Shown: positions 1-55,890 of the stretch, in pieces
How the letters are laid out: every line of letters begins with the position of its first letter
How positions within the stretch are numbered: the first letter of the stretch is position 1
From: an uncultured Anaeroplasmataceae bacterium
Lineage (GTDB): Bacteria; Bacillota_I; Bacilli_A; Acholeplasmatales; Anaeroplasmataceae
Length of the DNA stretch: 55,890 bases
NCBI GenBank assembly: GCA_948701955.1
Contig: CAPSSR010000002.1
Location: 1 to 55,890, forward strand
Direction: 5' to 3'
The notes under the pieces: generated by a model
Seen by the model: only the letters and a program-made list of their open reading frames with translations
Told to the model about the DNA's origin: nothing
Databases searched by the model: none
Made by a program: the position numbers and the translations under genes

Positions 1-151
1 GGTATATGCTTCTATATAATAAGATATAGTCCGACAAATTGGGAAACTTTTAATACTTCTATTTTCTTTTTTATAATTATTGATTAATTCATATTTTGGA
101 CGAAAATCTAAATTCCGTTCCATAACGTATCCACATTTTCTGCATTCCATA
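1..151 (-). CDS. hypothetical CxxC zinc-finger protein, 5' part only (runs off left edge)
   Basis: ATG at 151-149 on minus strand; translation MECRKCGYVMERNLDFRPKYELINNYKK... remains open to position 1. Confidence 0.3.
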
Positions 152-230
152 AATTTTCTCCGTTAATTTGGCTTGTTATAGTATTTGTGGTAAAATAAAC
201 GTCGGTTATAAAAGGGAAGGAATTGTAAAA

Positions 231-446
231 ATGAAAAAATGTCTACAGTGTAACGTTGAAATGAAAAGAATAAATCGTAAAATTAATTTACTACATGGTG
301 GATTAATTCCAAATATAGAATATGGAATGATGTATGTAAATGATGACAGAGATTTAGAAATCAATTATTTTGTATGCCCTGAATGTGGACTAGTGCAACA
401 ATATTTATTGGAAGATAAAATGAAATATCTGGAAGATTTACACTAA
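231..446 (+). CDS. small zinc-ribbon protein (CLQC...CPEC)
   Basis: ORF 168-446; internal ATG at 231 follows RBS aagggaagg; two CxxC pairs. Confidence 0.4.
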   Translation: MKKCLQCNVEMKRINRKINLLHGGLIPNIEYGMMYVNDDRDLEINYFVCPECGLVQQYLLEDKMKYLEDLH

Positions 447-477
447 TTAGTAAACTACACAATAAATATTATTCTTT

Positions 478-1953
478 TCATACCCTGTTGTCAGGATTAT
501 TACTATCGTTATCACGAGTTTTTTGAGTTATATCACTAATTTCTGTTTCATCTTTCATTGGAGCGCCACTTTCTGATCCACCGTTGGTAGTAGTGTATGA
601 GGTCTTTAATACCTCCCACTTATCATAGATATCTTCCTTAAATATCTGTTCAGTAAATGAATTACCAAGCATCTTTGCAGTATTTACGCCTATAGCACTT
701 AAAAGTTCTTCTTTAATTGGTAATGAAGCCTGTGCTAATTTTAATCTCCTATCAACATAATCATCTACATCAAAAATTGTAGTTGGTAGAATACGATATA
801 CAAACTGATAGTCATTATAGATATGTCCTCGAAGTTTCATTTGTAAATCTACCCATGCTTCAATTTGACGATATATTCTATATATATCAGAAGAATCAAC
901 TTTCATAGAAAGTTTTAATTCGGAGCCACTAGATGCGGAAGATATAAGTGCTTTTGAAACTCCAGCTTCTCCATAGTAATTATCCACTGCCTGTTCAACT
1001 TTATTTTTGTCATCAGATATTGTTGACTTTGATTCTATAAGTTGTAAATCCATAGGAGATGGTATTACCCCGAATCTCTCAGGAAGAATCGCGCAAGCCA
1101 TTTCTACAAATTTACTTATCAATTCATCACCCATAGATATTTGATCATCGTCATTCGTTGGAATCTTAAAATATATCAGTTTGTAAGCATCTGCTTCTGA
1201 TTTTGCTTTTACCAAATCCTTGATATCATCTATATTTAACAGTTCGGAAATTAACGAAAAGAAGCAAGGATACAAATATGTAAAATCATCATTGTATTTA
1301 ATACAGAAAGAATTTTCATATGGTATCATTACTCGATTATCAAGAGATACTTCTTTTGACCGTTCTATAAGCATCTGTAATTCTTCTGGAAGAGTCTTAA
1401 AAACATTTGCATCTATCAATGAGCGATTTACAGAAAATTGATAAATTGATCCGTTGGTCAACTTTTCAATTTTACAAAAATCTGGCTCCAATAGAAAAAT
1501 GGAAGTATCTATATCATTTTCAGTGACAAAACCAAAACAAGCATCATCAATAAATAACCTTTTAAATATATCTGTAACACGATTATCAAGTTTGAATTTA
1601 TTCACCTGCGCCGTGTAATTGATATAGTTTTTCCTAAACGTTTTTGGATTTGTAGTAAACATTTTGTCTTGCTTAATTTCTGTGTCTATTGTCCAGTTAA
1701 GAATGGCACTATTTGCAAAATAGTCTATAAGTCTCTTATAATATCCGCTCTTAAGATACATATATCTTGATAAACGAATTATGTGATTTGGATATCGCTC
1801 TGGATATTGTGTCATACTAATAATTTGATTTCTTGTAAAACCAAAAATGCGGTTGTATTTGAAAGCACCTTTATATGCTAACTCTGATAACGCCAATCGT
1901 TTCAAACTTGCAAAGTTGAAAGTCGGTGATTTCCCATTTAGAAAATTTTCCAC
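478..1953 (-). CDS. probable portal protein
   Basis: 491 aa; immediately downstream of terminase large subunit on same strand; size and acidic C-terminus typical of portals; no motif proof. Confidence 0.5.
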   Translation of the reverse strand: MENFLNGKSPTFNFASLKRLALSELAYKGAFKYNRIFGFTRNQIISMTQYPERYPNHIIRLSRYMYLKSGYYKRLIDYFANSAILNWTIDTEIKQDKMFTTNPKTFRKNYINYTAQVNKFKLDNRVTDIFKRLFIDDACFGFVTENDIDTSIFLLEPDFCKIEKLTNGSIYQFSVNRSLIDANVFKTLPEELQMLIERSKEVSLDNRVMIPYENSFCIKYNDDFTYLYPCFFSLISELLNIDDIKDLVKAKSEADAYKLIYFKIPTNDDDQISMGDELISKFVEMACAILPERFGVIPSPMDLQLIESKSTISDDKNKVEQAVDNYYGEAGVSKALISSASSGSELKLSMKVDSSDIYRIYRQIEAWVDLQMKLRGHIYNDYQFVYRILPTTIFDVDDYVDRRLKLAQASLPIKEELLSAIGVNTAKMLGNSFTEQIFKEDIYDKWEVLKTSYTTTNGGSESGAPMKDETEISDITQKTRDNDSNNPDNRV

Positions 1954-2033
1954 GTTCTTTTTATCTTCTTGAAACTGTTCTTTTATTGCTCCATTGTTAT
2001 TTGTATTTTCTTTGATGTTTAATCACCACCTTT

Positions 2034-3809
2034 CTAATGAGAATATAATTTGGGTTTTCGTGCAAGAGCAGTGAGAGAGGAGACATTAGTTTTCGTCTGC
2101 TTTTTATATATTTTGTTTTTGTTCTCATTCTCCATTTCACAACAGATACTTAGTCCATACATAAGACTCGTTGCTCTATCTCTCTTTGTGGATTTTACTA
2201 TTCTTGTGTATGTCATTTTTTCTGCATTTGTAAAATCCTGTTTAATATTACTTAATTCACTTTGTAAAATATCATGCTGTATATATTGCTCATATTCATC
2301 CAATGTAAGTTGCCCTTGTTTATGTAATGTATCCACTTCTTCTGATTGCTTTAATAGCTCCAAAGTATGATTTTCAAAACATGCTTTCATGTATGGATAA
2401 TACAAATTTACAAAGTTGTTCATACCATGAATAGCACGAATAATAGGTAATGCACCTTCTATAGTCTTAATTCCTATTTCGTCATCGTCTTGTATTAAAG
2501 GAGGATATTCTGTTACTTTTCCAGTACGTTCATCCCTATATTCCCATGACTCATAGAACAAACTCGGTAAACCGGCACCTGCACCTTGAGCATCGACTAA
2601 TATTCGCTCTGTATTAGGAAATTTTAAATGTAATAGTTCTCTTAGCATATCTCTTTGTTTATTGAGTGGCATACCATTAACAACTTTAGTAAATACGATT
2701 TGCTTTAAATATGTTCCATCTGGTCGTGGCTTGAGCTTAATTACATGTGTACATGCGTTATCAGATCCTTTTGCATCAGAAACAGCAACGTCATGAGTAA
2801 TAATATAAATTGAATTAGACTTTTTAGGTTGTTCTAATTCTGGTCTTTCAAGCACACGACATTCATTTGTCAATTCGTAAGGGAAATAGCTTTCTCCGCT
2901 GGAACCAACAAATATTCCTTCATATTCATAAGCAAATTTGTCTTTAGTCATAGATGGCTTTGATAATTCTTGCTCTATATCGTCTTCGCCAAATAATCCA
3001 GCTTGAATACCTACTTGATAAGGAAAACACATAGCAATATAGTTTTTATTACCATCCACCATTTGTTCATAGTGATATTTAAATCTTTTATATAGTGAAC
3101 TCGTTTTTAGATAGGCAGAAGAAATAAAGATAACTTTGCCTTTTTCGTTTTGCTTCCACTTCAAAGCGTTAGGACGCTTTGTTTTTGTCATAGGAATTAA
3201 AATGGTTTCAATAATGTCATCTTTTACAAGCCGCGCTTCATCAATCAGGAGGTAATGGAACCTCCAGCTTCTCGCACTTTCACCACCACGATCCTGTGCC
3301 AAAGTTATTGCCCTAATCTCAGAACCACCTTTAAATTCCGCATAGCAATCATCAGCACCAGTTCTTATAGGAAAATTTATTTCTCTTGCAATAGCTTCAT
3401 TTTTAGAAAGCTCACCTTTTAATTTCTGAATGATTACGTTACGACTCTGCTGTGACATGCCAGATGCGATACCACACTTCAGCCCCGGATAGAGAATAGA
3501 AACACATACATAGAATAGACATACAATCCATGATTTGCCAATACCACGACAAGCAATTAGACAACTAAATTGACCTCTTCCCATAGCACGTAGTATTACT
3601 CTCTGAAATGGAAAAAGATCTACATGGAGTATGTCAATTACAAACTCATCAATATAATATCTGTAATATGAAAAAAAATCAGTCCATGCTTCATAGTCGA
3701 TAGAAGATTCATTAATTGGGTCATTGGAATATGTGGAGTCAAAATCTTCTGCGTGTTTTTTGTCGTATAATTGTTTTTCCTTTTCCTGCTGTTTTTCGTA
3801 TTTATCCAT
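2034..3809 (-). CDS. terL: terminase large subunit
   Basis: 591 aa; Walker A-like CLIACRGIGKSW, Walker B-like HYLLIDEARLV, C-terminal nuclease-like acidic segments (ITHDVAVSD). Confidence 0.8.
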   Translation of the reverse strand: MDKYEKQQEKEKQLYDKKHAEDFDSTYSNDPINESSIDYEAWTDFFSYYRYYIDEFVIDILHVDLFPFQRVILRAMGRGQFSCLIACRGIGKSWIVCLFYVCVSILYPGLKCGIASGMSQQSRNVIIQKLKGELSKNEAIAREINFPIRTGADDCYAEFKGGSEIRAITLAQDRGGESARSWRFHYLLIDEARLVKDDIIETILIPMTKTKRPNALKWKQNEKGKVIFISSAYLKTSSLYKRFKYHYEQMVDGNKNYIAMCFPYQVGIQAGLFGEDDIEQELSKPSMTKDKFAYEYEGIFVGSSGESYFPYELTNECRVLERPELEQPKKSNSIYIITHDVAVSDAKGSDNACTHVIKLKPRPDGTYLKQIVFTKVVNGMPLNKQRDMLRELLHLKFPNTERILVDAQGAGAGLPSLFYESWEYRDERTGKVTEYPPLIQDDDEIGIKTIEGALPIIRAIHGMNNFVNLYYPYMKACFENHTLELLKQSEEVDTLHKQGQLTLDEYEQYIQHDILQSELSNIKQDFTNAEKMTYTRIVKSTKRDRATSLMYGLSICCEMENENKNKIYKKQTKTNVSSLTALARKPKLYSH

Positions 3810-3819
3810 TTACACACCA

Positions 3820-4767
3820 TTACAATGATTTTGTGATAGTGCTTAAATAGTCTATCATTTCATCAATCGTATCTTTCTTTAATGGTTTGTGTTCTGGAAT
3901 CCAGTTATGAGCTTCTACCATAGCAGCAACTTTTGAAAAACTACTTATACCAACATCATTTACACTTCTGGTACTTTCGCTGAATTTTGCAGACTTTGAA
4001 AGAGTATCAAACGCTTCCCTTGCATTTTTATACCTTGCATCAGCACCATCAATCCCGTTTATCATTCCATCAAATGCTTTATCCATTTGAAGACTTGCTT
4101 TAGCGATTTTACGAGCATAATCACGGTGGTTTTCTGTGATTATCTTATAGTCTCGTTCAAGTCCGGTATAATAATTATTTAAGTAATCAATATCTTTTTG
4201 ACTATACTTACCCATCCATTTATCATCATAAATAAGTTCTTCTTGTTCAATGGTGTTATTTGTAACAGATACAGCTGTATTTTGCTTTTTATCTCTTATA
4301 TCAGAATATCTTTGTATTGTTTGCTCTTTCCTATTTTGTGTATTGGTATTCACAGTTTTATGAGAAAAACCATCTTTTTCAGAATCTACAAAACTTTTAT
4401 TTCTATTTTGTCTCAATGTATTGATATTCTTAAAATAGAAACCAATAATTTCATTTCCATATTTAGCGATTTCATCATCAGATAAATAGCCATGTTCCTT
4501 TTTGCATTGTAAAAATGCAGAATCTAATTCATCTGTATAATATGGCTTGTCCAATCTCTGACACATTGTTTTTAATTTATTTTCATTAACAGTGCCATCT
4601 TTATTTATAACTTCCTTTTTCACACATGAAATACATATTGGTACACACCCATCTAATGAAAATAAAGGACTAGATGATTTATAAAAACCAGTGGCAATAG
4701 ACTTATTATCGCCACAAATAGGACATTTTTTCTTTCTTATTTCTTTTTTTGTAGCTATGAATGCCAC
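3820..4767 (-). CDS. candidate terminase small subunit / zinc-ribbon DNA-binding protein
   Basis: 315 aa directly upstream of terL (10-bp gap); N-terminal CPICGD...CISC zinc ribbon; assignment by position only. Confidence 0.35.
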   Translation of the reverse strand: MAFIATKKEIRKKKCPICGDNKSIATGFYKSSSPLFSLDGCVPICISCVKKEVINKDGTVNENKLKTMCQRLDKPYYTDELDSAFLQCKKEHGYLSDDEIAKYGNEIIGFYFKNINTLRQNRNKSFVDSEKDGFSHKTVNTNTQNRKEQTIQRYSDIRDKKQNTAVSVTNNTIEQEELIYDDKWMGKYSQKDIDYLNNYYTGLERDYKIITENHRDYARKIAKASLQMDKAFDGMINGIDGADARYKNAREAFDTLSKSAKFSESTRSVNDVGISSFSKVAAMVEAHNWIPEHKPLKKDTIDEMIDYLSTITKSL

Positions 4768-4868
4768 CGCCTTTCAAATGAATTAGGCACTAACTTCCGA
4801 AGAAGCAGTACTTTTAAAATAATCTTTATAAAATTTCTAAATAAGTTATACTTTATCTTTAAATTCAA

Positions 4869-5168
4869 TTGTTAAGTTCCATTTTTTATAGTACAATAAT
4901 AAAAGCATCCAATAAGGAGAGACCGAAAATGTATAACATAAAGCCAGAAAAAATATTATCAGGAATTATTAAATGTACTAACTGTAACTCTGAAATTAAA
5001 TGGCATTATATAATACGCTCAAAGGAATTTGGAATGTACATTGGTAGTTATCCAAGTGACTCAATATCTGCTTCTAAAATAGATAAAAATAAGGGTGATA
5101 ATAAATACTGTGTTAGATGTCAAAGTTGTGATAAAATTAACTATTTTGAATATGTAGAAGATATCTAA
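4869..5168 (+). CDS. hypothetical zinc-ribbon protein
   Basis: 99 aa with CTNCNSE...CVRCQSCD; RBS aaggagag upstream. Confidence 0.4.
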   Translation: MLSSIFYSTIIKASNKERPKMYNIKPEKILSGIIKCTNCNSEIKWHYIIRSKEFGMYIGSYPSDSISASKIDKNKGDNKYCVRCQSCDKINYFEYVEDI

Positions 5169-5359
5169 TCTTCCCACAATGTTATTTCGGTATAATATCC
5201 TTTTTTGCCGTTAGTTAGTTCTTCATGCTGATTGACTTTAACGTATTTATCCCAATCTTTTAATATCATTTTTCGTACAGAATCAGTAATTAGAGTTCTG
5301 AAATCACTTGATTTTATGTCTATAGGTTTATTGTCATATATACTAAAATGTAAAATCAT
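5165..5359 (-). CDS. hypothetical protein
   Basis: 64-aa ORF, convergent with previous gene. Confidence 0.3.
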   Translation of the reverse strand: MILHFSIYDNKPIDIKSSDFRTLITDSVRKMILKDWDKYVKVNQHEELTNGKKGYYTEITLWED

Positions 5360-5418
5360 ATATACCTCATTTAATTGTCATTTTCAGTTAAAAAGACAGC
5401 CATAATGGCTATTCCAAA

Positions 5419-5491
5419 CTGGCTAGATAGGACTCGAACCTACATCCTTCTGATTAACAGTCAGACGCTTTACCAATTAAGCTACTAGCCA
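5419..5491 (-). tRNA. tRNA-Asn (anticodon GTT)
   Basis: Cloverleaf folded by hand: 7-bp acceptor TGGCTAG/CTAGCCA, D-stem GCTT/AAGC, anticodon stem TCTGA/TCAGA with loop CTGTTAA, T-arm GTAGG-TTCGAGT-CCTAT. Confidence 0.8.
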
Positions 5492-5579
5492 ATACCAAAA
5501 TTATATGTTATAATACCGTAGTACAGATGAGGAGAAACAATTATGCTAGACTCAGAGAATGCTATGAGGAGATGAAATT

Positions 5580-6566
5580 ATGCCAAAAGACTTCTGGATT
5601 AAATGCGCAAAGAGATTCTTATCATTTTCAATTCCGTCTTTGATAGCAGTAATAACTGTATTTTCATATTTTAGCCCACAATTTGAAAGCTCATTAAAAA
5701 ATTTTGGCGTTTTTGGTGCAATAATAATATGTTTGTTATGTTTTTGCCTTACTCTTTTATATGGAATATTTGAAATGGAAAAAATAATTTATTTTGTAGG
5801 GAGCGAATACTCACAAGACCCCAACTTTGATACAAGAATTATTTATAAATCTTTTAGAGTGTATCAAGATAAAGAAAAAAAGCAAGAGAATCATATCAAT
5901 ACTACAGCAAAGAATAGTACATATAACGCTACAATCGTTTCTTTTTCAAATAAGTGTTTAGGAACCAAAGAGATATTCGAAGATGCATTACAAGAAATAT
6001 CTTTTATTGCAATGGCTTCTGCTTATACGAATATGTCAATTTTTTTTCAAACATCAGTAATAGTAGATGTGCCTCAATCATTGACTGATGCAAATATTTT
6101 AGAGGTAAGAAAAAACATAAACAAATTACAAAAGTATAATGTTATGGTCAATTTTTATGGAATAGTAAAAGGAAGCATACTGCTATGTTTTTCTCAAGTA
6201 GTTGAAGATTATTTTAAAAATATAATTGAGAATAAGTATCCAAAGTATATTAGCCAGTTTAGTATGCTTATGGAATCATTTTTGTATGAATTAGGTAGTA
6301 TTTTTACTGGAACATGTTTATCAAGCTTTCACCGTTTGGATGATCAATTACGTCCACTTAGCTGGGATGAAGAAAACTATAAGGTACTGAATATTAACAT
6401 TATAACTAATGTTAATATAAATTACTTAAAAGTACATAATAACACGGAAAATTTATATGTAATTAAAATGAATGGTGATGTGTATGAGGGTAATTTATTT
6501 ACTTCTTATATCATTTTTGGAAAAGAAGATGCTGAAAGATTAGTGGGAAATTGCCAAATACAATAA
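5580..6566 (+). CDS. hypothetical membrane protein
   Basis: 328 aa; two or more hydrophobic helices near N-terminus. Confidence 0.5.
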   Translation: MPKDFWIKCAKRFLSFSIPSLIAVITVFSYFSPQFESSLKNFGVFGAIIICLLCFCLTLLYGIFEMEKIIYFVGSEYSQDPNFDTRIIYKSFRVYQDKEKKQENHINTTAKNSTYNATIVSFSNKCLGTKEIFEDALQEISFIAMASAYTNMSIFFQTSVIVDVPQSLTDANILEVRKNINKLQKYNVMVNFYGIVKGSILLCFSQVVEDYFKNIIENKYPKYISQFSMLMESFLYELGSIFTGTCLSSFHRLDDQLRPLSWDEENYKVLNINIITNVNINYLKVHNNTENLYVIKMNGDVYEGNLFTSYIIFGKEDAERLVGNCQIQ

Positions 6567-6612
6567 CATGGCTTATTATACTAATAAAACAATTCTTCTA
6601 AGTAGTGATAGC

Positions 6613-6645
6613 GGAGCAGTGGTTAAACTGCTCCTTACTATTTTA
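6613..6645 (+). terminator. intrinsic terminator-like hairpin after membrane protein gene
   Basis: GGAGCAG-tggttaaa-CTGCTCC followed by ttactatttt. Confidence 0.45.
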
Positions 6646-6730
6646 CTCAGTACATAATTTATTCTGTTTAGATAACATCTTTCTGATATATTCCAGTCCT
6701 TTCCGTGTAGCATATGTAGCTGGTCTATAA

Positions 6731-7501
6731 TTACACAACTCTACAAGTCTTTTCTAAAATATATTCAATATATCGCTTGTAGCATCCATATTGAATAATA
6801 TCAATAATCTTTTTGGGATTATAGTACATCATCATGTTTACATATTCATTTTCTATAACTAAAGAAGAATGCTTATATTTGCATTTATCCATTATTTGAT
6901 ACATAACAATAAGCCTAAACAGATCATCTGGTACTTCTTCGTTTATATAATTTAGAGGAATGCATCTATTATCTTCTTCTATGTCTAATCTTATTCCATC
7001 AACATTAAATGAATCAATAAAATATGTATTAATTATTTCTTTTTCTGAGATATCAAACCATTCTCCATATTTTCTATACTGTTCATATTTTTTGTGCAAA
7101 GCTGATTCATAATCTTTCATACAAGATGATGTCATATATATTATTCCAATAAATCTCAAGTTATGTTCAATGCCTGTAGCAGTTTTAAGAGTGGAAGATA
7201 TAGAAGATAATCTATCATGTGGGTTAGTTGTCATTCCAATTTTAATTAGTCCAGTCGTATCATTTTTTATGAAGTAAACATATTCAGTATGATTGTTTTT
7301 ATCTTCAAGATACATCCTATAGAATAAATCTTTATCCACAAAATCCATAATATTTTTAAATAAATTATATTGTTTTCTTTTTTCTTCGGTGAATTCTTGA
7401 ATAAGATCATAAAGTTCAGGTTGGTTTAATTTAATCTTTTCAATATTTAATTTGGATAATTCTTTTTTAGGAGTAATTCCTAAGATTTCGTACAGTGTCA
7501 T
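6731..7501 (-). CDS. T5orf172 / GIY-YIG-like domain protein
   Basis: 256 aa; YVYFIKNDTTGLIKIGMTTNPHDRL ... LHKKYEQYRKYGEWF matches the T5orf172 (GIY-YIG-related) pattern. Confidence 0.6.
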   Translation of the reverse strand: MTLYEILGITPKKELSKLNIEKIKLNQPELYDLIQEFTEEKRKQYNLFKNIMDFVDKDLFYRMYLEDKNNHTEYVYFIKNDTTGLIKIGMTTNPHDRLSSISSTLKTATGIEHNLRFIGIIYMTSSCMKDYESALHKKYEQYRKYGEWFDISEKEIINTYFIDSFNVDGIRLDIEEDNRCIPLNYINEEVPDDLFRLIVMYQIMDKCKYKHSSLVIENEYVNMMMYYNPKKIIDIIQYGCYKRYIEYILEKTCRVV

Positions 7502-7806
7502 ATCGTCACGCCTTTCCCACGCATTCGATTTTTAAGAGAGGTCAGTAGAGCGTGGACTACCATTCACAAAGTTTGCAATTCTTTGTTATCCTCTCTGATT
7601 CAGTTACCAACTAATGAAGTTGACGATTCTTTCGTAACTGATAACGTTTATGATCGTTATCTGATGTGGAACAGTTGCGGCAACAACTATTCCTGAAAGA
7701 AAAAATCATATGATAAATGAAAACTTCTTTAGGGATGTAACTATCCCACATCAAACAACGATGTCTAATTACTTATTCTCTTTTTATTTCTTTAGACAAC
7801 ACAAAA

Positions 7807-7838
7807 AGAGTCGTCAAAACTGGCGACTCTATCTTTTC
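7807..7838. terminator. bidirectional intrinsic terminator-like hairpin
   Basis: AGAGTCG-loop-CGACTCT with T-runs on both strands. Confidence 0.4.
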
Positions 7839-7975
7839 TGATTGATTGGTTGTATACCTTCTTTCCTGGAATTGTGCGTCTGATTTTGATTTTCAGGCGT
7901 AACCTTTTGAGTTATACTATTGAATTTATCATGATTCTTTTGTTCCTGAACTTGTTGTTGAGTTTTCTTGTCCAT
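7829..7975 (-). CDS. possible 48-aa Q/N-rich small protein
   Basis: ATG preceded by aggtga RBS; stop codon sits inside a terminator hairpin. Confidence 0.25.
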   Translation of the reverse strand: MDKKTQQQVQEQKNHDKFNSITQKVTPENQNQTHNSRKEGIQPINQKR

Positions 7976-8040
7976 ACTTTCACCTCGAGAATAGTATTGA
8001 CGATTTACGCTAAATTATTCTATATATAGATAATTATGAA

Positions 8041-8113
8041 TATGCCTATTGGGATTCGACCCCAAGACATTACGATTAAAAGTCGTATGCTCTACCAATT
8101 GAGCTATAGGCAT
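8041..8113 (-). tRNA. tRNA-Lys (anticodon TTT)
   Basis: Perfect 7-bp acceptor ATGCCTA/TAGGCAT, D-stem GCTC/GAGC, anticodon stem TACGA/TCGTA with loop CTTTTAA, T-arm TTGGG-GTCGAAT-CCCAA. Confidence 0.85.
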
Positions 8114-8133
8114 ATATGGGGGCCCCATGTTTT

Positions 8134-9156
8134 TTATTCAGCAAACAAAGCATTGATTTCTGCTTCAGTAATGGCCACAAAACCATCACCGACTTTGCCT
8201 TCGATTGCAGTTACCCGAGTGTCCATTGCAGAATCAAGCCCATCAGCATAACTCTTTGCATTAGCTTCAGCTGCAGTAGCAGAACCGGCAGCATCAAATG
8301 CATTCTTTACATCCAAAGCAAGCTTTGCAAGCGTCACATTAGCATCAGCGATTTTTGTTGTAATAACAGCATTATCAGCAAGTTCTGTAGTGCCTACACT
8401 GCCAGCAACGATGGTAGCACTGATTTCCCTGGTAGAAGAGTCGATTGCAAGCTGAATTTGAGTCGCATTCTTCTTTACGGTATAAATATCAACCAGCTTG
8501 CCAACATTGATTAGAAGAGGGGTTTCCTGATTTGCGATTACCAGCTTAATATATGTACCAGGAGACTCTCCCTCTGGATCAGTAACTACAGAACCTTCAG
8601 TGACTACCATATCTTTCGGGATGTCAATCACCCCTAGTGTTGTGCCGCCTTGCTTGATAGTATAAGACTTGAACGCTCCACTGGTAGTAGGCGCAGTCTC
8701 AATAGTAACAGCACTTGCCTCGTTTCCAGCAGAAACAGCATCTTTCACTTCATTGATTGCTTCTACAACGTTCGTCTTTACAGTGGTATCTAATTTGGTT
8801 ACATCACCAACTTTAGTATCAACAGTTTTAACCTCAGCTTTTGTTGCAAAATCAGCAATAGCAATACCAGAGTCTACAACAATGCCACCTTCGCCAATGG
8901 TAACTACATTATCTTTTACGCCACCAGAAAGCTTTTCAAGTAATCCGGAAAGATCTTGTTTTTCTGGGAGAGTAATAGAAAAATCAGCTACATCAACAGA
9001 AGTGGCTGCATCCTTTTTATAAAAATTAATCTTTCGATTCGGTTCATCATAAATCACAGTCTTTAAGGATTTTGCATCTCCATCAGAGATTTTGCCTTCA
9101 ATCAATCCTTTGAATACTTGAAGACCAGCAAGATCTACATATTTTGTTGCGGCCAT
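8134..9156 (-). CDS. tail fibre / appendage protein
   Basis: 340 aa, Ala/Thr/Val-rich; segment GSVGTTELADNAVITTKIADANVTLAKLA typical of phage fibre N-terminal repeats; C-terminus ITEAEINALFAE. Confidence 0.5.
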   Translation of the reverse strand: MAATKYVDLAGLQVFKGLIEGKISDGDAKSLKTVIYDEPNRKINFYKKDAATSVDVADFSITLPEKQDLSGLLEKLSGGVKDNVVTIGEGGIVVDSGIAIADFATKAEVKTVDTKVGDVTKLDTTVKTNVVEAINEVKDAVSAGNEASAVTIETAPTTSGAFKSYTIKQGGTTLGVIDIPKDMVVTEGSVVTDPEGESPGTYIKLVIANQETPLLINVGKLVDIYTVKKNATQIQLAIDSSTREISATIVAGSVGTTELADNAVITTKIADANVTLAKLALDVKNAFDAAGSATAAEANAKSYADGLDSAMDTRVTAIEGKVGDGFVAITEAEINALFAE

Positions 9157-9168
9157 TTATTTACCTCA

Positions 9169-9672
9169 CTATTCATTAAAAAGATTCTCTATTTCTTCAT
9201 TTGTTGCGGCTATGAATTTTTCTTCTATTTTTTGGACTATCAAATTATCAAGTGCTAACGTTTGTACAAATTTTTCATCGCTTTCGCTTTTTGTATAATA
9301 ATTCTCAAGATTTATCTTACTTTCATCGATTGTGATTGTTCCAGCAATCAAGATTTCTCCATTTGATAATGTAAATGAAAGAACGCCTTTATCATCAATC
9401 TTAGCAGATATGACAGAAACACCTTTTTCTCCATTCATGACTTCGAGATATGAATTTTGAGGTGTCCCATCATCAAGAGTATAGGTAAATGTGACTCTAT
9501 TTCCACCGATAATAGGTTCTATCTTTGAAACTTGTACATTCTTTCCATGATTGTTTTTTATATCTGAAAGTTTATTGGATACCCATTTTTTAATATTCTC
9601 ATCATAATATTGCAAAATAGGTAATTTAATCAGTTTATCTTCAGGAGAAGACATCCTATTACCTCCTCGCAA
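9169..9672 (-). CDS. structural protein, fibre-associated
   Basis: 167 aa; C-terminus ATNEEIENLFNE shares a motif with neighbouring fibre proteins. Confidence 0.4.
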   Translation of the reverse strand: MRGGNRMSSPEDKLIKLPILQYYDENIKKWVSNKLSDIKNNHGKNVQVSKIEPIIGGNRVTFTYTLDDGTPQNSYLEVMNGEKGVSVISAKIDDKGVLSFTLSNGEILIAGTITIDESKINLENYYTKSESDEKFVQTLALDNLIVQKIEEKFIAATNEEIENLFNE

Positions 9673-9678
9673 AATTTA

Positions 9679-11403
9679 TTATGTTGATATCGTGGCAGGA
9701 TTTAGCTGGTCTAAGTAATTAACTTTATAATTTCCACCTTCCAAGAATGTAACCTTCAACTCCGTATCAGATATATATTCATATTGGGCTTCTGATTCTT
9801 TGAAGTGTCTCCAAGATCCAACTAAGTCTGCAATTTCCCTAATATTATCCAAAATCGTTTTGCCATTTGGGCCATTTTGGGTGATGCATGCGGCAAACCG
9901 AATGGTCTTAGCCTTATAATTATTCCAATCTTCTAGTGGGATTGTAGCAAACTGAGATAAACTCCATCCATTGTTCATAAACTCCTGCTTGTTATGGATG
10001 TCGATATTGTCCCAACTACCAAAGTTATAAGTTTGCCATGTTTTTCCATTATCTTTGGACATTGCAAATTTTACATCAAGATTTTCTACATTGTGGGTGG
10101 AAGTGATGCTTTTGATGAGAGAAATGTCTGAGATGCTTACATCCTGTATTTGCTCTAAAAGTGCCCCATTGACATGTCCCGATATGCTTATTGTTTCTTT
10201 CGGTTCTTTGGACATGACAAGAAAACATGCATCATCTAAAAGTCCAATCCTATTATTTATAACAACATTGCCATAGTCTTTATAGGTATCTTCATCTGGC
10301 ATGCTTTGTGAACCAATTAATTGCCATTTATTTGTAAATGTAGGTCTTATAGAACCGTCAATACATTCAGAACCGTCAAAATATTTATATCCCTCATTAT
10401 CTTTTGCTAGGATATATTTATTTTCATCTCTACCTAACTCTAATTCAACAAATCCGTATGCAGTCCATGGATTTGTAAGGTTCCTTCCTGAATCAGCCTC
10501 AACAGACGCATATCCTCTTGACACTTCTTCACAAAGACTGGGATTTATATATGAAGTGCCACCTGCACCTCCTTTACTATTGCCCAAAGCATTTCCGCCT
10601 GAATAACCAGCCCCAGCACCTCCACCATCATATGGACATCCGCCGCCGCCCCATCCCCCATAGTGAACGGCATGTTGTGCACCTGTCGGTGAAGAACCAG
10701 ACAGCAGACTATATGATGCACAAGGACCATTTCCTTTTGCTCCATTCCCAGTAAGACCGGCACCTCCAGAACCGCCAGAAGCAGAGCCGCCATTTGTATT
10801 AGTACCATTTGTCACAACAGCGTCTCCACCATAATAAGCAGAGCCAAAAGATGAATCAAAACATCCTCCACCTCCACCTGCAACAAATAGAACATCAACT
10901 TTTCTGTTAAGTGGGGAAAAGGTGTAAGTACCTGATGGATTGTCCTTCAAAACGACAGATGCTCCACCTCCACCAGAACCCCAGTCTCCGCCATTATTAC
11001 ACCAGCCACGCATACCAACAAGAATGTATAAAATATCTCCCTTTTTAAGTTTTGATATTCCGACAATCTTTGCCCCTCGCCCCGGTCTGTTCCCGCTACC
11101 AGAGACTGCCCCGGTGATAGGATTTATTGTATATCCTGATTTGCCAGTTGCCCCTCCAGCAGCGCCTCGTACTATAAATTTGACCTTCCCAGAAGAGGGA
11201 ACTAAATATTTCTGCCATCCGTAACCTATTCCAGTTACTCTTCCGGCCAAATTAACATCATTAGCATAACAACTATTTATATGATTCACTATATTCGCAG
11301 GTGTTTGAACGCTTATGTATCCATAACTGGAAGGAGTTGCTGCACCAAGGCCATTATATTCTCCACCAACAGCGCAGGATTTAAATTGCAAAATCTTTCC
11401 CAT
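9679..11403 (-). CDS. glycine-rich tail fibre protein
   Basis: 574 aa with long G-rich tracts (GGGGASVV, GGGGGCFDSS, GGWGGGGCPYDGGGAGAGYSGG) in central third. Confidence 0.5.
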   Translation of the reverse strand: MGKILQFKSCAVGGEYNGLGAATPSSYGYISVQTPANIVNHINSCYANDVNLAGRVTGIGYGWQKYLVPSSGKVKFIVRGAAGGATGKSGYTINPITGAVSGSGNRPGRGAKIVGISKLKKGDILYILVGMRGWCNNGGDWGSGGGGASVVLKDNPSGTYTFSPLNRKVDVLFVAGGGGGCFDSSFGSAYYGGDAVVTNGTNTNGGSASGGSGGAGLTGNGAKGNGPCASYSLLSGSSPTGAQHAVHYGGWGGGGCPYDGGGAGAGYSGGNALGNSKGGAGGTSYINPSLCEEVSRGYASVEADSGRNLTNPWTAYGFVELELGRDENKYILAKDNEGYKYFDGSECIDGSIRPTFTNKWQLIGSQSMPDEDTYKDYGNVVINNRIGLLDDACFLVMSKEPKETISISGHVNGALLEQIQDVSISDISLIKSITSTHNVENLDVKFAMSKDNGKTWQTYNFGSWDNIDIHNKQEFMNNGWSLSQFATIPLEDWNNYKAKTIRFAACITQNGPNGKTILDNIREIADLVGSWRHFKESEAQYEYISDTELKVTFLEGGNYKVNYLDQLNPATIST

Positions 11404-11414
11404 TTTTCTCCTCC

Positions 11415-14400
11415 CTAACCTATGTTGTCTATATCTTTATAATCATCTAAATTAACATCTACATGAGAATAATAAAAGTTGGATACAGTATCTAAATCAG
11501 TCTCTTTTTCTTTTATTGAAATGGTCAGTTTACTTGATGCAGAAATATCTAGTAAATCTTCATTATAGCTGAACATGGATGGATTGCTTACAGTAATAAT
11601 CTCTTTTTCCTGATCCTTCAATCCCTCAATTTCTCTTAAGATCTCAACAGGCATAAAAGCAAAGTATTGATTTGGCGTAACTGTTATCATATATTTTGAA
11701 CCTTTGACAACAGAAAAATATTCAGATTGTAAGATGCTCATATCTCCAACGACAGGAGCTGCTTCCTGTGTGCCACGTCCCAAAATCTGATATGAACCAT
11801 CCAGCCATACAGAAATAGAAGGGTGGTTCCGAACTCGTGAATCTTCATAAATTACATATAAGGTATTAGATTCGCCAGTGACAGGTAATAGATTTTCATT
11901 TACTAAAAATAACACTTTTACGCCAATCTCTATCCCGTCATAAGTGAAATTTCCTGAAGCAGACTGTCCAATCTTATCTAACACTGTTTTATTTGTATGG
12001 TTATGTGCGACTGTTACGGTATTATCAATGGTAAGTGGGGTAGAAGCGGGCTTCCCTTGTAAATTTCCCCAATTGAATTGTATCGATATTTTATTTGCAT
12101 CTAATAGGTTCCACTTTGATCCATCCCATAAATATTGATCACAAACTACAGGGATAACGCCAGCAGCACTTACTTGGACATAGCCTATATTACCAATTTG
12201 GTTCCCAGTTGATGGCAAATCAGATATATTCGTGACATAATAAGCCTTGTTCATTCCGTCCCATCTATCTTTGTCGTCTTGAGTGACATGAACAACAGTA
12301 TCCGATATATGGTTATCATAAGGCGCTAAACCCGAAACATCCACTTTCGCATTCCATGCATCCTTTTCAGACTGGGTGGTATGCTTTACGCTATCTATGA
12401 TATGAGCATCTAAATCTGTTCGCAGCCCATTTTCAATACCCTTGGATCTAGTGGCTTCAGCATTTACTAAGGAAGTTGCTGCATTTAAGGTATCGGTATC
12501 TTTTGCGTCAATTTCTGTTTTAGAATATGTATCTGTTAATGCATCAGGCAGATTTGCAGTTGGTACTTTACCGTTTGCATCTAATGGAGCATATCCATTA
12601 GCTTGTCCTTTGTTTGATATGTCCTCTGGAGCATATCCAATTGTAGCAAGGATATCGGATGAAGTGATGCCCTTACTATAGAACTCTTTCAAACCACCTA
12701 ATGATGTGATACCATCACCGATAACTAATATTTCCCTATTTGAATCCCATATAAGCTCATTTTTCTTCGGAATAAATGTATTATCAGTTAAATCACTTTT
12801 TTCTTTAACAGTTATTTCAATAAGATTCCCATCTACCGAATCAAATACTTCCCATTGCCCCTCGGAACTACCGATATCCCTTTTCCTAAAATATAATCTG
12901 CCATCCTCATTTGTCTCAGGAAATGTAAAAGTTCCTTGAGGGATTGGATTTATGTCCCAAGTAAATCCGTTGTATAAACCAATACCTGCTTGTCCAGGCG
13001 CAGTAGTAGTACAATTTGTAATAAGTACCCAATTGCCCCTAACAGCGAGAGTTGGCAAATCTTCCGCAGTGTCTGTTTTGACAGATCCTAAGCATTCTGG
13101 TACATCAACATCCTCTCGTGTTAATCTAGCCAGATTCCCGCTGTCCTTATCAAATTGAAATGAGTCTTTTATTGTAGGCAGAGCAGAGTCGGATATGAAA
13201 TCATTTAGTGCCCTTGCCAATATATCATCTAAATATATAAGGTTATCAGTCTCATAACTTTCACCTTGCCTATATTCTTTGATGACAGCGTTCTTTTTGT
13301 TCTGTGGTAATTCAAACCATTGTTTTCCATTGGCAACATGGAATACTGCTTCAGCATCAATAGAAGCTCCAACACCATTTGCATTTGTTATAATCTCAGA
13401 AGTTGCGTTTACTGAAAGAATTTCTCCGCTAGAGCCAACAGATGACACCACAACATTTACATCTGGTAATGATGTTGGAATAATTTCTCCAACACTGAAT
13501 CCTGTCCCTGGCAGAACTATTTTATAACTATAGTTGTTTGGAGCCAGAGGCATAAATTCCATTTCCCTACTATTAACTGTTTTTGCCTTGATTTGATTTA
13601 AATTGATATCGATTTCTTTGATTAATGCCAGTGTGCCAAGAGGCCCATATACTGCCTCATTTATGCACATATTACGAATGTCTTCACCATTTTCAAAGAC
13701 TATATCAGAAGCATTTAAGATATTTATAGCATCAATCTGTTTGTTCATGTCCTTAGAGGTCTTATATAGCTTGAATTTATAGCTTTCAGCCATTTCTCTT
13801 AAATTGCCATTTTTGATATCTATATTGATAGATTCTTCGATAGTGCTTCCAGTGTTGTCAGAAATATAGTCTTGTAATACTCTACCAATACGTCCATCTG
13901 CAAAAACCAACTTGTCTTTTGAAAAAAATGTATTCTGTTTGTATGGTTTGATTCCAGGTTCTGCCTCTTTATTTACAACCAGAAGATTACCAATAGTAAT
14001 ATCCTTTTCAAAAGAATCACTAACTGTGTCTCCGACATCTGAACTTGCTACGAAATCGTTCATTGCCCTTGCTAACAAATCTCCATTATATACCAATGTA
14101 TCCTTTAGATACATGTTGCTTTGGGCATACATATTCATAATATGGACATGATCTGCATTGATTAAATTAATATGGAGATTTTTGATATCGTCTTCAAATG
14201 ATTCTGTAATTGAAAATCCAGATGTATTATCAGAAGTGAAATCTTGTTCTACCCTTGCAATCTTATCTCCAAGATAAACAAGGGAATCTTTTTTATAATT
14301 TGTATCTTGATTATATTCTCGCACTAAGAAATTTCCAGCGCTGCCTTGATTAAATTCTCTCCATTTTCCAAGAGATGAATCTACTGGGTTATTGGAGTTA

Positions 14401-14558
14401 AATTTGTAATATTTATCATCGTTCTTTATATAAACTAAAATCCCATCATATATGATTGATTCTGGCATACTTACCATATCTGATAGAGTATCACATACAA
14501 GACGGGAATCCAGCGGTTTTTTGCCTTTGTAAGTAAAGGAGTCCGCTAATAGAATCAA
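11415..14558 (-). CDS. large tail fibre / receptor-binding protein with internal repeats
   Basis: 1047 aa; four repeats of Y-x-KD-x-LVY-x-GD-x-IARV-x-QDF-x-SD; fibre-type motif GYAPLDANGKVPTANLP and repeated KD-W segments. Confidence 0.6.
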   Translation of the reverse strand: MILLADSFTYKGKKPLDSRLVCDTLSDMVSMPESIIYDGILVYIKNDDKYYKFNSNNPVDSSLGKWREFNQGSAGNFLVREYNQDTNYKKDSLVYLGDKIARVEQDFTSDNTSGFSITESFEDDIKNLHINLINADHVHIMNMYAQSNMYLKDTLVYNGDLLARAMNDFVASSDVGDTVSDSFEKDITIGNLLVVNKEAEPGIKPYKQNTFFSKDKLVFADGRIGRVLQDYISDNTGSTIEESINIDIKNGNLREMAESYKFKLYKTSKDMNKQIDAINILNASDIVFENGEDIRNMCINEAVYGPLGTLALIKEIDINLNQIKAKTVNSREMEFMPLAPNNYSYKIVLPGTGFSVGEIIPTSLPDVNVVVSSVGSSGEILSVNATSEIITNANGVGASIDAEAVFHVANGKQWFELPQNKKNAVIKEYRQGESYETDNLIYLDDILARALNDFISDSALPTIKDSFQFDKDSGNLARLTREDVDVPECLGSVKTDTAEDLPTLAVRGNWVLITNCTTTAPGQAGIGLYNGFTWDINPIPQGTFTFPETNEDGRLYFRKRDIGSSEGQWEVFDSVDGNLIEITVKEKSDLTDNTFIPKKNELIWDSNREILVIGDGITSLGGLKEFYSKGITSSDILATIGYAPEDISNKGQANGYAPLDANGKVPTANLPDALTDTYSKTEIDAKDTDTLNAATSLVNAEATRSKGIENGLRTDLDAHIIDSVKHTTQSEKDAWNAKVDVSGLAPYDNHISDTVVHVTQDDKDRWDGMNKAYYVTNISDLPSTGNQIGNIGYVQVSAAGVIPVVCDQYLWDGSKWNLLDANKISIQFNWGNLQGKPASTPLTIDNTVTVAHNHTNKTVLDKIGQSASGNFTYDGIEIGVKVLFLVNENLLPVTGESNTLYVIYEDSRVRNHPSISVWLDGSYQILGRGTQEAAPVVGDMSILQSEYFSVVKGSKYMITVTPNQYFAFMPVEILREIEGLKDQEKEIITVSNPSMFSYNEDLLDISASSKLTISIKEKETDLDTVSNFYYSHVDVNLDDYKDIDNIG

Positions 14559-14573
14559 AATATCAACTCCTTC

Positions 14574-15389
14574 CTATCCATATATTTGCTTGAAGCCAGA
14601 ACCTGTAACAGAATCGGCCAAAAAATAGACATAATATGGGACAATATCTCCATTTATTGGACTTGTTAAGTTTACAGTTACTTTGGTATATCCCTCTAAT
14701 TGGCTGAACCCATTTCCATCTTTTATGCTTGTTAACAAACCAAATGAAGAAGGATACATATAACAGAATCGTTCATCATCAAGTATAATGTTTTCCCAAG
14801 TTAAGGATTTTGTATTTTTGATAGATTTAATAAATAAAGCAGCAAGAGAAGATGCTTCTACATCAGAGATAGAAGATAGGGTAGTGGCACCATAATATGA
14901 AGCATATACAAAAGTAAAGCTTCCACTCCCAGAAACTTTTTGGTCTGTATTATATACCAATTCTGCTTTTGCTGACGTGTTTTCTGATATTTCATTCGAA
15001 TATATATATTGATAATTTTGTTGTTCTTGAATGAATGTTTGTGAATTAACCAAAGAATTATTTACATAGAACCTAACCTCATTGATTGGAACAGTAACAG
15101 AATTAAGATTTGTGATACATAGATTCATAATAATTCCATTCACTGTAGTACCGACCTCTTTTAATCCGACTCCGCTAAATGAAGTAGAAATTGTTGGGGT
15201 GATATCTTTCCGAAGAAGCTTCTCAGCAAATTCTGTAAATGTCTGTCCTTCTTTAAATAAAGTTCCTGATGGGGCGGCGCCACAAACGACATTAGATATA
15301 ATATCTTTTTCAAGGAAAATATTTCCACCTTTACCAATCAATTTAAGGACATCCTCACCTAACTGTTTCAGACTTATCTTAGTCGCCAT
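14574..15389 (-). CDS. structural protein, tail fibre cluster
   Basis: 271 aa; position in fibre operon. Confidence 0.4.
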   Translation of the reverse strand: MATKISLKQLGEDVLKLIGKGGNIFLEKDIISNVVCGAAPSGTLFKEGQTFTEFAEKLLRKDITPTISTSFSGVGLKEVGTTVNGIIMNLCITNLNSVTVPINEVRFYVNNSLVNSQTFIQEQQNYQYIYSNEISENTSAKAELVYNTDQKVSGSGSFTFVYASYYGATTLSSISDVEASSLAALFIKSIKNTKSLTWENIILDDERFCYMYPSSFGLLTSIKDGNGFSQLEGYTKVTVNLTSPINGDIVPYYVYFLADSVTGSGFKQIYG

Positions 15390-16131
15390 CCGTGCCTCCT
15401 TCTGCGAACATTAAATCTATATCGCTATTTTCGGCATATATTATAGGCCCACATTCACAATTCCCATCTCCAGAAGAGCCTCCGCCAGATGAATTTACTG
15501 CTTCTAAATATGTCAAAGTACAAGATTCATAATTTTCATAAACATCATTGAAAATAATCTGGTTTGGAGAAACGGTGCGACTTATTGAATAATCTTCGCT
15601 TTCTGTGTAATAAATACCATTTACATACACATTATAGGAAATGTCATCTAATGGCAAATCAAATGTATCCGATGTTCCATCAAACTCTATAGAATAAGTT
15701 TTTAGCTTTGCTAGTATTTGTGTAGCATCAGAACTAATTTTTTGATATTTTGTACCATCCCAGTAATATGTGGCCTTTTCATTTTTAGCGATATATAGTG
15801 TATTTTCATCACCTAATGAAGGGAATTGTAAAGATGTATCTTCTTGAACAATACTTCCGCCACTTCCGTCTAGTTCACCACTATCAATCGTACTTCCATC
15901 AGACATTGTAAATATTAGATGCTTTTTGTTATCAGTTATTTTTTTGATTTCTATATTGATAACAGAAACACCATCTTTCCCATCTGCTGGTGTAGGAAAT
16001 GTCATAGGAACTTTTGTGCCATCATTCATTTCAAATGTGATAGTAGTTCCAGAAACAGTTGCTCCACGAACTCCACTTATGAGTCCGCGAACTCTTTTAT
16101 TTAATATCGCATATACTTGTAATGCAGTCAT
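15379..16131 (-). CDS. structural protein, tail fibre cluster
   Basis: 250 aa; Gly/Ser-rich C-terminus with DIDLMFAEG motif. Confidence 0.4.
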   Translation of the reverse strand: MTALQVYAILNKRVRGLISGVRGATVSGTTITFEMNDGTKVPMTFPTPADGKDGVSVINIEIKKITDNKKHLIFTMSDGSTIDSGELDGSGGSIVQEDTSLQFPSLGDENTLYIAKNEKATYYWDGTKYQKISSDATQILAKLKTYSIEFDGTSDTFDLPLDDISYNVYVNGIYYTESEDYSISRTVSPNQIIFNDVYENYESCTLTYLEAVNSSGGGSSGDGNCECGPIIYAENSDIDLMFAEGGTDGD

Positions 16132-16147
16132 TAATCAAACACCTCCA

Positions 16148-16378
16148 TTATACCTCACACCAAATTCCGTCAGAATTCAGCATGAATAATTGGCTTGTAG
16201 AAATAATGAATGCAGAACTGCCAGTAGAGCAGCAATCATTATCCACTGTATTTTTGGGATGTGTCCCTTTTTTTGTTTGTGTTGGGAGCAGAACCACATC
16301 ATCTGGTGTATCTAATGTGTACTCTCGTAGTTGGCTGGAATTCGATTTCCCAGCAATTCCTGTTAATGTAAACATTTT
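16148..16378 (-). CDS. small hypothetical protein
   Basis: Internal ATG of ORF 16148-16525, preceded by strong RBS agtgagga. Confidence 0.3.
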   Translation of the reverse strand, partial: KMFTLTGIAGKSNSSQLREYTLDTPDDVVLLPTQTKKGTHPKNTVDNDCCSTGSSAFIISTSQLFMLNSDGIWCEV

Positions 16379-16624
16379 ATTATCCTCACTTTCTTTTAAT
16401 AAGTCGATTTTTATATGATAAAACCGACTTATTTCAAAAGCCGGCAAATAAATGCTTTGTAAATTTGAACACCGAAATGAGGTGTCGATCCCCATACGAT
16501 TCAACATCGTACACACTGTTTTCAAGACAGGTTCAGAAGCCGTTCTGATTATTTCGGTAAACCTATACCTTATAGATTATTTTTATTATGATAGGAGAAC
16601 AGTATTGTGCTGTCCTCTATTATT

Positions 16625-16921
16625 TTAATGTGAAGTTTCCCAAACCAAATCTACGCCATACTGTAAATTATCAATGAATCTTAATTCACTGAGATTGTAA
16701 GTTCTCAGCAATTCAGTACATTTTTCTTCAAATTTATCTCGGCTTTCTTCTTCATAGATCACATTTTCAAACTGACCAGTTGGAGTGTAAACAATTTTAT
16801 CAATTAAGTTGCCAGAATCATCCTCAACCTTTTCTACAGTTTCATGCATAATCTCTTTCTTTACCTGTAAAAAAGAAAAATGACCATTATTTTTCTTGTC
16901 CTGAATTAATATAGAATACAT
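16625..16921 (-). CDS. hypothetical protein
   Basis: 98-aa ORF, acidic. Confidence 0.45.
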   Translation of the reverse strand: MYSILIQDKKNNGHFSFLQVKKEIMHETVEKVEDDSGNLIDKIVYTPTGQFENVIYEEESRDKFEEKCTELLRTYNLSELRFIDNLQYGVDLVWETSH

Positions 16922-16933
16922 GATAAGTACCTC

Positions 16934-17395
16934 CTACAATGTCTGTTCAATAGTTTCTTCAAAACTGTTGACATGGCTCCTGGCTATTTCCAGAAGTTCC
17001 TTAATTCTTGCAATCACTTTTGTTTCAAAAAGAATTGTTTTGGCCTGAGCAAGTACATGTTTATCTGTAAAGACAGTACCATCAAGTTCTGAGTCAAGAA
17101 TTTTCTTTGCGTCAATAGAAAGAGATACTTCAAAATTCTCGTCTAGCATAAATTCTTTATTATTCAAATCCAAATTAACTTCAACTGCATTTGCCTCAGT
17201 GGAAACAACAGGAAGTCCATCTGACACAATAAATTTATCTTTAAATTCAATGTCTGCATATCTTAGTAACTGCGGAGTGTCTTCTAACATTGCAAGCTCA
17301 TTTTCAGCCGTTACGGAGGCGGTTCCCCACTCGGACGGTTTAATAACTGTTGTATATGTGTCGCTTTCAATACTTCTAATAGGTAAGATTTTCAT
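16934..17395 (-). CDS. hypothetical protein
   Basis: 153-aa ORF, start coupled to upstream gene. Confidence 0.45.
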   Translation of the reverse strand: MKILPIRSIESDTYTTVIKPSEWGTASVTAENELAMLEDTPQLLRYADIEFKDKFIVSDGLPVVSTEANAVEVNLDLNNKEFMLDENFEVSLSIDAKKILDSELDGTVFTDKHVLAQAKTILFETKVIARIKELLEIARSHVNSFEETIEQTL

Positions 17396-17685
17396 TATAC
17401 ATTCTCCTCACTTTCTTCGTCTTCTAATTCATTATATAAATCTCTGAATATGATATAAATATCTCGAATTACCCTTTTAGATAGAGCGCAATTTAAATCT
17501 TGATATTTGAAATCCGTATTATCCATTAATAAATCAACTTTATTTGTTGTTCTATTTACATTAAATTGAGCAATGGTAGCAGAAGAAAATAATAATTCAG
17601 CTTGTTCTAGTTTTCTTCCACCATTACTTCGAATTGTTCTCACTTCTCCTAATTTTAAAGTTCTATCAATATCATAATTTGTCAT
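17395..17685 (-). CDS. hypothetical protein
   Basis: 96-aa ORF. Confidence 0.45.
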   Translation of the reverse strand: MTNYDIDRTLKLGEVRTIRSNGGRKLEQAELLFSSATIAQFNVNRTTNKVDLLMDNTDFKYQDLNCALSKRVIRDIYIIFRDLYNELEDEESEENV

Positions 17686-17724
17686 TTATTCACCAACTTT
17701 CTTTAATATTTTCGGTTCCAATAA

Positions 17725-17805
17725 TGGATGTCTCTGGACTCGAACCAGAAATGCCGAAGCCACAGATTTACAGTCTGCTGCGATTCCAATTCCGCTCACA
17801 CATCC
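17725..17805 (-). tRNA. tRNA-Tyr (anticodon GTA), class II with long variable arm
   Basis: Acceptor GGATGTG/GACATCC (one mismatch), 3-bp D-stem, anticodon loop CTGTAAA, variable arm GGCTTCGGCATT, T-arm TCTGG-TTCGAGT-CCAGA. Confidence 0.75.
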
Positions 17806-18017
17806 ATTAAAATAGGAGAGTATTGATAACTCTCCTGAAATATTCTGTCTTTCCAGAATGTTAAACTGCATAGCAGTTATTCGCTAATTTATAAAAGCCA
17901 TCATTATCAAAAGTGGCTTTCAACCATAATCAATGTTGTTATTTCCAAACAAAAATCATCATTAACGCAGATGAGTACGAACCTCTTAGCTTATAACAAC
18001 TTACTTAATTATGACTT

Positions 18018-18527
18018 TTATTTATGCCCTTTATGTATAAGCTTTTCACCATTCTTTATAGCTTCTTGAATATTTTCATTATTTAATAGTGCAAAATCAA
18101 TTAACATATATGCTTCTCTATATGCCAAAGAGGTTTTATATGGATTTACTATATATGTTATAATAGATGAAAAGAAAGATACGATAGAATAAAAAAGAAT
18201 TTTTCCCTTTCCCGCATCTACCATACTTACATATATAACGATGCTTGTGCTTAAAAAGGTTGAAAGAACAATAAAATAATGAATAGCTAACCATGTTATA
18301 CTGGAACGTAGCCATATTTTCCTTCTATAATAAGCATCTTTTAAAATAGTATCATCTATATTATTTTTAGCATTTATAAAAATTTTTCCGCTAATACAAT
18401 TAACCCATAATGTTGCAGTAAAAAAGAATATAATAGCAAAAATAAATATTCCATCATAAACTTTAATATTTTGTAAAACCTTCATACGTATATCACATCC
18501 TTGTGTATTTATATTATAATTATACAC
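18018..18527 (-). CDS. hypothetical multi-pass membrane protein
   Basis: 169 aa with four hydrophobic helices. Confidence 0.5.
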   Translation of the reverse strand: MYNYNINTQGCDIRMKVLQNIKVYDGIFIFAIIFFFTATLWVNCISGKIFINAKNNIDDTILKDAYYRRKIWLRSSITWLAIHYFIVLSTFLSTSIVIYVSMVDAGKGKILFYSIVSFFSSIITYIVNPYKTSLAYREAYMLIDFALLNNENIQEAIKNGEKLIHKGHK

Positions 18528-18592
18528 TAGACTATGATATAAATAAATACATTTAACATAAAAATATTGCTTTAAAATTGGAGATTTATTGG

Positions 18593-19627
18593 TTAGATGA
18601 ATGCCTCATCAGATTCATCATCTTCATCTTTTTTGATTATGTAATGATTCTTGGTTGTAGAAACATCATTATGCCCTAATAATTTTTGAGCAACCTCTGC
18701 TGATTTATGCTCATACACAACAATATTGGTCGCTCTGCTTTCACGGAATAGGTGAGGATGTACTCTGCGTCCTACAATTTTTGTAAACAATCCTTGGCAC
18801 CACCCGTTAAAAGTATCTTCTCCAACCTGGCGAGTAGTTCCATCTTTCTGCTTAATTACAAACATAAAAGGACAGTCATCATCACCACGAATTTCTAACC
18901 ATTTTTTCAGCCAACACATAGCATCTTCGCCAAATTTTAATTTTCTCTGTTTGCCAACAATAGAAGCACCTTTACACCGGATCGTATGAGTTTGATACGA
19001 TTTAGATACTGCTTCTTGTTCATTTCCATCTTCATCAATTATCTTGATTTTCTTTTCTTTTGGTTCATAGTCTACAACTTCTTTGAGAAGTTGTCTTGCT
19101 TCTGCACGTCTACAGCCAGTGGAATAAGAAAAGACTAAGTAAGCTAATTTTTGCCATTCCTCACGTTTTTCTAATTCTTCACAAAGCATTACATACTCAT
19201 CTGGTGTAAGAGGAACTTTCTCATGCACATATCCTGTCTTAACTACTTTTAATCCAACTGTAAAATTACGAAATGTGGGATATTCGTCTTCATACATCAT
19301 CATTATATAATTACAAAATGAACTGACGCTTGATTTTTTGAATTTAATAGCTGAATCAGATAATCCTCTATTTGTAATCCAGTTTAAATATCTTACATAT
19401 TCTTTCTTCTTTATATCAAGAAAACTTTTATTATTAAGATTCTGCTTAACCCAGTAGAAAAATATCCGCAATCCTGATTTGTAAGCTATTTTTGTTTTTA
19501 TGGATAAATCGGTTTGGTTATCCAAATATTCCTGAACCATGTTTCTATTGAATTCAAGAACTTCAGACCACATTTTATCGGTTATATCATCACTACGTTT
19601 TGCATTCTTGCCATCCACATTTATCAC
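18593..19627 (-). CDS. int: tyrosine recombinase / phage integrase
   Basis: 344 aa; catalytic signature GCRRAEARQL ... HPHLFRESRATNIV ... LLGHNDVSTTKNHYI (R-HxxR-Y); SAM-like N-terminal domain. Confidence 0.85.
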   Translation of the reverse strand: MINVDGKNAKRSDDITDKMWSEVLEFNRNMVQEYLDNQTDLSIKTKIAYKSGLRIFFYWVKQNLNNKSFLDIKKKEYVRYLNWITNRGLSDSAIKFKKSSVSSFCNYIMMMYEDEYPTFRNFTVGLKVVKTGYVHEKVPLTPDEYVMLCEELEKREEWQKLAYLVFSYSTGCRRAEARQLLKEVVDYEPKEKKIKIIDEDGNEQEAVSKSYQTHTIRCKGASIVGKQRKLKFGEDAMCWLKKWLEIRGDDDCPFMFVIKQKDGTTRQVGEDTFNGWCQGLFTKIVGRRVHPHLFRESRATNIVVYEHKSAEVAQKLLGHNDVSTTKNHYIIKKDEDDESDEAFI

Positions 19628-19675
19628 TTCCTTTCATACACGTAAAAAGGAAGTAACTATGGACAAGTTGCTTCC

Positions 19676-20464
19676 TTATTCAAGTTTTTTGATAAATCTA
19701 TCATTTAACATTTGTTCAATCTGCTTATATGTAAAATCCATACTAATTAATCCTGTAACAATAGTTTCAACTTCCTCAACTTTTCTTAGTTCTGACTCAG
19801 AGAAACTATCTCGTAAAGCATCATTAGTTTTGACTTTTCTTTCACTTCTCAATGTTTTTGCGTCACAACCAAATAGTATTTTATAAATCATATTTGTATA
19901 ATTTGGATATGCAAATTTTTTGTGTTTACTTTCTGGTATGTATTTTGAAATGGCAGAGGTCATACGTTTTCTTTCAATGATTCCAACTTCACGTTGAATT
20001 GCCCATGACTTCCTATCAACCTCAGTCTTTTCTTCAATATTAAGAAGATAATTTCTGATTTTTGTGGCCATAAGATTACTGGTCATTAACATTCCAATTC
20101 TTAATAAAGATCTTTTAGTGAGTATGGTTAAAGATCTTGTTTTAGAACTTATTTTGTCAGGTTCATTTGAACCTTGCAAAATTTTTTCTTTAAAATTATC
20201 AAGTTCTGTACCTGTTAAAATAATCATGCCATCAGATTCAAATTCTTCACGATTCCTCTTAATTATGGTTTTGACAGAATCAAGACTACATTCATAATAA
20301 TTTGCAACTTGTTGTGTTGTAACTACCATATCATCAGTTAAATACGGAATAACTTTTAGTTTGTCTAAAAAATCATACGAGATAGCATCTAATGTTTCAT
20401 TTCTAAGAGTTTTACTCTCTGTATAAATTAATTCTTTATCACTTTGATTTTTCATATTTTTCAT
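19676..20464 (-). CDS. phage regulatory protein (Rha/antirepressor-like), tentative
   Basis: 262 aa; N-terminal VTTQQVANYYECSLDSVKTIIKRNREEF resembles phage regulatory DNA-binding domains. Confidence 0.35.
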   Translation of the reverse strand: MKNMKNQSDKELIYTESKTLRNETLDAISYDFLDKLKVIPYLTDDMVVTTQQVANYYECSLDSVKTIIKRNREEFESDGMIILTGTELDNFKEKILQGSNEPDKISSKTRSLTILTKRSLLRIGMLMTSNLMATKIRNYLLNIEEKTEVDRKSWAIQREVGIIERKRMTSAISKYIPESKHKKFAYPNYTNMIYKILFGCDAKTLRSERKVKTNDALRDSFSESELRKVEEVETIVTGLISMDFTYKQIEQMLNDRFIKKLE

Positions 20465-20725
20465 GAAAGAATCCTCCTTGTTTATTGACTAAATGTAATA
20501 GTAGGAGAGTGGGGATTGTCCCACAAATCTCCCATTGTTGGTGTAGTAGGAGCATACCCTACACATGCGTACCACCAATAGTTTCTCCGTCTAAAGATAA
20601 TCAGTCGCTTCACCGATCGGCAGTTACTTTCACTCACTGCAAATCTCTAATATATATTTCTCCAAACAAAAAGACTTGCGCTCAATTTTCAGAACGCAAG
20701 TCTTTCTCGCCACTATCTTACAAAC

Positions 20726-21358
20726 CTATAATTCTATTCCAATCTCTGAAGCAATTTCTCTTAACATATCAACATCATCTGTAAAATGGCTATAACTTGA
20801 ATAACATGTAACGCCATTTTTTGAAACGCTCCAATTTTTAGTGAACCCAACAGGAACACCATCATCATTCTTACTGATATATGTAGACTCTGAATCATAA
20901 ATATCATTCTCTGAAAGTTCTTCATCATCAGAATCTTCCAATTCTTCGTCTTTGCCAACAGTGAACCAATCATGCTCACCTAAGGGCATGAATTCATTCC
21001 GCTGCATATCGATAAGAGCCTTGCTGTTAACATCTTCATGGAACAATACATATCCTTCAGTTGAATAATATATGTCCTTTGATTCATTATAACATTTTTC
21101 TACACTAACATGCCAGTCATCAGAATGTATGTCGTCAGATAACGAAAGAATATATTCTCGGTTATATTCTTCATCAAAATCGATGATGCAGCTATCTAAA
21201 ACAACGTCTTCATAATTTAGCAACTCCGCCATAATTTCCGTAACGATTTCTTTATTTGCTACTACGGATACAAGATGTTCCTCAGTGTCTGTATATTGAA
21301 ATAGCTGAGATGCTAAGTCACCAATATTTTCAAAATTAATCATAATGTCACCCACCAA
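20726..21358 (-). CDS. highly acidic hypothetical protein
   Basis: 210 aa, D/E-rich (EELEDSDDEELSENDIYDSES). Confidence 0.45.
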   Translation of the reverse strand: MVGDIMINFENIGDLASQLFQYTDTEEHLVSVVANKEIVTEIMAELLNYEDVVLDSCIIDFDEEYNREYILSLSDDIHSDDWHVSVEKCYNESKDIYYSTEGYVLFHEDVNSKALIDMQRNEFMPLGEHDWFTVGKDEELEDSDDEELSENDIYDSESTYISKNDDGVPVGFTKNWSVSKNGVTCYSSYSHFTDDVDMLREIASEIGIEL

Positions 21359-21364
21359 CCTGGA

Positions 21365-21652
21365 TTATGCGAAAATAGTCTTCAGAGACTTTACGATTTT
21401 GACAGATGCCTCCTTATGTTCTGGCTTCACATATTTCTCTCCCTTGTTAGGCCCCATCATAATAGTTCCAGTCTTTTCTTTTACGACTTTCTCTTTTACT
21501 TTACAGATTCCAGGAACTGTAACTTCATCACCTGAAGTGACAACGTCCTTAACAACTGCTTCAAGAGCTGCCAACACAGATGCAACCTGTTTCTGATTTA
21601 CTGCTTCGACTGATTTATTTGAAATTTCTTTTAAAAGTTCTACTTTTGTCAT
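21365..21652 (-). CDS. HU/IHF-family DNA-binding protein
   Basis: 95 aa; MTKVELLKEISNKS...VLAALEAVVKDVV...KTGTIMMGPNKGEKYVKPEHKEASVK follows the HU fold. Confidence 0.8.
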   Translation of the reverse strand: MTKVELLKEISNKSVEAVNQKQVASVLAALEAVVKDVVTSGDEVTVPGICKVKEKVVKEKTGTIMMGPNKGEKYVKPEHKEASVKIVKSLKTIFA

Positions 21653-21703
21653 GATTTTTTATTCCTTTCGATTTAAAATGTTTGTCCTATATTTTCGGGA
21701 CAC

Positions 21704-21741
21704 CAAAATAGAAGAGTAGTATTCGCTATTCAGCAAGCTAC
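21704..21741 (-). terminator. intrinsic terminator-like hairpin
   Basis: AGAGTAG-18 nt-CTACTCT; T-rich run on minus strand after the stem. Confidence 0.35.
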
Positions 21742-21805
21742 TCTCCAACACATGTGTTTATGGTTTTGCCATCCAAATATAATAAGCAGGTCATCCATAC
21801 TTACT

Positions 21806-22117
21806 TTATTTTGTCTTACTTTTATTTACAGAATTTGACATCTGTTTTACATTTTTCATAAGCTGAATGTTATCATTAATCATAAGAGCTAATGCCTGAT
21901 CTTCTGTAAATCCAACAGAGACATAAGCATCATACATATTTTTCTTTGTTCTGGCTACAACAGCAGGATATTCAGTGTTGTTGGAATAATCCTTATATAT
22001 TTCAACTACTTCCTGTGCTAAATCATATACAACTGGTTTATATTTGTTAATATATTCTTTTACTACAGGAACTATCAATTCTGGGTTACTACCCAATAAT
22101 TCTAAAATCTTATCCAT
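21806..22117 (-). CDS. hypothetical protein
   Basis: 103-aa ORF. Confidence 0.45.
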   Translation of the reverse strand: MDKILELLGSNPELIVPVVKEYINKYKPVVYDLAQEVVEIYKDYSNNTEYPAVVARTKKNMYDAYVSVGFTEDQALALMINDNIQLMKNVKQMSNSVNKSKTK

Positions 22118-22146
22118 TTTTATATTTTCTCCTTTAAATTAATAAT

Positions 22147-23361
22147 CTATTGTAATTTCACATTATAACAACATTGAACACCTTGTTCATCACATACTAA
22201 AACAGTTTGCGATGCTTTTCCTGACAACCTTTTTGATATTGTATAATCATCTCCAGAAGGAGCAAAACTACCAGACTGATATATCTGTATCCCATTAAAC
22301 TCTTTCATGGCAGGCGTATGCTTGTGTCCGCATACAATATATTCTGGACAGAAGCCAAGCATTGTTACCAGACCACCAATTCCAGTTTTAGAAATAATGT
22401 CAACATCTCCATGTATAAGTAGATAGTTCTTATTTCTGATATGGGCCTCCCCAATAGTTGAATCAAACTTTCTATGTGTCATGTCGTGAAAATTATCTAT
22501 GTGTTTAAGGAGGTTGCATACAGTCCACCCAATCAAATCATCCAACCGCTCATCTTTAATTGCATTATCTTTATTCGGATTCAATCTTGAGTGATTCCCA
22601 CTAATATTATAAAAATACACGTCATCAAAATATTTTGTCAGTTCATAACAAAAAGAAGATATATATTCTATAGCGATTTTCACCTGTTCCACGACATTTT
22701 CTTTATTTGATATCTGAATTGTTTGATGGATAAGACCGCTTATCTGATCGCCAATGCTACATACATGAATCTTTGAAGAGTTATGTCTTTTTGCGATTTC
22801 AATGACATCATTTAAATATTTGTTTAATTCTTGTTTTGCAATATTACTATTATATTCTCCCCAAAATGATTTGAATGTCTGTCCGATATGTAGATCTGCA
22901 ATACAGCAAAGTAAATCAGTGGTTCCATTTATTTGTGGAACATCATGGATTTTAAAATTCGTATTACCGACTGTAGGGATTATCTCTTCAAAAATTTCCA
23001 TGACCTCATCAAAGCGTGTATTTTCATAATTTTGCTTATTCCAGGCTCTTCTTTGGTCACGAAATTTGATTGTATTGCGCTGAAGTTCACGGTTCATTAT
23101 ATCAAGTTTCTTTTGGTGTTCTGTTGATTCCATTTTTGAAAAACAATTATTATAAAATTTTTTAGCTGCTTGATATTTTTTTCTCCATGCCGATTCAGTA
23201 CGATATAATGTTTCATCGTCTCCTAAAAGTTCATGATTTACAATATTATTTACAGAATCCCAGCTCTCTAATTCTCCAGAATCTATGAGTTGCCCAATTT
23301 TCCATAAATATTGTTCTTCTGTTTCTGTAGATATTTTTTTGGTATCTTGAATAGTAGTCAC
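22147..23361 (-). CDS. calcineurin-like metallophosphoesterase (SbcD/Mre11-like or phosphatase)
   Basis: 404 aa; ordered motifs DLHIGQ (DxH), GDQISG (GD), GNHS (GNH), LIHGDVD, GHKHTP (GHxH); helical N-terminal extension. Confidence 0.65.
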   Translation of the reverse strand: MTTIQDTKKISTETEEQYLWKIGQLIDSGELESWDSVNNIVNHELLGDDETLYRTESAWRKKYQAAKKFYNNCFSKMESTEHQKKLDIMNRELQRNTIKFRDQRRAWNKQNYENTRFDEVMEIFEEIIPTVGNTNFKIHDVPQINGTTDLLCCIADLHIGQTFKSFWGEYNSNIAKQELNKYLNDVIEIAKRHNSSKIHVCSIGDQISGLIHQTIQISNKENVVEQVKIAIEYISSFCYELTKYFDDVYFYNISGNHSRLNPNKDNAIKDERLDDLIGWTVCNLLKHIDNFHDMTHRKFDSTIGEAHIRNKNYLLIHGDVDIISKTGIGGLVTMLGFCPEYIVCGHKHTPAMKEFNGIQIYQSGSFAPSGDDYTISKRLSGKASQTVLVCDEQGVQCCYNVKLQ

Positions 23362-23368
23362 CTACTTT

Positions 23369-23614
23369 CTATTCATCAGCTTCTTCTGATGTAACCAAAT
23401 CTAAATCCTCATCTGATTTCAGACTTACACAAAATTCGATTGGCTGATTTATAAATACTTTTAGCAAATCGGTTACTCTTATATCTTGTTCTGCATCATT
23501 TTCATCGGTATAGGTAATAAATGTTGCATCTTCTGACAGAACACCTTTTATTGTTAGTTTGTCGGTGATATTTCTCTTAAAAGATAGTTTGGATTTCAAA
23601 AATTTATCCTCCAT
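23369..23614 (-). CDS. hypothetical protein
   Basis: 81-aa acidic ORF, coupled to downstream gene. Confidence 0.4.
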   Translation of the reverse strand: MEDKFLKSKLSFKRNITDKLTIKGVLSEDATFITYTDENDAEQDIRVTDLLKVFINQPIEFCVSLKSDEDLDLVTSEEADE

Positions 23615-23616
23615 GC

Positions 23617-24747
23617 TTAATAAAAATTATTTTTCAGAATATATTCAATATTATCAAAATCCCAATACCAAATTTCTAATAGTTTAATATTATGATCTTT
23701 TGCATATTGTCTCTTTCTTCTATCATGCTCTTGTTGTTTGTATAACTTCATTTTTGTTTGATGCCTTGCAGTTCCATCGTGAAATTCTCCTTGATATTCT
23801 ATAAGATAGTTGAATTTTGGTATATAAAAGTCAAAAGATAACTTTCCTCCGTTTATTCCAATTAATCCATCAAATTCTTTTTGCCATACATAATTAATAT
23901 TTTTGTTCTTTAATATTTCTTCAATTCTTTTTTCGCCTTTAGATACATTACACTTTGGACATCCACTTTTTTCACCTGTAATTAAATTGCTAGGTTTTGC
24001 TTTCCAGATATATCCGCATTGCAAACATTGAAATTTTATTTTATGATTTACAGTTGAAAATGTTTCTAATGGTTTAATAGATTTATGATTTTTTGATAGT
24101 TCATCTACAAATTCTTCATGTGTTCTTCTTACTTTATTTATACACCTATGGCAATAACCCTTTGAATTAACAAAGGCTGGGATTGTAGTATTCCAACTAT
24201 AGTTACATTTTTTGCATTTGCAAGTAATTTTACTGTCAAGCCCCACATATTCCGCTTTGTTGATTTCTACAATAACATTTGTATTTTTGTTATTTAGCTC
24301 TTCTAAAACTTCATCTAAAGATTTAATACGAGCTTTCTTTTTGCAGCGAGGACAATAATTTCTTTCCACTGTATTTTTGGCGATTTCTTCCCATTCATAT
24401 TCACAAACATTACATCTGCATTTTACTTTATTTAGTATACCATGATACTCGCTTAAAACAGTAAAATTTCTTTTAGACTTTATTTTTTCAAGAAAAGTCT
24501 CATTATTAAGAATTCTTCCTGAACAATAAGGACATGGAATATAAGAATTATTTTTATAGTTTCTTGCAAGTGTATCTGGAGTGATTGAAAAAGTGTTATT
24601 ACAATTTTTGCATTTAAATGTCACATCCGTTTTTGCGTTTTTATACTTATTAAGTAATTCAAGTTGTGGAAATTTGTTATGTATTTCTATTGTATATTCT
24701 TCATTTGTTTTCTTTTTTGGCATTTTATAACAACTCCTTCGTAACAA
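23617..24747 (-). CDS. 4x zinc-ribbon repeat protein with C-terminal DUF559/Vsr-like endonuclease domain
   Basis: 376 aa; four C-x2-C-x-(Y/F)-x-W ... C-x2-C repeats; C-terminal GEKRIEEIL...FDFYIP...LIEYQGEFH resembles PD-(D/E)xK DUF559. Confidence 0.5.
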   Translation of the reverse strand: MLRRSCYKMPKKKTNEEYTIEIHNKFPQLELLNKYKNAKTDVTFKCKNCNNTFSITPDTLARNYKNNSYIPCPYCSGRILNNETFLEKIKSKRNFTVLSEYHGILNKVKCRCNVCEYEWEEIAKNTVERNYCPRCKKKARIKSLDEVLEELNNKNTNVIVEINKAEYVGLDSKITCKCKKCNYSWNTTIPAFVNSKGYCHRCINKVRRTHEEFVDELSKNHKSIKPLETFSTVNHKIKFQCLQCGYIWKAKPSNLITGEKSGCPKCNVSKGEKRIEEILKNKNINYVWQKEFDGLIGINGGKLSFDFYIPKFNYLIEYQGEFHDGTARHQTKMKLYKQQEHDRRKRQYAKDHNIKLLEIWYWDFDNIEYILKNNFY

Positions 24748-24817
24748 TATTAAGAAATAAGATAAGTTGCCTTATCTATATTCCACTTTTCTAAACTTCT
24801 ATTTAATAATTCTGTTT

Positions 24818-24858
24818 TTTCAAACAAAAAGACCAGAAATCCTTTTGACTTCTGGTCT
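24818..24858 (-). terminator. rho-independent terminator
   Basis: 9-bp stem AGACCAGAA/TTCTGGTCT with 11-nt loop; tttttgtttg on minus strand after the stem. Confidence 0.55.
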
Positions 24859-25052
24859 GTATCAATTCTTATAATTGGATTGCTATTTTCAATTAAATAA
24901 TTCGCTAATCGTTTACTTTTACAAACAAACAATGAAATTTTCCTTTCATGAATATATTTTTATATTTTCTAACATTTATATTTTTAAAATTTGTGGGCTG
25001 TTGACGAAGAGCCATACTACGGAGGTTTATTTTACCAAAACAAACAAAGGAA

Positions 25053-25128
25053 TCGGGGATCAGGGACTCGAACCCTGGGCAAACATAGTTTATAAGACTA
25101 CTGCTCTAACCAACTGAGCTAATCCCCA
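25053..25128 (-). tRNA. tRNA-Ile (anticodon TAT), tentative identity
   Basis: Acceptor (T)GGGGAT/ATCCCCG, D-arm GCTC-AGTTGGTTA-GAGC, anticodon stem GTAGT/ACTAT with loop CTTATAA, T-arm CAGGG-TTCGAGT-CCCTG; variable region about 7 nt. Confidence 0.65.
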
Positions 25129-25687
25129 AAAGAAATAAGTGGAGATGCCACCAGAACGGTAGCGCCACCACCTATATAGGAGAAAAATATATGAAGAAAG
25201 AGTGCAATTATCAGATGCTTGAAACAGGACTGAAATGCTGATTTGTGATTTCAACCAATTTGTCATCAGCATTACACTGATGTAATTAACCATATCAATC
25301 ATGATTAATAAAAATCTTTAAAATATTTGCTGTTAATTTTTTCGTATCTTCACAAAAAATTATGTTCAAAAAGATAAGATTGACGCAACGGTTGTCATGA
25401 TTTTAAGTTTTCATTATAGCAAATTACTAGAATTGCAAAATAACATAATTGGCAAATTGCAACGTGCTTAACGAAGATTATATGATATCATATAGGTATA
25501 CTTGATGCTTGGAAATGTTTCCTAACAAATCTGTTATGCACAATGTGTCTTTCGTTTTCATAATTCGATATTTTTTGGACAATATCATACTCGCAGCATT
25601 ATACTTTATCTGCGACTAAAGCGGTTGACCACCACAAAACGCTTATTTCAACCCTGTTGCAAGCATCTGATAGTGGAAGAGGAGTGG

Positions 25688-26305
25688 CTATTGTTTAGCA
25701 GCCACTACATCTTCAAAGGTATCGGAGATATCCCATTTTGGAATAAAATCAAGTTCTGTGTTGATTTCGATAGAATCTAATTTTGCAGAAACGCCATCGC
25801 AAATTTTATTATACTTTTTAATCAAGGCCTTTACATCATTACGATTAAAATCTATCTGGGTAGTCTCAACGATATCATAGAAATACTTGACCTGGTTTCC
25901 CTCAGCATTAAATTTATATCCAGAGCCAGAGACTGTTTTTTCGCCAGATTTAATGTCTGCGATATATTTTAGCGTATTAACAAAGGACTGTCTTTTCTTA
26001 TTCATGGAAATTGCATTATCTATGTTGATTTCAGCACTGGCCTTGGCAACAGCGATAGCATTAACAAGAGATTCCTTTTCGGTAATGACTTTTATGATAA
26101 AATCAATTACATCATTCGGAGTGTAGTCCACATCATAGGATTTTGGCACTTCAATAATTTCGTCAACCGCATCACTATTTGCCTTTTTGCGCAAATGGTT
26201 TTGCTTGGTAGTCGTAGTAAATGCTTTGTCATAAAGATGCCTTTGTGCAGTCTCATATAAATTATCAAGATAGTTTGCGTAACGGTAAGACTCTTTTAGA
26301 TTCAT
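25688..26305 (-). CDS. hypothetical protein
   Basis: 205-aa ORF. Confidence 0.5.
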   Translation of the reverse strand: MNLKESYRYANYLDNLYETAQRHLYDKAFTTTTKQNHLRKKANSDAVDEIIEVPKSYDVDYTPNDVIDFIIKVITEKESLVNAIAVAKASAEINIDNAISMNKKRQSFVNTLKYIADIKSGEKTVSGSGYKFNAEGNQVKYFYDIVETTQIDFNRNDVKALIKKYNKICDGVSAKLDSIEINTELDFIPKWDISDTFEDVVAAKQ

Positions 26306-26395
26306 AATATTTTGCTCCTTTTACAAAATTTTTCATTATATACCATTAAAAGAAAACGATACTTTTTTTAAAAAATGTCTATAACCATAGAAAAA

Positions 26396-27124
26396 TCAAG
26401 GTATTTCAGAAACATGTGCTTCAAACATTTTTGCGTTTCTTATGTGTTTCATGCGCTCTTTGGTATTATTCCTGTTAATGATATTAGCGCAAGACTTACA
26501 ATATTTACGGTTTTTGACAGTATCTCTAATTACTCTTCCACAATTTTTACACTGTTTAAATCCTTTCTTAAAATTTCCTATGTACTGATTCCCAAGATTA
26601 CTAAATTCTTTTATTCTATAAACAATATCACCAGAATTATTCATATCAATTCGGATATTTAGATTATCTACTTTCTTTCCAAACGTAATATATCCATTAA
26701 TATATAGCTCATGTAATAACGCATTTCTTTTATCAGATGAAAGAGTAACATTCGCAAGCTTAAATACTTCTGAGATATCTTTTGATTCCTTCTTGTTAAT
26801 CCATCCATCACTATTCATATATCTTGCAATTGCGAAAAGTGTAAACATTAATTTCTTTTGCTTATCATTTGGCAATGAGGCAATAAAATTAATTTCTGAT
26901 TCATATATTGGAATATATTCCCTTTCTTTAAAAGTACGTTCTATATTTCCGTTAAATAACCCATCGCATACAGTGATGATTTTGTTATGATACCTATACT
27001 CTTGATAGTTTTCTAAATCAAATTCCAATATTTTTCTCTTTATTATGTTAGATAACTGTTCAATACTCTTATCATCAGAGTAGTAATATTTGGCGATTAG
27101 GGTAATAAAGTACCCCATAGACAA
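26396..27124 (-). CDS. hypothetical protein with C-terminal zinc ribbon
   Basis: 242 aa; CKNCGRV...CKSCANI at C-terminus. Confidence 0.45.
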   Translation of the reverse strand: MSMGYFITLIAKYYYSDDKSIEQLSNIIKRKILEFDLENYQEYRYHNKIITVCDGLFNGNIERTFKEREYIPIYESEINFIASLPNDKQKKLMFTLFAIARYMNSDGWINKKESKDISEVFKLANVTLSSDKRNALLHELYINGYITFGKKVDNLNIRIDMNNSGDIVYRIKEFSNLGNQYIGNFKKGFKQCKNCGRVIRDTVKNRKYCKSCANIINRNNTKERMKHIRNAKMFEAHVSEIP

Positions 27125-27173
27125 GTCATCTGGCTTCTTTTTTGAAGCCAGAATATTTCTTATATATTCTTTT

Positions 27174-29684
27174 TCATTCAGTATATACAGTGTTTAGTTC
27201 CTCCAATCTTTTTATAAGTTCTTCTCCAATACAATCCCAACAGAACTGCTTGTTCCCCTTATATCCGTAGGTAATGTCTAAAATAATATTCAAACGTTCC
27301 TCATCGTTGGGACATATATCTTTTGCTTCCTGATTAAATTTTGCATATAGGAAACGTCTATTTTTATTAGAATCGCCTTTGTCATGATGCTTTTGTTTTT
27401 TGTATTCTCTTACACATTCACAATAATATTGTTCTAATTCCTTAAGGGCCAATCTATGTTCTTCTGTACAACGTTTTTTTGTTTTTAATACATTGTAATC
27501 AAATGAGGAATTACTGTGTAACCGAGACTTATATCCATCCAACTGGCTTTCCACATATCTACATATTTTATTCATAGAGCAGTTTCCCATGCCAACAGGC
27601 AATTTAAATTCATACCAAAACAAAAATTTTTTCTGATCGTCAGATAAATTGCTAGTGTTTGCATATAAATCCTGAAGAGAACAATTATACAATGCATTGC
27701 ATTTGTTATTACTTTCTTTTATATATTTTTTATAATCACGTTTAGCTTCTTCGTAAATGTAAATCATAAAATATGGTTTTCGATATGCACATATAGACTG
27801 CAAATATCTGTCATCACCACAAGCCCTCATATTATACCATCTGCTGGGCATAGGGTCAGAGATTATTCCTTTAATCCGATCAATCTCATTTTGCTGGTAG
27901 AGCTGTCCACATCCTATCCTATACTCCAATTCCTTATATGCATCAGAATTTTTCTCAAAATGTGATTGTACCTCCATCATTGATGTGACATAATTAGTAA
28001 TAATACCAACTTTATTGCCCATTCCATTTTTATTAGTCTTTTTTACTTCATTTTCTGTAATGATAATTTTGGATGTATTACGCTGAACACATTCAATAGC
28101 GGGAAGTTTCCTATATCTCCTCTTAAGCACGGCGTTATTAGTGGAAAAGAGTATATCACTATCCCAATCACACCCATTTTCTGCCATACAGAATGAGTCC
28201 CAGGCATTAATAATCATAATAGTATCCATATATTGATACCATCGCTTGCACTCATTAGAATTATTTACTCTACACATACGAATATTATTATGGCTTGTCA
28301 TAGGACTTCTAAAAACAACAACGTCCTCTTCATCTTTATTAATCCAAAACTTAGAATAACATTCATCAGCCTCAAGTAATCCTGTAACTTCTAATCCACA
28401 AATAGATTGCATAAGTGCGAATGGATCTCCACTAGCAATTTGATAATTACCTTGTACAAGCAATTTCCCAATCTTGGCATCATTCATTTTCTTTTTAATA
28501 AACCTGTGAACTGAATCAATCACATATGGGTCACCAAGCATATATTCATTTGTATATAATGCCCGCTGCCATGAATTGACCTCTGTATTTTCGGTAATTC
28601 CTAAAAACTTAATAGTAGAAGAGTAGTCTCCACACATAGCATCTTTCAAATAGTTTATAGTTGGTGTACAGAGTTCTTCTATATCATCATTGGTAAATTC
28701 ATATGATTGCAAATATTGATAATTTAGTTCCCGTTGTTCCTCCAACACATGCGGAGAAATTTTTGTGACAGAAAATTCATATCCACATTCTTTATAGGCA
28801 TTCTCATAACTTTCAATATTGTCATATGCCATCCATAATTTGAGAGATGATTCAGTCAAGATTATTTCACATTTACGAATGTCTTGTACATTCCCCCATA
28901 TATCTTCTATAAAATAGTTGCCATTATTAAATTCTTCAACGAATTCTACTATTGGAAATGGATATAACATTCCTTTTAGCCAGGCATTCCTTAAACAGAC
29001 TCCACTTGGAATATAATCTAATCCTAGAGATTGGGCTACTCGTTCCATATAGCCTATAGTACATAGGTTAAAACCATCAGAAACAGTATTTTCTAATTGC
29101 TTATGCAATATTGTTTCCATAACAGGCTCATCAGAATCTTTTCCGTCATCCAAAGATATTACATCTGCAAAGTATTGAGTAACACAGTCTTTAACAACCA
29201 AAATCCCAATTGGGTTACATATTGGTTGAGAGGATGAGCATGTCAATGCTTTATATGCCTCATATTTTGCAGGTACAAGTGGTATATTTTTATTTCTTTT
29301 ACATTCACAAAGTTCATTTAGCTTATCTATATATTTTGAATTGCAAAATAGAAGAGTGTTATTTTTCAAACCGCCAGTAGTCCCAACAAATCTTCGATAA
29401 TTTATGCCATTTACTGTCACGCCTTTATTACAGGTAGCTCTACCAAAATCTGACTTTTTATTTATAACGATTTGTATAAAAATTTTAGAAAAATCAATTT
29501 CTTCAATGCTCTTTTGTAAAACCCTATTTGCCATAATACGGAATTCTTGTGCTTCAAATAGTGCCACAAGTTCCTGAAATTTGAATGCTTCCTTTTTGGT
29601 TATTTTCAGATCCCAATTATAATATTTGAGTTTGTTTGTTCCTATTTTGAAAATCTCATATTGAGGTACGCTAATCCCAGCCAT
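27174..29684 (-). CDS. large hypothetical protein; candidate nucleotidyl-transferase (YonO-like single-subunit RNA polymerase?)
   Basis: 836 aa; VVFRSPMTSHNNIRMC followed about 45 aa later by AENGCDWDSDILFS, reminiscent of the beta-prime R-x-P-x-x-H ... NADFDGD catalytic segment. Confidence 0.5.
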   Translation of the reverse strand: MAGISVPQYEIFKIGTNKLKYYNWDLKITKKEAFKFQELVALFEAQEFRIMANRVLQKSIEEIDFSKIFIQIVINKKSDFGRATCNKGVTVNGINYRRFVGTTGGLKNNTLLFCNSKYIDKLNELCECKRNKNIPLVPAKYEAYKALTCSSSQPICNPIGILVVKDCVTQYFADVISLDDGKDSDEPVMETILHKQLENTVSDGFNLCTIGYMERVAQSLGLDYIPSGVCLRNAWLKGMLYPFPIVEFVEEFNNGNYFIEDIWGNVQDIRKCEIILTESSLKLWMAYDNIESYENAYKECGYEFSVTKISPHVLEEQRELNYQYLQSYEFTNDDIEELCTPTINYLKDAMCGDYSSTIKFLGITENTEVNSWQRALYTNEYMLGDPYVIDSVHRFIKKKMNDAKIGKLLVQGNYQIASGDPFALMQSICGLEVTGLLEADECYSKFWINKDEEDVVVFRSPMTSHNNIRMCRVNNSNECKRWYQYMDTIMIINAWDSFCMAENGCDWDSDILFSTNNAVLKRRYRKLPAIECVQRNTSKIIITENEVKKTNKNGMGNKVGIITNYVTSMMEVQSHFEKNSDAYKELEYRIGCGQLYQQNEIDRIKGIISDPMPSRWYNMRACGDDRYLQSICAYRKPYFMIYIYEEAKRDYKKYIKESNNKCNALYNCSLQDLYANTSNLSDDQKKFLFWYEFKLPVGMGNCSMNKICRYVESQLDGYKSRLHSNSSFDYNVLKTKKRCTEEHRLALKELEQYYCECVREYKKQKHHDKGDSNKNRRFLYAKFNQEAKDICPNDEERLNIILDITYGYKGNKQFCWDCIGEELIKRLEELNTVYTE

Positions 29685-29851
29685 TTATTCTCCCTTTGTT
29701 TTAACAAAAAATATTTGTTCGTTTGAAATTCTAACACATATCATATTTTCTTAATTAACCACTCATAGCCCATGTAATTAACATAAATTACTTGTGGGAG
29801 ATTATATATATGTGATACCATGTTCCACAAATACTTTCTTGATTCTTTTTA

Positions 29852-30091
29852 TTAACACTCTTCCTCCAACGCAATAACTTCAAATCCTAGCCACTCAATT
29901 AAATCCCGTAACCCATAAATACAATCAAAATGCCTACATTCACCATTAAAATTTTCGATGTATTCCTCGCCAGGATAAACTCCTTCACCACATGCAGCAC
30001 AATAAATCCTTGCCTTTGGCAACACATATTTTGGGCATCTTGTACTATGCCCATCAATATACCCACAAACCTCACATTTCAAATCAAGCAA
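29852..30091 (-). CDS. small Cys-rich zinc-finger protein
   Basis: 79 aa; CEVCGY...CPKY...CAACGEG; 8-bp overlap with downstream gene. Confidence 0.4.
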   Translation of the reverse strand: MLDLKCEVCGYIDGHSTRCPKYVLPKARIYCAACGEGVYPGEEYIENFNGECRHFDCIYGLRDLIEWLGFEVIALEEEC

Positions 30092-30515
30092 TCCTCCTCA
30101 AATCATATTTCTCTATTCTTTCTTGAACATATCCATCATTTGTTGTGTAATATATATCTCTGATGCCCAAATCCTTGATGGCAGCCATGCATGATGGACA
30201 TGGCCTGGACAATCCGAACGGCTGATCCTTCCGGATGCGGTATATGTATAATTTGACTTTAGAGAAATTGATATTGAGATGCCTGATTGAATTCAGACAG
30301 TTTATCTCTGCATGTAACTTTGGGAGCAGCTTTTCGTTCTGCTTTCTGTATCTGTTATAGAAATTCTGAGTCGGATGCGTCTTATTGCAATTGCATCCTA
30401 TCCCTATAATTCCTCCTTGGTGGACCGCGACACATCCTATATGGGTCTTATGAAAATCTGATACCATCGCGGCCTGTCTTGCCTTATCGAAATACTTCAT
30501 GTCATGTCTATTCAT
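30084..30515 (-). CDS. dCMP/cytidine deaminase
   Basis: HAEINCL and PCPSCMAAI zinc-binding motifs with VAVHQGGIIGIGCN; first ATG at 30515 chosen; track ORF to 30611 would need TTG. Confidence 0.7.
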   Translation of the reverse strand: MNRHDMKYFDKARQAAMVSDFHKTHIGCVAVHQGGIIGIGCNCNKTHPTQNFYNRYRKQNEKLLPKLHAEINCLNSIRHLNINFSKVKLYIYRIRKDQPFGLSRPCPSCMAAIKDLGIRDIYYTTNDGYVQERIEKYDLRRIA

Positions 30516-30879
30516 CTCGGTATGTAATAAAATTATTCTCCTTCTCATATAATTCATTTCCACGATTAAAGCATCTGATTTCATATTCATATCTTTGGAT
30601 ATAGTGTTCAAAGAAATCCATCAAACTGGCGTGTTCAACTATCTTACAGATATCCTTTGTTATAGTCTCCCTAGTGCTAGTGATATATTGGGTGTCAACT
30701 TCTTGAGGTGCTAGATTGAATCCATTTTGTATGTCTTTTCTTCTGAGCCACATTGATAGAAGGTATTTGTCTTTTTTCTTGTCGTATCTATATGTGCAAT
30801 CGACATAGTATCCTTTATGTCCGCATTCCTCTGGTAGTTCAATTTCAATCGTGGTTCCTTTATACATTGGATTAAGCAT
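30508..30879 (-). CDS. hypothetical protein
   Basis: 123 aa; ATG preceded by RBS aaggagg. Confidence 0.5.
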   Translation of the reverse strand: MLNPMYKGTTIEIELPEECGHKGYYVDCTYRYDKKKDKYLLSMWLRRKDIQNGFNLAPQEVDTQYITSTRETITKDICKIVEHASLMDFFEHYIQRYEYEIRCFNRGNELYEKENNFITYRDE

Positions 30880-31099
30880 TCTTAGACCTCCTTCGATTTT
30901 TGCTTATATTATTACTTTCTCTATTTTCTCTGCATTTCTTATCAAATTTCCAATCTGCAACAATTCGGCTAGCAATGAAAGAGCCACCTATATTTTCTTT
31001 TCCTCTATAGTTTGTATTAAAATCCGAAAAGCAAATGACGCCTCCGAATGTCGAATGGTCGATTTTATGCGTTCCTGTTCTGTAAAATGTTTCTGTCAT
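30872..31099 (-). CDS. hypothetical protein
   Basis: 75-aa ORF, 8-bp overlap with next gene. Confidence 0.3.
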   Translation of the reverse strand: MTETFYRTGTHKIDHSTFGGVICFSDFNTNYRGKENIGGSFIASRIVADWKFDKKCRENRESNNISKNRRRSKNA

Positions 31100-31206
31100 T
31101 AGTTCCTGTAGTTTCTCCTTTTCTATTCATTTTGTTTTTTTCTTCATTCACAATAATCATATTTTTTATTCTCCTTTAAATGGTGGAATAATTTTACCTC
31201 ATTAAA

Positions 31207-31749
31207 TTAAATCAATAATCCAATATCTCCTGTAATCTTTTGGCATAGTCTATGGCAACACGAAGGTTTATCTGGATTGCGATTCATATTTACACAAAGG
31301 TAGGAGAGGAGTAATAGGATATAAGCTGAAGATATCCTGATTAAATCAATCTCTTCGTCATTAACTTTTACAGCCTTTAATTCTTCTTTAAAGTTTAGAA
31401 TTTTCTCTAGTTCATCAAAGTAAATAATTCCAAAGTTATCTGGTACATCAAATTTTTCTGTGTTGATTTTGATGTTGTAATAATCTGTGGAGTTTTCCTT
31501 TTCCTTTGCCAATTTCTTATAATCCGGATAACGCTCAAAATATCCATAGTGAGAGAGTAATTCTAATACTTCAAAATATTTATGATTTATCTTTCCGTCA
31601 TTATAATTTGGTTTTAGATGTGACCAGTGACACAGTTCTGAAATACTGAATGCCACTGTATCATCCAAGGCTCTGCGAGAACACAGGTAAGAAAATATAA
31701 CTACATGCTTGTCTCCAATGTCTTTGTTGTAGGTTATTTCTCGTGGCAT
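31207..31749 (-). CDS. hypothetical protein
   Basis: 180-aa ORF. Confidence 0.45.
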   Translation of the reverse strand: MPREITYNKDIGDKHVVIFSYLCSRRALDDTVAFSISELCHWSHLKPNYNDGKINHKYFEVLELLSHYGYFERYPDYKKLAKEKENSTDYYNIKINTEKFDVPDNFGIIYFDELEKILNFKEELKAVKVNDEEIDLIRISSAYILLLLSYLCVNMNRNPDKPSCCHRLCQKITGDIGLLI

Positions 31750-31779
31750 CTTTACATAGCTAGGTAAGTAATTACCTGC

Positions 31780-32289
31780 CTAATTTCGATAACCCAGTTT
31801 CTTTGCTTCTAATCTGGCTTTTGCATATGCATCAGCTTTTGCTCTCAACTCGGCACATCCACAACTAGGTATCCATGCTTCTATGTAATCAATACATCTT
31901 TGATAATCGCCTTTACGAGTTCTCGCAATTTTTGAACCAAGACCAGCACTTTGTCTTGTATCCTTATATAATCGTTGAATAAATATTTTAAAATACTTCT
32001 CACGTTCCAGTGGATTATCTCCAATAATTTCAACAACTCTTTTTTGAGCTGACTCAACAATTATTTCTTGTTGTGTAGTGGTCACTTCCTCATTTAACTT
32101 TAATTGATTAATATCATCAGATAATCCTGTCATAGTTTCTGAAATGCCAGAAACTATATTTGACAATCCATTTATTAATGTTTCTTGTGCATTTAATTTT
32201 GCCAATACGATTGCCGTATTTTCACTATTAGCTCTAGTTAATTCTGCTGTTTTTCCCAATGCATCCATAATGTTTTCGTAAGTATTCAT
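31780..32289 (-). CDS. hypothetical protein
   Basis: 169-aa helical ORF. Confidence 0.45.
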   Translation of the reverse strand: MNTYENIMDALGKTAELTRANSENTAIVLAKLNAQETLINGLSNIVSGISETMTGLSDDINQLKLNEEVTTTQQEIIVESAQKRVVEIIGDNPLEREKYFKIFIQRLYKDTRQSAGLGSKIARTRKGDYQRCIDYIEAWIPSCGCAELRAKADAYAKARLEAKKLGYRN

Positions 32290-32290
32290 G

Positions 32291-33343
32291 CTAGTTGATC
32301 TCCTTTACTTTGTTATTAATGTTATATTCCATAGTATCTGCCCATGATTTAATAGCATGAACCGATCTAATATATCCTTCTCTTTCTAATTCTGGAATTT
32401 CATTAATCTTGTCTGTCAACCAAATATATCCCCCAACTTGTTCAATAAAAGTTGCAATTTTTGAACAGAATAATAGAGTAGAATCTTTTAATTTTTTCTC
32501 ATATTGCGTAACTTGTGAATTATCATTCATTATTTCTATTTGTTTTCGTAAATCTTGAAGTTCTTTTACTTTTTCATCAAACTGAGTCTTTAACTGCTTA
32601 TAATCAAATTTGTAATCTTGAAGTTCTTTTTTTGTTGAATCATAATCTTCTGGTTTTGGAGGGTTACTTTTTAATTCTTTAATTTCATCAATATATTTCT
32701 GCATTTCTCTTTTTGTGATTTTCTTTGTTGTGTCAAGTGATGAAATTAGTTCTAGTTGTTCATTATCTGTAAGTTGTCTTATCATAGCAAGAGCAGTAGT
32801 AGGCATTACAATACCAGTCTGCACTAAGTCATCGAGCTCAGGTATCATGTCTGACAACATCTTATAATTCTGTAAATTTTGAACAGTCATTCCCATATCT
32901 TTAGCAAGTTGTTCCTGAGTTTTTGAGGGTTTAAAATTATTTGTAACCCTATTATGTTGGTTGTTTCCATTCTCAATTCCATATAATCGTTCTAATTCCT
33001 TAATTCTCTTTCCAACTTTTTTTGCCGATCCACCAATTTCGCCACGCCTACGAATATTTGACTCCAATAAATCCAAAAGAATCTCATCATCAGAATTATA
33101 AATTCTTATTTCAGATTCAATGACTGGAATATCAAGTTCTTTAAATGCCCGTACTCGTTGATGTCCAGAAACAATTACCTTATCTTGTGTAATTATTATT
33201 GGTTCAATGTTTCCACGCTTGTTTTCTTTAACTCGTTTTCTGATAGATTCCAAAAGTTCTTCCCACTTATCACCTGTAATATCATCAAAAAACTCATTGT
33301 TACGTGAGTGCGCCTTTAATTCATTAATATTAATCTGTTGCAT
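32291..33343 (-). CDS. ParB-like nuclease/partition domain protein
   Basis: 350 aa; PIIITQDKVIVSGHQRVRAFKELDIPVIESEI matches ParB/Srx N-terminal domain; HTH TQEQLAKDMGMTVQNLQNY. Confidence 0.65.
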   Translation of the reverse strand: MQQININELKAHSRNNEFFDDITGDKWEELLESIRKRVKENKRGNIEPIIITQDKVIVSGHQRVRAFKELDIPVIESEIRIYNSDDEILLDLLESNIRRRGEIGGSAKKVGKRIKELERLYGIENGNNQHNRVTNNFKPSKTQEQLAKDMGMTVQNLQNYKMLSDMIPELDDLVQTGIVMPTTALAMIRQLTDNEQLELISSLDTTKKITKREMQKYIDEIKELKSNPPKPEDYDSTKKELQDYKFDYKQLKTQFDEKVKELQDLRKQIEIMNDNSQVTQYEKKLKDSTLLFCSKIATFIEQVGGYIWLTDKINEIPELEREGYIRSVHAIKSWADTMEYNINNKVKEIN

Positions 33344-33415
33344 TTGTAAAAATTCCTTTCTTTAAAAAATTTGTTTATAGTTACATAAAACAAAATTTGC
33401 TCTAACTTGTATTTT

Positions 33416-33991
33416 CTACATTTCAAACCGATAATTTCCACTCTTAAATGGATAAAATTCATCTACTTTATATAAATCCAACATTTTATTCAAAGCCCAT
33501 TCAATTTCTTGTTTACATCCCTCCTTATTCAATACATAAATATTTGGTACATTTTGTGGTGGCTTAGATTTATCTGGTTGTACGCTACCTACTTCTCTTT
33601 TTATAAGTAGAGCAGGGATATCATCTGATGATTTAGTTAAATACTCTATACATTGATTAATCGTATCTTTCGACATAGACAATTCTTCAGCCATATGCTT
33701 AATGCTTCTATAAAATGCTTCTGGGTTATCTTTGGCGTTTTCATATTCAGATCCATCATTTTGTTTTGGACGGCATCCTATATATGAGTTTATATATAGA
33801 AAAGCTACAAGTATATTTTCTCTATTCAAAGAGCTGTCAGCCATCATAATTGTGTCGAACTGAGAAGATGTAAGTTTCGCAAATTTTTCTGTTGAGTCAA
33901 AGTTTTGTGGAATAATTTTAATTTCAATACCAGTATCGTAGGAAAGCGAATCCAAATCTTGTTTTACTTCAATCATCCGATTATTTATCAT
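33416..33991 (-). CDS. hypothetical protein
   Basis: 191-aa ORF. Confidence 0.45.
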   Translation of the reverse strand: MINNRMIEVKQDLDSLSYDTGIEIKIIPQNFDSTEKFAKLTSSQFDTIMMADSSLNRENILVAFLYINSYIGCRPKQNDGSEYENAKDNPEAFYRSIKHMAEELSMSKDTINQCIEYLTKSSDDIPALLIKREVGSVQPDKSKPPQNVPNIYVLNKEGCKQEIEWALNKMLDLYKVDEFYPFKSGNYRFEM

Positions 33992-34447
33992 GTATTCAAG
34001 TACATCTAATATTTCTTTGAATGCTTTTGGCTTTCGGCTTGTGGTTTTATATCCATAGAATTCCAGTACTTTTCGTATAGTTATCCAACTGTAATCTTCA
34101 TAGGATCGATATTTGTCAATAAGAATATATGTGATATAAAATTTCCTGCTTACACCAAATTTTGTTTTAATATTTCCTTGTATGTATTCGTTTGGAAATC
34201 TTGTAAAATATTCTTTGCTTTGTTTTTTGATAGTTCTTTTTCTCCTTTCGATATACGAGAGTTCAGCAAACGCTCTTTTTAAAGCCTGAAAAATGATGAG
34301 ATTGGGTAAATGACGCTCTTTTTAGAGCCTTTGCTGAACAGAATAAAGATATAACCTATTTAATAAAGACAGACATATTCCGTGCCATATTCCGCTACGC
34401 TACATATGTCACTCCATAAATAACTTTTTGATTGTTGATGGTTATCG

Positions 34448-34852
34448 TCATTCAATCCCATAGCCTATCTTTAATAACTTCTCCATTTCATCATGATCAA
34501 TCTTATATCTTGGAATCACAAATGAGGAGCTGCAGTTTGCGCATGTGGCAATGTTCATCCTCTGCCCATTGAATCTCTTGATACATTTATTCCAGAATCC
34601 TCTTGCCTCATAAAGGGTCTGTCCAATAATACAATTCACCTTATAATGGGAGAGTATGTAGTCTATAACTTGATACCCATAATGATTTCCTCTGTGATAT
34701 TCTAATATCTTGAAATAACCTATAATGAATATATTCTTCTTTTTTGTAAAGCTTATCTCACCAATCTTTTGCCTCCTGTCATAGATATTGTACTTCCCAT
34801 AAAGTTTAATGCCATATATATCCATTCTGTGAAAACTTATTTTACATCCCAA
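34448..34852 (-). CDS. hypothetical protein, possibly small GNAT-like
   Basis: 134 aa; HRGNHYGYQVIDYI loosely matches GNAT motif A. Confidence 0.35.
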   Translation of the reverse strand: MGCKISFHRMDIYGIKLYGKYNIYDRRQKIGEISFTKKKNIFIIGYFKILEYHRGNHYGYQVIDYILSHYKVNCIIGQTLYEARGFWNKCIKRFNGQRMNIATCANCSSSFVIPRYKIDHDEMEKLLKIGYGIE

Positions 34853-34855
34853 TCA

Positions 34856-35761
34856 TTATTTCTCCTTTTTTGAAAGCATCTTAGCAGCCAATTCATCAAA
34901 TATATTTCTTGGTTCATTGGAACTAATATTTTCAGCTATATGTAACTTCTCCATAATAGAATCCAATGTTAGTGTAAACATATCACGTATATCCTTGTAG
35001 TGATTGACTACATCTATCACATATGGATTAGTATCTAGGGCAAACTCCGATTTATAAGCATCTACATAATCATTTAATTCAATACTGTAAATGTCTTCTG
35101 TTTCTTCGATTACAAGATGTATAATCTCTGATAATTGTAGCTTTTCTTCACGATGCGTATTCACATAGGAGAGGAGAGTGTTGAGTTTCTTAAATGTATT
35201 GGTTTTCCAACGAGAATACTTCTTTTCTGGTAATTTCTTCTTGTTAGATTGTTCTTCTAATTTGGAGAGGCGGTTGTCCATCGATGTCAATAACTCTATC
35301 AATTTCTTATTTGTATTGTTATCAGAAATGGATTGTAATTTCTGTGCTGCAACTCTTAACCCTTGCTCACAGGCTATAAAGTATTTACGAGCTTCTTGGC
35401 CACGTTCATTTTTGACAGTCATGGAAATATGTTTTGCAAAATCTGATGTAAGTTTATAATCATATGTTGGCCTACCACCAATTTTAGGGTTTTCGCTTTT
35501 AAGGCGAAAAGGTAAATAATCAATTCCTTCAGTAGCAAATGGATTATTTAATATATTTCTTTTGCACCATGAAGAATAGTGACTAAGATTCAAACCTAAA
35601 AATTCATATAAATTTCGCAGTGTTGTCATTCCATTCTCATCAATCTTCAATGCAATCTCAATTGGAGTCTGAGATGAAGAAGCTAAATTTGAATTCGATT
35701 TTAGTGAATTGGTTTCTGGCTTTGTGATAGTTTTTGGTTTCGTTGTTTTAGTTGTTCTCAT
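34856..35761 (-). CDS. AntA/AntB-like antirepressor domain protein
   Basis: 301 aa; LYEFLGLNLSHYSSWCKRNILNNPFATEGIDY resembles the AntA/AntB antirepressor N-terminal domain. Confidence 0.45.
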   Translation of the reverse strand: MRTTKTTKPKTITKPETNSLKSNSNLASSSQTPIEIALKIDENGMTTLRNLYEFLGLNLSHYSSWCKRNILNNPFATEGIDYLPFRLKSENPKIGGRPTYDYKLTSDFAKHISMTVKNERGQEARKYFIACEQGLRVAAQKLQSISDNNTNKKLIELLTSMDNRLSKLEEQSNKKKLPEKKYSRWKTNTFKKLNTLLSYVNTHREEKLQLSEIIHLVIEETEDIYSIELNDYVDAYKSEFALDTNPYVIDVVNHYKDIRDMFTLTLDSIMEKLHIAENISSNEPRNIFDELAAKMLSKKEK

Positions 35762-36025
35762 GATTTTGTTATCTCCTTTGGACTTGTACTAATTTTTTAG
35801 GTCATGATTATTACTTCTACATTTTCATCCAAGAAAGTTAAAAAAGTATTAGTATGTATTTTTAGGTAGGAAAGTGGTTTGTGGGAATAATGTAAAATAT
35901 ATCTCCCTTATGAATGGATTATCATATTCATTTTATATCTCTACTTTTGTCTTGTTTCTTATATAAGTTTTGTAATAAAAAAATAAGACAGATGAAAATC
36001 ACCTGCCTTAAATATTCTTTCTAAA

Positions 36026-37060
36026 TTATTCCGTTATATTTTCTGCCATAAGCCAATTTGATTCTGGCTTTGCTATAAGACGAGCATCCATGTATGCCAT
36101 CTCCATTGATAAGCATGTAGTTGCCTGATAATATCCATTTTTCATTAAGTCTAACACTAAAGCAACATCAGGACTATCATCTTTACCAAAACAAAGCGGT
36201 ACAAGTAACTGAATTTTATTTTGATAATAATGTGGAACAGCTAATTTATAATTTGCTGTTACTTTTTGAATGGCGGTATCAATAACGCCTTTTAGGGTTT
36301 CTAATGGTCTGGCGCTATTTTTAATAGAGTCTGGTAATCTTTGTGACGTGTTTAAGTCATCAAGTATATGTTTGTAATTCTTATTTACATTAAGATGCCA
36401 ATTAAATACTAATCTTGATGGATCAGAAAAGTAATCTGCTCTTTCTGGAAATCTTTCAATATCAAGGCTACCCAACTCATAAGTGTCCTTAAATCCTTTA
36501 AAATACCATTTTGCGGTATTTTCAGATACATTTTTATTAATTTCGCCATAGGCATATATTGGCTCATAGTATTTTGAAAATAATCCAGTATCAAAAGCAC
36601 AATATGTATCAGTTTCTATTACTTTGCCTTCCTCTTGCAATTTCATAAATGTATATTTTAGATAGTTCTTCAGAATGTAGTTATCGTCTTTATCTTCAAA
36701 ACTCCATTTTTCTTGAAGTGCTTTATCTGCTAATTTTTGGATTTGCAGATTATAATCTCCCCAGTACATATAGTTATAAATATCAATGGTTTCCATATAG
36801 TCACCCTCCGTTGATGAAGATAATGCTTGTCTGATTATATCATGTTTTCTGGAAATACAAAAGAAAGACTTGGGAAATTTTATCTCACCTATAAAGAAAT
36901 CATATGGAGCATCATGATAATCCATTATGGTGATAGGAGCCATCCCTTTCTCAATCCTTGCCTTAAAATATGCATCACTTTCATTATCTGCATAGATTAC
37001 CATGATGTCAGAAAAAATAGAATGATATTCTTTTGTTACGGGTATCAAATAAGTATTCAT
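36026..37060 (-). CDS. hypothetical protein
   Basis: 344-aa ORF. Confidence 0.45.
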   Translation of the reverse strand: MNTYLIPVTKEYHSIFSDIMVIYADNESDAYFKARIEKGMAPITIMDYHDAPYDFFIGEIKFPKSFFCISRKHDIIRQALSSSTEGDYMETIDIYNYMYWGDYNLQIQKLADKALQEKWSFEDKDDNYILKNYLKYTFMKLQEEGKVIETDTYCAFDTGLFSKYYEPIYAYGEINKNVSENTAKWYFKGFKDTYELGSLDIERFPERADYFSDPSRLVFNWHLNVNKNYKHILDDLNTSQRLPDSIKNSARPLETLKGVIDTAIQKVTANYKLAVPHYYQNKIQLLVPLCFGKDDSPDVALVLDLMKNGYYQATTCLSMEMAYMDARLIAKPESNWLMAENITE

Positions 37061-38109
37061 GAAAGTTATCTCCTTTGCATCTTTGGATATATTATTGCTC
37101 TGATTATTGTATCTGTGTTCAGCTATACGAAATCAATCTATTCTTTCTCTATCTAGCAGAAGAGCAGATAAGAAAAAACGAAACATAAATGATAGGCTTC
37201 TCTGCAGTATTTTTTCTTATAGATGTATATGGTATGCCAAATCATAAGACTACGTAATGATTTTTTGCCCAAATTCGCTTATAGAAGAAGCATAGGTATA
37301 TTTTATAAGATATGATACTATTTTACGAAAATGGGCCTCAAATCATTTGTGTACGTTATAATGCCAGCAAATTGCTTTCTGCTTTATGTTCAATCTGTAT
37401 TTGGTACTTATTCATTAAAAAAATCTCCGTATTATTTTTTGCATTAGAGCCATAAAATATTATTCTCTTTTTTGTCAGGATATTTAATGAGTTCGGTGAT
37501 GGATGGTATTTGTCCTATTTTTGGATTACGAAAGATATTGATTCTACTGGATGAACTGCATTTTTGCATATATGATTCGTTAGCTTCTTCTAATGAATAT
37601 ACTTAGCAAATATGAAATTCTGAGAAGGGTTCGAGAATATGCTGATTTTATAAGGGATTTTAATATTTTTAGAGGTAATTTTTTCGATTTTGAATGCTGG
37701 AATAATTGTCTGAAAATTTATTTGTGGTTGATTTCGATGGATTTTAGAGGATTGGCTTCGAAGTGCTAACCGAACTGTTTTTTGAATTGTGTAGAAGTTT
37801 GATGCAATTTGGGGATGATAGGTGGAGTCAAAATTTTAAGCTGATGTGAGAATGGAACTGATAAGCGCTTTTGAGGCTTTGACAATCCATTTTAAAATGT
37901 AAATATACCCCCCATATGTCAATATTTTGAGGTATGAGCACCCATAAACAAAACCGCATATTTACTTGTTTTCAAGTTACAAAAATGTTGTATTCATAAC
38001 TTTATATATAGGTCTGATATGTCAACAAATAATCAATTTTGTAATCAGCTATAAGTGGTCATCTATCCATCGCACTTGATTAAAATATATCAATAAAAAA
38101 TTTAAATAT

Positions 38110-38176
38110 ATAAACCTATCGTGCTGGTATGTTAATGAATATAAACTTATTAACATACTAACATAGTAGGTTTATA
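38110..38176. repeat. nested inverted repeats (cruciform-capable palindrome)
   Basis: Outer ATAAACCTAT / TAGGTTTAT (38110-38119 / 38167-38175); inner GTATGTTAAT / ATTAACATAC (38127-38136 / 38149-38158). Confidence 0.6.
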
Positions 38177-38711
38177 GGTGGTTCGGCAACTGTATTAGTC
38201 GGCTAATACGGTTTTGATAAAACAACAAATATACTATTTCCAAAACAACATATCTACTAAAAACCTATTAAAATCTATTGATAATCATCTTAAAAAACAG
38301 GCCTACATTAAACTATGCAACAAATATACAAAATAGTAACATGATAAACACTCTAATAAACACAATAGCACATCAACCATCGCTCCATCATATCATACCC
38401 TACATGTCATCTTTACATCAATAGCACATGCACACAATAACCATGCGCACATGTGCTATACCAGTGCTATATCATTTATTTGCCCTATATACCGCATTTA
38501 TCCCCTAAACCCAACAACTATACCGTCACTACATTTCAGCCCCTATTTGCCCTAAATAGGCCTATACAGTGCCATAATAATCGCTGACTCTAATCAGTCA
38601 CTACTCCATCATATGAACCAATTTCCATCAACCTTCCATCATGAATCCCTTACTATCCAGATTATCCAGATCTGCTTCAATCAGTCCCTTGATATAAGCA
38701 GCGGCGTTATA

Positions 38712-38954
38712 TTATTCAAACACTTTTTTAGTGTCCCTTGTTATAACCTGTATATCACAATCTAGTAAATCCATCATTTTCTTGAAGTCTGAAAAAGAAT
38801 AGTTCCCACGGCTGATTTTGTTTCTTAAAGATTGCGGCAATATATCCATTTTTGCGGCCATTTCAGCAATGTTTGTATGTCTTTCTAATAGTAATTGATT
38901 TATCACTTTCTTTTCGTCCATATCATTTACCCTGATCCTTTGGTTGAATATCAA
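38712..38954 (-). CDS. XRE-family HTH transcriptional regulator
   Basis: 80 aa; HTNIAEMAAKMDILPQSLRNKIS helix-turn-helix. Confidence 0.6.
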   Translation of the reverse strand: MIFNQRIRVNDMDEKKVINQLLLERHTNIAEMAAKMDILPQSLRNKISRGNYSFSDFKKMMDLLDCDIQVITRDTKKVFE

Positions 38955-39213
38955 TAATCAAATCGCAATCCATCGCATTACATAATTCTAGCAATATCTT
39001 TAAACTAGGGTTTTCTGTACGATTGTTTAACAAATTACTGATAGTTGCTTTTGTCCATCCTGTAGCATTGCATAAATCTTTTTGTTTTACATCTAAGTCA
39101 AGCATTAAATGTTTAATCATTAGAGTGACATCTGAAATATTCCCATTGTATTTTACCATTTCTGACCTCCCATAATATACTATATCATATCTTGATAAAT
39201 ATTGTAAATACAA
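38923..39213 (-). CDS. XRE-family HTH transcriptional regulator
   Basis: 96 aa; KQKDLCNATGWTKATISNLLNN helix-turn-helix; overlaps downstream HTH gene by 32 bp. Confidence 0.6.
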   Translation of the reverse strand: MYLQYLSRYDIVYYGRSEMVKYNGNISDVTLMIKHLMLDLDVKQKDLCNATGWTKATISNLLNNRTENPSLKILLELCNAMDCDLIIDIQPKDQGK

Positions 39214-39376
39214 TACTTATTATCTGTTTTTCTATATCATATCATGAAATAACAAAACATTTTAACAGATAAGTATTGACATAGCAATAATAGTATTGTA
39301 ATATAGACTTACCGAAAGGAAAAACAAAAACAGAACATTTGTTCTGAAATAAGAAAACGAAAGGTAGGCATATAAT

Positions 39377-39691
39377 ATGAAAGAATACAGAAAAATAACA
39401 AGAATTGATAAAACAGATAGCTATTCCCCAATAGACATGTACTACACTGCTGAGTATACCGAATACAGAGAAGATGGAATCATAAAATGCAAAGGCACTG
39501 AGGATTTTTCTGGCGAAAGAAAAAATACTTTGCATAGTTGGGATATATGTGTCCCAACTAATAAAACAAATAAAGGTGGACATACAATATGGGATAAAGT
39601 CGATAATATAACTACCACTGATGCAAAAAACGCTAAAAAGATAGCAACTTTTAAGTATGGTAACAAAGTCCAGCTAAGAAAAATAAGATAA
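39377..39691 (+). CDS. hypothetical protein
   Basis: 104-aa ORF divergent from HTH pair. Confidence 0.4.
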   Translation: MKEYRKITRIDKTDSYSPIDMYYTAEYTEYREDGIIKCKGTEDFSGERKNTLHSWDICVPTNKTNKGGHTIWDKVDNITTTDAKNAKKIATFKYGNKVQLRKIR

Positions 39692-39888
39692 TAAATCCCC
39701 TGAAGAGTCTTTGAGAATTAAGACGAAACTACCCACACAAAGGGTAGTCGGGATAGTAACACAAGTAACAATCAATATCCCTAACCGTACCTTGATAATT
39801 GAATAGGCTTTACACCTTCCAGACAATCCGTTATAATAAGATTGTAACAGTATATACTACCATGACAATCAAAAAGGCGGTGAAAGGA

Positions 39889-40068
39889 TGGTACAAGAAA
39901 TGTCTGATAAAGAATTGATTACGGTAACTATTGACAGATACACAGATTTACAAAGGATCAAGAAAGCAAATGGCAACAATGAAAATGCAGAACTTGACTA
40001 TCAAATTAAAGTAGTGACTGCAAAGTTATCTTCTTTAGGCGTAAATGTTGAAGATATAACGCTTTAAT
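39889..40068 (+). CDS. small hypothetical protein (59 aa)
   Basis: ATG after RBS aaaggatgg; followed by strong terminator. Confidence 0.3.
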
Positions 40069-40096
40069 CACAACTGAATAGCAAACAATAAACCAA

Positions 40097-40145
40097 AAGG
40101 TGTAAAGTCTATTGAGTTATCAAGGCTTTACACCTTTTTAATTTA
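40097..40145 (+). terminator. rho-independent terminator
   Basis: 11-bp stem AAGGTGTAAAG / CTTTACACCTT followed by TTTTAATTT. Confidence 0.6.
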
Positions 40146-40154
40146 GGAATAATC

Positions 40155-40163
40155 TGGTATAAT
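40155..40163 (+). promoter_or_regulatory. extended -10 promoter (TGgTATAAT), copy 1
   Basis: tggtataat 36 bp upstream of the 40199 ATG; same leader ATTGGgaaggtgagaa-ATGGCGATA as copy 2. Confidence 0.45.
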
Positions 40164-40198
40164 AAATTATCTATATTGGATTATGGGAAGGTGAGAAC

Positions 40199-40423
40199 AT
40201 GGCGATACATACAAATAAAGAATTGTCCCAGGCTGTACAGGACGCAATAAAAGAATCTGGTATCAAGAAAGTATTTATTGCTGAAAAGTTAGGAATTAAG
40301 CGTGAAGTATTTGCAAGAATGCTAAACAAAAAGCAATTTTCACTTGACGATGCTAATAAAATATTAGATATTATTGGATTCCAGACCGAAACAAAGGTGA
40401 TAAAAAAAGACACGAAAACGTGA
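40199..40423 (+). CDS. small HTH DNA-binding protein (paralog 1)
   Basis: 74 aa; MAIHTNKELSQAVQDAIKESGIKKVFIAEKLGIKREVFARMLNKKQFSLDDANKIL. Confidence 0.55.
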   Translation: MAIHTNKELSQAVQDAIKESGIKKVFIAEKLGIKREVFARMLNKKQFSLDDANKILDIIGFQTETKVIKKDTKT

Positions 40424-40432
40424 TGAAAAATG

Positions 40433-40461
40433 TTGACAAGTAAAAGCACATATGCTATTAT
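40433..40461 (+). promoter_or_regulatory. sigma-70-like promoter
   Basis: TTGACA - 17 bp - TATTAT. Confidence 0.45.
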
Positions 40462-40500
40462 ATACTTGTAAGGAATACAGGGATTAAAAATTGGTATCAC

Positions 40501-40551
40501 GGCAGAGTCAATAAGACCATGATACATCCTCAACATGGCAGCGTCAATAAG
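40501..40551. repeat. direct repeats GGCAG(A/C)GTCAATAAG x2 (candidate operator sites)
   Basis: 15-bp repeats at 40501-40515 and 40537-40551 between the two HTH paralogs. Confidence 0.5.
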
Positions 40552-40744
40552 TCCAGGAGCAAAAAGAAAAATCCCCATTCCTTGACAGAAACAGGGAAAT
40601 TTCAAGAAAAGTGCATAAACACTTTTCCCCAAGCAAGGAAAGTATAACACAATTCTTGATGATCTGTCAATCGGCAGAATTTCCCTAAAGTTTTTGGCAC
40701 CTTGAAAAGTGAATAGTGAAGTGCTAGAAAAAATCCTCAATGCA

Positions 40745-40753
40745 TGGTATAAT
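40745..40753 (+). promoter_or_regulatory. extended -10 promoter (TGgTATAAT), copy 2
   Basis: tggtataat 30 bp upstream of the 40784 ATG. Confidence 0.45.
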
Positions 40754-40783
40754 TTCCTTATCTTATATTGGGAAGGTGAGAAT

Positions 40784-41050
40784 ATGGCGATAAAAACAAA
40801 TCAGGAGCTGGCGGATTTTGTCAAAAAAGCTATAAAAGCATCTGGAATTAAAAAAAATAGTATTGCGGAAAATATAGGATTGTCAAGACAAGGATTGGAT
40901 AACTTATTAAATAAAAAATCATTCTCACTTGACGATGCAAACAAAATATTAAATGAAATTTCATTATCTGCTAGTGTGGAAATACAAAGCGAAATTTTAA
41001 AAATTTTCCAAACAGACAAGCTAAATAAATTGCTGGAAGAAAAGCAATAA
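40784..41050 (+). CDS. small HTH DNA-binding protein (paralog 2)
   Basis: 88 aa from ATG at 40784; MAIKTNQELADFVKKAIKASGIKKNSIAENIGLSRQGLDNLLNKKSFSLDDANKIL, clear paralog of the 40199 product. Confidence 0.55.
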   Translation: MAIKTNQELADFVKKAIKASGIKKNSIAENIGLSRQGLDNLLNKKSFSLDDANKILNEISLSASVEIQSEILKIFQTDKLNKLLEEKQ

Positions 41051-41078
41051 AATATATTGCAAAAAAGCAATAAAATAG

Positions 41079-41107
41079 TTGACATTGATTCTAAAGTGTG
41101 GTAATAT
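41079..41107 (+). promoter_or_regulatory. sigma-70-like promoter facing the GC-rich ORF-free region
   Basis: TTGACA - 17 bp - TAATAT. Confidence 0.4.
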
Positions 41108-41119
41108 AAATACAGTTAA

Positions 41120-42790
41120 GGAAATAGAAAAGCCGCTCCTCAGCTACCAACTAACGAAGCGACTTTTCCCGAAACCACTTAAAAGTGATTGCTCTTATTC
41201 TAACATTTCATTATTCACTTTTCAAGTGTTTTCGCACAAGTTTCCAAAACAAAAATCATAAAGCTGTAAAAATGTTCAGATTCCATGGCAAGCCGAAAAT
41301 CAATTTTTACAGTCCAGACCGTCCAAGAAGTAGGCAGTCAGGGAGTAGCCCCTTTTGAGTACTGACACTGGAGGGTATCTGAAAGTGTAGACCTCAATTG
41401 CATGAAAAGGCTACATGCCGTATCCTTACAAGATTGTATAAGGTAGGATGCACAGGCGGGGAAGGCGTTATACGGCGTAACAGTCACTAATAATAAACCG
41501 TTTAGCGTGATACCACAAAACTTGATTAGTGTCATAGTGTGGGAAATATCCACATACTAAACAGTAATAAAATAAGGATATGTCGAAACTGTCAAAAGCA
41601 GATGGAGAAAATTGTCAGAAACGGCTATAGGCAAGATACCTTGTTTGTAGATACAAAGTAAGATGATTATTATCTGGTGGGAACCGTTAAAACGGCATAG
41701 GGGCAACGGCTATTAAAGCGTTGATGAATGCAAAGAATAAAATAAAAACTGTTTAGGATTTTAAATAGGGTAGCGATTGAAATTTGTATGTTAATAGGCC
41801 CATGTGGGGCGGCATATGAAAAGTAGTCGTTGTGTGGGCTGCCCAAGACAAAAGCCCATTGGAGCCTATACCAGACGCTGAGAAGCTTGAGAGAGATGGA
41901 GCGCAAAAGGCAGGTGAGAATACACCTGAAGGCTGAGATTGCCTTATTCCACCGCTAATTTTACAGACTGACAGACTGTGATTGAGAAAAAGCGGTATAC
42001 AAGCACATATAGGGAAAGAACCATCAAGGGCTTGTCAAGTGGCAAGCCCATTTTACATATAAAACGGACAAACAGAAAGAGAAATATCAATCATAAAGCG
42101 GTCAACTGCTTTTCAAAAAGGAACGTGATGTAAGCGCGGATTCCCCTCCGGTCATGTGGGGAATTCAAAACCATAGCAACGACAATAAGCCTATGGCATA
42201 GAATACAGATCGGGGACTACTACCTGACAGTAAATGGCTTTCCTGGTTTCAGATAGAAATAGCAAATCGGGGAATCGCTCAAGACTGGCAATGCGATTAA
42301 CAAGTTGTGCCGGCATTCCGGGAGCCTGTATATCTCCCGCAAGAAAACAGATTATACACGCATGGGAAGAGCGTTAGACTTAAATGCTGGAATAGTCAGA
42401 CGGTGCGGAAATCTAAGGAAAGTACGGTAAAAACTATCAGGATAAAAATAAATACCGTGAGCGTGTCCGTATAGCGCATTTGCATAAAAGGGTTGATGGC
42501 AAATAGAAACGGCGTCACAGGTTAGGGCGAAAGCTACTATGGCGGAGATAATAAGTTTTATTATTTACCATGCTTACAAAAACAGAATCAAACGTGCGGC
42601 GATGTAGAAAGCCGGTGAACCACCGTTACCAACGGGACATAGCCATATAGGCCGGAAGCATTTAGCCTTTATCCCTTGAAAAGTCTCTTTTGTGGGCATG
42701 GATAAGTAATAAAAGCCTTGAAAAAGTTTTGCGGTTTGACATGAAAAAAGAAGTAGTAAAGTAGTAACTAATAATATAGCTTAGGAGGTG
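41120..42790 (+). ncRNA. candidate large structured non-coding RNA (class unknown)
   Basis: About 1.5 kb with no credible ORF (stops in all frames); GC clearly above the roughly 30 percent background; purine-rich on plus strand; many GC-rich hairpins (GGGCTTG/CAAGCCC, CGGGAG/CTCCCG, CCGTT/AACGG, ATTCCCC/GGGGAAT). Confidence 0.3.
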
Positions 42791-42795
42791 TCTAA

Positions 42796-43971
42796 ATGCA
42801 ATTTAAAATTTATGAGGAAAATATGGAACGGTTAGAGAAAAAGATTGCCAGGATTAGCAAGAAGTGTGAAAAGTATGGCAATTATTTTCGCTATGAAGTA
42901 GTTGGCGAGGAATTTGTAGAGAAATATGATGAAGAATTGAGAAAAGATGTAGTTTTAAGGTATGTTATTGTAGAAGCAGAGGGTACAGCCATAATTAATA
43001 ACTGGCGTTTCATCGCATTGGTAGAGCATACAGGCACGACATATGGAAATGTAATCAAAAGTTGCTGTGACATAGAAGTTCCTGAAAGATATTATACAAG
43101 TCGGCCGATTTGTGAACATTGCAAAAGCAATCGGCCTAGGAAAGATACGTATATTGTACAAAATATTATAACTGGTGAATTTAAGCAAGTCGGCAAATCA
43201 TGTCTGATGGATTTTACTTATGGAATGAGTGCGGAAGGCGTGGCAAGATATATCAGTTTATTTGATGAATTGATTCAAGGAGAGGCGATAGAGCCAGGAT
43301 GCCATAAAATCCATTATATTGATACCAAAACAGCATTATGTTATATAGCGGAAACCATTCGACATTTTGGATATGTCAAGGCTGATGGAGTCAGATCGAC
43401 AAAACATAGAGCTATGGATTATTATAGTGTAAGAAATGGATTTTCTACATTTGTGCCAAAATGTGATTTGAAAGAAGAGATGGAAAGTGTAGAATTTGAT
43501 CCTTTTTCTGATTACGCTAATGAAATGGTTTCCAAAGTTCTTGAATGGATTCCCAAACAAGAAGAGTCAAGCAATTACTATCACAATTTGAAAACTGTAT
43601 GTACAATGAGGTATATAGGTTTTGACAAGTTTGGAATCCTTGCAAGCTTGTTCCCAGCATACGATAAAGCGATGGAAAGGGAGAGGCAGATTATAAGCGA
43701 AAAAGAAAATGAAAAAAATTCTGAATATGTAGGCAATGTCGGAGATAGAGTGACCATTGAAATTGCAGACCATAAAGTCATAACAAGCTGGGAAACGGAA
43801 TGGGGCATGACAATGATCCATAAAATAACCGATACAAATGGGAATATCTATACCTGGAAGACGAGTAAAGGAATTGATGATAAGATTAAAAAGATTGTTG
43901 GAACGATTAAAGACCATATCGAATATTATGGAGCCAAACAGACAGTAATTACAAGATGCAGAACATCATAA
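42796..43971 (+). CDS. hypothetical protein
   Basis: 391 aa; RBS aggaggtg; Cys cluster CEHCKSN...GKSC; no family recognised. Confidence 0.5.
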   Translation: MQFKIYEENMERLEKKIARISKKCEKYGNYFRYEVVGEEFVEKYDEELRKDVVLRYVIVEAEGTAIINNWRFIALVEHTGTTYGNVIKSCCDIEVPERYYTSRPICEHCKSNRPRKDTYIVQNIITGEFKQVGKSCLMDFTYGMSAEGVARYISLFDELIQGEAIEPGCHKIHYIDTKTALCYIAETIRHFGYVKADGVRSTKHRAMDYYSVRNGFSTFVPKCDLKEEMESVEFDPFSDYANEMVSKVLEWIPKQEESSNYYHNLKTVCTMRYIGFDKFGILASLFPAYDKAMERERQIISEKENEKNSEYVGNVGDRVTIEIADHKVITSWETEWGMTMIHKITDTNGNIYTWKTSKGIDDKIKKIVGTIKDHIEYYGAKQTVITRCRTS

Positions 43972-44011
43972 GATATTTAAGGACATGCAGAATAAGGCAT
44001 GTCCTTAAATA

Positions 44012-44290
44012 ATGATAAAAATAAGGAGGAACGCAAGAATGAACATGCGAAAATTCATGGTCTATCTTGATTGCGGAGATGTTTTTAAGTGCGCGATTCC
44101 AGCACAGAGTGAGGAAGCAGCGCGGGAATATGTGCAAGGAAATGGAGAAGTGGTCGCGATAAAAGATGTAACAGAAGAATATCCTATATCCGTAGATAAA
44201 GTGAAAGATGCCTTGGAGAATGCACATTTCGGAAAAATAGAAATAAATTTTGTCATAAGATCCTTGCAAGAAATCGGAATCTGTGAATAA
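44012..44290 (+). CDS. hypothetical protein
   Basis: 92-aa ORF with RBS aaggagga. Confidence 0.45.
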   Translation: MIKIRRNARMNMRKFMVYLDCGDVFKCAIPAQSEEAAREYVQGNGEVVAIKDVTEEYPISVDKVKDALENAHFGKIEINFVIRSLQEIGICE

Positions 44291-44303
44291 GGAGAAATAA
44301 TTT

Positions 44304-44540
44304 ATGGCAAAAAATCTGATGGATTATATTAGTAAAAAGTACCGAGATAGAATCGAATCAGTGGTGCAGTTACCAGACTACTGGGACGAAGAAGAGGAAC
44401 GCTATCGCCATCAATACAAAATCACTTGCAATGAAGGCTGGGCATTTGATACAGGTGGTAGTATTGATAGCGATGGATATGTGGATACAGTAAGTTGGCT
44501 AAATAAATGGATAAAAGAATTTACCATAAAGGTAGGATGA
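44304..44540 (+). CDS. hypothetical protein
   Basis: 78-aa ORF with RBS aaggaga. Confidence 0.45.
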   Translation: MAKNLMDYISKKYRDRIESVVQLPDYWDEEEERYRHQYKITCNEGWAFDTGGSIDSDGYVDTVSWLNKWIKEFTIKVG

Positions 44541-44564
44541 TTAAAAAGGCAATCCAGTAGTATC

Positions 44565-44921
44565 ATGGCTGTAGCGTCAATGCAGATTGCCTATTTAGAT
44601 TTAGCAGATTATATTATGCATAATTATAAAAAGGAGATAGATAAAATGATAAATGCTAAAAGCTGGAAAGAATTAAAAAGACAGCTTAGGCCATTACAGG
44701 GGAAAGCTGTATTTGAACTAGAACGCCATAACAGTATGAATGACGGCACATTTTTGAGGGTATTACACCAGGTTAAACCACGCGAATTAGTTTTTTACGA
44801 TGGGAAACAAAAGGTATATTTATCTGTTACAGAAGAAACGGAACAGGAAATGAATTTTTTTGAAAATGGATTTTCCACAACAAACTGTAAATATACATTA
44901 GTGCAGATTATGGAAGGCTGA
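44565..44921 (+). CDS. hypothetical protein
   Basis: 118-aa ORF. Confidence 0.45.
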   Translation: MAVASMQIAYLDLADYIMHNYKKEIDKMINAKSWKELKRQLRPLQGKAVFELERHNSMNDGTFLRVLHQVKPRELVFYDGKQKVYLSVTEETEQEMNFFENGFSTTNCKYTLVQIMEG

Positions 44922-44923
44922 TA

Positions 44924-45394
44924 ATGGTAAATGTGAATCAGAAACAAAAGGAAGCGCACAAAGAAATAATTGCGGATATCTGCGGGGTAATTAATAATTG
45001 TGCTAATTGCTATGATGATGGAGCCATGAAAATAAATTGTAATCCATTGTCATGTGTCCATTTGTATGATGTATCGGTGGATTCTTTTTCTATGGATCCC
45101 TATGAGGATGAAATCAATAAGAGGTTGATTGGTATTGCGGGGCGGCATGGTTATAGTGCAGGTATTGTCATAGAGGATAAGGAAGTAATAGGGATAAGAT
45201 TCTGGAGAGAATCAGACCAATTATATGAAAGGAGAATAAACATGATAGAGGAAATCAATAAGATTTTAGAGGACAAAGGGAGTAAATTCAGAACGAAAGA
45301 CGGATTTACAATTTGTATGTATATTGGCCATCTTACATTTTTAAAACGTACTTTTGAAACACAGGAGGAATGCTTGCAGTTTGTAAGTCAATAA
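44924..45394 (+). CDS. hypothetical protein
   Basis: 156-aa ORF, start abuts stop of upstream gene. Confidence 0.45.
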   Translation: MVNVNQKQKEAHKEIIADICGVINNCANCYDDGAMKINCNPLSCVHLYDVSVDSFSMDPYEDEINKRLIGIAGRHGYSAGIVIEDKEVIGIRFWRESDQLYERRINMIEEINKILEDKGSKFRTKDGFTICMYIGHLTFLKRTFETQEECLQFVSQ

Positions 45395-45463
45395 AAGGGA
45401 TAGTTGATTTATTCAAGAAAACCTGTATAATAGTAATTAAAATGGAGAAATGGAGGAATCAAA

Positions 45464-45682
45464 ATGTTTGAAGGAAATTTTGAAGAGACTAAGAAATATC
45501 TTGTGGAGAATTTTAAGAACAGCAGATGGAATTGTCCTACGGGGGCAGAGGATTTAGAAGGAATCATTGGTGTACTATATGCAGGGACATTTGATGGAGA
45601 TAAAATCATAGAGGTTGATTTTGTAGGAAATATCAAGTGCCAGGGAGATAAGGATATTTTTGCAAATATCATTCAGGAGTGA
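45464..45682 (+). CDS. hypothetical protein
   Basis: 72-aa ORF with RBS ggagga. Confidence 0.45.
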   Translation: MFEGNFEETKKYLVENFKNSRWNCPTGAEDLEGIIGVLYAGTFDGDKIIEVDFVGNIKCQGDKDIFANIIQE

Positions 45683-45810
45683 TTTAGTCTGCCTATACAC
45701 TATGTTTTGGTAAAAAATTTCAATTTAGTACATAGAGTATATGGAGTTATAAAGTCCATGTACTTTTTATAGTGGATTGAAACCGATTGAAATCAGATGA
45801 AATAAACGGC

Positions 45811-45839
45811 TTGAAAATACCGTTGAATCTGATATAATA
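45811..45839 (+). promoter_or_regulatory. promoter TTGAAA-17-TATAAT inside repeated element (copy A)
   Basis: ataaacGGCTTGAAAAtaccgtTGAATCTGATATAAT upstream of Uma2 gene; near-identical element before hicA. Confidence 0.5.
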
Positions 45840-45858
45840 TAGTTACTGAACAAGGAGC

Positions 45859-46422
45859 GTGATAGAGATGGATGTAGCGGTAGCGAGGCAGCTGGAATAT
45901 TACACGATAGACGATATCAAGAATTTGCCAGATGGACAGAGAGCGGAGCTGATTGATGGCGAGCTTTATATGATGGCTACTCCCAGTAGGATTCATCAAT
46001 GGATTGTGATGGAACTTTCGTTTAGGATAAGGGATTATATTGGAAGGAAGAATGGAGATTGCGAAGTTTATCCTGCCCCATTTGCTGTATTTTTAAATGC
46101 CGATGATAAGCTTTACCTTGAACCTGATATATCTGTAATTTGCGATAAGAATAAACTTACGGAGGAAGGATGCAAGGGCGCACCAGATTGGATAATTGAG
46201 ATTGTATCGCCTTCAAGCCGTCCGATGGATTATAATAAGAAGTTATTCAAATATCGCACAGCAGGAGTTAGGGAATATTGGATTGTTGATCCAATGAAGC
46301 AACAGATTATGGTTTATAATTTTGAACATGATACATTTGAAGAGTATTCGTTTACGGATAAAGTAAAGGCTGGAATATATGATGATTTTGAGATTGACTT
46401 TGCGGGGACAAAGATGGAATAA
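45859..46422 (+). CDS. Uma2-family (DUF820) restriction-endonuclease-like protein
   Basis: 187 aa; ELIDGELYMMATPSRIHQ ... EVYPAPFAVFL ... EPDISVIC ... APDWIIEIVSPSS ... GVREYWIVDP. Confidence 0.8.
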   Translation: MIEMDVAVARQLEYYTIDDIKNLPDGQRAELIDGELYMMATPSRIHQWIVMELSFRIRDYIGRKNGDCEVYPAPFAVFLNADDKLYLEPDISVICDKNKLTEEGCKGAPDWIIEIVSPSSRPMDYNKKLFKYRTAGVREYWIVDPMKQQIMVYNFEHDTFEEYSFTDKVKAGIYDDFEIDFAGTKME

Positions 46423-46568
46423 GGGTTAGGATGTGGACAGTAAAAAGGATTGGTTTCCAGTCCTTTTTGTTTTGGAGATGCTTAGGGAATTTTTAAAAAA
46501 TTGTGGAAATAAATCCTTTTATGAGATATAATGAATGTAAAATAAAATATCTTATAGGGAATGGTATT

Positions 46569-47330
46569 ATGGCTTTAGTGAAATGTCCTGAATGTGGAAG
46601 AGAAATTTCGGATAAGGCAGACGAATGCATAAAATGTGGATATCCGTTAAAAGAAATGAAGCATAAAAAAAGGTTACATAAGTATGGAAAGATTATGCTT
46701 ATGATTTTTGCTGCAGTAATTATTATATTTTTATTGTTTGTCATATCGGATAAAATAGGATTGTTTCACAAACATAAATTTGAAAATGCAACATGCATAA
46801 AACCAAAGACATGTATTGAATGTGGAAAAATAGAAGGAGATGTAACTGAACATATTCCAAGCATAGCAACATGTACAGAATCATCGACTTGTAAAATATG
46901 TGGTCATGTAGTATCTTCCGCATTAGGACATACAGCATCTTTTGGAAGATGTGATAGATGTAATGCTATACAAGGACAGGAATGGATAGACAAAATAGAA
47001 GGGTATTTATTGGATGCAAATTATTATATAGATTCTGCAACAAAATTATTAGAATCAGAAAAAGATATTCATTCCATATTAGATAATATATTGAGTTTTT
47101 ATGAATTAGCAAACAAGTATTACCAAGATGCGTATTTTATGTGTATGGATTATGAAATATTATCAGAATTAAAAAAGAATTTAAAGAAATTACTTGCTAT
47201 CGAGTTAGATAAAAATGATTCTTCTGGACAAATCAATTCAGAGATGTTTCTTGATAATATAAAGGAATACATTGCATTAAAGGAAATATGTGAACTTGAT
47301 ATACAGGATATAAAAAGAGACTTTTTTTAA
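46569..47330 (+). CDS. zinc-ribbon membrane protein (paralog 1 of 3)
   Basis: MALVKCPECGREISDKADECIKCGYPL zinc ribbon, then TM helix and C-terminal domain; ATG 46569 chosen over ORF start 46503, which lies inside the promoter. Confidence 0.55.
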   Translation: MALVKCPECGREISDKADECIKCGYPLKEMKHKKRLHKYGKIMLMIFAAVIIIFLLFVISDKIGLFHKHKFENATCIKPKTCIECGKIEGDVTEHIPSIATCTESSTCKICGHVVSSALGHTASFGRCDRCNAIQGQEWIDKIEGYLLDANYYIDSATKLLESEKDIHSILDNILSFYELANKYYQDAYFMCMDYEILSELKKNLKKLLAIELDKNDSSGQINSEMFLDNIKEYIALKEICELDIQDIKRDFF

Positions 47331-47454
47331 AATGATAATTTTGAATTTGGCGTTAATTTTCTTTTTGAAGGGTTTCTTTTTGAATTAAAAATAGTTGAAA
47401 TAAGTCTTTTAACAAGATATAATGAATGAAAATATCTTATGGGAGGTCAGAGTC

Positions 47455-47967
47455 GTGGGATTGATTAAATGTCCAGAATGCGGAAGAGAAATTAATGAAA
47501 TTGAAAAAAGATGTCCTGAATGTGGATATCCTATGAATACAGAACATAAAAAAGTAAGCTTTAAAAGGGAGCATTCTCTGATGCTTTCATCACAACAAAC
47601 TAATGCTGAACAAAGTGAGTCTCAATCTGATGTCTCACAGCTAGATATGGAAAGTGCCATTAATAAATCACCATTTAAAACACTTAATACATTAAAAAAT
47701 ATACTTTTTGTAATTTCATTAGTTTTCTTTGCTATATCTATAATATTTTTTTATAAAAGTTATAATGTAAAGAATGAATATTTTAATTCGGAAGATTACC
47801 CAATATTGAATAAAAATGCATATGTTGGTGGAGATGCTTATAATTATATAATTAACGGAACATATTTTACTGGGTATTCGGTTATTGCATCATCAACTTT
47901 ATTAAGTGGAGTAATTTTGTTTATAGGCTCAACATTGATATTGGTAAAAACTAAAGAATGTGAATGA
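47455..47967 (+). CDS. zinc-ribbon membrane protein (paralog 2 of 3)
   Basis: GTG start after RBS gggaggt; (V)GLIKCPECGREINEIEKRCPECGYPM, then TM helices. Confidence 0.5.
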   Translation: MGLIKCPECGREINEIEKRCPECGYPMNTEHKKVSFKREHSLMLSSQQTNAEQSESQSDVSQLDMESAINKSPFKTLNTLKNILFVISLVFFAISIIFFYKSYNVKNEYFNSEDYPILNKNAYVGGDAYNYIINGTYFTGYSVIASSTLLSGVILFIGSTLILVKTKECE

Positions 47968-47978
47968 GGTACAAAGGT

Positions 47979-48821
47979 ATGGCACTTATAAAATGTCCTG
48001 AATGCGATAAAGAGATATCAGATAAAGCAAAAAAATGCATTCATTGTGGGAAAATTTTTGTTGAGGAAAAGCCAATTAATGAAAAAAATAAATGCCCTGA
48101 ATGTGGCATGGTTTTGGAAGAAACGGATGAAATATGCCCTAATTGTGGATGCCCAGTTGAAAAGAAAGTAAAGGAAAAAGAAACAAAACCCCAACAAGTA
48201 GAAGTTGCAAGTATTAAAATGGCGGCAAAGACTAAAAAAATCATAATTGGCATTATTATCACTATTATAATATGTATAGGAAGTGGAATTGGATACAGAG
48301 TCTATTCAAATAATAAGGAAAAACAAATTTATAGAGAATCCTACAATGAATATATTGATAATTTAGTACAGATACAAATTTTAATGTTGTCTGGAGGTAG
48401 TGACGCAGAATCATTATGTAATTTGACTTTAAAAGTATGGGGAAATGCGATATCTGAAGATTCTGATAGCGAAACGGATAAATATACACAAAATAAGTTT
48501 GGATTATGGAATGATTTTAATACAGCACTTGCAAATTTATATGCGGATTCTTCTACAACAAAGAAGGTTTCAAATATTGAATCAAATCAGTCATCTGTGA
48601 AAGATTTGATTAAAAAAATGCAGAATCCTCCGAATGGGTTAGACAAATGCTATAATACTGTTTCTGATTTGTATGAGGCATATAAAATATTAACAGATTT
48701 GGCAATAAATCCATCTGGAAGTTTTAGGGATTTTGGAGAAAAGAAAAATGAGGCTGTTTCCGATTTTATGTCAGCATATGAGAAATTGGATAATCAGATG
48801 CCAGAAAAATTAAAAGAATAA
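47979..48821 (+). CDS. zinc-ribbon membrane protein (paralog 3 of 3)
   Basis: MALIKCPECDKEISDKAKKCIHCG plus a second CPECG...CPNCGCP ribbon, TM helix, long C-terminal domain; alternative start 47964. Confidence 0.55.
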   Translation: MALIKCPECDKEISDKAKKCIHCGKIFVEEKPINEKNKCPECGMVLEETDEICPNCGCPVEKKVKEKETKPQQVEVASIKMAAKTKKIIIGIIITIIICIGSGIGYRVYSNNKEKQIYRESYNEYIDNLVQIQILMLSGGSDAESLCNLTLKVWGNAISEDSDSETDKYTQNKFGLWNDFNTALANLYADSSTTKKVSNIESNQSSVKDLIKKMQNPPNGLDKCYNTVSDLYEAYKILTDLAINPSGSFRDFGEKKNEAVSDFMSAYEKLDNQMPEKLKE

Positions 48822-48923
48822 AATTGGACTGTATTAATAATATAAGGCATTGTATAGAAATATACAGTGTCCTTTCTATTTTAAGTAGATATTTAAAAAG
48901 TATTAAAAATATAAAAATAATAC

Positions 48924-48952
48924 TTGACTGTATACTGTTAATGCATTATAAT
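48924..48952 (+). promoter_or_regulatory. sigma-70-like promoter
   Basis: TTGACT - 17 bp - TATAAT upstream of RHH gene. Confidence 0.5.
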
Positions 48953-48975
48953 GGATAATGTAAGGAGGAAAGCGG

Positions 48976-49128
48976 ATGGCAAAACCAAAACAGAATACAG
49001 AGAAAATTGTTGTTTATGTCACTCCTGAGCTGCTTGAGTATTATAAAGAAGAAGCAGAGAAAAAAGGTTTAAATGTCTCTAATCTAGTAAGAATGATTCT
49101 AACGGAGCGAATGAATGACAAAAAATAA
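48976..49128 (+). CDS. ribbon-helix-helix (CopG/Arc-like) DNA-binding protein, 50 aa
   Basis: Strong RBS taaggagga; KIVVYVTPELLEYYKEEAEKKGLNVSNLVRMIL has beta-strand plus two helices typical of RHH. Confidence 0.55.
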   Translation: MAKPKQNTEKIVVYVTPELLEYYKEEAEKKGLNVSNLVRMILTERMNDKK

Positions 49129-49561
49129 GAATGACAGCTACACCGTCCAAAGTAGAAGCTGCCATTCTGCACTCGCCAAACGCTGCAAACGTAGGTTTTA
49201 GACCTACTCACGCTTGAACAGTCTTATAGTAACATATTTTCTTAGATTGTTCAATCAAAAAATCCACTTTACGACTGAACATTGACAACTTTACAGGTTA
49301 TGCGTAAAGCATCAAGACCACTTGCCGAAAAGAAGCGGTTAAGGTAGTTGCATACTTTCCGAAGTAACCGGAGAAGCAACAGAGCATTAACAGGCTGCTA
49401 AGACTCCCTATAATGAAAAGAAGTGGGAATAACTGTTAAAGTCTCTGCATGAAAATGAGACTGAATAAACACATACGGATTTTAGGGCTTGCATCCGTCA
49501 AAAGATGTAGGCCTATTTCTAAAATTAAAAAGAGAAAAATATAATATCAAAAAGCTAAAGG

Positions 49562-50197
49562 ATGGAGAGCATGAAAGCATACATAAAATATGTTGAATGT
49601 GCTGATTGTGGTAGAAAGATTCCTGCCTGTAATGCACGTTACATCAATGGAAAGCCTTATGGATACAGCTGTTACAAAAAACAGCTTGCATTGCTCTATA
49701 AGCAGTGGGAAGACGAAAAGAACGCCGAATATTCTGCAAAGTGTTTTGCGGCGATGCAGATTTTTGAGAGAAAGAAAAGCAATTCTTTTCATGATTCCAT
49801 TTGTAAACAGTGGAATGATTGTAGGAAACTTACTGCGAAACAGCTTGAATGTATCATAAAAGGATTCACGGAGCAGGAAAAAATAAATTTTTGGTTGATA
49901 TGGTTCCAGCTTACAAATGATGAATGTTTGAAATGGAGCATTCCATCATGGGTAGAAAATACCATTAAAAAAAATAAAAATGGATTTGCTGATTATATGG
50001 AAGATGAAGCGATAATAAATTGTTTGCTTTATGATCGTAAATACGGCAAACAGGGGTTCCATTTTTATAGAGATATAGAAATTGATTCTGAAAGAATCCA
50101 TATGATAGAAAATGGAAGAAATAAAAGTTATCTAAATGAAAATGTAGAAGATGAATACATAGAAGTATTGAAAGTGGTTGAGGGCATACAGAAATAG
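49562..50197 (+). CDS. hypothetical Cys-rich protein
   Basis: 211 aa; CADCGRK...CNARY; start may be second ATG at 49571. Confidence 0.5.
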   Translation: MESMKAYIKYVECADCGRKIPACNARYINGKPYGYSCYKKQLALLYKQWEDEKNAEYSAKCFAAMQIFERKKSNSFHDSICKQWNDCRKLTAKQLECIIKGFTEQEKINFWLIWFQLTNDECLKWSIPSWVENTIKKNKNGFADYMEDEAIINCLLYDRKYGKQGFHFYRDIEIDSERIHMIENGRNKSYLNENVEDEYIEVLKVVEGIQK

Positions 50198-50230
50198 TTT
50201 ATGCCCTCTTTACACATATAAGGAGAAGAT

Positions 50231-50419
50231 ATGACAGTAAAAAAGATTTTTGAATTGGGGTTGATTAATGACAGTACAAAAATATATATCCGTAATCCGG
50301 ATATGTATACTCTTGCATATGGGAATTGGTTTCATGATAATGTGTTGAAATATTTGGATTCTGTAGCAGAATGTTTCACTTGGCAGGATGACAATAAATT
50401 TTATATTGATCTGAAATAA
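50231..50419 (+). CDS. hypothetical protein
   Basis: 62-aa ORF, RBS aaggaga. Confidence 0.4.
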   Translation: MTVKKIFELGLINDSTKIYIRNPDMYTLAYGNWFHDNVLKYLDSVAECFTWQDDNKFYIDLK

Positions 50420-50437
50420 CCAGAGGAGAATAGAACA

Positions 50438-50653
50438 ATGAAAAACAATGAAGCTTTAACCTATGAAGAATTTATTGCTTTAGGGAAAGCGAACTACACA
50501 AATGGCGGCGATGTTGTGTATGAATGCTGGGAACGCTATGAATTTGAAGATTATGTGAAAATGTTTGGGGCGATGACAGAAGAAAAAGCAATGAGACTTT
50601 TTCGGTTGTATAAGTCTCAGGAAGATGAAGCGGAAGCCATGTCAGAGTGGTAA
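50438..50653 (+). CDS. hypothetical protein
   Basis: 71-aa ORF, RBS ggagaa. Confidence 0.4.
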   Translation: MKNNEALTYEEFIALGKANYTNGGDVVYECWERYEFEDYVKMFGAMTEEKAMRLFRLYKSQEDEAEAMSEW

Positions 50654-50681
50654 ATTGAACAATTACCTGATGGAGGCAATT

Positions 50682-50828
50682 ATGGATAAAAGAGAGATGA
50701 TTAAAGAGATATTAAGAAACCAAAACAGGACAAACGACCATATTTTTACCGAAAAGAAACTTGAAGGTATGAATTGTGGAATGTTGGTTATCATTTGCGA
50801 AGCTAGTAAGCACATGATTACAAAATAA
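50682..50828 (+). CDS. hypothetical protein
   Basis: Internal ATG of ORF 50625-50828, preceded by RBS ggagg. Confidence 0.35.
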   Translation: MDKREMIKEILRNQNRTNDHIFTEKKLEGMNCGMLVIICEASKHMITK

Positions 50829-50905
50829 GCCAATGAAAGGATAGTTTATCCATAGTAAAAGGGTATCATCAAAGTGTGGTATCATTTATAGTTTGGATAA
50901 ATGGC

Positions 50906-50933
50906 TTGAAAAAGTTATGGAATCTGATATAAT
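50906..50933 (+). promoter_or_regulatory. promoter TTGAAA-16-TATAAT inside repeated element (copy B)
   Basis: ataaatGGCTTGAAAAagttatGGAATCTGATATAAT upstream of hicA. Confidence 0.5.
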
Positions 50934-50960
50934 GAATATATACAAAGGAAGTGAATCAGA

Positions 50961-51200
50961 ATGAACCAAAAAACATATAATGATGTAATAAGCGGAAAAT
51001 CTGACAACAACATAAATTTTGGCGATTTCTGCAATCTTATTGTTGATTTGGGTTTTTCTTTCAAGGGGGAAAAAGGTTCCCATAAGTCATATTATCATAA
51101 TGGAATAAATGAACGTATGACAATACAGAATGCCAATTCAAAGGCTAAAGGCTATCAGGTTAGACAATTAAGGGATATTATTATTAAGCATGGTTTATAA
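50961..51200 (+). CDS. hicA: HicA-family toxin (mRNA interferase)
   Basis: 79 aa; DLGFSFKGEKGSHKSYYHNGINERMTIQNANSKAKGYQVRQLRDIIIKHGL fits HicA/YcfA consensus. Confidence 0.8.
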   Translation: MNQKTYNDVISGKSDNNINFGDFCNLIVDLGFSFKGEKGSHKSYYHNGINERMTIQNANSKAKGYQVRQLRDIIIKHGL

Positions 51201-51212
51201 GGAGGTATTATA

Positions 51213-51425
51213 ATGGCAGAATATTCTATTTTCATGCAATATGATCCACAAGATAATATATTTGTTGCGAGCATCCCTGAATTGCCTGGATGTATGGCGC
51301 ATGGGGAGACAAAGGAAGACGCATTAAAAGAAATTGAAATAGCTAAAGAATTATGGATTGAAACCGCTTTAGAAGATGATTTACCAATCCCAGAACCGGC
51401 ATTGTTTACCGATGTAGCGGTTTAG
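51213..51425 (+). CDS. hicB: HicB-family antitoxin
   Basis: 70 aa; YDPQDNIFVASIPELPGCMAHGETKEDALKEIEIAKELWIE fits HicB consensus; directly downstream of hicA. Confidence 0.75.
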   Translation: MAEYSIFMQYDPQDNIFVASIPELPGCMAHGETKEDALKEIEIAKELWIETALEDDLPIPEPALFTDVAV

Positions 51426-51465
51426 ATAGGGGGCGATAAAGATTACTATACAACAGAAAATTGAT

Positions 51466-51654
51466 ATGGCTTGTGCCCATGCTGGAATCAGCAAAGCGGA
51501 ATTGTCACGGCGATTAGGATATAAAAAACCGCAATCATTCCAAACTAGATATGACACGGGAAAATTTACACAAGAAGAATTGCAAGATATCGCACAAGCA
51601 ACTGGGGGAAAATACATTTCAGTATTTCAATATCCAGACGGTACAGAGATTTAA
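51466..51654 (+). CDS. small HTH domain protein (possibly detached HicB C-terminal HTH)
   Basis: 62 aa; ISKAELSRRLGYKKPQSFQTRYDTGKFTQEELQDIAQATG. Confidence 0.45.
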   Translation: MACAHAGISKAELSRRLGYKKPQSFQTRYDTGKFTQEELQDIAQATGGKYISVFQYPDGTEI

Positions 51655-52061
51655 AGCATTTACTATTAAAAGTAAGTGCTTTTTTATTGTCTATGATATA
51701 AGTAAAATAATTTATAAAAGCAGTAAAAATACTGTTGACAATATAAGCAAAATCACTTATAATAGAGATAGTTAAAGGAAAGCAACACAAAATCCAATAA
51801 CAAGAGATGGCCACTCACCAACACGGAGCGGAGACGGAACCGCTAACAAATACCGTGCTCTATGGTTGAAGGGGTAGTCAAGTCCCCAAAGTGCAGTATT
51901 GCGAAAAAGGGCATAGGGCAAAACCAAGGCAGATTTGTTATAATGCAGCCTGAAAGCCTGATCAACTTTCAGTCAGTCCACAGCCTGTAAAATGCAGATG
52001 GTAACAGGAAAGCAATGAAGAAGTAGTTACTGTACATAGACAGGCCAAAAAGAAAGGTTAA

Positions 52062-52565
52062 ATGGTGGAAAATATGAATACAAATATTTTAGCGGTAGAC
52101 ATTAAGCATTGTAGCACATATGATTTTCTTCAAAATGGAGAAACAACAGAACAGCTTCTGCAACGTGCCAACGATTCAAAAGAAAAAGACATTGCAAGTT
52201 GGATAAGAAATGTTAAAAATTATCCTGATGTAGAAGATTTTAGAAATTATCTGAAATCAGCACAGGAAAAAGAATACAGAGTCATGACATGGGAAGAATT
52301 TGAGCAATTTCAGAAAAGATTTTTGCTTGACGGCAAATTAACAGAGATAACGGCAGAAGATTTCGATGATATGCTTAATGTTTTGCCGCCTTTATACTGG
52401 ATGGAGCATGATGGCGTTGAAATGTTCTGCATGTCTGAAATGTATACTGGAACATATACTAATCAATATGCACATGACAAGCGTACAGATAAGTATTATA
52501 CAAAGATGGTTGATAGTGCAGATAAGAACACCTGGATTTGTGAATTGTTGAAGGAGATAGCATAA
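52062..52565 (+). CDS. hypothetical protein
   Basis: 167-aa ORF. Confidence 0.45.
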   Translation: MVENMNTNILAVDIKHCSTYDFLQNGETTEQLLQRANDSKEKDIASWIRNVKNYPDVEDFRNYLKSAQEKEYRVMTWEEFEQFQKRFLLDGKLTEITAEDFDDMLNVLPPLYWMEHDGVEMFCMSEMYTGTYTNQYAHDKRTDKYYTKMVDSADKNTWICELLKEIA

Positions 52566-52566
52566 T

Positions 52567-52761
52567 ATGATAGACAATTCAAAATATAAGAAGGAACATG
52601 ATGCTATTATTGAGTATGTAAAGAAGCAAATCGGAACAGATTTAAACGTATACAGAGATGGAGACGGCACTAGTCCATATACTACTACATATTGGGATTT
52701 AAATGGGCCTAAAGTATGCATAAATTGGTGTGAGAGTAAAGGGGCATGCCTAGAGATATAA
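52567..52761 (+). CDS. hypothetical protein
   Basis: 64-aa ORF overlapping previous stop. Confidence 0.4.
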   Translation: MIDNSKYKKEHDAIIEYVKKQIGTDLNVYRDGDGTSPYTTTYWDLNGPKVCINWCESKGACLEI

Positions 52762-52866
52762 AACAAAAAATTGAATATCTTGTCAGTAAGTCAAACGAAA
52801 AATTGGCTCTGGAATGGGGAGGAGCATGGTTTAAATATATTTATTTTAGATAGAAAGGTGCTTTTC

Positions 52867-53061
52867 GAAATGATTAATATTGATATGTGGTATGGAGACG
52901 ATTACAAACAGGCGGATAAGATAGATATTTCTTTTTATCCGAATGATGGAGAATACAGAGGAAACATATATATAGATGGGAAAATCGTTGGTGATTATAC
53001 TTGCAATGATTCGTTGGAATTAGAAAAAAGTTTTTCACAATTAACTTTTCATTGGGAGTAA
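52867..53061 (+). CDS. hypothetical protein
   Basis: Internal ATG of ORF 52771-53061 (MINIDMWYGDDYKQ...). Confidence 0.35.
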   Translation, partial: EMINIDMWYGDDYKQADKIDISFYPNDGEYRGNIYIDGKIVGDYTCNDSLELEKSFSQLTFHWE

Positions 53062-53096
53062 AACATAATTTTTGTAATTTAAATGGAGGAGGAAAC

Positions 53097-53219
53097 ATGA
53101 AAGAAACCAAGGACTATGAGAACAGAAGCTTGTGGTATGCACTGTACATATGCATCATCAAGAAATTAAGCGCAGATGACGCACTGCAGCTAATGGGCGA
53201 GAAGGCATACGGTTTGTGA
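53097..53219 (+). CDS. possible 40-aa small protein
   Basis: RBS ggaggagg 7 nt before ATG; followed by hairpin terminator. Confidence 0.3.
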   Translation: MKETKDYENRSLWYALYICIIKKLSADDALQLMGEKAYGL

Positions 53220-53229
53220 GTAGTTAGAG

Positions 53230-53264
53230 CGGTCATGACAACATGATGTTATGACCGTTTTATA
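53230..53264 (+). terminator. intrinsic terminator-like hairpin
   Basis: CGGTCAT-loop-ATGACCG followed by TTTTAT. Confidence 0.45.
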
Positions 53265-53314
53265 GTACTCATAAATTGATAGAATATAAATATGGGGTAC
53301 GGAAAGGAAATGCT

Positions 53315-53743
53315 ATGCAGATAAAAGAATATAAGATTTTTAGAAGTCCAGCAAAAACGGCAAAGGAAAATGGTCTGATTCTTGCAGATGGGATTGGAAA
53401 CAATCATAAAAGATTGTTTGATTTTACGCTTTTGGATGAAGCAAAGATATCAGAGGAAGAAAAGAAAGTGATAAAGGATTGGGCATTAAAAGATATAAGT
53501 GCGTCATATTTGGTATCTTATTATGCAAAAAAATTCAATAATTTTTATGCATGTGAAGGAAATGCAAGATATATGATGCAGAGGGTATTTGCCAGAGATG
53601 GAAAGCGGTTATACAACATTTTTTGCTTGGATTTTATTAATCATAATATGATAAGCAGGAAATCTATATATGTCGATTTTGTAATAGATAATTATCAGCA
53701 TAGAAGCGAAAATTTAATATCTGAATATATAGAAATAGCATAG
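53315..53743 (+). CDS. hypothetical protein
   Basis: ATG after RBS aaaggaaa (internal to ORF 53276-53743). Confidence 0.45.
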   Translation: MQIKEYKIFRSPAKTAKENGLILADGIGNNHKRLFDFTLLDEAKISEEEKKVIKDWALKDISASYLVSYYAKKFNNFYACEGNARYMMQRVFARDGKRLYNIFCLDFINHNMISRKSIYVDFVIDNYQHRSENLISEYIEIA

Positions 53744-53759
53744 AGAGAGGGGATAAATT

Positions 53760-53996
53760 ATGCCAGCATATAGTTATACCGAATATATAAGCCCATCAGG
53801 GAACACGCAGATATATATTGTAAGACGTAAGAAGAATATCATAAAAATATCTGCTAAAGAGAAAGAGGTAGCTAATCAGAAACGTCTGGGCGCTGGAATG
53901 ATTATTGTGGGCCTGATGGGATGCGTGATTTTCCCAGAGGACTGCGGAGGCGCATTATTGGCCTGTGCCATGGGAATTTTAAGGATGATTTTTTGA
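53760..53996 (+). CDS. small hypothetical membrane protein
   Basis: 78 aa; hydrophobic C-terminus GAGMIIVGLMGCVIF...ALLACAMGIL. Confidence 0.4.
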   Translation: MPAYSYTEYISPSGNTQIYIVRRKKNIIKISAKEKEVANQKRLGAGMIIVGLMGCVIFPEDCGGALLACAMGILRMIF

Positions 53997-54009
53997 GGAG
54001 GCTCTGTAC

Positions 54010-54141
54010 ATGCAGAATTTTACAGAATTTTTGAAAGAAAATTATGAAATATCAGAAGAGGAATTTGAAGAATTAAGTATCTATGAGAAGAAGATTATAG
54101 ATAGTGAATATGATTGTTATATTGATTCTATCATAAAGTGA
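54010..54141 (+). CDS. possible 43-aa acidic small protein
   Basis: RBS gaggagg; MQNFTEFLKENYEISEEEFEELS... Confidence 0.3.
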   Translation: MQNFTEFLKENYEISEEEFEELSIYEKKIIDSEYDCYIDSIIK

Positions 54142-54153
54142 CAGAGGTGGAAA

Positions 54154-54288
54154 ATGAAGAAGTATAAAATGTATGATGCAAATTGGGTTTTTATACGTAA
54201 TGTGGAAGCGTTTAGCGAATTTGCTGCAATTGATATCGCCGAATCAGAGGATATTGGCCATTACTATTTAGTGCCAGTGATGGAATGA
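54154..54288 (+). CDS. possible 44-aa small protein
   Basis: RBS agaggtgg; MKKYKMYDANWVFIRNVEAF... Confidence 0.3.
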   Translation: MKKYKMYDANWVFIRNVEAFSEFAAIDIAESEDIGHYYLVPVME

Positions 54289-54325
54289 TGGATATTAATG
54301 AATAGTTTTATAGGGAGGGTGAAAG

Positions 54326-54550
54326 ATGTCGGAAATATTGGATGCTGTAAAATATGTTACAGATAATAAACTTGAAAAGGAAGCGAATATTTTAGCTTGT
54401 AAAGTTGGAAATATTTATGTTGCATGTTATATGATTTGCAAAAATATTCCCCTTACACAAGAAAATATTGATATATGCAGAAAAGTTGTCGAAAAGGGAA
54501 AAGAAGAAGAGAGGAAGAGTGGCATAACCGTGTTTTTAATACATAAGTAG
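54326..54550 (+). CDS. hypothetical protein
   Basis: 74-aa ORF, RBS agggagggtg. Confidence 0.45.
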   Translation: MSEILDAVKYVTDNKLEKEANILACKVGNIYVACYMICKNIPLTQENIDICRKVVEKGKEEERKSGITVFLIHK

Positions 54551-54592
54551 AATATTTATAAACCGTGTATTTTATGGATGGAGGATAAACAT

Positions 54593-54832
54593 ATGATTTT
54601 AGATAATAACTATGAAATGAAGGTTGTTATTGTTGAAGATAGAAACGGAGTTTCTGGAGATGTGTATGATGATTTTAGAAAATTTAAAAGTGAACATCCG
54701 TATAGTGGTTATAAGTTTGGATTTTGTGTTGTTTCAAAAGTAGGGAATTATGTTCCAGAGGGGTGCAACAATTGGAACGATAGTCCAGAGGAAGCGTTGC
54801 ATGATTATTTTGACAACGCATGGAGGCAATGA
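54593..54832 (+). CDS. hypothetical protein
   Basis: ATG after RBS ggagga (internal to ORF 54578-54832). Confidence 0.45.
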   Translation: MILDNNYEMKVVIVEDRNGVSGDVYDDFRKFKSEHPYSGYKFGFCVVSKVGNYVPEGCNNWNDSPEEALHDYFDNAWRQ

Positions 54833-55062
54833 AACTACTGTTTTGTGGTGCTGTGCAATAACAAGAATATAATAATGGCTCCTGATTGGTGGATGGTTAG
54901 CCAGTTATAGGAAGGAAGATGGAAAGGTTACAGTAAACGGAGTTTGACGAACGGCCACAAACCTTATTTAAAGCCTTAAATCAGCGCATATGCAAATATG
55001 TATGTGCGTTGCATTAAGTCCTTAAATAAGGTAAAATAAAAGCGTCAGGAGGGTATGTAGCC

Positions 55063-55311
55063 ATGAAAAGAATATCGTTTATAATGAGTATAGACGCAGA
55101 AGGGAAGATTACAGTAAAGGAAATTTTAAATTATATTATTCAGAATTTGCCAGAAGTAAAAGTTCCTGATACTGATATAATGCAGATACCACTTGCGTCA
55201 TTGGCATTATCAGATGATAGTACAAAACATTGTATAGACGGTGAAATGTGTGGTAAAAAGTGGCAAGATGGAAAATACATGGAGTATGAAATAACTTTAA
55301 CTTTTGGATAA
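55063..55311 (+). CDS. hypothetical protein
   Basis: 82-aa ORF, RBS aggagggt. Confidence 0.45.
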   Translation: MKRISFIMSIDAEGKITVKEILNYIIQNLPEVKVPDTDIMQIPLASLALSDDSTKHCIDGEMCGKKWQDGKYMEYEITLTFG

Positions 55312-55398
55312 ATAAGCGGCATAGAAATAGAAGTAATAAGCAAGTGACAAATAGAAAATGTTACTTGCTTTTATTATTGAAAAACGGAGGAAAATGAG

Positions 55399-55890
55399 AT
55401 GCAGAATACAAAAATATTAGAGATGCTCAATAATGGGCAGATTGAAGAGCTGAAGGCGTTGATTCAAGAGGAGATATTTACAAATGAACTGAAAAGTAAA
55501 CCAGGAGCAAAGCAGCGCTACTTAGCTATGAAGAAATACTTTTCATATATAAAGAATTCAAATCCAGTTCTTGCAAAGCCTTGTATGATTGAGTTTGAAG
55601 GGGAAAAGTATACTTCTTTTGTTAACGGATATTCGATAGCCCTAACAAAAGAGTCAAGTGGAGAAATGCAACTTTTTGAAGAACCAGAAAAGTATTTGAA
55701 TGTAGGGAAAATGATAAGATATGATGGAAATGTAAAGAAAATCGATTTTAACTTAATATTGGCTGAGGCAAAAAGTAAGGGGTATAAATTGAAAAGTTCA
55801 GAAGTGGATCTGAATGGAGATTTTAGATATGTGATTCATTATAATGATGCATATTTTAAAATTGGTTTGCTAGATTCTACATATAGTATC
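55399..55890 (+). CDS. hypothetical protein, 5' part (runs off right edge)
   Basis: ATG after RBS ggagg; open for 164 codons to end of window. Confidence 0.45.
   Translation, partial: MQNTKILEMLNNGQIEELKALIQEEIFTNELKSKPGAKQRYLAMKKYFSYIKNSNPVLAKPCMIEFEGEKYTSFVNGYSIALTKESSGEMQLFEEPEKYLNVGKMIRYDGNVKKIDFNLILAEAKSKGYKLKSSEVDLNGDFRYVIHYNDAYFKIGLLDSTYSI

What the first reader, a model, noticed from the sequence alone, without database searches (positions are those of the whole stretch)
41265..42790. 1.5-kb GC-elevated, purine-rich, hairpin-dense region with no coding capacity: candidate large structured ncRNA
No ORF survives here in an element that is otherwise tightly packed (I checked all three plus frames near 41281 and each hits a stop within 30 codons). 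GC content rises visibly above the AT-rich background. The plus strand is G+A-rich. GC-rich inverted repeats are frequent: GGGCTTG-8nt-CAAGCCC at 42028-42049, CGGGAG-9nt-CTCCCG near 42325, CCGTT-acc-AACGG near 42622, ATTCCCC/GGGGAAT near 42140, and ACGGAT/ATCCGT-like pairs. A TTGACA-17-TAATAT promoter at 41079-41107 points into the region. In AT-rich phages and prophages, GC-enriched ORF-free islands of this size are how large ornate RNAs (the GOLLD/ROOL/OLE-type classes) usually appear, and those often sit near tRNAs and regulators. I could not match it to any class I know from memory, so it may be new.
Basis: partly seen in the sequence, partly recalled or inferred. Interest (0 to 1): 0.8.

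Follow-up and report, generated by a model that had tools for sequence, protein, structure and literature searches.

The report
Modular structured RNA leader in Lachnospiraceae phage
The 1.7-kb gene-free stretch is a real non-coding unit at the head of a gut-phage early operon, and its last 160 bases are a rod-shaped RNA hairpin that recurs in about 40 related phages and prophages and matches no catalogued RNA family.

Summary
Window 41051-42795 has no ORF in any frame or under any stop reassignment, and it is the most GC-rich stretch of the window (41.8% against 33.1%). Purine richness is not special to it.

The region is not one uniformly conserved 1.5-kb RNA. It is a mosaic of modules on the + strand: a conserved sigma-70-type promoter and leader with a candidate antisense sRNA, a lineage-specific stretch, small covarying hairpins, a terminator-like hairpin, a 5' block, a candidate pseudoknot core, and a 166-nt 3' rod hairpin (42553-42718).

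The rod has 35 distinct relatives in mouse-gut Lachnospiraceae phages and prophages. Of its 44 base pairs, 97.6% of cells are paired and 22 pairs show compensatory changes; all controls fail to reach these values. It occurs once per genome, always co-oriented with the first early ORF, which starts 5-141 nt downstream.

Rfam 15 (GOLLD, ROOL, OLE, HEARO, 6S, introns), Pfam and PHROGs give no match.

My best reading is a new family of structured leader RNA in the phage early operon, probably acting in cis. The structure is shown. The function is inferred from position only.

The parts
41079..41107 (+). Sigma-70-type promoter TTGACA-17-TAATAT with TG, pointing into the non-coding unit
   Evidence: Pattern scan. 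The hexamers and spacing are conserved in L078, L075 and L049 (alignment A8).
41112..41240 (+). Conserved leader. It has a 5' hairpin at 41127-41168 and a second long stem at about 41170-41234, and it contains CUUUUCAAG at 41218-41226.
   Evidence: 79-85% identical in L078, L075 and L049. The stem CGCU/AGCG becomes CGGU/ACCG in L049. MFE z = -3.55.
41118..41225 (-). Candidate antisense sRNA of about 70 nt. Promoter TTGAAA-17-TAGAAT (TG) at 41225->41197; two hairpins; terminator-like stem at 41145->41131 followed by a U-rich tail. It is complementary to the 5' end of the + leader.
   Evidence: Pattern scans in the window and in L078. MFE z = -4.95 for 41118-41192 on the - strand. The most negative sliding-window z-score on the - strand (-5.3) falls here. 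Transcription was not shown.
41241..41650 (+). Lineage-specific non-coding stretch with no relative in any fetched locus
   Evidence: BLAST coverage is 0. No Pfam or PHROG similarity in six frames.
41742..41870 (+). Conserved block containing the hairpin GGGCU..AGCCC at 41836-41857
   Evidence: 87-89% identical in L040/L050. In L084 the stem is replaced by GUGAUCU..AGAUCAC at the same position.
41952..41995 (+). Module M0: outer stem CCGCU/AGCGG around an inner hairpin ACAG-ACUGACAGA-CUGU
   Evidence: Four distinct sequences. In L071 the inner stem is GUGA..UCAC, so all four pairs change on both sides. Folded.
42028..42049 (+). Terminator-like hairpin GGGCUUGUC-AAGU-GGCAAGCCC followed by AUUUUA
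   Evidence: Pattern scan. The equivalent hairpin AGAGAGUGUCAAG..GGCACUCUCU, followed by a U-rich tract, lies at the same place in L025-L030, in L025 after a protein-coding gene.
42095..42136 (+). 5' block: small hairpin AAAGC-GGUCAACU-GCUUU, then CAAAAAGGAACGUGAUG. The last part looks like an SD plus start codon; in the window it reads AUG UAA at 42128-42133.
   Evidence: Present in about 25 loci at 88-100% identity. It lies about 72, about 235 or 457-521 nt before the rod. The mini-ORF reading comes from the sequences and is an inference.
42138..42167 (+). Hairpin GGAUUCCCC..GGGGAAUUC, specific to this phage
   Evidence: Present in the sequence and in the MFE and centroid folds. It has no relatives, so there is no comparative test.
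42273..42313 (+). Core module: hairpin AAUCGC/GCGAUU whose loop CUGGCA can pair with the downstream UGCCGG (candidate H-type pseudoknot)
   Evidence: 15 distinct sequences, 98.3% of cells paired. One pair changes on both sides (G-C to A-U) in 3 sequences, and several changes are wobble-compatible. Slid controls give 16-42% paired, but only 10 of 500 shuffles reach the observed pairing and 6 of 500 the covariation score. This is suggestive, not proven. All 3 IMG/VR loci that hold the core also hold the rod.
42318..42339 (+). Hairpin CCGGGAG-CCUGUAUAU-CUCCCG
   Evidence: L070 and L040 have UGGGAG..CUCCCA (C-G to U-A). Other loci carry the hairpin GUGUGA..UCACAC at the same position.
42340..42552 (+). 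Variable arm between the core and the rod
   Evidence: Shared only with L028 (about 83-84% identity), and 42340-42387 also with L040, L070, L068 and L073. Mismatches by codon phase are 8/12/7 and there are 20 gap columns, so there is no coding pattern.
42553..42718 (+). 3' rod domain, an irregular hairpin of about 160 nt. The basal stem P1 pairs 42556-42581 with 42688-42714 (about 26 bp). Conserved inner motifs are AUCAAAC, GAACCA/GACAUAGCC and UUGAAAAG (42676-42683). The apical stem is 42623-42635.
   Evidence: Covariance model R1 scores 173 bits and finds a single copy in the window. Across 35 distinct sequences, 44 pairs are 97.6% paired, 22 pairs have compensatory changes, and 0 of 500 shuffles reach any measure; slid controls give 35-51% paired. 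About 8% of paired cells are G-U, which fits the + strand.
42783..43971 (+). SD AGGAGG (42783-42788) and the first early ORF (391 aa, phrog_2319, function unknown). This is the gene that follows the rod, not part of the RNA family.
   Evidence: A different gene follows the rod in other loci.

Best explanation
What it is. The region is the non-coding, structured RNA leader of the rightward (early) operon of a tailed phage of mouse-gut Lachnospiraceae. It lies directly downstream of two small Cro/CI-type HTH genes.

How it is built. A conserved sigma-70-type promoter (41079-41107) fires into a 1.6-kb unit assembled from exchangeable RNA modules. In order these are:
- a 5' leader that overlaps a candidate antisense sRNA of about 70 nt;
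- a lineage-specific stretch;
- small covarying hairpins;
- a terminator-like hairpin;
- a 5' block;
- a candidate pseudoknot core;
- a 166-nt rod-shaped hairpin, which is the constant and defining element, ending 77 nt before the first early ORF.

The rod, together with its optional upstream modules, is a previously uncatalogued RNA family.

What is shown. The region is non-coding. The rod has a conserved, covarying secondary structure specific to the + strand. Its position and orientation are fixed, and it occurs once per genome.

What is inferred. I infer that it acts in cis on the transcript, or on the polymerase, that carries it. It would be a control point for entry into the early genes. 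Candidate mechanisms are RNase III-type processing or stabilisation at the 26-bp basal stem, or put-like modification of RNA polymerase, with the antisense RNA and the internal terminator tuning the flux. No step of this mechanism was tested.
For: Non-coding.

Rod structure: (22 of 44 pairs compensatory; 97.6% of cells paired against 92.3% in shuffles; 0 of 500 shuffles reach any measure; slid controls 35-51%).

Strand: about 124 of 1532 paired cells are G-U (counted from the table). The model scores 170-200 bits on the + strand against about 30 bits on the - strand.

Fixed context:
- The rod is co-oriented with downstream ORFs. In 31 of 41 loci the first ORF detected starts 5-141 nt after it. 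Larger gaps in the rest are partly an artefact of the start-finding rule.
- Homologues of the 74-aa HTH gene lie 0.6-2.3 kb upstream in 11 or more diverse loci. Both HTH genes are of the Cro/CI type.

Whole units in relatives: promoter, leader, roughly 1.2 kb free of substantial ORFs, and rod recur in L078, L075 and L049.

Other modules: support for M0, the 41836 hairpin, the 42319 hairpin and the core comes.

Copy number: one copy in the window and one pattern match in each genome where it occurred. Eight of those 14 genome loci are confirmed rod matches, two of them partial, and all are from Lachnospiraceae-related isolates or MAGs.

No known family: Rfam. No DNA match in INPHARED phages.
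Against: - There are no transcription data, so the transcript ends are unknown.
- In about half of the loci, a good promoter starts 2-12 nt after the rod (TTGACA-17-TATAAT in L084, and also in L042, L021, L027 and L025). In those loci the downstream genes need not share a transcript with the rod. This weakens a purely cis model. The modules inserted there are autonomous (AbiQ/ToxN, Gp49/HigB-like), which fits later insertion.
- In the compact forms, a terminator-like hairpin lies upstream of the element and no promoter is detectable between the two.
- The second half has no excess folding energy (z = +0.19).
- The search patterns fixed parts of the rod (UUGAAAAG and the 3' strand of P1). Their invariance is therefore partly an effect of how the sequences were collected, and the family's real diversity is unknown.
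- Evidence for the core pseudoknot is weak (one compensatory pair).
Confidence: 0.55

Rival explanations
1. The unit is a stand-alone large non-coding RNA that acts in trans, for example as a scaffold, a decoy or an anti-defence RNA, like GOLLD or ROOL. The whole 1.3-1.65 kb from promoter to rod would be one functional RNA. The rod would be its conserved 3' domain and the 5' part variable, as in GOLLD.
For: - Promoter, leader and rod units of 1.3-1.65 kb without substantial ORFs recur in several phages.
- In many loci the rod is followed at once by a separate promoter, so the RNA would be a transcription unit of its own.
- The first half folds far better than shuffled sequence (z = -4.18).
- A dedicated antisense RNA candidate lies at its 5' end.
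- GCUUUUCAA near the 5' end is complementary to UUGAAAAG in the rod. The background rate of the motif is 0.058 per kb.
Against: - Most of the 5' kilobase is not conserved.
- Compact forms of about 240 nt exist. In L082 the rod stands alone directly after a 279-aa ORF.
- A terminator-like hairpin splits the window's unit.
- The rod lacks a canonical terminator at its end.
- The unit matches no model of any known large RNA.
Confidence: 0.25
2. The conserved rod is a DNA-level element rather than an RNA. It could be a hairpin in single-stranded DNA (an origin or priming site), a cruciform or operator pair, or a conserved 'linker' at which phage modules recombine.
For: - Conservation stops abruptly at the 3' end of P1, and different gene modules follow.
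- P1 is conserved in sequence, not only in pairing.
- Its A/T-rich 3' strand lies where an UP element would lie for the promoters that follow in many loci.
Against: - Nested helices covary along the whole 160 nt, including the apical stem. Paired operators would not produce this pattern.
- About 8% of paired cells are G-U, which would be A-C mismatches on the other strand. This rules out a symmetric cruciform and favours one strand, the transcribed one.
- No iterons or direct repeats occur in or around it.
- Tailed dsDNA phages have no obligatory single-stranded stage at this position (general knowledge).
Confidence: 0.08
3. The rod is a miniature inverted-repeat mobile element, comparable to Correia, RUP or ERIC elements, that happens to fold as a hairpin.
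For: It is about 160 bp long with 26-bp terminal inverted repeats. When transcribed it gives a long hairpin, as Correia elements do (sequence).
Against: - The window has one copy, and each genome with a pattern match had only one in a scan of 185,579 species genomes.
- It always has the same orientation and the same syntenic position.
- Internal helices covary.
- Flanking sequences give no sign of target-site duplication.
Confidence: 0.03
4. The region is a decayed protein gene, or a gene read in a variant genetic code.
For: None was found.
Against: - No long frame appears under any single stop reassignment.
- No suppressor tRNA is present.
- Six-frame translations match nothing in Pfam or PHROGs.
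- Substitutions show no 3-base periodicity: 0.110/0.120/0.114 across the rod and 8/12/7 in the arm, with indels that are not multiples of three.
Confidence: 0.02

Closest known systems
GOLLD and ROOL large ornate RNAs (Rfam families; frequent in prophages)
   Same: Both are phage- or prophage-borne, GC-enriched and ORF-free stretches in an AT-rich genome. Both have a conserved 3' part and a variable 5' part (my recollection of GOLLD). The unit is large when counted from promoter to rod.
   Different: No covariance-model match even at E<=10. The conserved element is a simple rod of 166 nt, not a multi-junction ornate fold. The upstream parts are exchangeable modules, and compact forms of 240 nt exist. 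The element lies at a fixed position in the early operon rather than near tRNAs.
Leader RNAs of lambdoid early operons: HK022 putL/putR, lambda nutR-tR1, and the EAR element of Bacillus eps operons (processive antitermination)
   Same: The position matches: downstream of a Cro-type gene and early promoter, next to a terminator-like hairpin, and ahead of the delayed-early genes. It is structured RNA on the transcribed strand and does not depend on which gene follows.
   Different: It is much larger (160 to over 600 nt, against about 70 nt for put and about 120 nt for EAR; sizes from memory). Its shape is different. In compact forms the terminator-like hairpin lies upstream of the element, not downstream. 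Antitermination was not tested.
RNase III-processed hairpins in phage early transcripts (T7 R0.3-type sites, the lambda N leader, the SP82 early-RNA 5' stabiliser of Bacillus)
   Same: A basal stem of about 26 bp that is nearly a perfect duplex lies just upstream of the first early ORF. That is long enough to serve as an RNase III substrate (general knowledge).
   Different: Those sites are short hairpins of about 60 nt. Here there are conserved internal loops (GAACCA/GACAUAGCC, AUCAAAC/UUGAAAAG) and covarying distal helices, which implies more than a cleavage site. Cleavage was not tested.
RNA-based immunity leaders of P4 (CI RNA with seqA/seqC) and P1/P7 (c4), and antisense-controlled leaders (P22 sar, lambda oop)
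   Same: A long untranslated leader ahead of the early genes. A candidate small antisense RNA overlaps its 5' end. Short internal complementarity exists between distant conserved blocks.
   Different: There is no sequence or structural similarity. Processing, pairing and termination are all untested. The resemblance is recalled from the literature and is only a lead.
6S RNA and other rod-like RNAs of 160-190 nt
   Same: Similar length, and the overall shape of a rod with internal loops.
   Different: No Rfam 6S match. There is no large central bubble, only small internal loops.

Membership tests
GOLLD / ROOL / OLE / HEARO / raiA and all other Rfam 15 families | A match to the family covariance model at or above its gathering score | tested here: not met
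   Gathering-score search of the whole window gives only 4 tRNAs. An E<=10 search of 40900-43000 gives only three chance-level hits to eukaryotic families, at E=6.3-9.9. Eight related loci searched at E<=0.5 give nothing on the element.
Group I / group II introns | A model match (catalytic core), and insertion within a host gene with flanking exons | tested here: not met
   No Rfam intron match. The flanks are complete, separate genes.
Protein-coding gene (standard or recoded) or pseudogene | An open frame, protein similarity, and substitutions with 3-base periodicity | tested here: not met
Intrinsic terminator (hairpin 42028-42049 only) | A G+C-rich stem-loop followed by a U tract | tested here: met
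   Nine pairs (6 G-C), a 4-nt loop, then AUUUUA. The homologous hairpin follows a protein-coding gene in L025. Termination activity was not tested.
Miniature inverted-repeat mobile elements (Correia/RUP/ERIC type) | Many dispersed copies per genome in both orientations, with target-site duplications | tested here: not met
   One copy in the window. One pattern match per genome in 14 genomes. Orientation and synteny are constant.
put-type / EAR-type processive antitermination RNA | (i) Location in the operon leader upstream of the terminators it suppresses. (ii) Action in cis on RNA polymerase. | tested here: inconclusive
   (i) The element lies in the early leader ahead of terminator-like sites at 48846 and 51653, but the nearest terminator-like hairpin is upstream of it. 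(ii) This is not testable with these tools.
RNase III processing site | A duplex of about 20 bp or more in the transcript, and cleavage by RNase III | tested here: inconclusive
   A duplex of about 26 bp with one bulge is present and conserved. Cleavage is not testable here.
6S RNA | A model match, and a large central bubble that mimics an open promoter | tested here: not met
   No Rfam match. The consensus fold has only small internal loops.
The new family proposed here (Lachnospiraceae-phage early-leader rod RNA) | A match to model R1; the + strand rod with basal stem P1; the inner motifs AUCAAAC, GAACCA/GACAUAGCC and UUGAAAAG; a single copy ahead of the early ORFs | tested here: met
   173 bits at window 42553-42718. 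The pairing table is and the context. The window sequence was part of the seed alignment, so this match holds by construction. The independent support is the set of other loci.

The most novel reading that the evidence does not exclude
The whole unit from the promoter at 41079 to the rod at 42718 is one modular 'ornate' RNA of 1.3-1.65 kb. Equivalent units exist in L078, L075 and L049. On this reading it is a new class of large phage RNA, confined to Lachnospiraceae phages. Its 5' and 3' ends would be tied together by the GCUUUUCAA:UUGAAAAG pairing. Its level would be set by a dedicated antisense sRNA. It would act in trans during infection or lysogeny, for example as a decoy or scaffold, rather than as a simple leader.
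Probability: 0.2. Interest if true: 0.8.

Novelty: new variant of a known kind. Interest (0 to 1): 0.6.

Why it matters
Temperate phages of Lachnospiraceae, a dominant gut family, are poorly understood, and their early-region control elements are unknown.

This work defines a new structured RNA with strong covariation support. It sits at the entry to the early operon, and the site just after it is where autonomous modules such as AbiQ/ToxN and a HigB-like toxin have been inserted.

The work also provides a covariance model and names cultured lysogens in which the RNA can be tested directly. These are Lachnospiraceae bacterium COE1, Acetatifactor muris DSM 23669 and Roseburia sp. 1XD42-69.

If the RNA controls the transition into early gene expression, it would be a Gram-positive counterpart of the nut/put systems with a very different architecture. 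If the whole 1.6 kb is one RNA, it would add a member to the very short list of large bacterial and phage RNAs of unknown function.

Tried and rejected
- BLASTN of 41100-42800 against 50,697 INPHARED phage records gave no match.
- The IMG/VR relative of the 391-aa gene (L001, 52% identity) has no homologous upstream region. The RNA is therefore not tied to that gene.
- Exact look-ups of the two flanking proteins returned only the same phage. The region was 100% identical in all but one contig, and that one has a short 92.6%-identical fragment (L005). They gave no useful comparative signal.
- A pattern from the 42028 hairpin found nothing in IMG/VR. A pattern from module M0 also found nothing.
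- One of the six hits of the three-block rod pattern (L033) was a chance match inside coding sequence.
- About 9 of 46 metagenome pattern hits and 6 of 14 genome pattern hits were not confirmed by nhmmer or the covariance model and were dropped.
- Alignment A5 mixed in reverse-strand self-matches, so I replaced it with A6.
- A promoter between the terminator-like hairpin and the rod was looked for and not found.
- A promoter reading of the 5' block on the - strand was dropped, because the spacing is not conserved in the window.
- The supplementary data of the catalogue of 10,000 viral candidate RNAs (PMC10690425) are not held, so I could not check whether this motif is one of its unnamed candidates.
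- The pseudogene, recoding and MITE readings were tested and rejected (see the rival explanations).
- Covariation of the long-range GCUUUUCAA:UUGAAAAG pairing could not be tested, because the search pattern fixed UUGAAAAG. The one variant found (L029, UUAAAAAG) is not compensated.
Full report
**1. The observation**

Window 41051-42795 lies between a small HTH gene and a 391-aa gene, both on the + strand.

No ORF longer than 78 aa is listed there. The longest stop-free frame is 94 aa, against a median of 266 aa for windows of the same size. Reassigning any one stop codon does not open a gene. None of the four tRNAs is a suppressor. Public gene callers left the same gap empty on every contig that carries this phage.

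GC is 41.8% against 33.1% for the window, higher than all 544 sliding windows of equal length. Purine content is 59.5%, but the neighbouring + strand genes have 59.5-60.2%. That feature therefore shows only that the region shares the sense-strand bias.

Folding energy is mixed. The z-score is -4.18 for 41110-42055, +0.19 for 42056-42720, and -0.45 for a coding control.

**2. Not coding, not a known RNA**

Six-frame translations match nothing in Pfam or PHROGs. Substitutions among relatives show no 3-base periodicity, and indels are not multiples of three.

Rfam 15 gives nothing at gathering score. At E<=10 on the region it gives only chance-level hits. Eight related loci at E<=0.5 give nothing on the element. 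INPHARED phages have no DNA match.

**3. Finding relatives**

The same phage occurs in many mouse-gut assemblies, with this region 100% identical in all but one short fragment, so these contigs carry no comparative signal.

A phage whose 390-aa protein is 74% identical (L021) has a collinear upstream gap with islands of 86-91% identity. Exact words taken from those islands, followed by degenerate patterns, recovered further loci from IMG/VR, JGI/ENA metagenomes and GTDB genomes.

nhmmer and a covariance model confirmed about 45 matching loci, 41 of them with a full-length rod and 35 with distinct rod sequences. The confirmed genome records are mouse-gut Lachnospiraceae-related isolates and MAGs: Lachnospiraceae bacterium COE1, MD308 and 1XD21-87, Acetatifactor muris, Roseburia sp. 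1XD42-69, 'Bacterium 1xD42-87' and two Lachnospiraceae MAGs.

Ascertainment caveat: the large scans required TTGAAAAG and GGATAAGNAATAAA. The invariance of those parts is therefore partly built in.

**4. The constant element: a 166-nt rod (42553-42718, + strand)**

Every member folds as one long irregular hairpin. It consists of:
- a basal stem of about 26 bp (UUUUAUUAUUUACCAUGC.../...GUGGGCAUGG-A-UAAGUAAUAAAA);
- short helices separated by small internal loops with conserved sequence (AUCAAAC opposite UUGAAAAG, and GAACCA opposite GACAUAGCC);
- a variable apical stem.

I counted the pairs on the model-based alignment of 35 distinct sequences.

| Measure | Observed | Shuffled control | Slid control (3' partner shifted 1-3 columns) |
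|---|---|---|---|
| Paired cells (44 pairs) | 97.6% | 92.3% | 35-51% |
| Pairs changed on both sides | 22 | 8.1 | 3-8 |
| Shuffles reaching any measure | n/a | 0 of 500 | n/a |

The apical stem alternates UA/CG (22/13) and CG/GC (18/15).

About 124 of 1532 paired cells are G-U (my count from the table). These would be A-C mismatches on the other strand. The model scores 170-200 bits on the + strand against about 30 bits on the - strand. The structure therefore belongs to the + strand, which is the strand of the flanking genes.

The window holds one copy, and each genome that matched the pattern matched once.

**5. Modules upstream of the rod**

Relatives share separate blocks in different combinations.

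(a) Promoter and leader, 41051-41239. L078, L075 and L049 share them at 79-85% identity, with the promoter hexamers intact and one stem changed compensatorily. In those phages the unit from promoter to rod is about 1.35 kb, has no substantial ORF and has no + strand terminator.

(b) Candidate antisense RNA. The leader carries a conserved promoter on the - strand (TTGAAA-17-TAGAAT, 41225->41197). A two-hairpin RNA of about 70 nt would end at a terminator-like stem (41145->41131). Its MFE z-score is -4.95.

(c) 41241-41650 has no relative anywhere.

(d) 41742-41870 is shared with L040/L050. Its hairpin at 41836-41857 is replaced in L084 by a different stem at the same place.

(e) Module M0, 41952-41995. 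In L071, all four pairs of its inner stem are changed on both sides.

(f) The terminator-like hairpin 42028-42049. Its counterpart in the compact relatives follows a protein-coding gene.

(g) The 5' block, 42095-42136. About 25 loci have it, at about 72, about 235 or 457-521 nt before the rod. An optional, mosaic middle domain therefore lies between the 5' block and the rod.

(h) The core, 42273-42313. Its hairpin loop can pair with a downstream hexamer. Across 15 sequences 98% of cells are paired, with one compensatory pair and several wobble-compatible changes. This is suggestive only. All three IMG/VR loci that carry the core also carry the rod.

(i) The hairpin 42318-42339. It changes C-G to U-A in two loci, and other loci carry a different hairpin at the same position.

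(j) 42340-42552 is shared essentially with L028 only.

In L082 the rod stands alone directly after a 279-aa ORF.

**6. Context**

The phage is tailed: portal, terminase and tail genes lie on the - strand.

The + strand early region starts at a divergent switch next to a CI-like HTH gene. It contains two paralogous small Cro/CI-type HTH genes, at 40199-40423 and 40784-41050. Homologues of the 74-aa gene lie 0.6-2.3 kb upstream of the rod in at least 11 diverse loci.

What follows the rod falls into two classes.
- In the window and about half of the loci, an SD and a start codon follow within about 100 nt (5-77 nt in most), and the gene differs from locus to locus.
- In the other half, a good promoter starts 2-12 nt after the rod. 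It drives an autonomous module: AbiQ/ToxN in L021, and a Gp49/HigB-like toxin in eight or more loci.

The 3' edge of the rod is therefore a module boundary and an insertion hotspot.

**7. Interpretation**

Shown:
- a non-coding unit on the transcribed strand;
- a new conserved RNA structure (the rod) with strong covariation;
- several smaller modules with limited but consistent covariation;
- a fixed place in the early operon.

Inferred: the unit is the structured leader of the early operon, and the rod acts in cis. The long basal duplex is the kind of substrate RNase III cuts in phage early transcripts. The position after a Cro-type gene and beside a terminator-like hairpin is that of nut/put elements. 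These are analogies recalled from the literature, not tests.

Two things count against a purely cis role: the promoters that follow the rod in many loci, and the terminator-like hairpin upstream of the compact forms. A stand-alone, trans-acting large RNA remains a serious rival (0.25).

The other readings are disfavoured by the nested covariation, the strand-specific G-U pairs, the single copy, and the absence of any coding signal. Those readings are a DNA-level element, a MITE, and a pseudogene or recoded gene.

**8. Comparison with what is known, and novelty**

The element is not a member of any Rfam 15 family.

It resembles GOLLD and ROOL in being a GC-enriched, phage-borne, ORF-free RNA with a conserved 3' part. 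Its conserved element, however, is a simple rod, and its upstream parts are interchangeable.

It resembles nut/put/EAR leaders in position but not in size or shape.

A published catalogue of more than 10,000 unnamed viral RNA candidates (PMC10690425) contains motifs of 29-151 nt. I could not check it for this one.

I rate the element as a new family within a known general kind (structured RNAs of phage early regions), with unknown function.

**9. Verdict**

Its interpretation is partly supported. Interest is 0.6.

The most novel reading still open is that the whole unit is a single modular RNA of 1.3-1.65 kb under antisense control (probability about 0.2).

Noticed in passing
window 51937-52005 (+); L028 2305-2373, L070 2005-2073, L042 6630-6698 and 7481-7559: A twister-P1-like match scores below the gathering score in the window (47.9 bits against 67.2, E=1.3e-7). 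It lies inside another ORF-poor stretch. Relatives carry similar twister-P1 matches (56-63 bits), and one has a clear skipping-rope RNA (79.6 bits) in the same early operon.
   Followed up: partly
window ~37061-38711, ~50200-52060, ~53750-55890: Three further stretches have no stop-free frame above about 80-120 aa, so the phage has four ORF-poor regions. They are not GC-enriched. The first has several inverted repeats (for example 38109-38136 with 38149-38176). The second has a terminator-like hairpin at 51653-51682 and a perfect TTGACA-17-TATAAT at 51735-51763.
   Followed up: no
window 41118-41225 (-): A candidate antisense sRNA of about 70 nt with its own conserved promoter and a terminator-like hairpin. 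It is complementary to the 5' end of the long + strand leader. Its MFE z-score is -4.95, and it is conserved in L078.
   Followed up: partly
window 40701-40732 and 41195-41226: A 32-nt inverted repeat (88% complementary) flanks the 88-aa HTH gene and the promoter at 41079. Each arm reads as a TTGAAA-17-TAGAA(T/A) promoter-like sequence. The arms could be paired operators or a duplicated promoter.
   Followed up: no
window 40709-41050: The 113-aa GTG start is probably wrong. A promoter (40725-40753, TG-extended TATAAT), an SD (GGGAAGGTGAG) and the ATG at 40784 give an 88-aa Cro/CI-type protein, as some public contigs call it. It is a paralogue of the 74-aa gene at 40199-40423.
   Followed up: partly
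L021 4597-5318; L027 894-1302 and seven or more other loci: The site immediately after the rod is a hotspot for self-contained modules with their own promoters: AbiQ/ToxN (type III toxin) in L021, and a Gp49/HigB-like toxin (PF05973) in L027, L037, L085, L055, L075, L046, L062 and L084.
   Followed up: partly
window 42118-42133 and the 5' block of about 25 loci: The conserved 5' block ends in AAGGAA-N-GUGAUG, which looks like an SD plus start codon. The mini-ORF that follows is 1 to 26 codons long. The window has AUG UAA. Several compact forms encode MFKREIKSNKSNT or close variants, with the stop codon abutting the base of the rod; indels alter or extend the frame in two of them (L044, L080).
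   Followed up: no
window 42108-42116 and 41218-41226 versus 42676-42683: GCUUUUCAA occurs in both the 5' block and the leader. It is complementary to the invariant UUGAAAAG inside the rod. The motif is rare elsewhere on the same strand (0.058 per kb). This could be a long-range or alternative pairing, but it could not be tested because the scan pattern fixed UUGAAAAG.
   Followed up: partly
L005 1-217, L006, L010, L022-L024 (contig starts): Several independent assemblies break at or near window position 42685, inside the rod. This is what an assembly-graph branch would produce at an element shared by different co-occurring phages.
   Followed up: no
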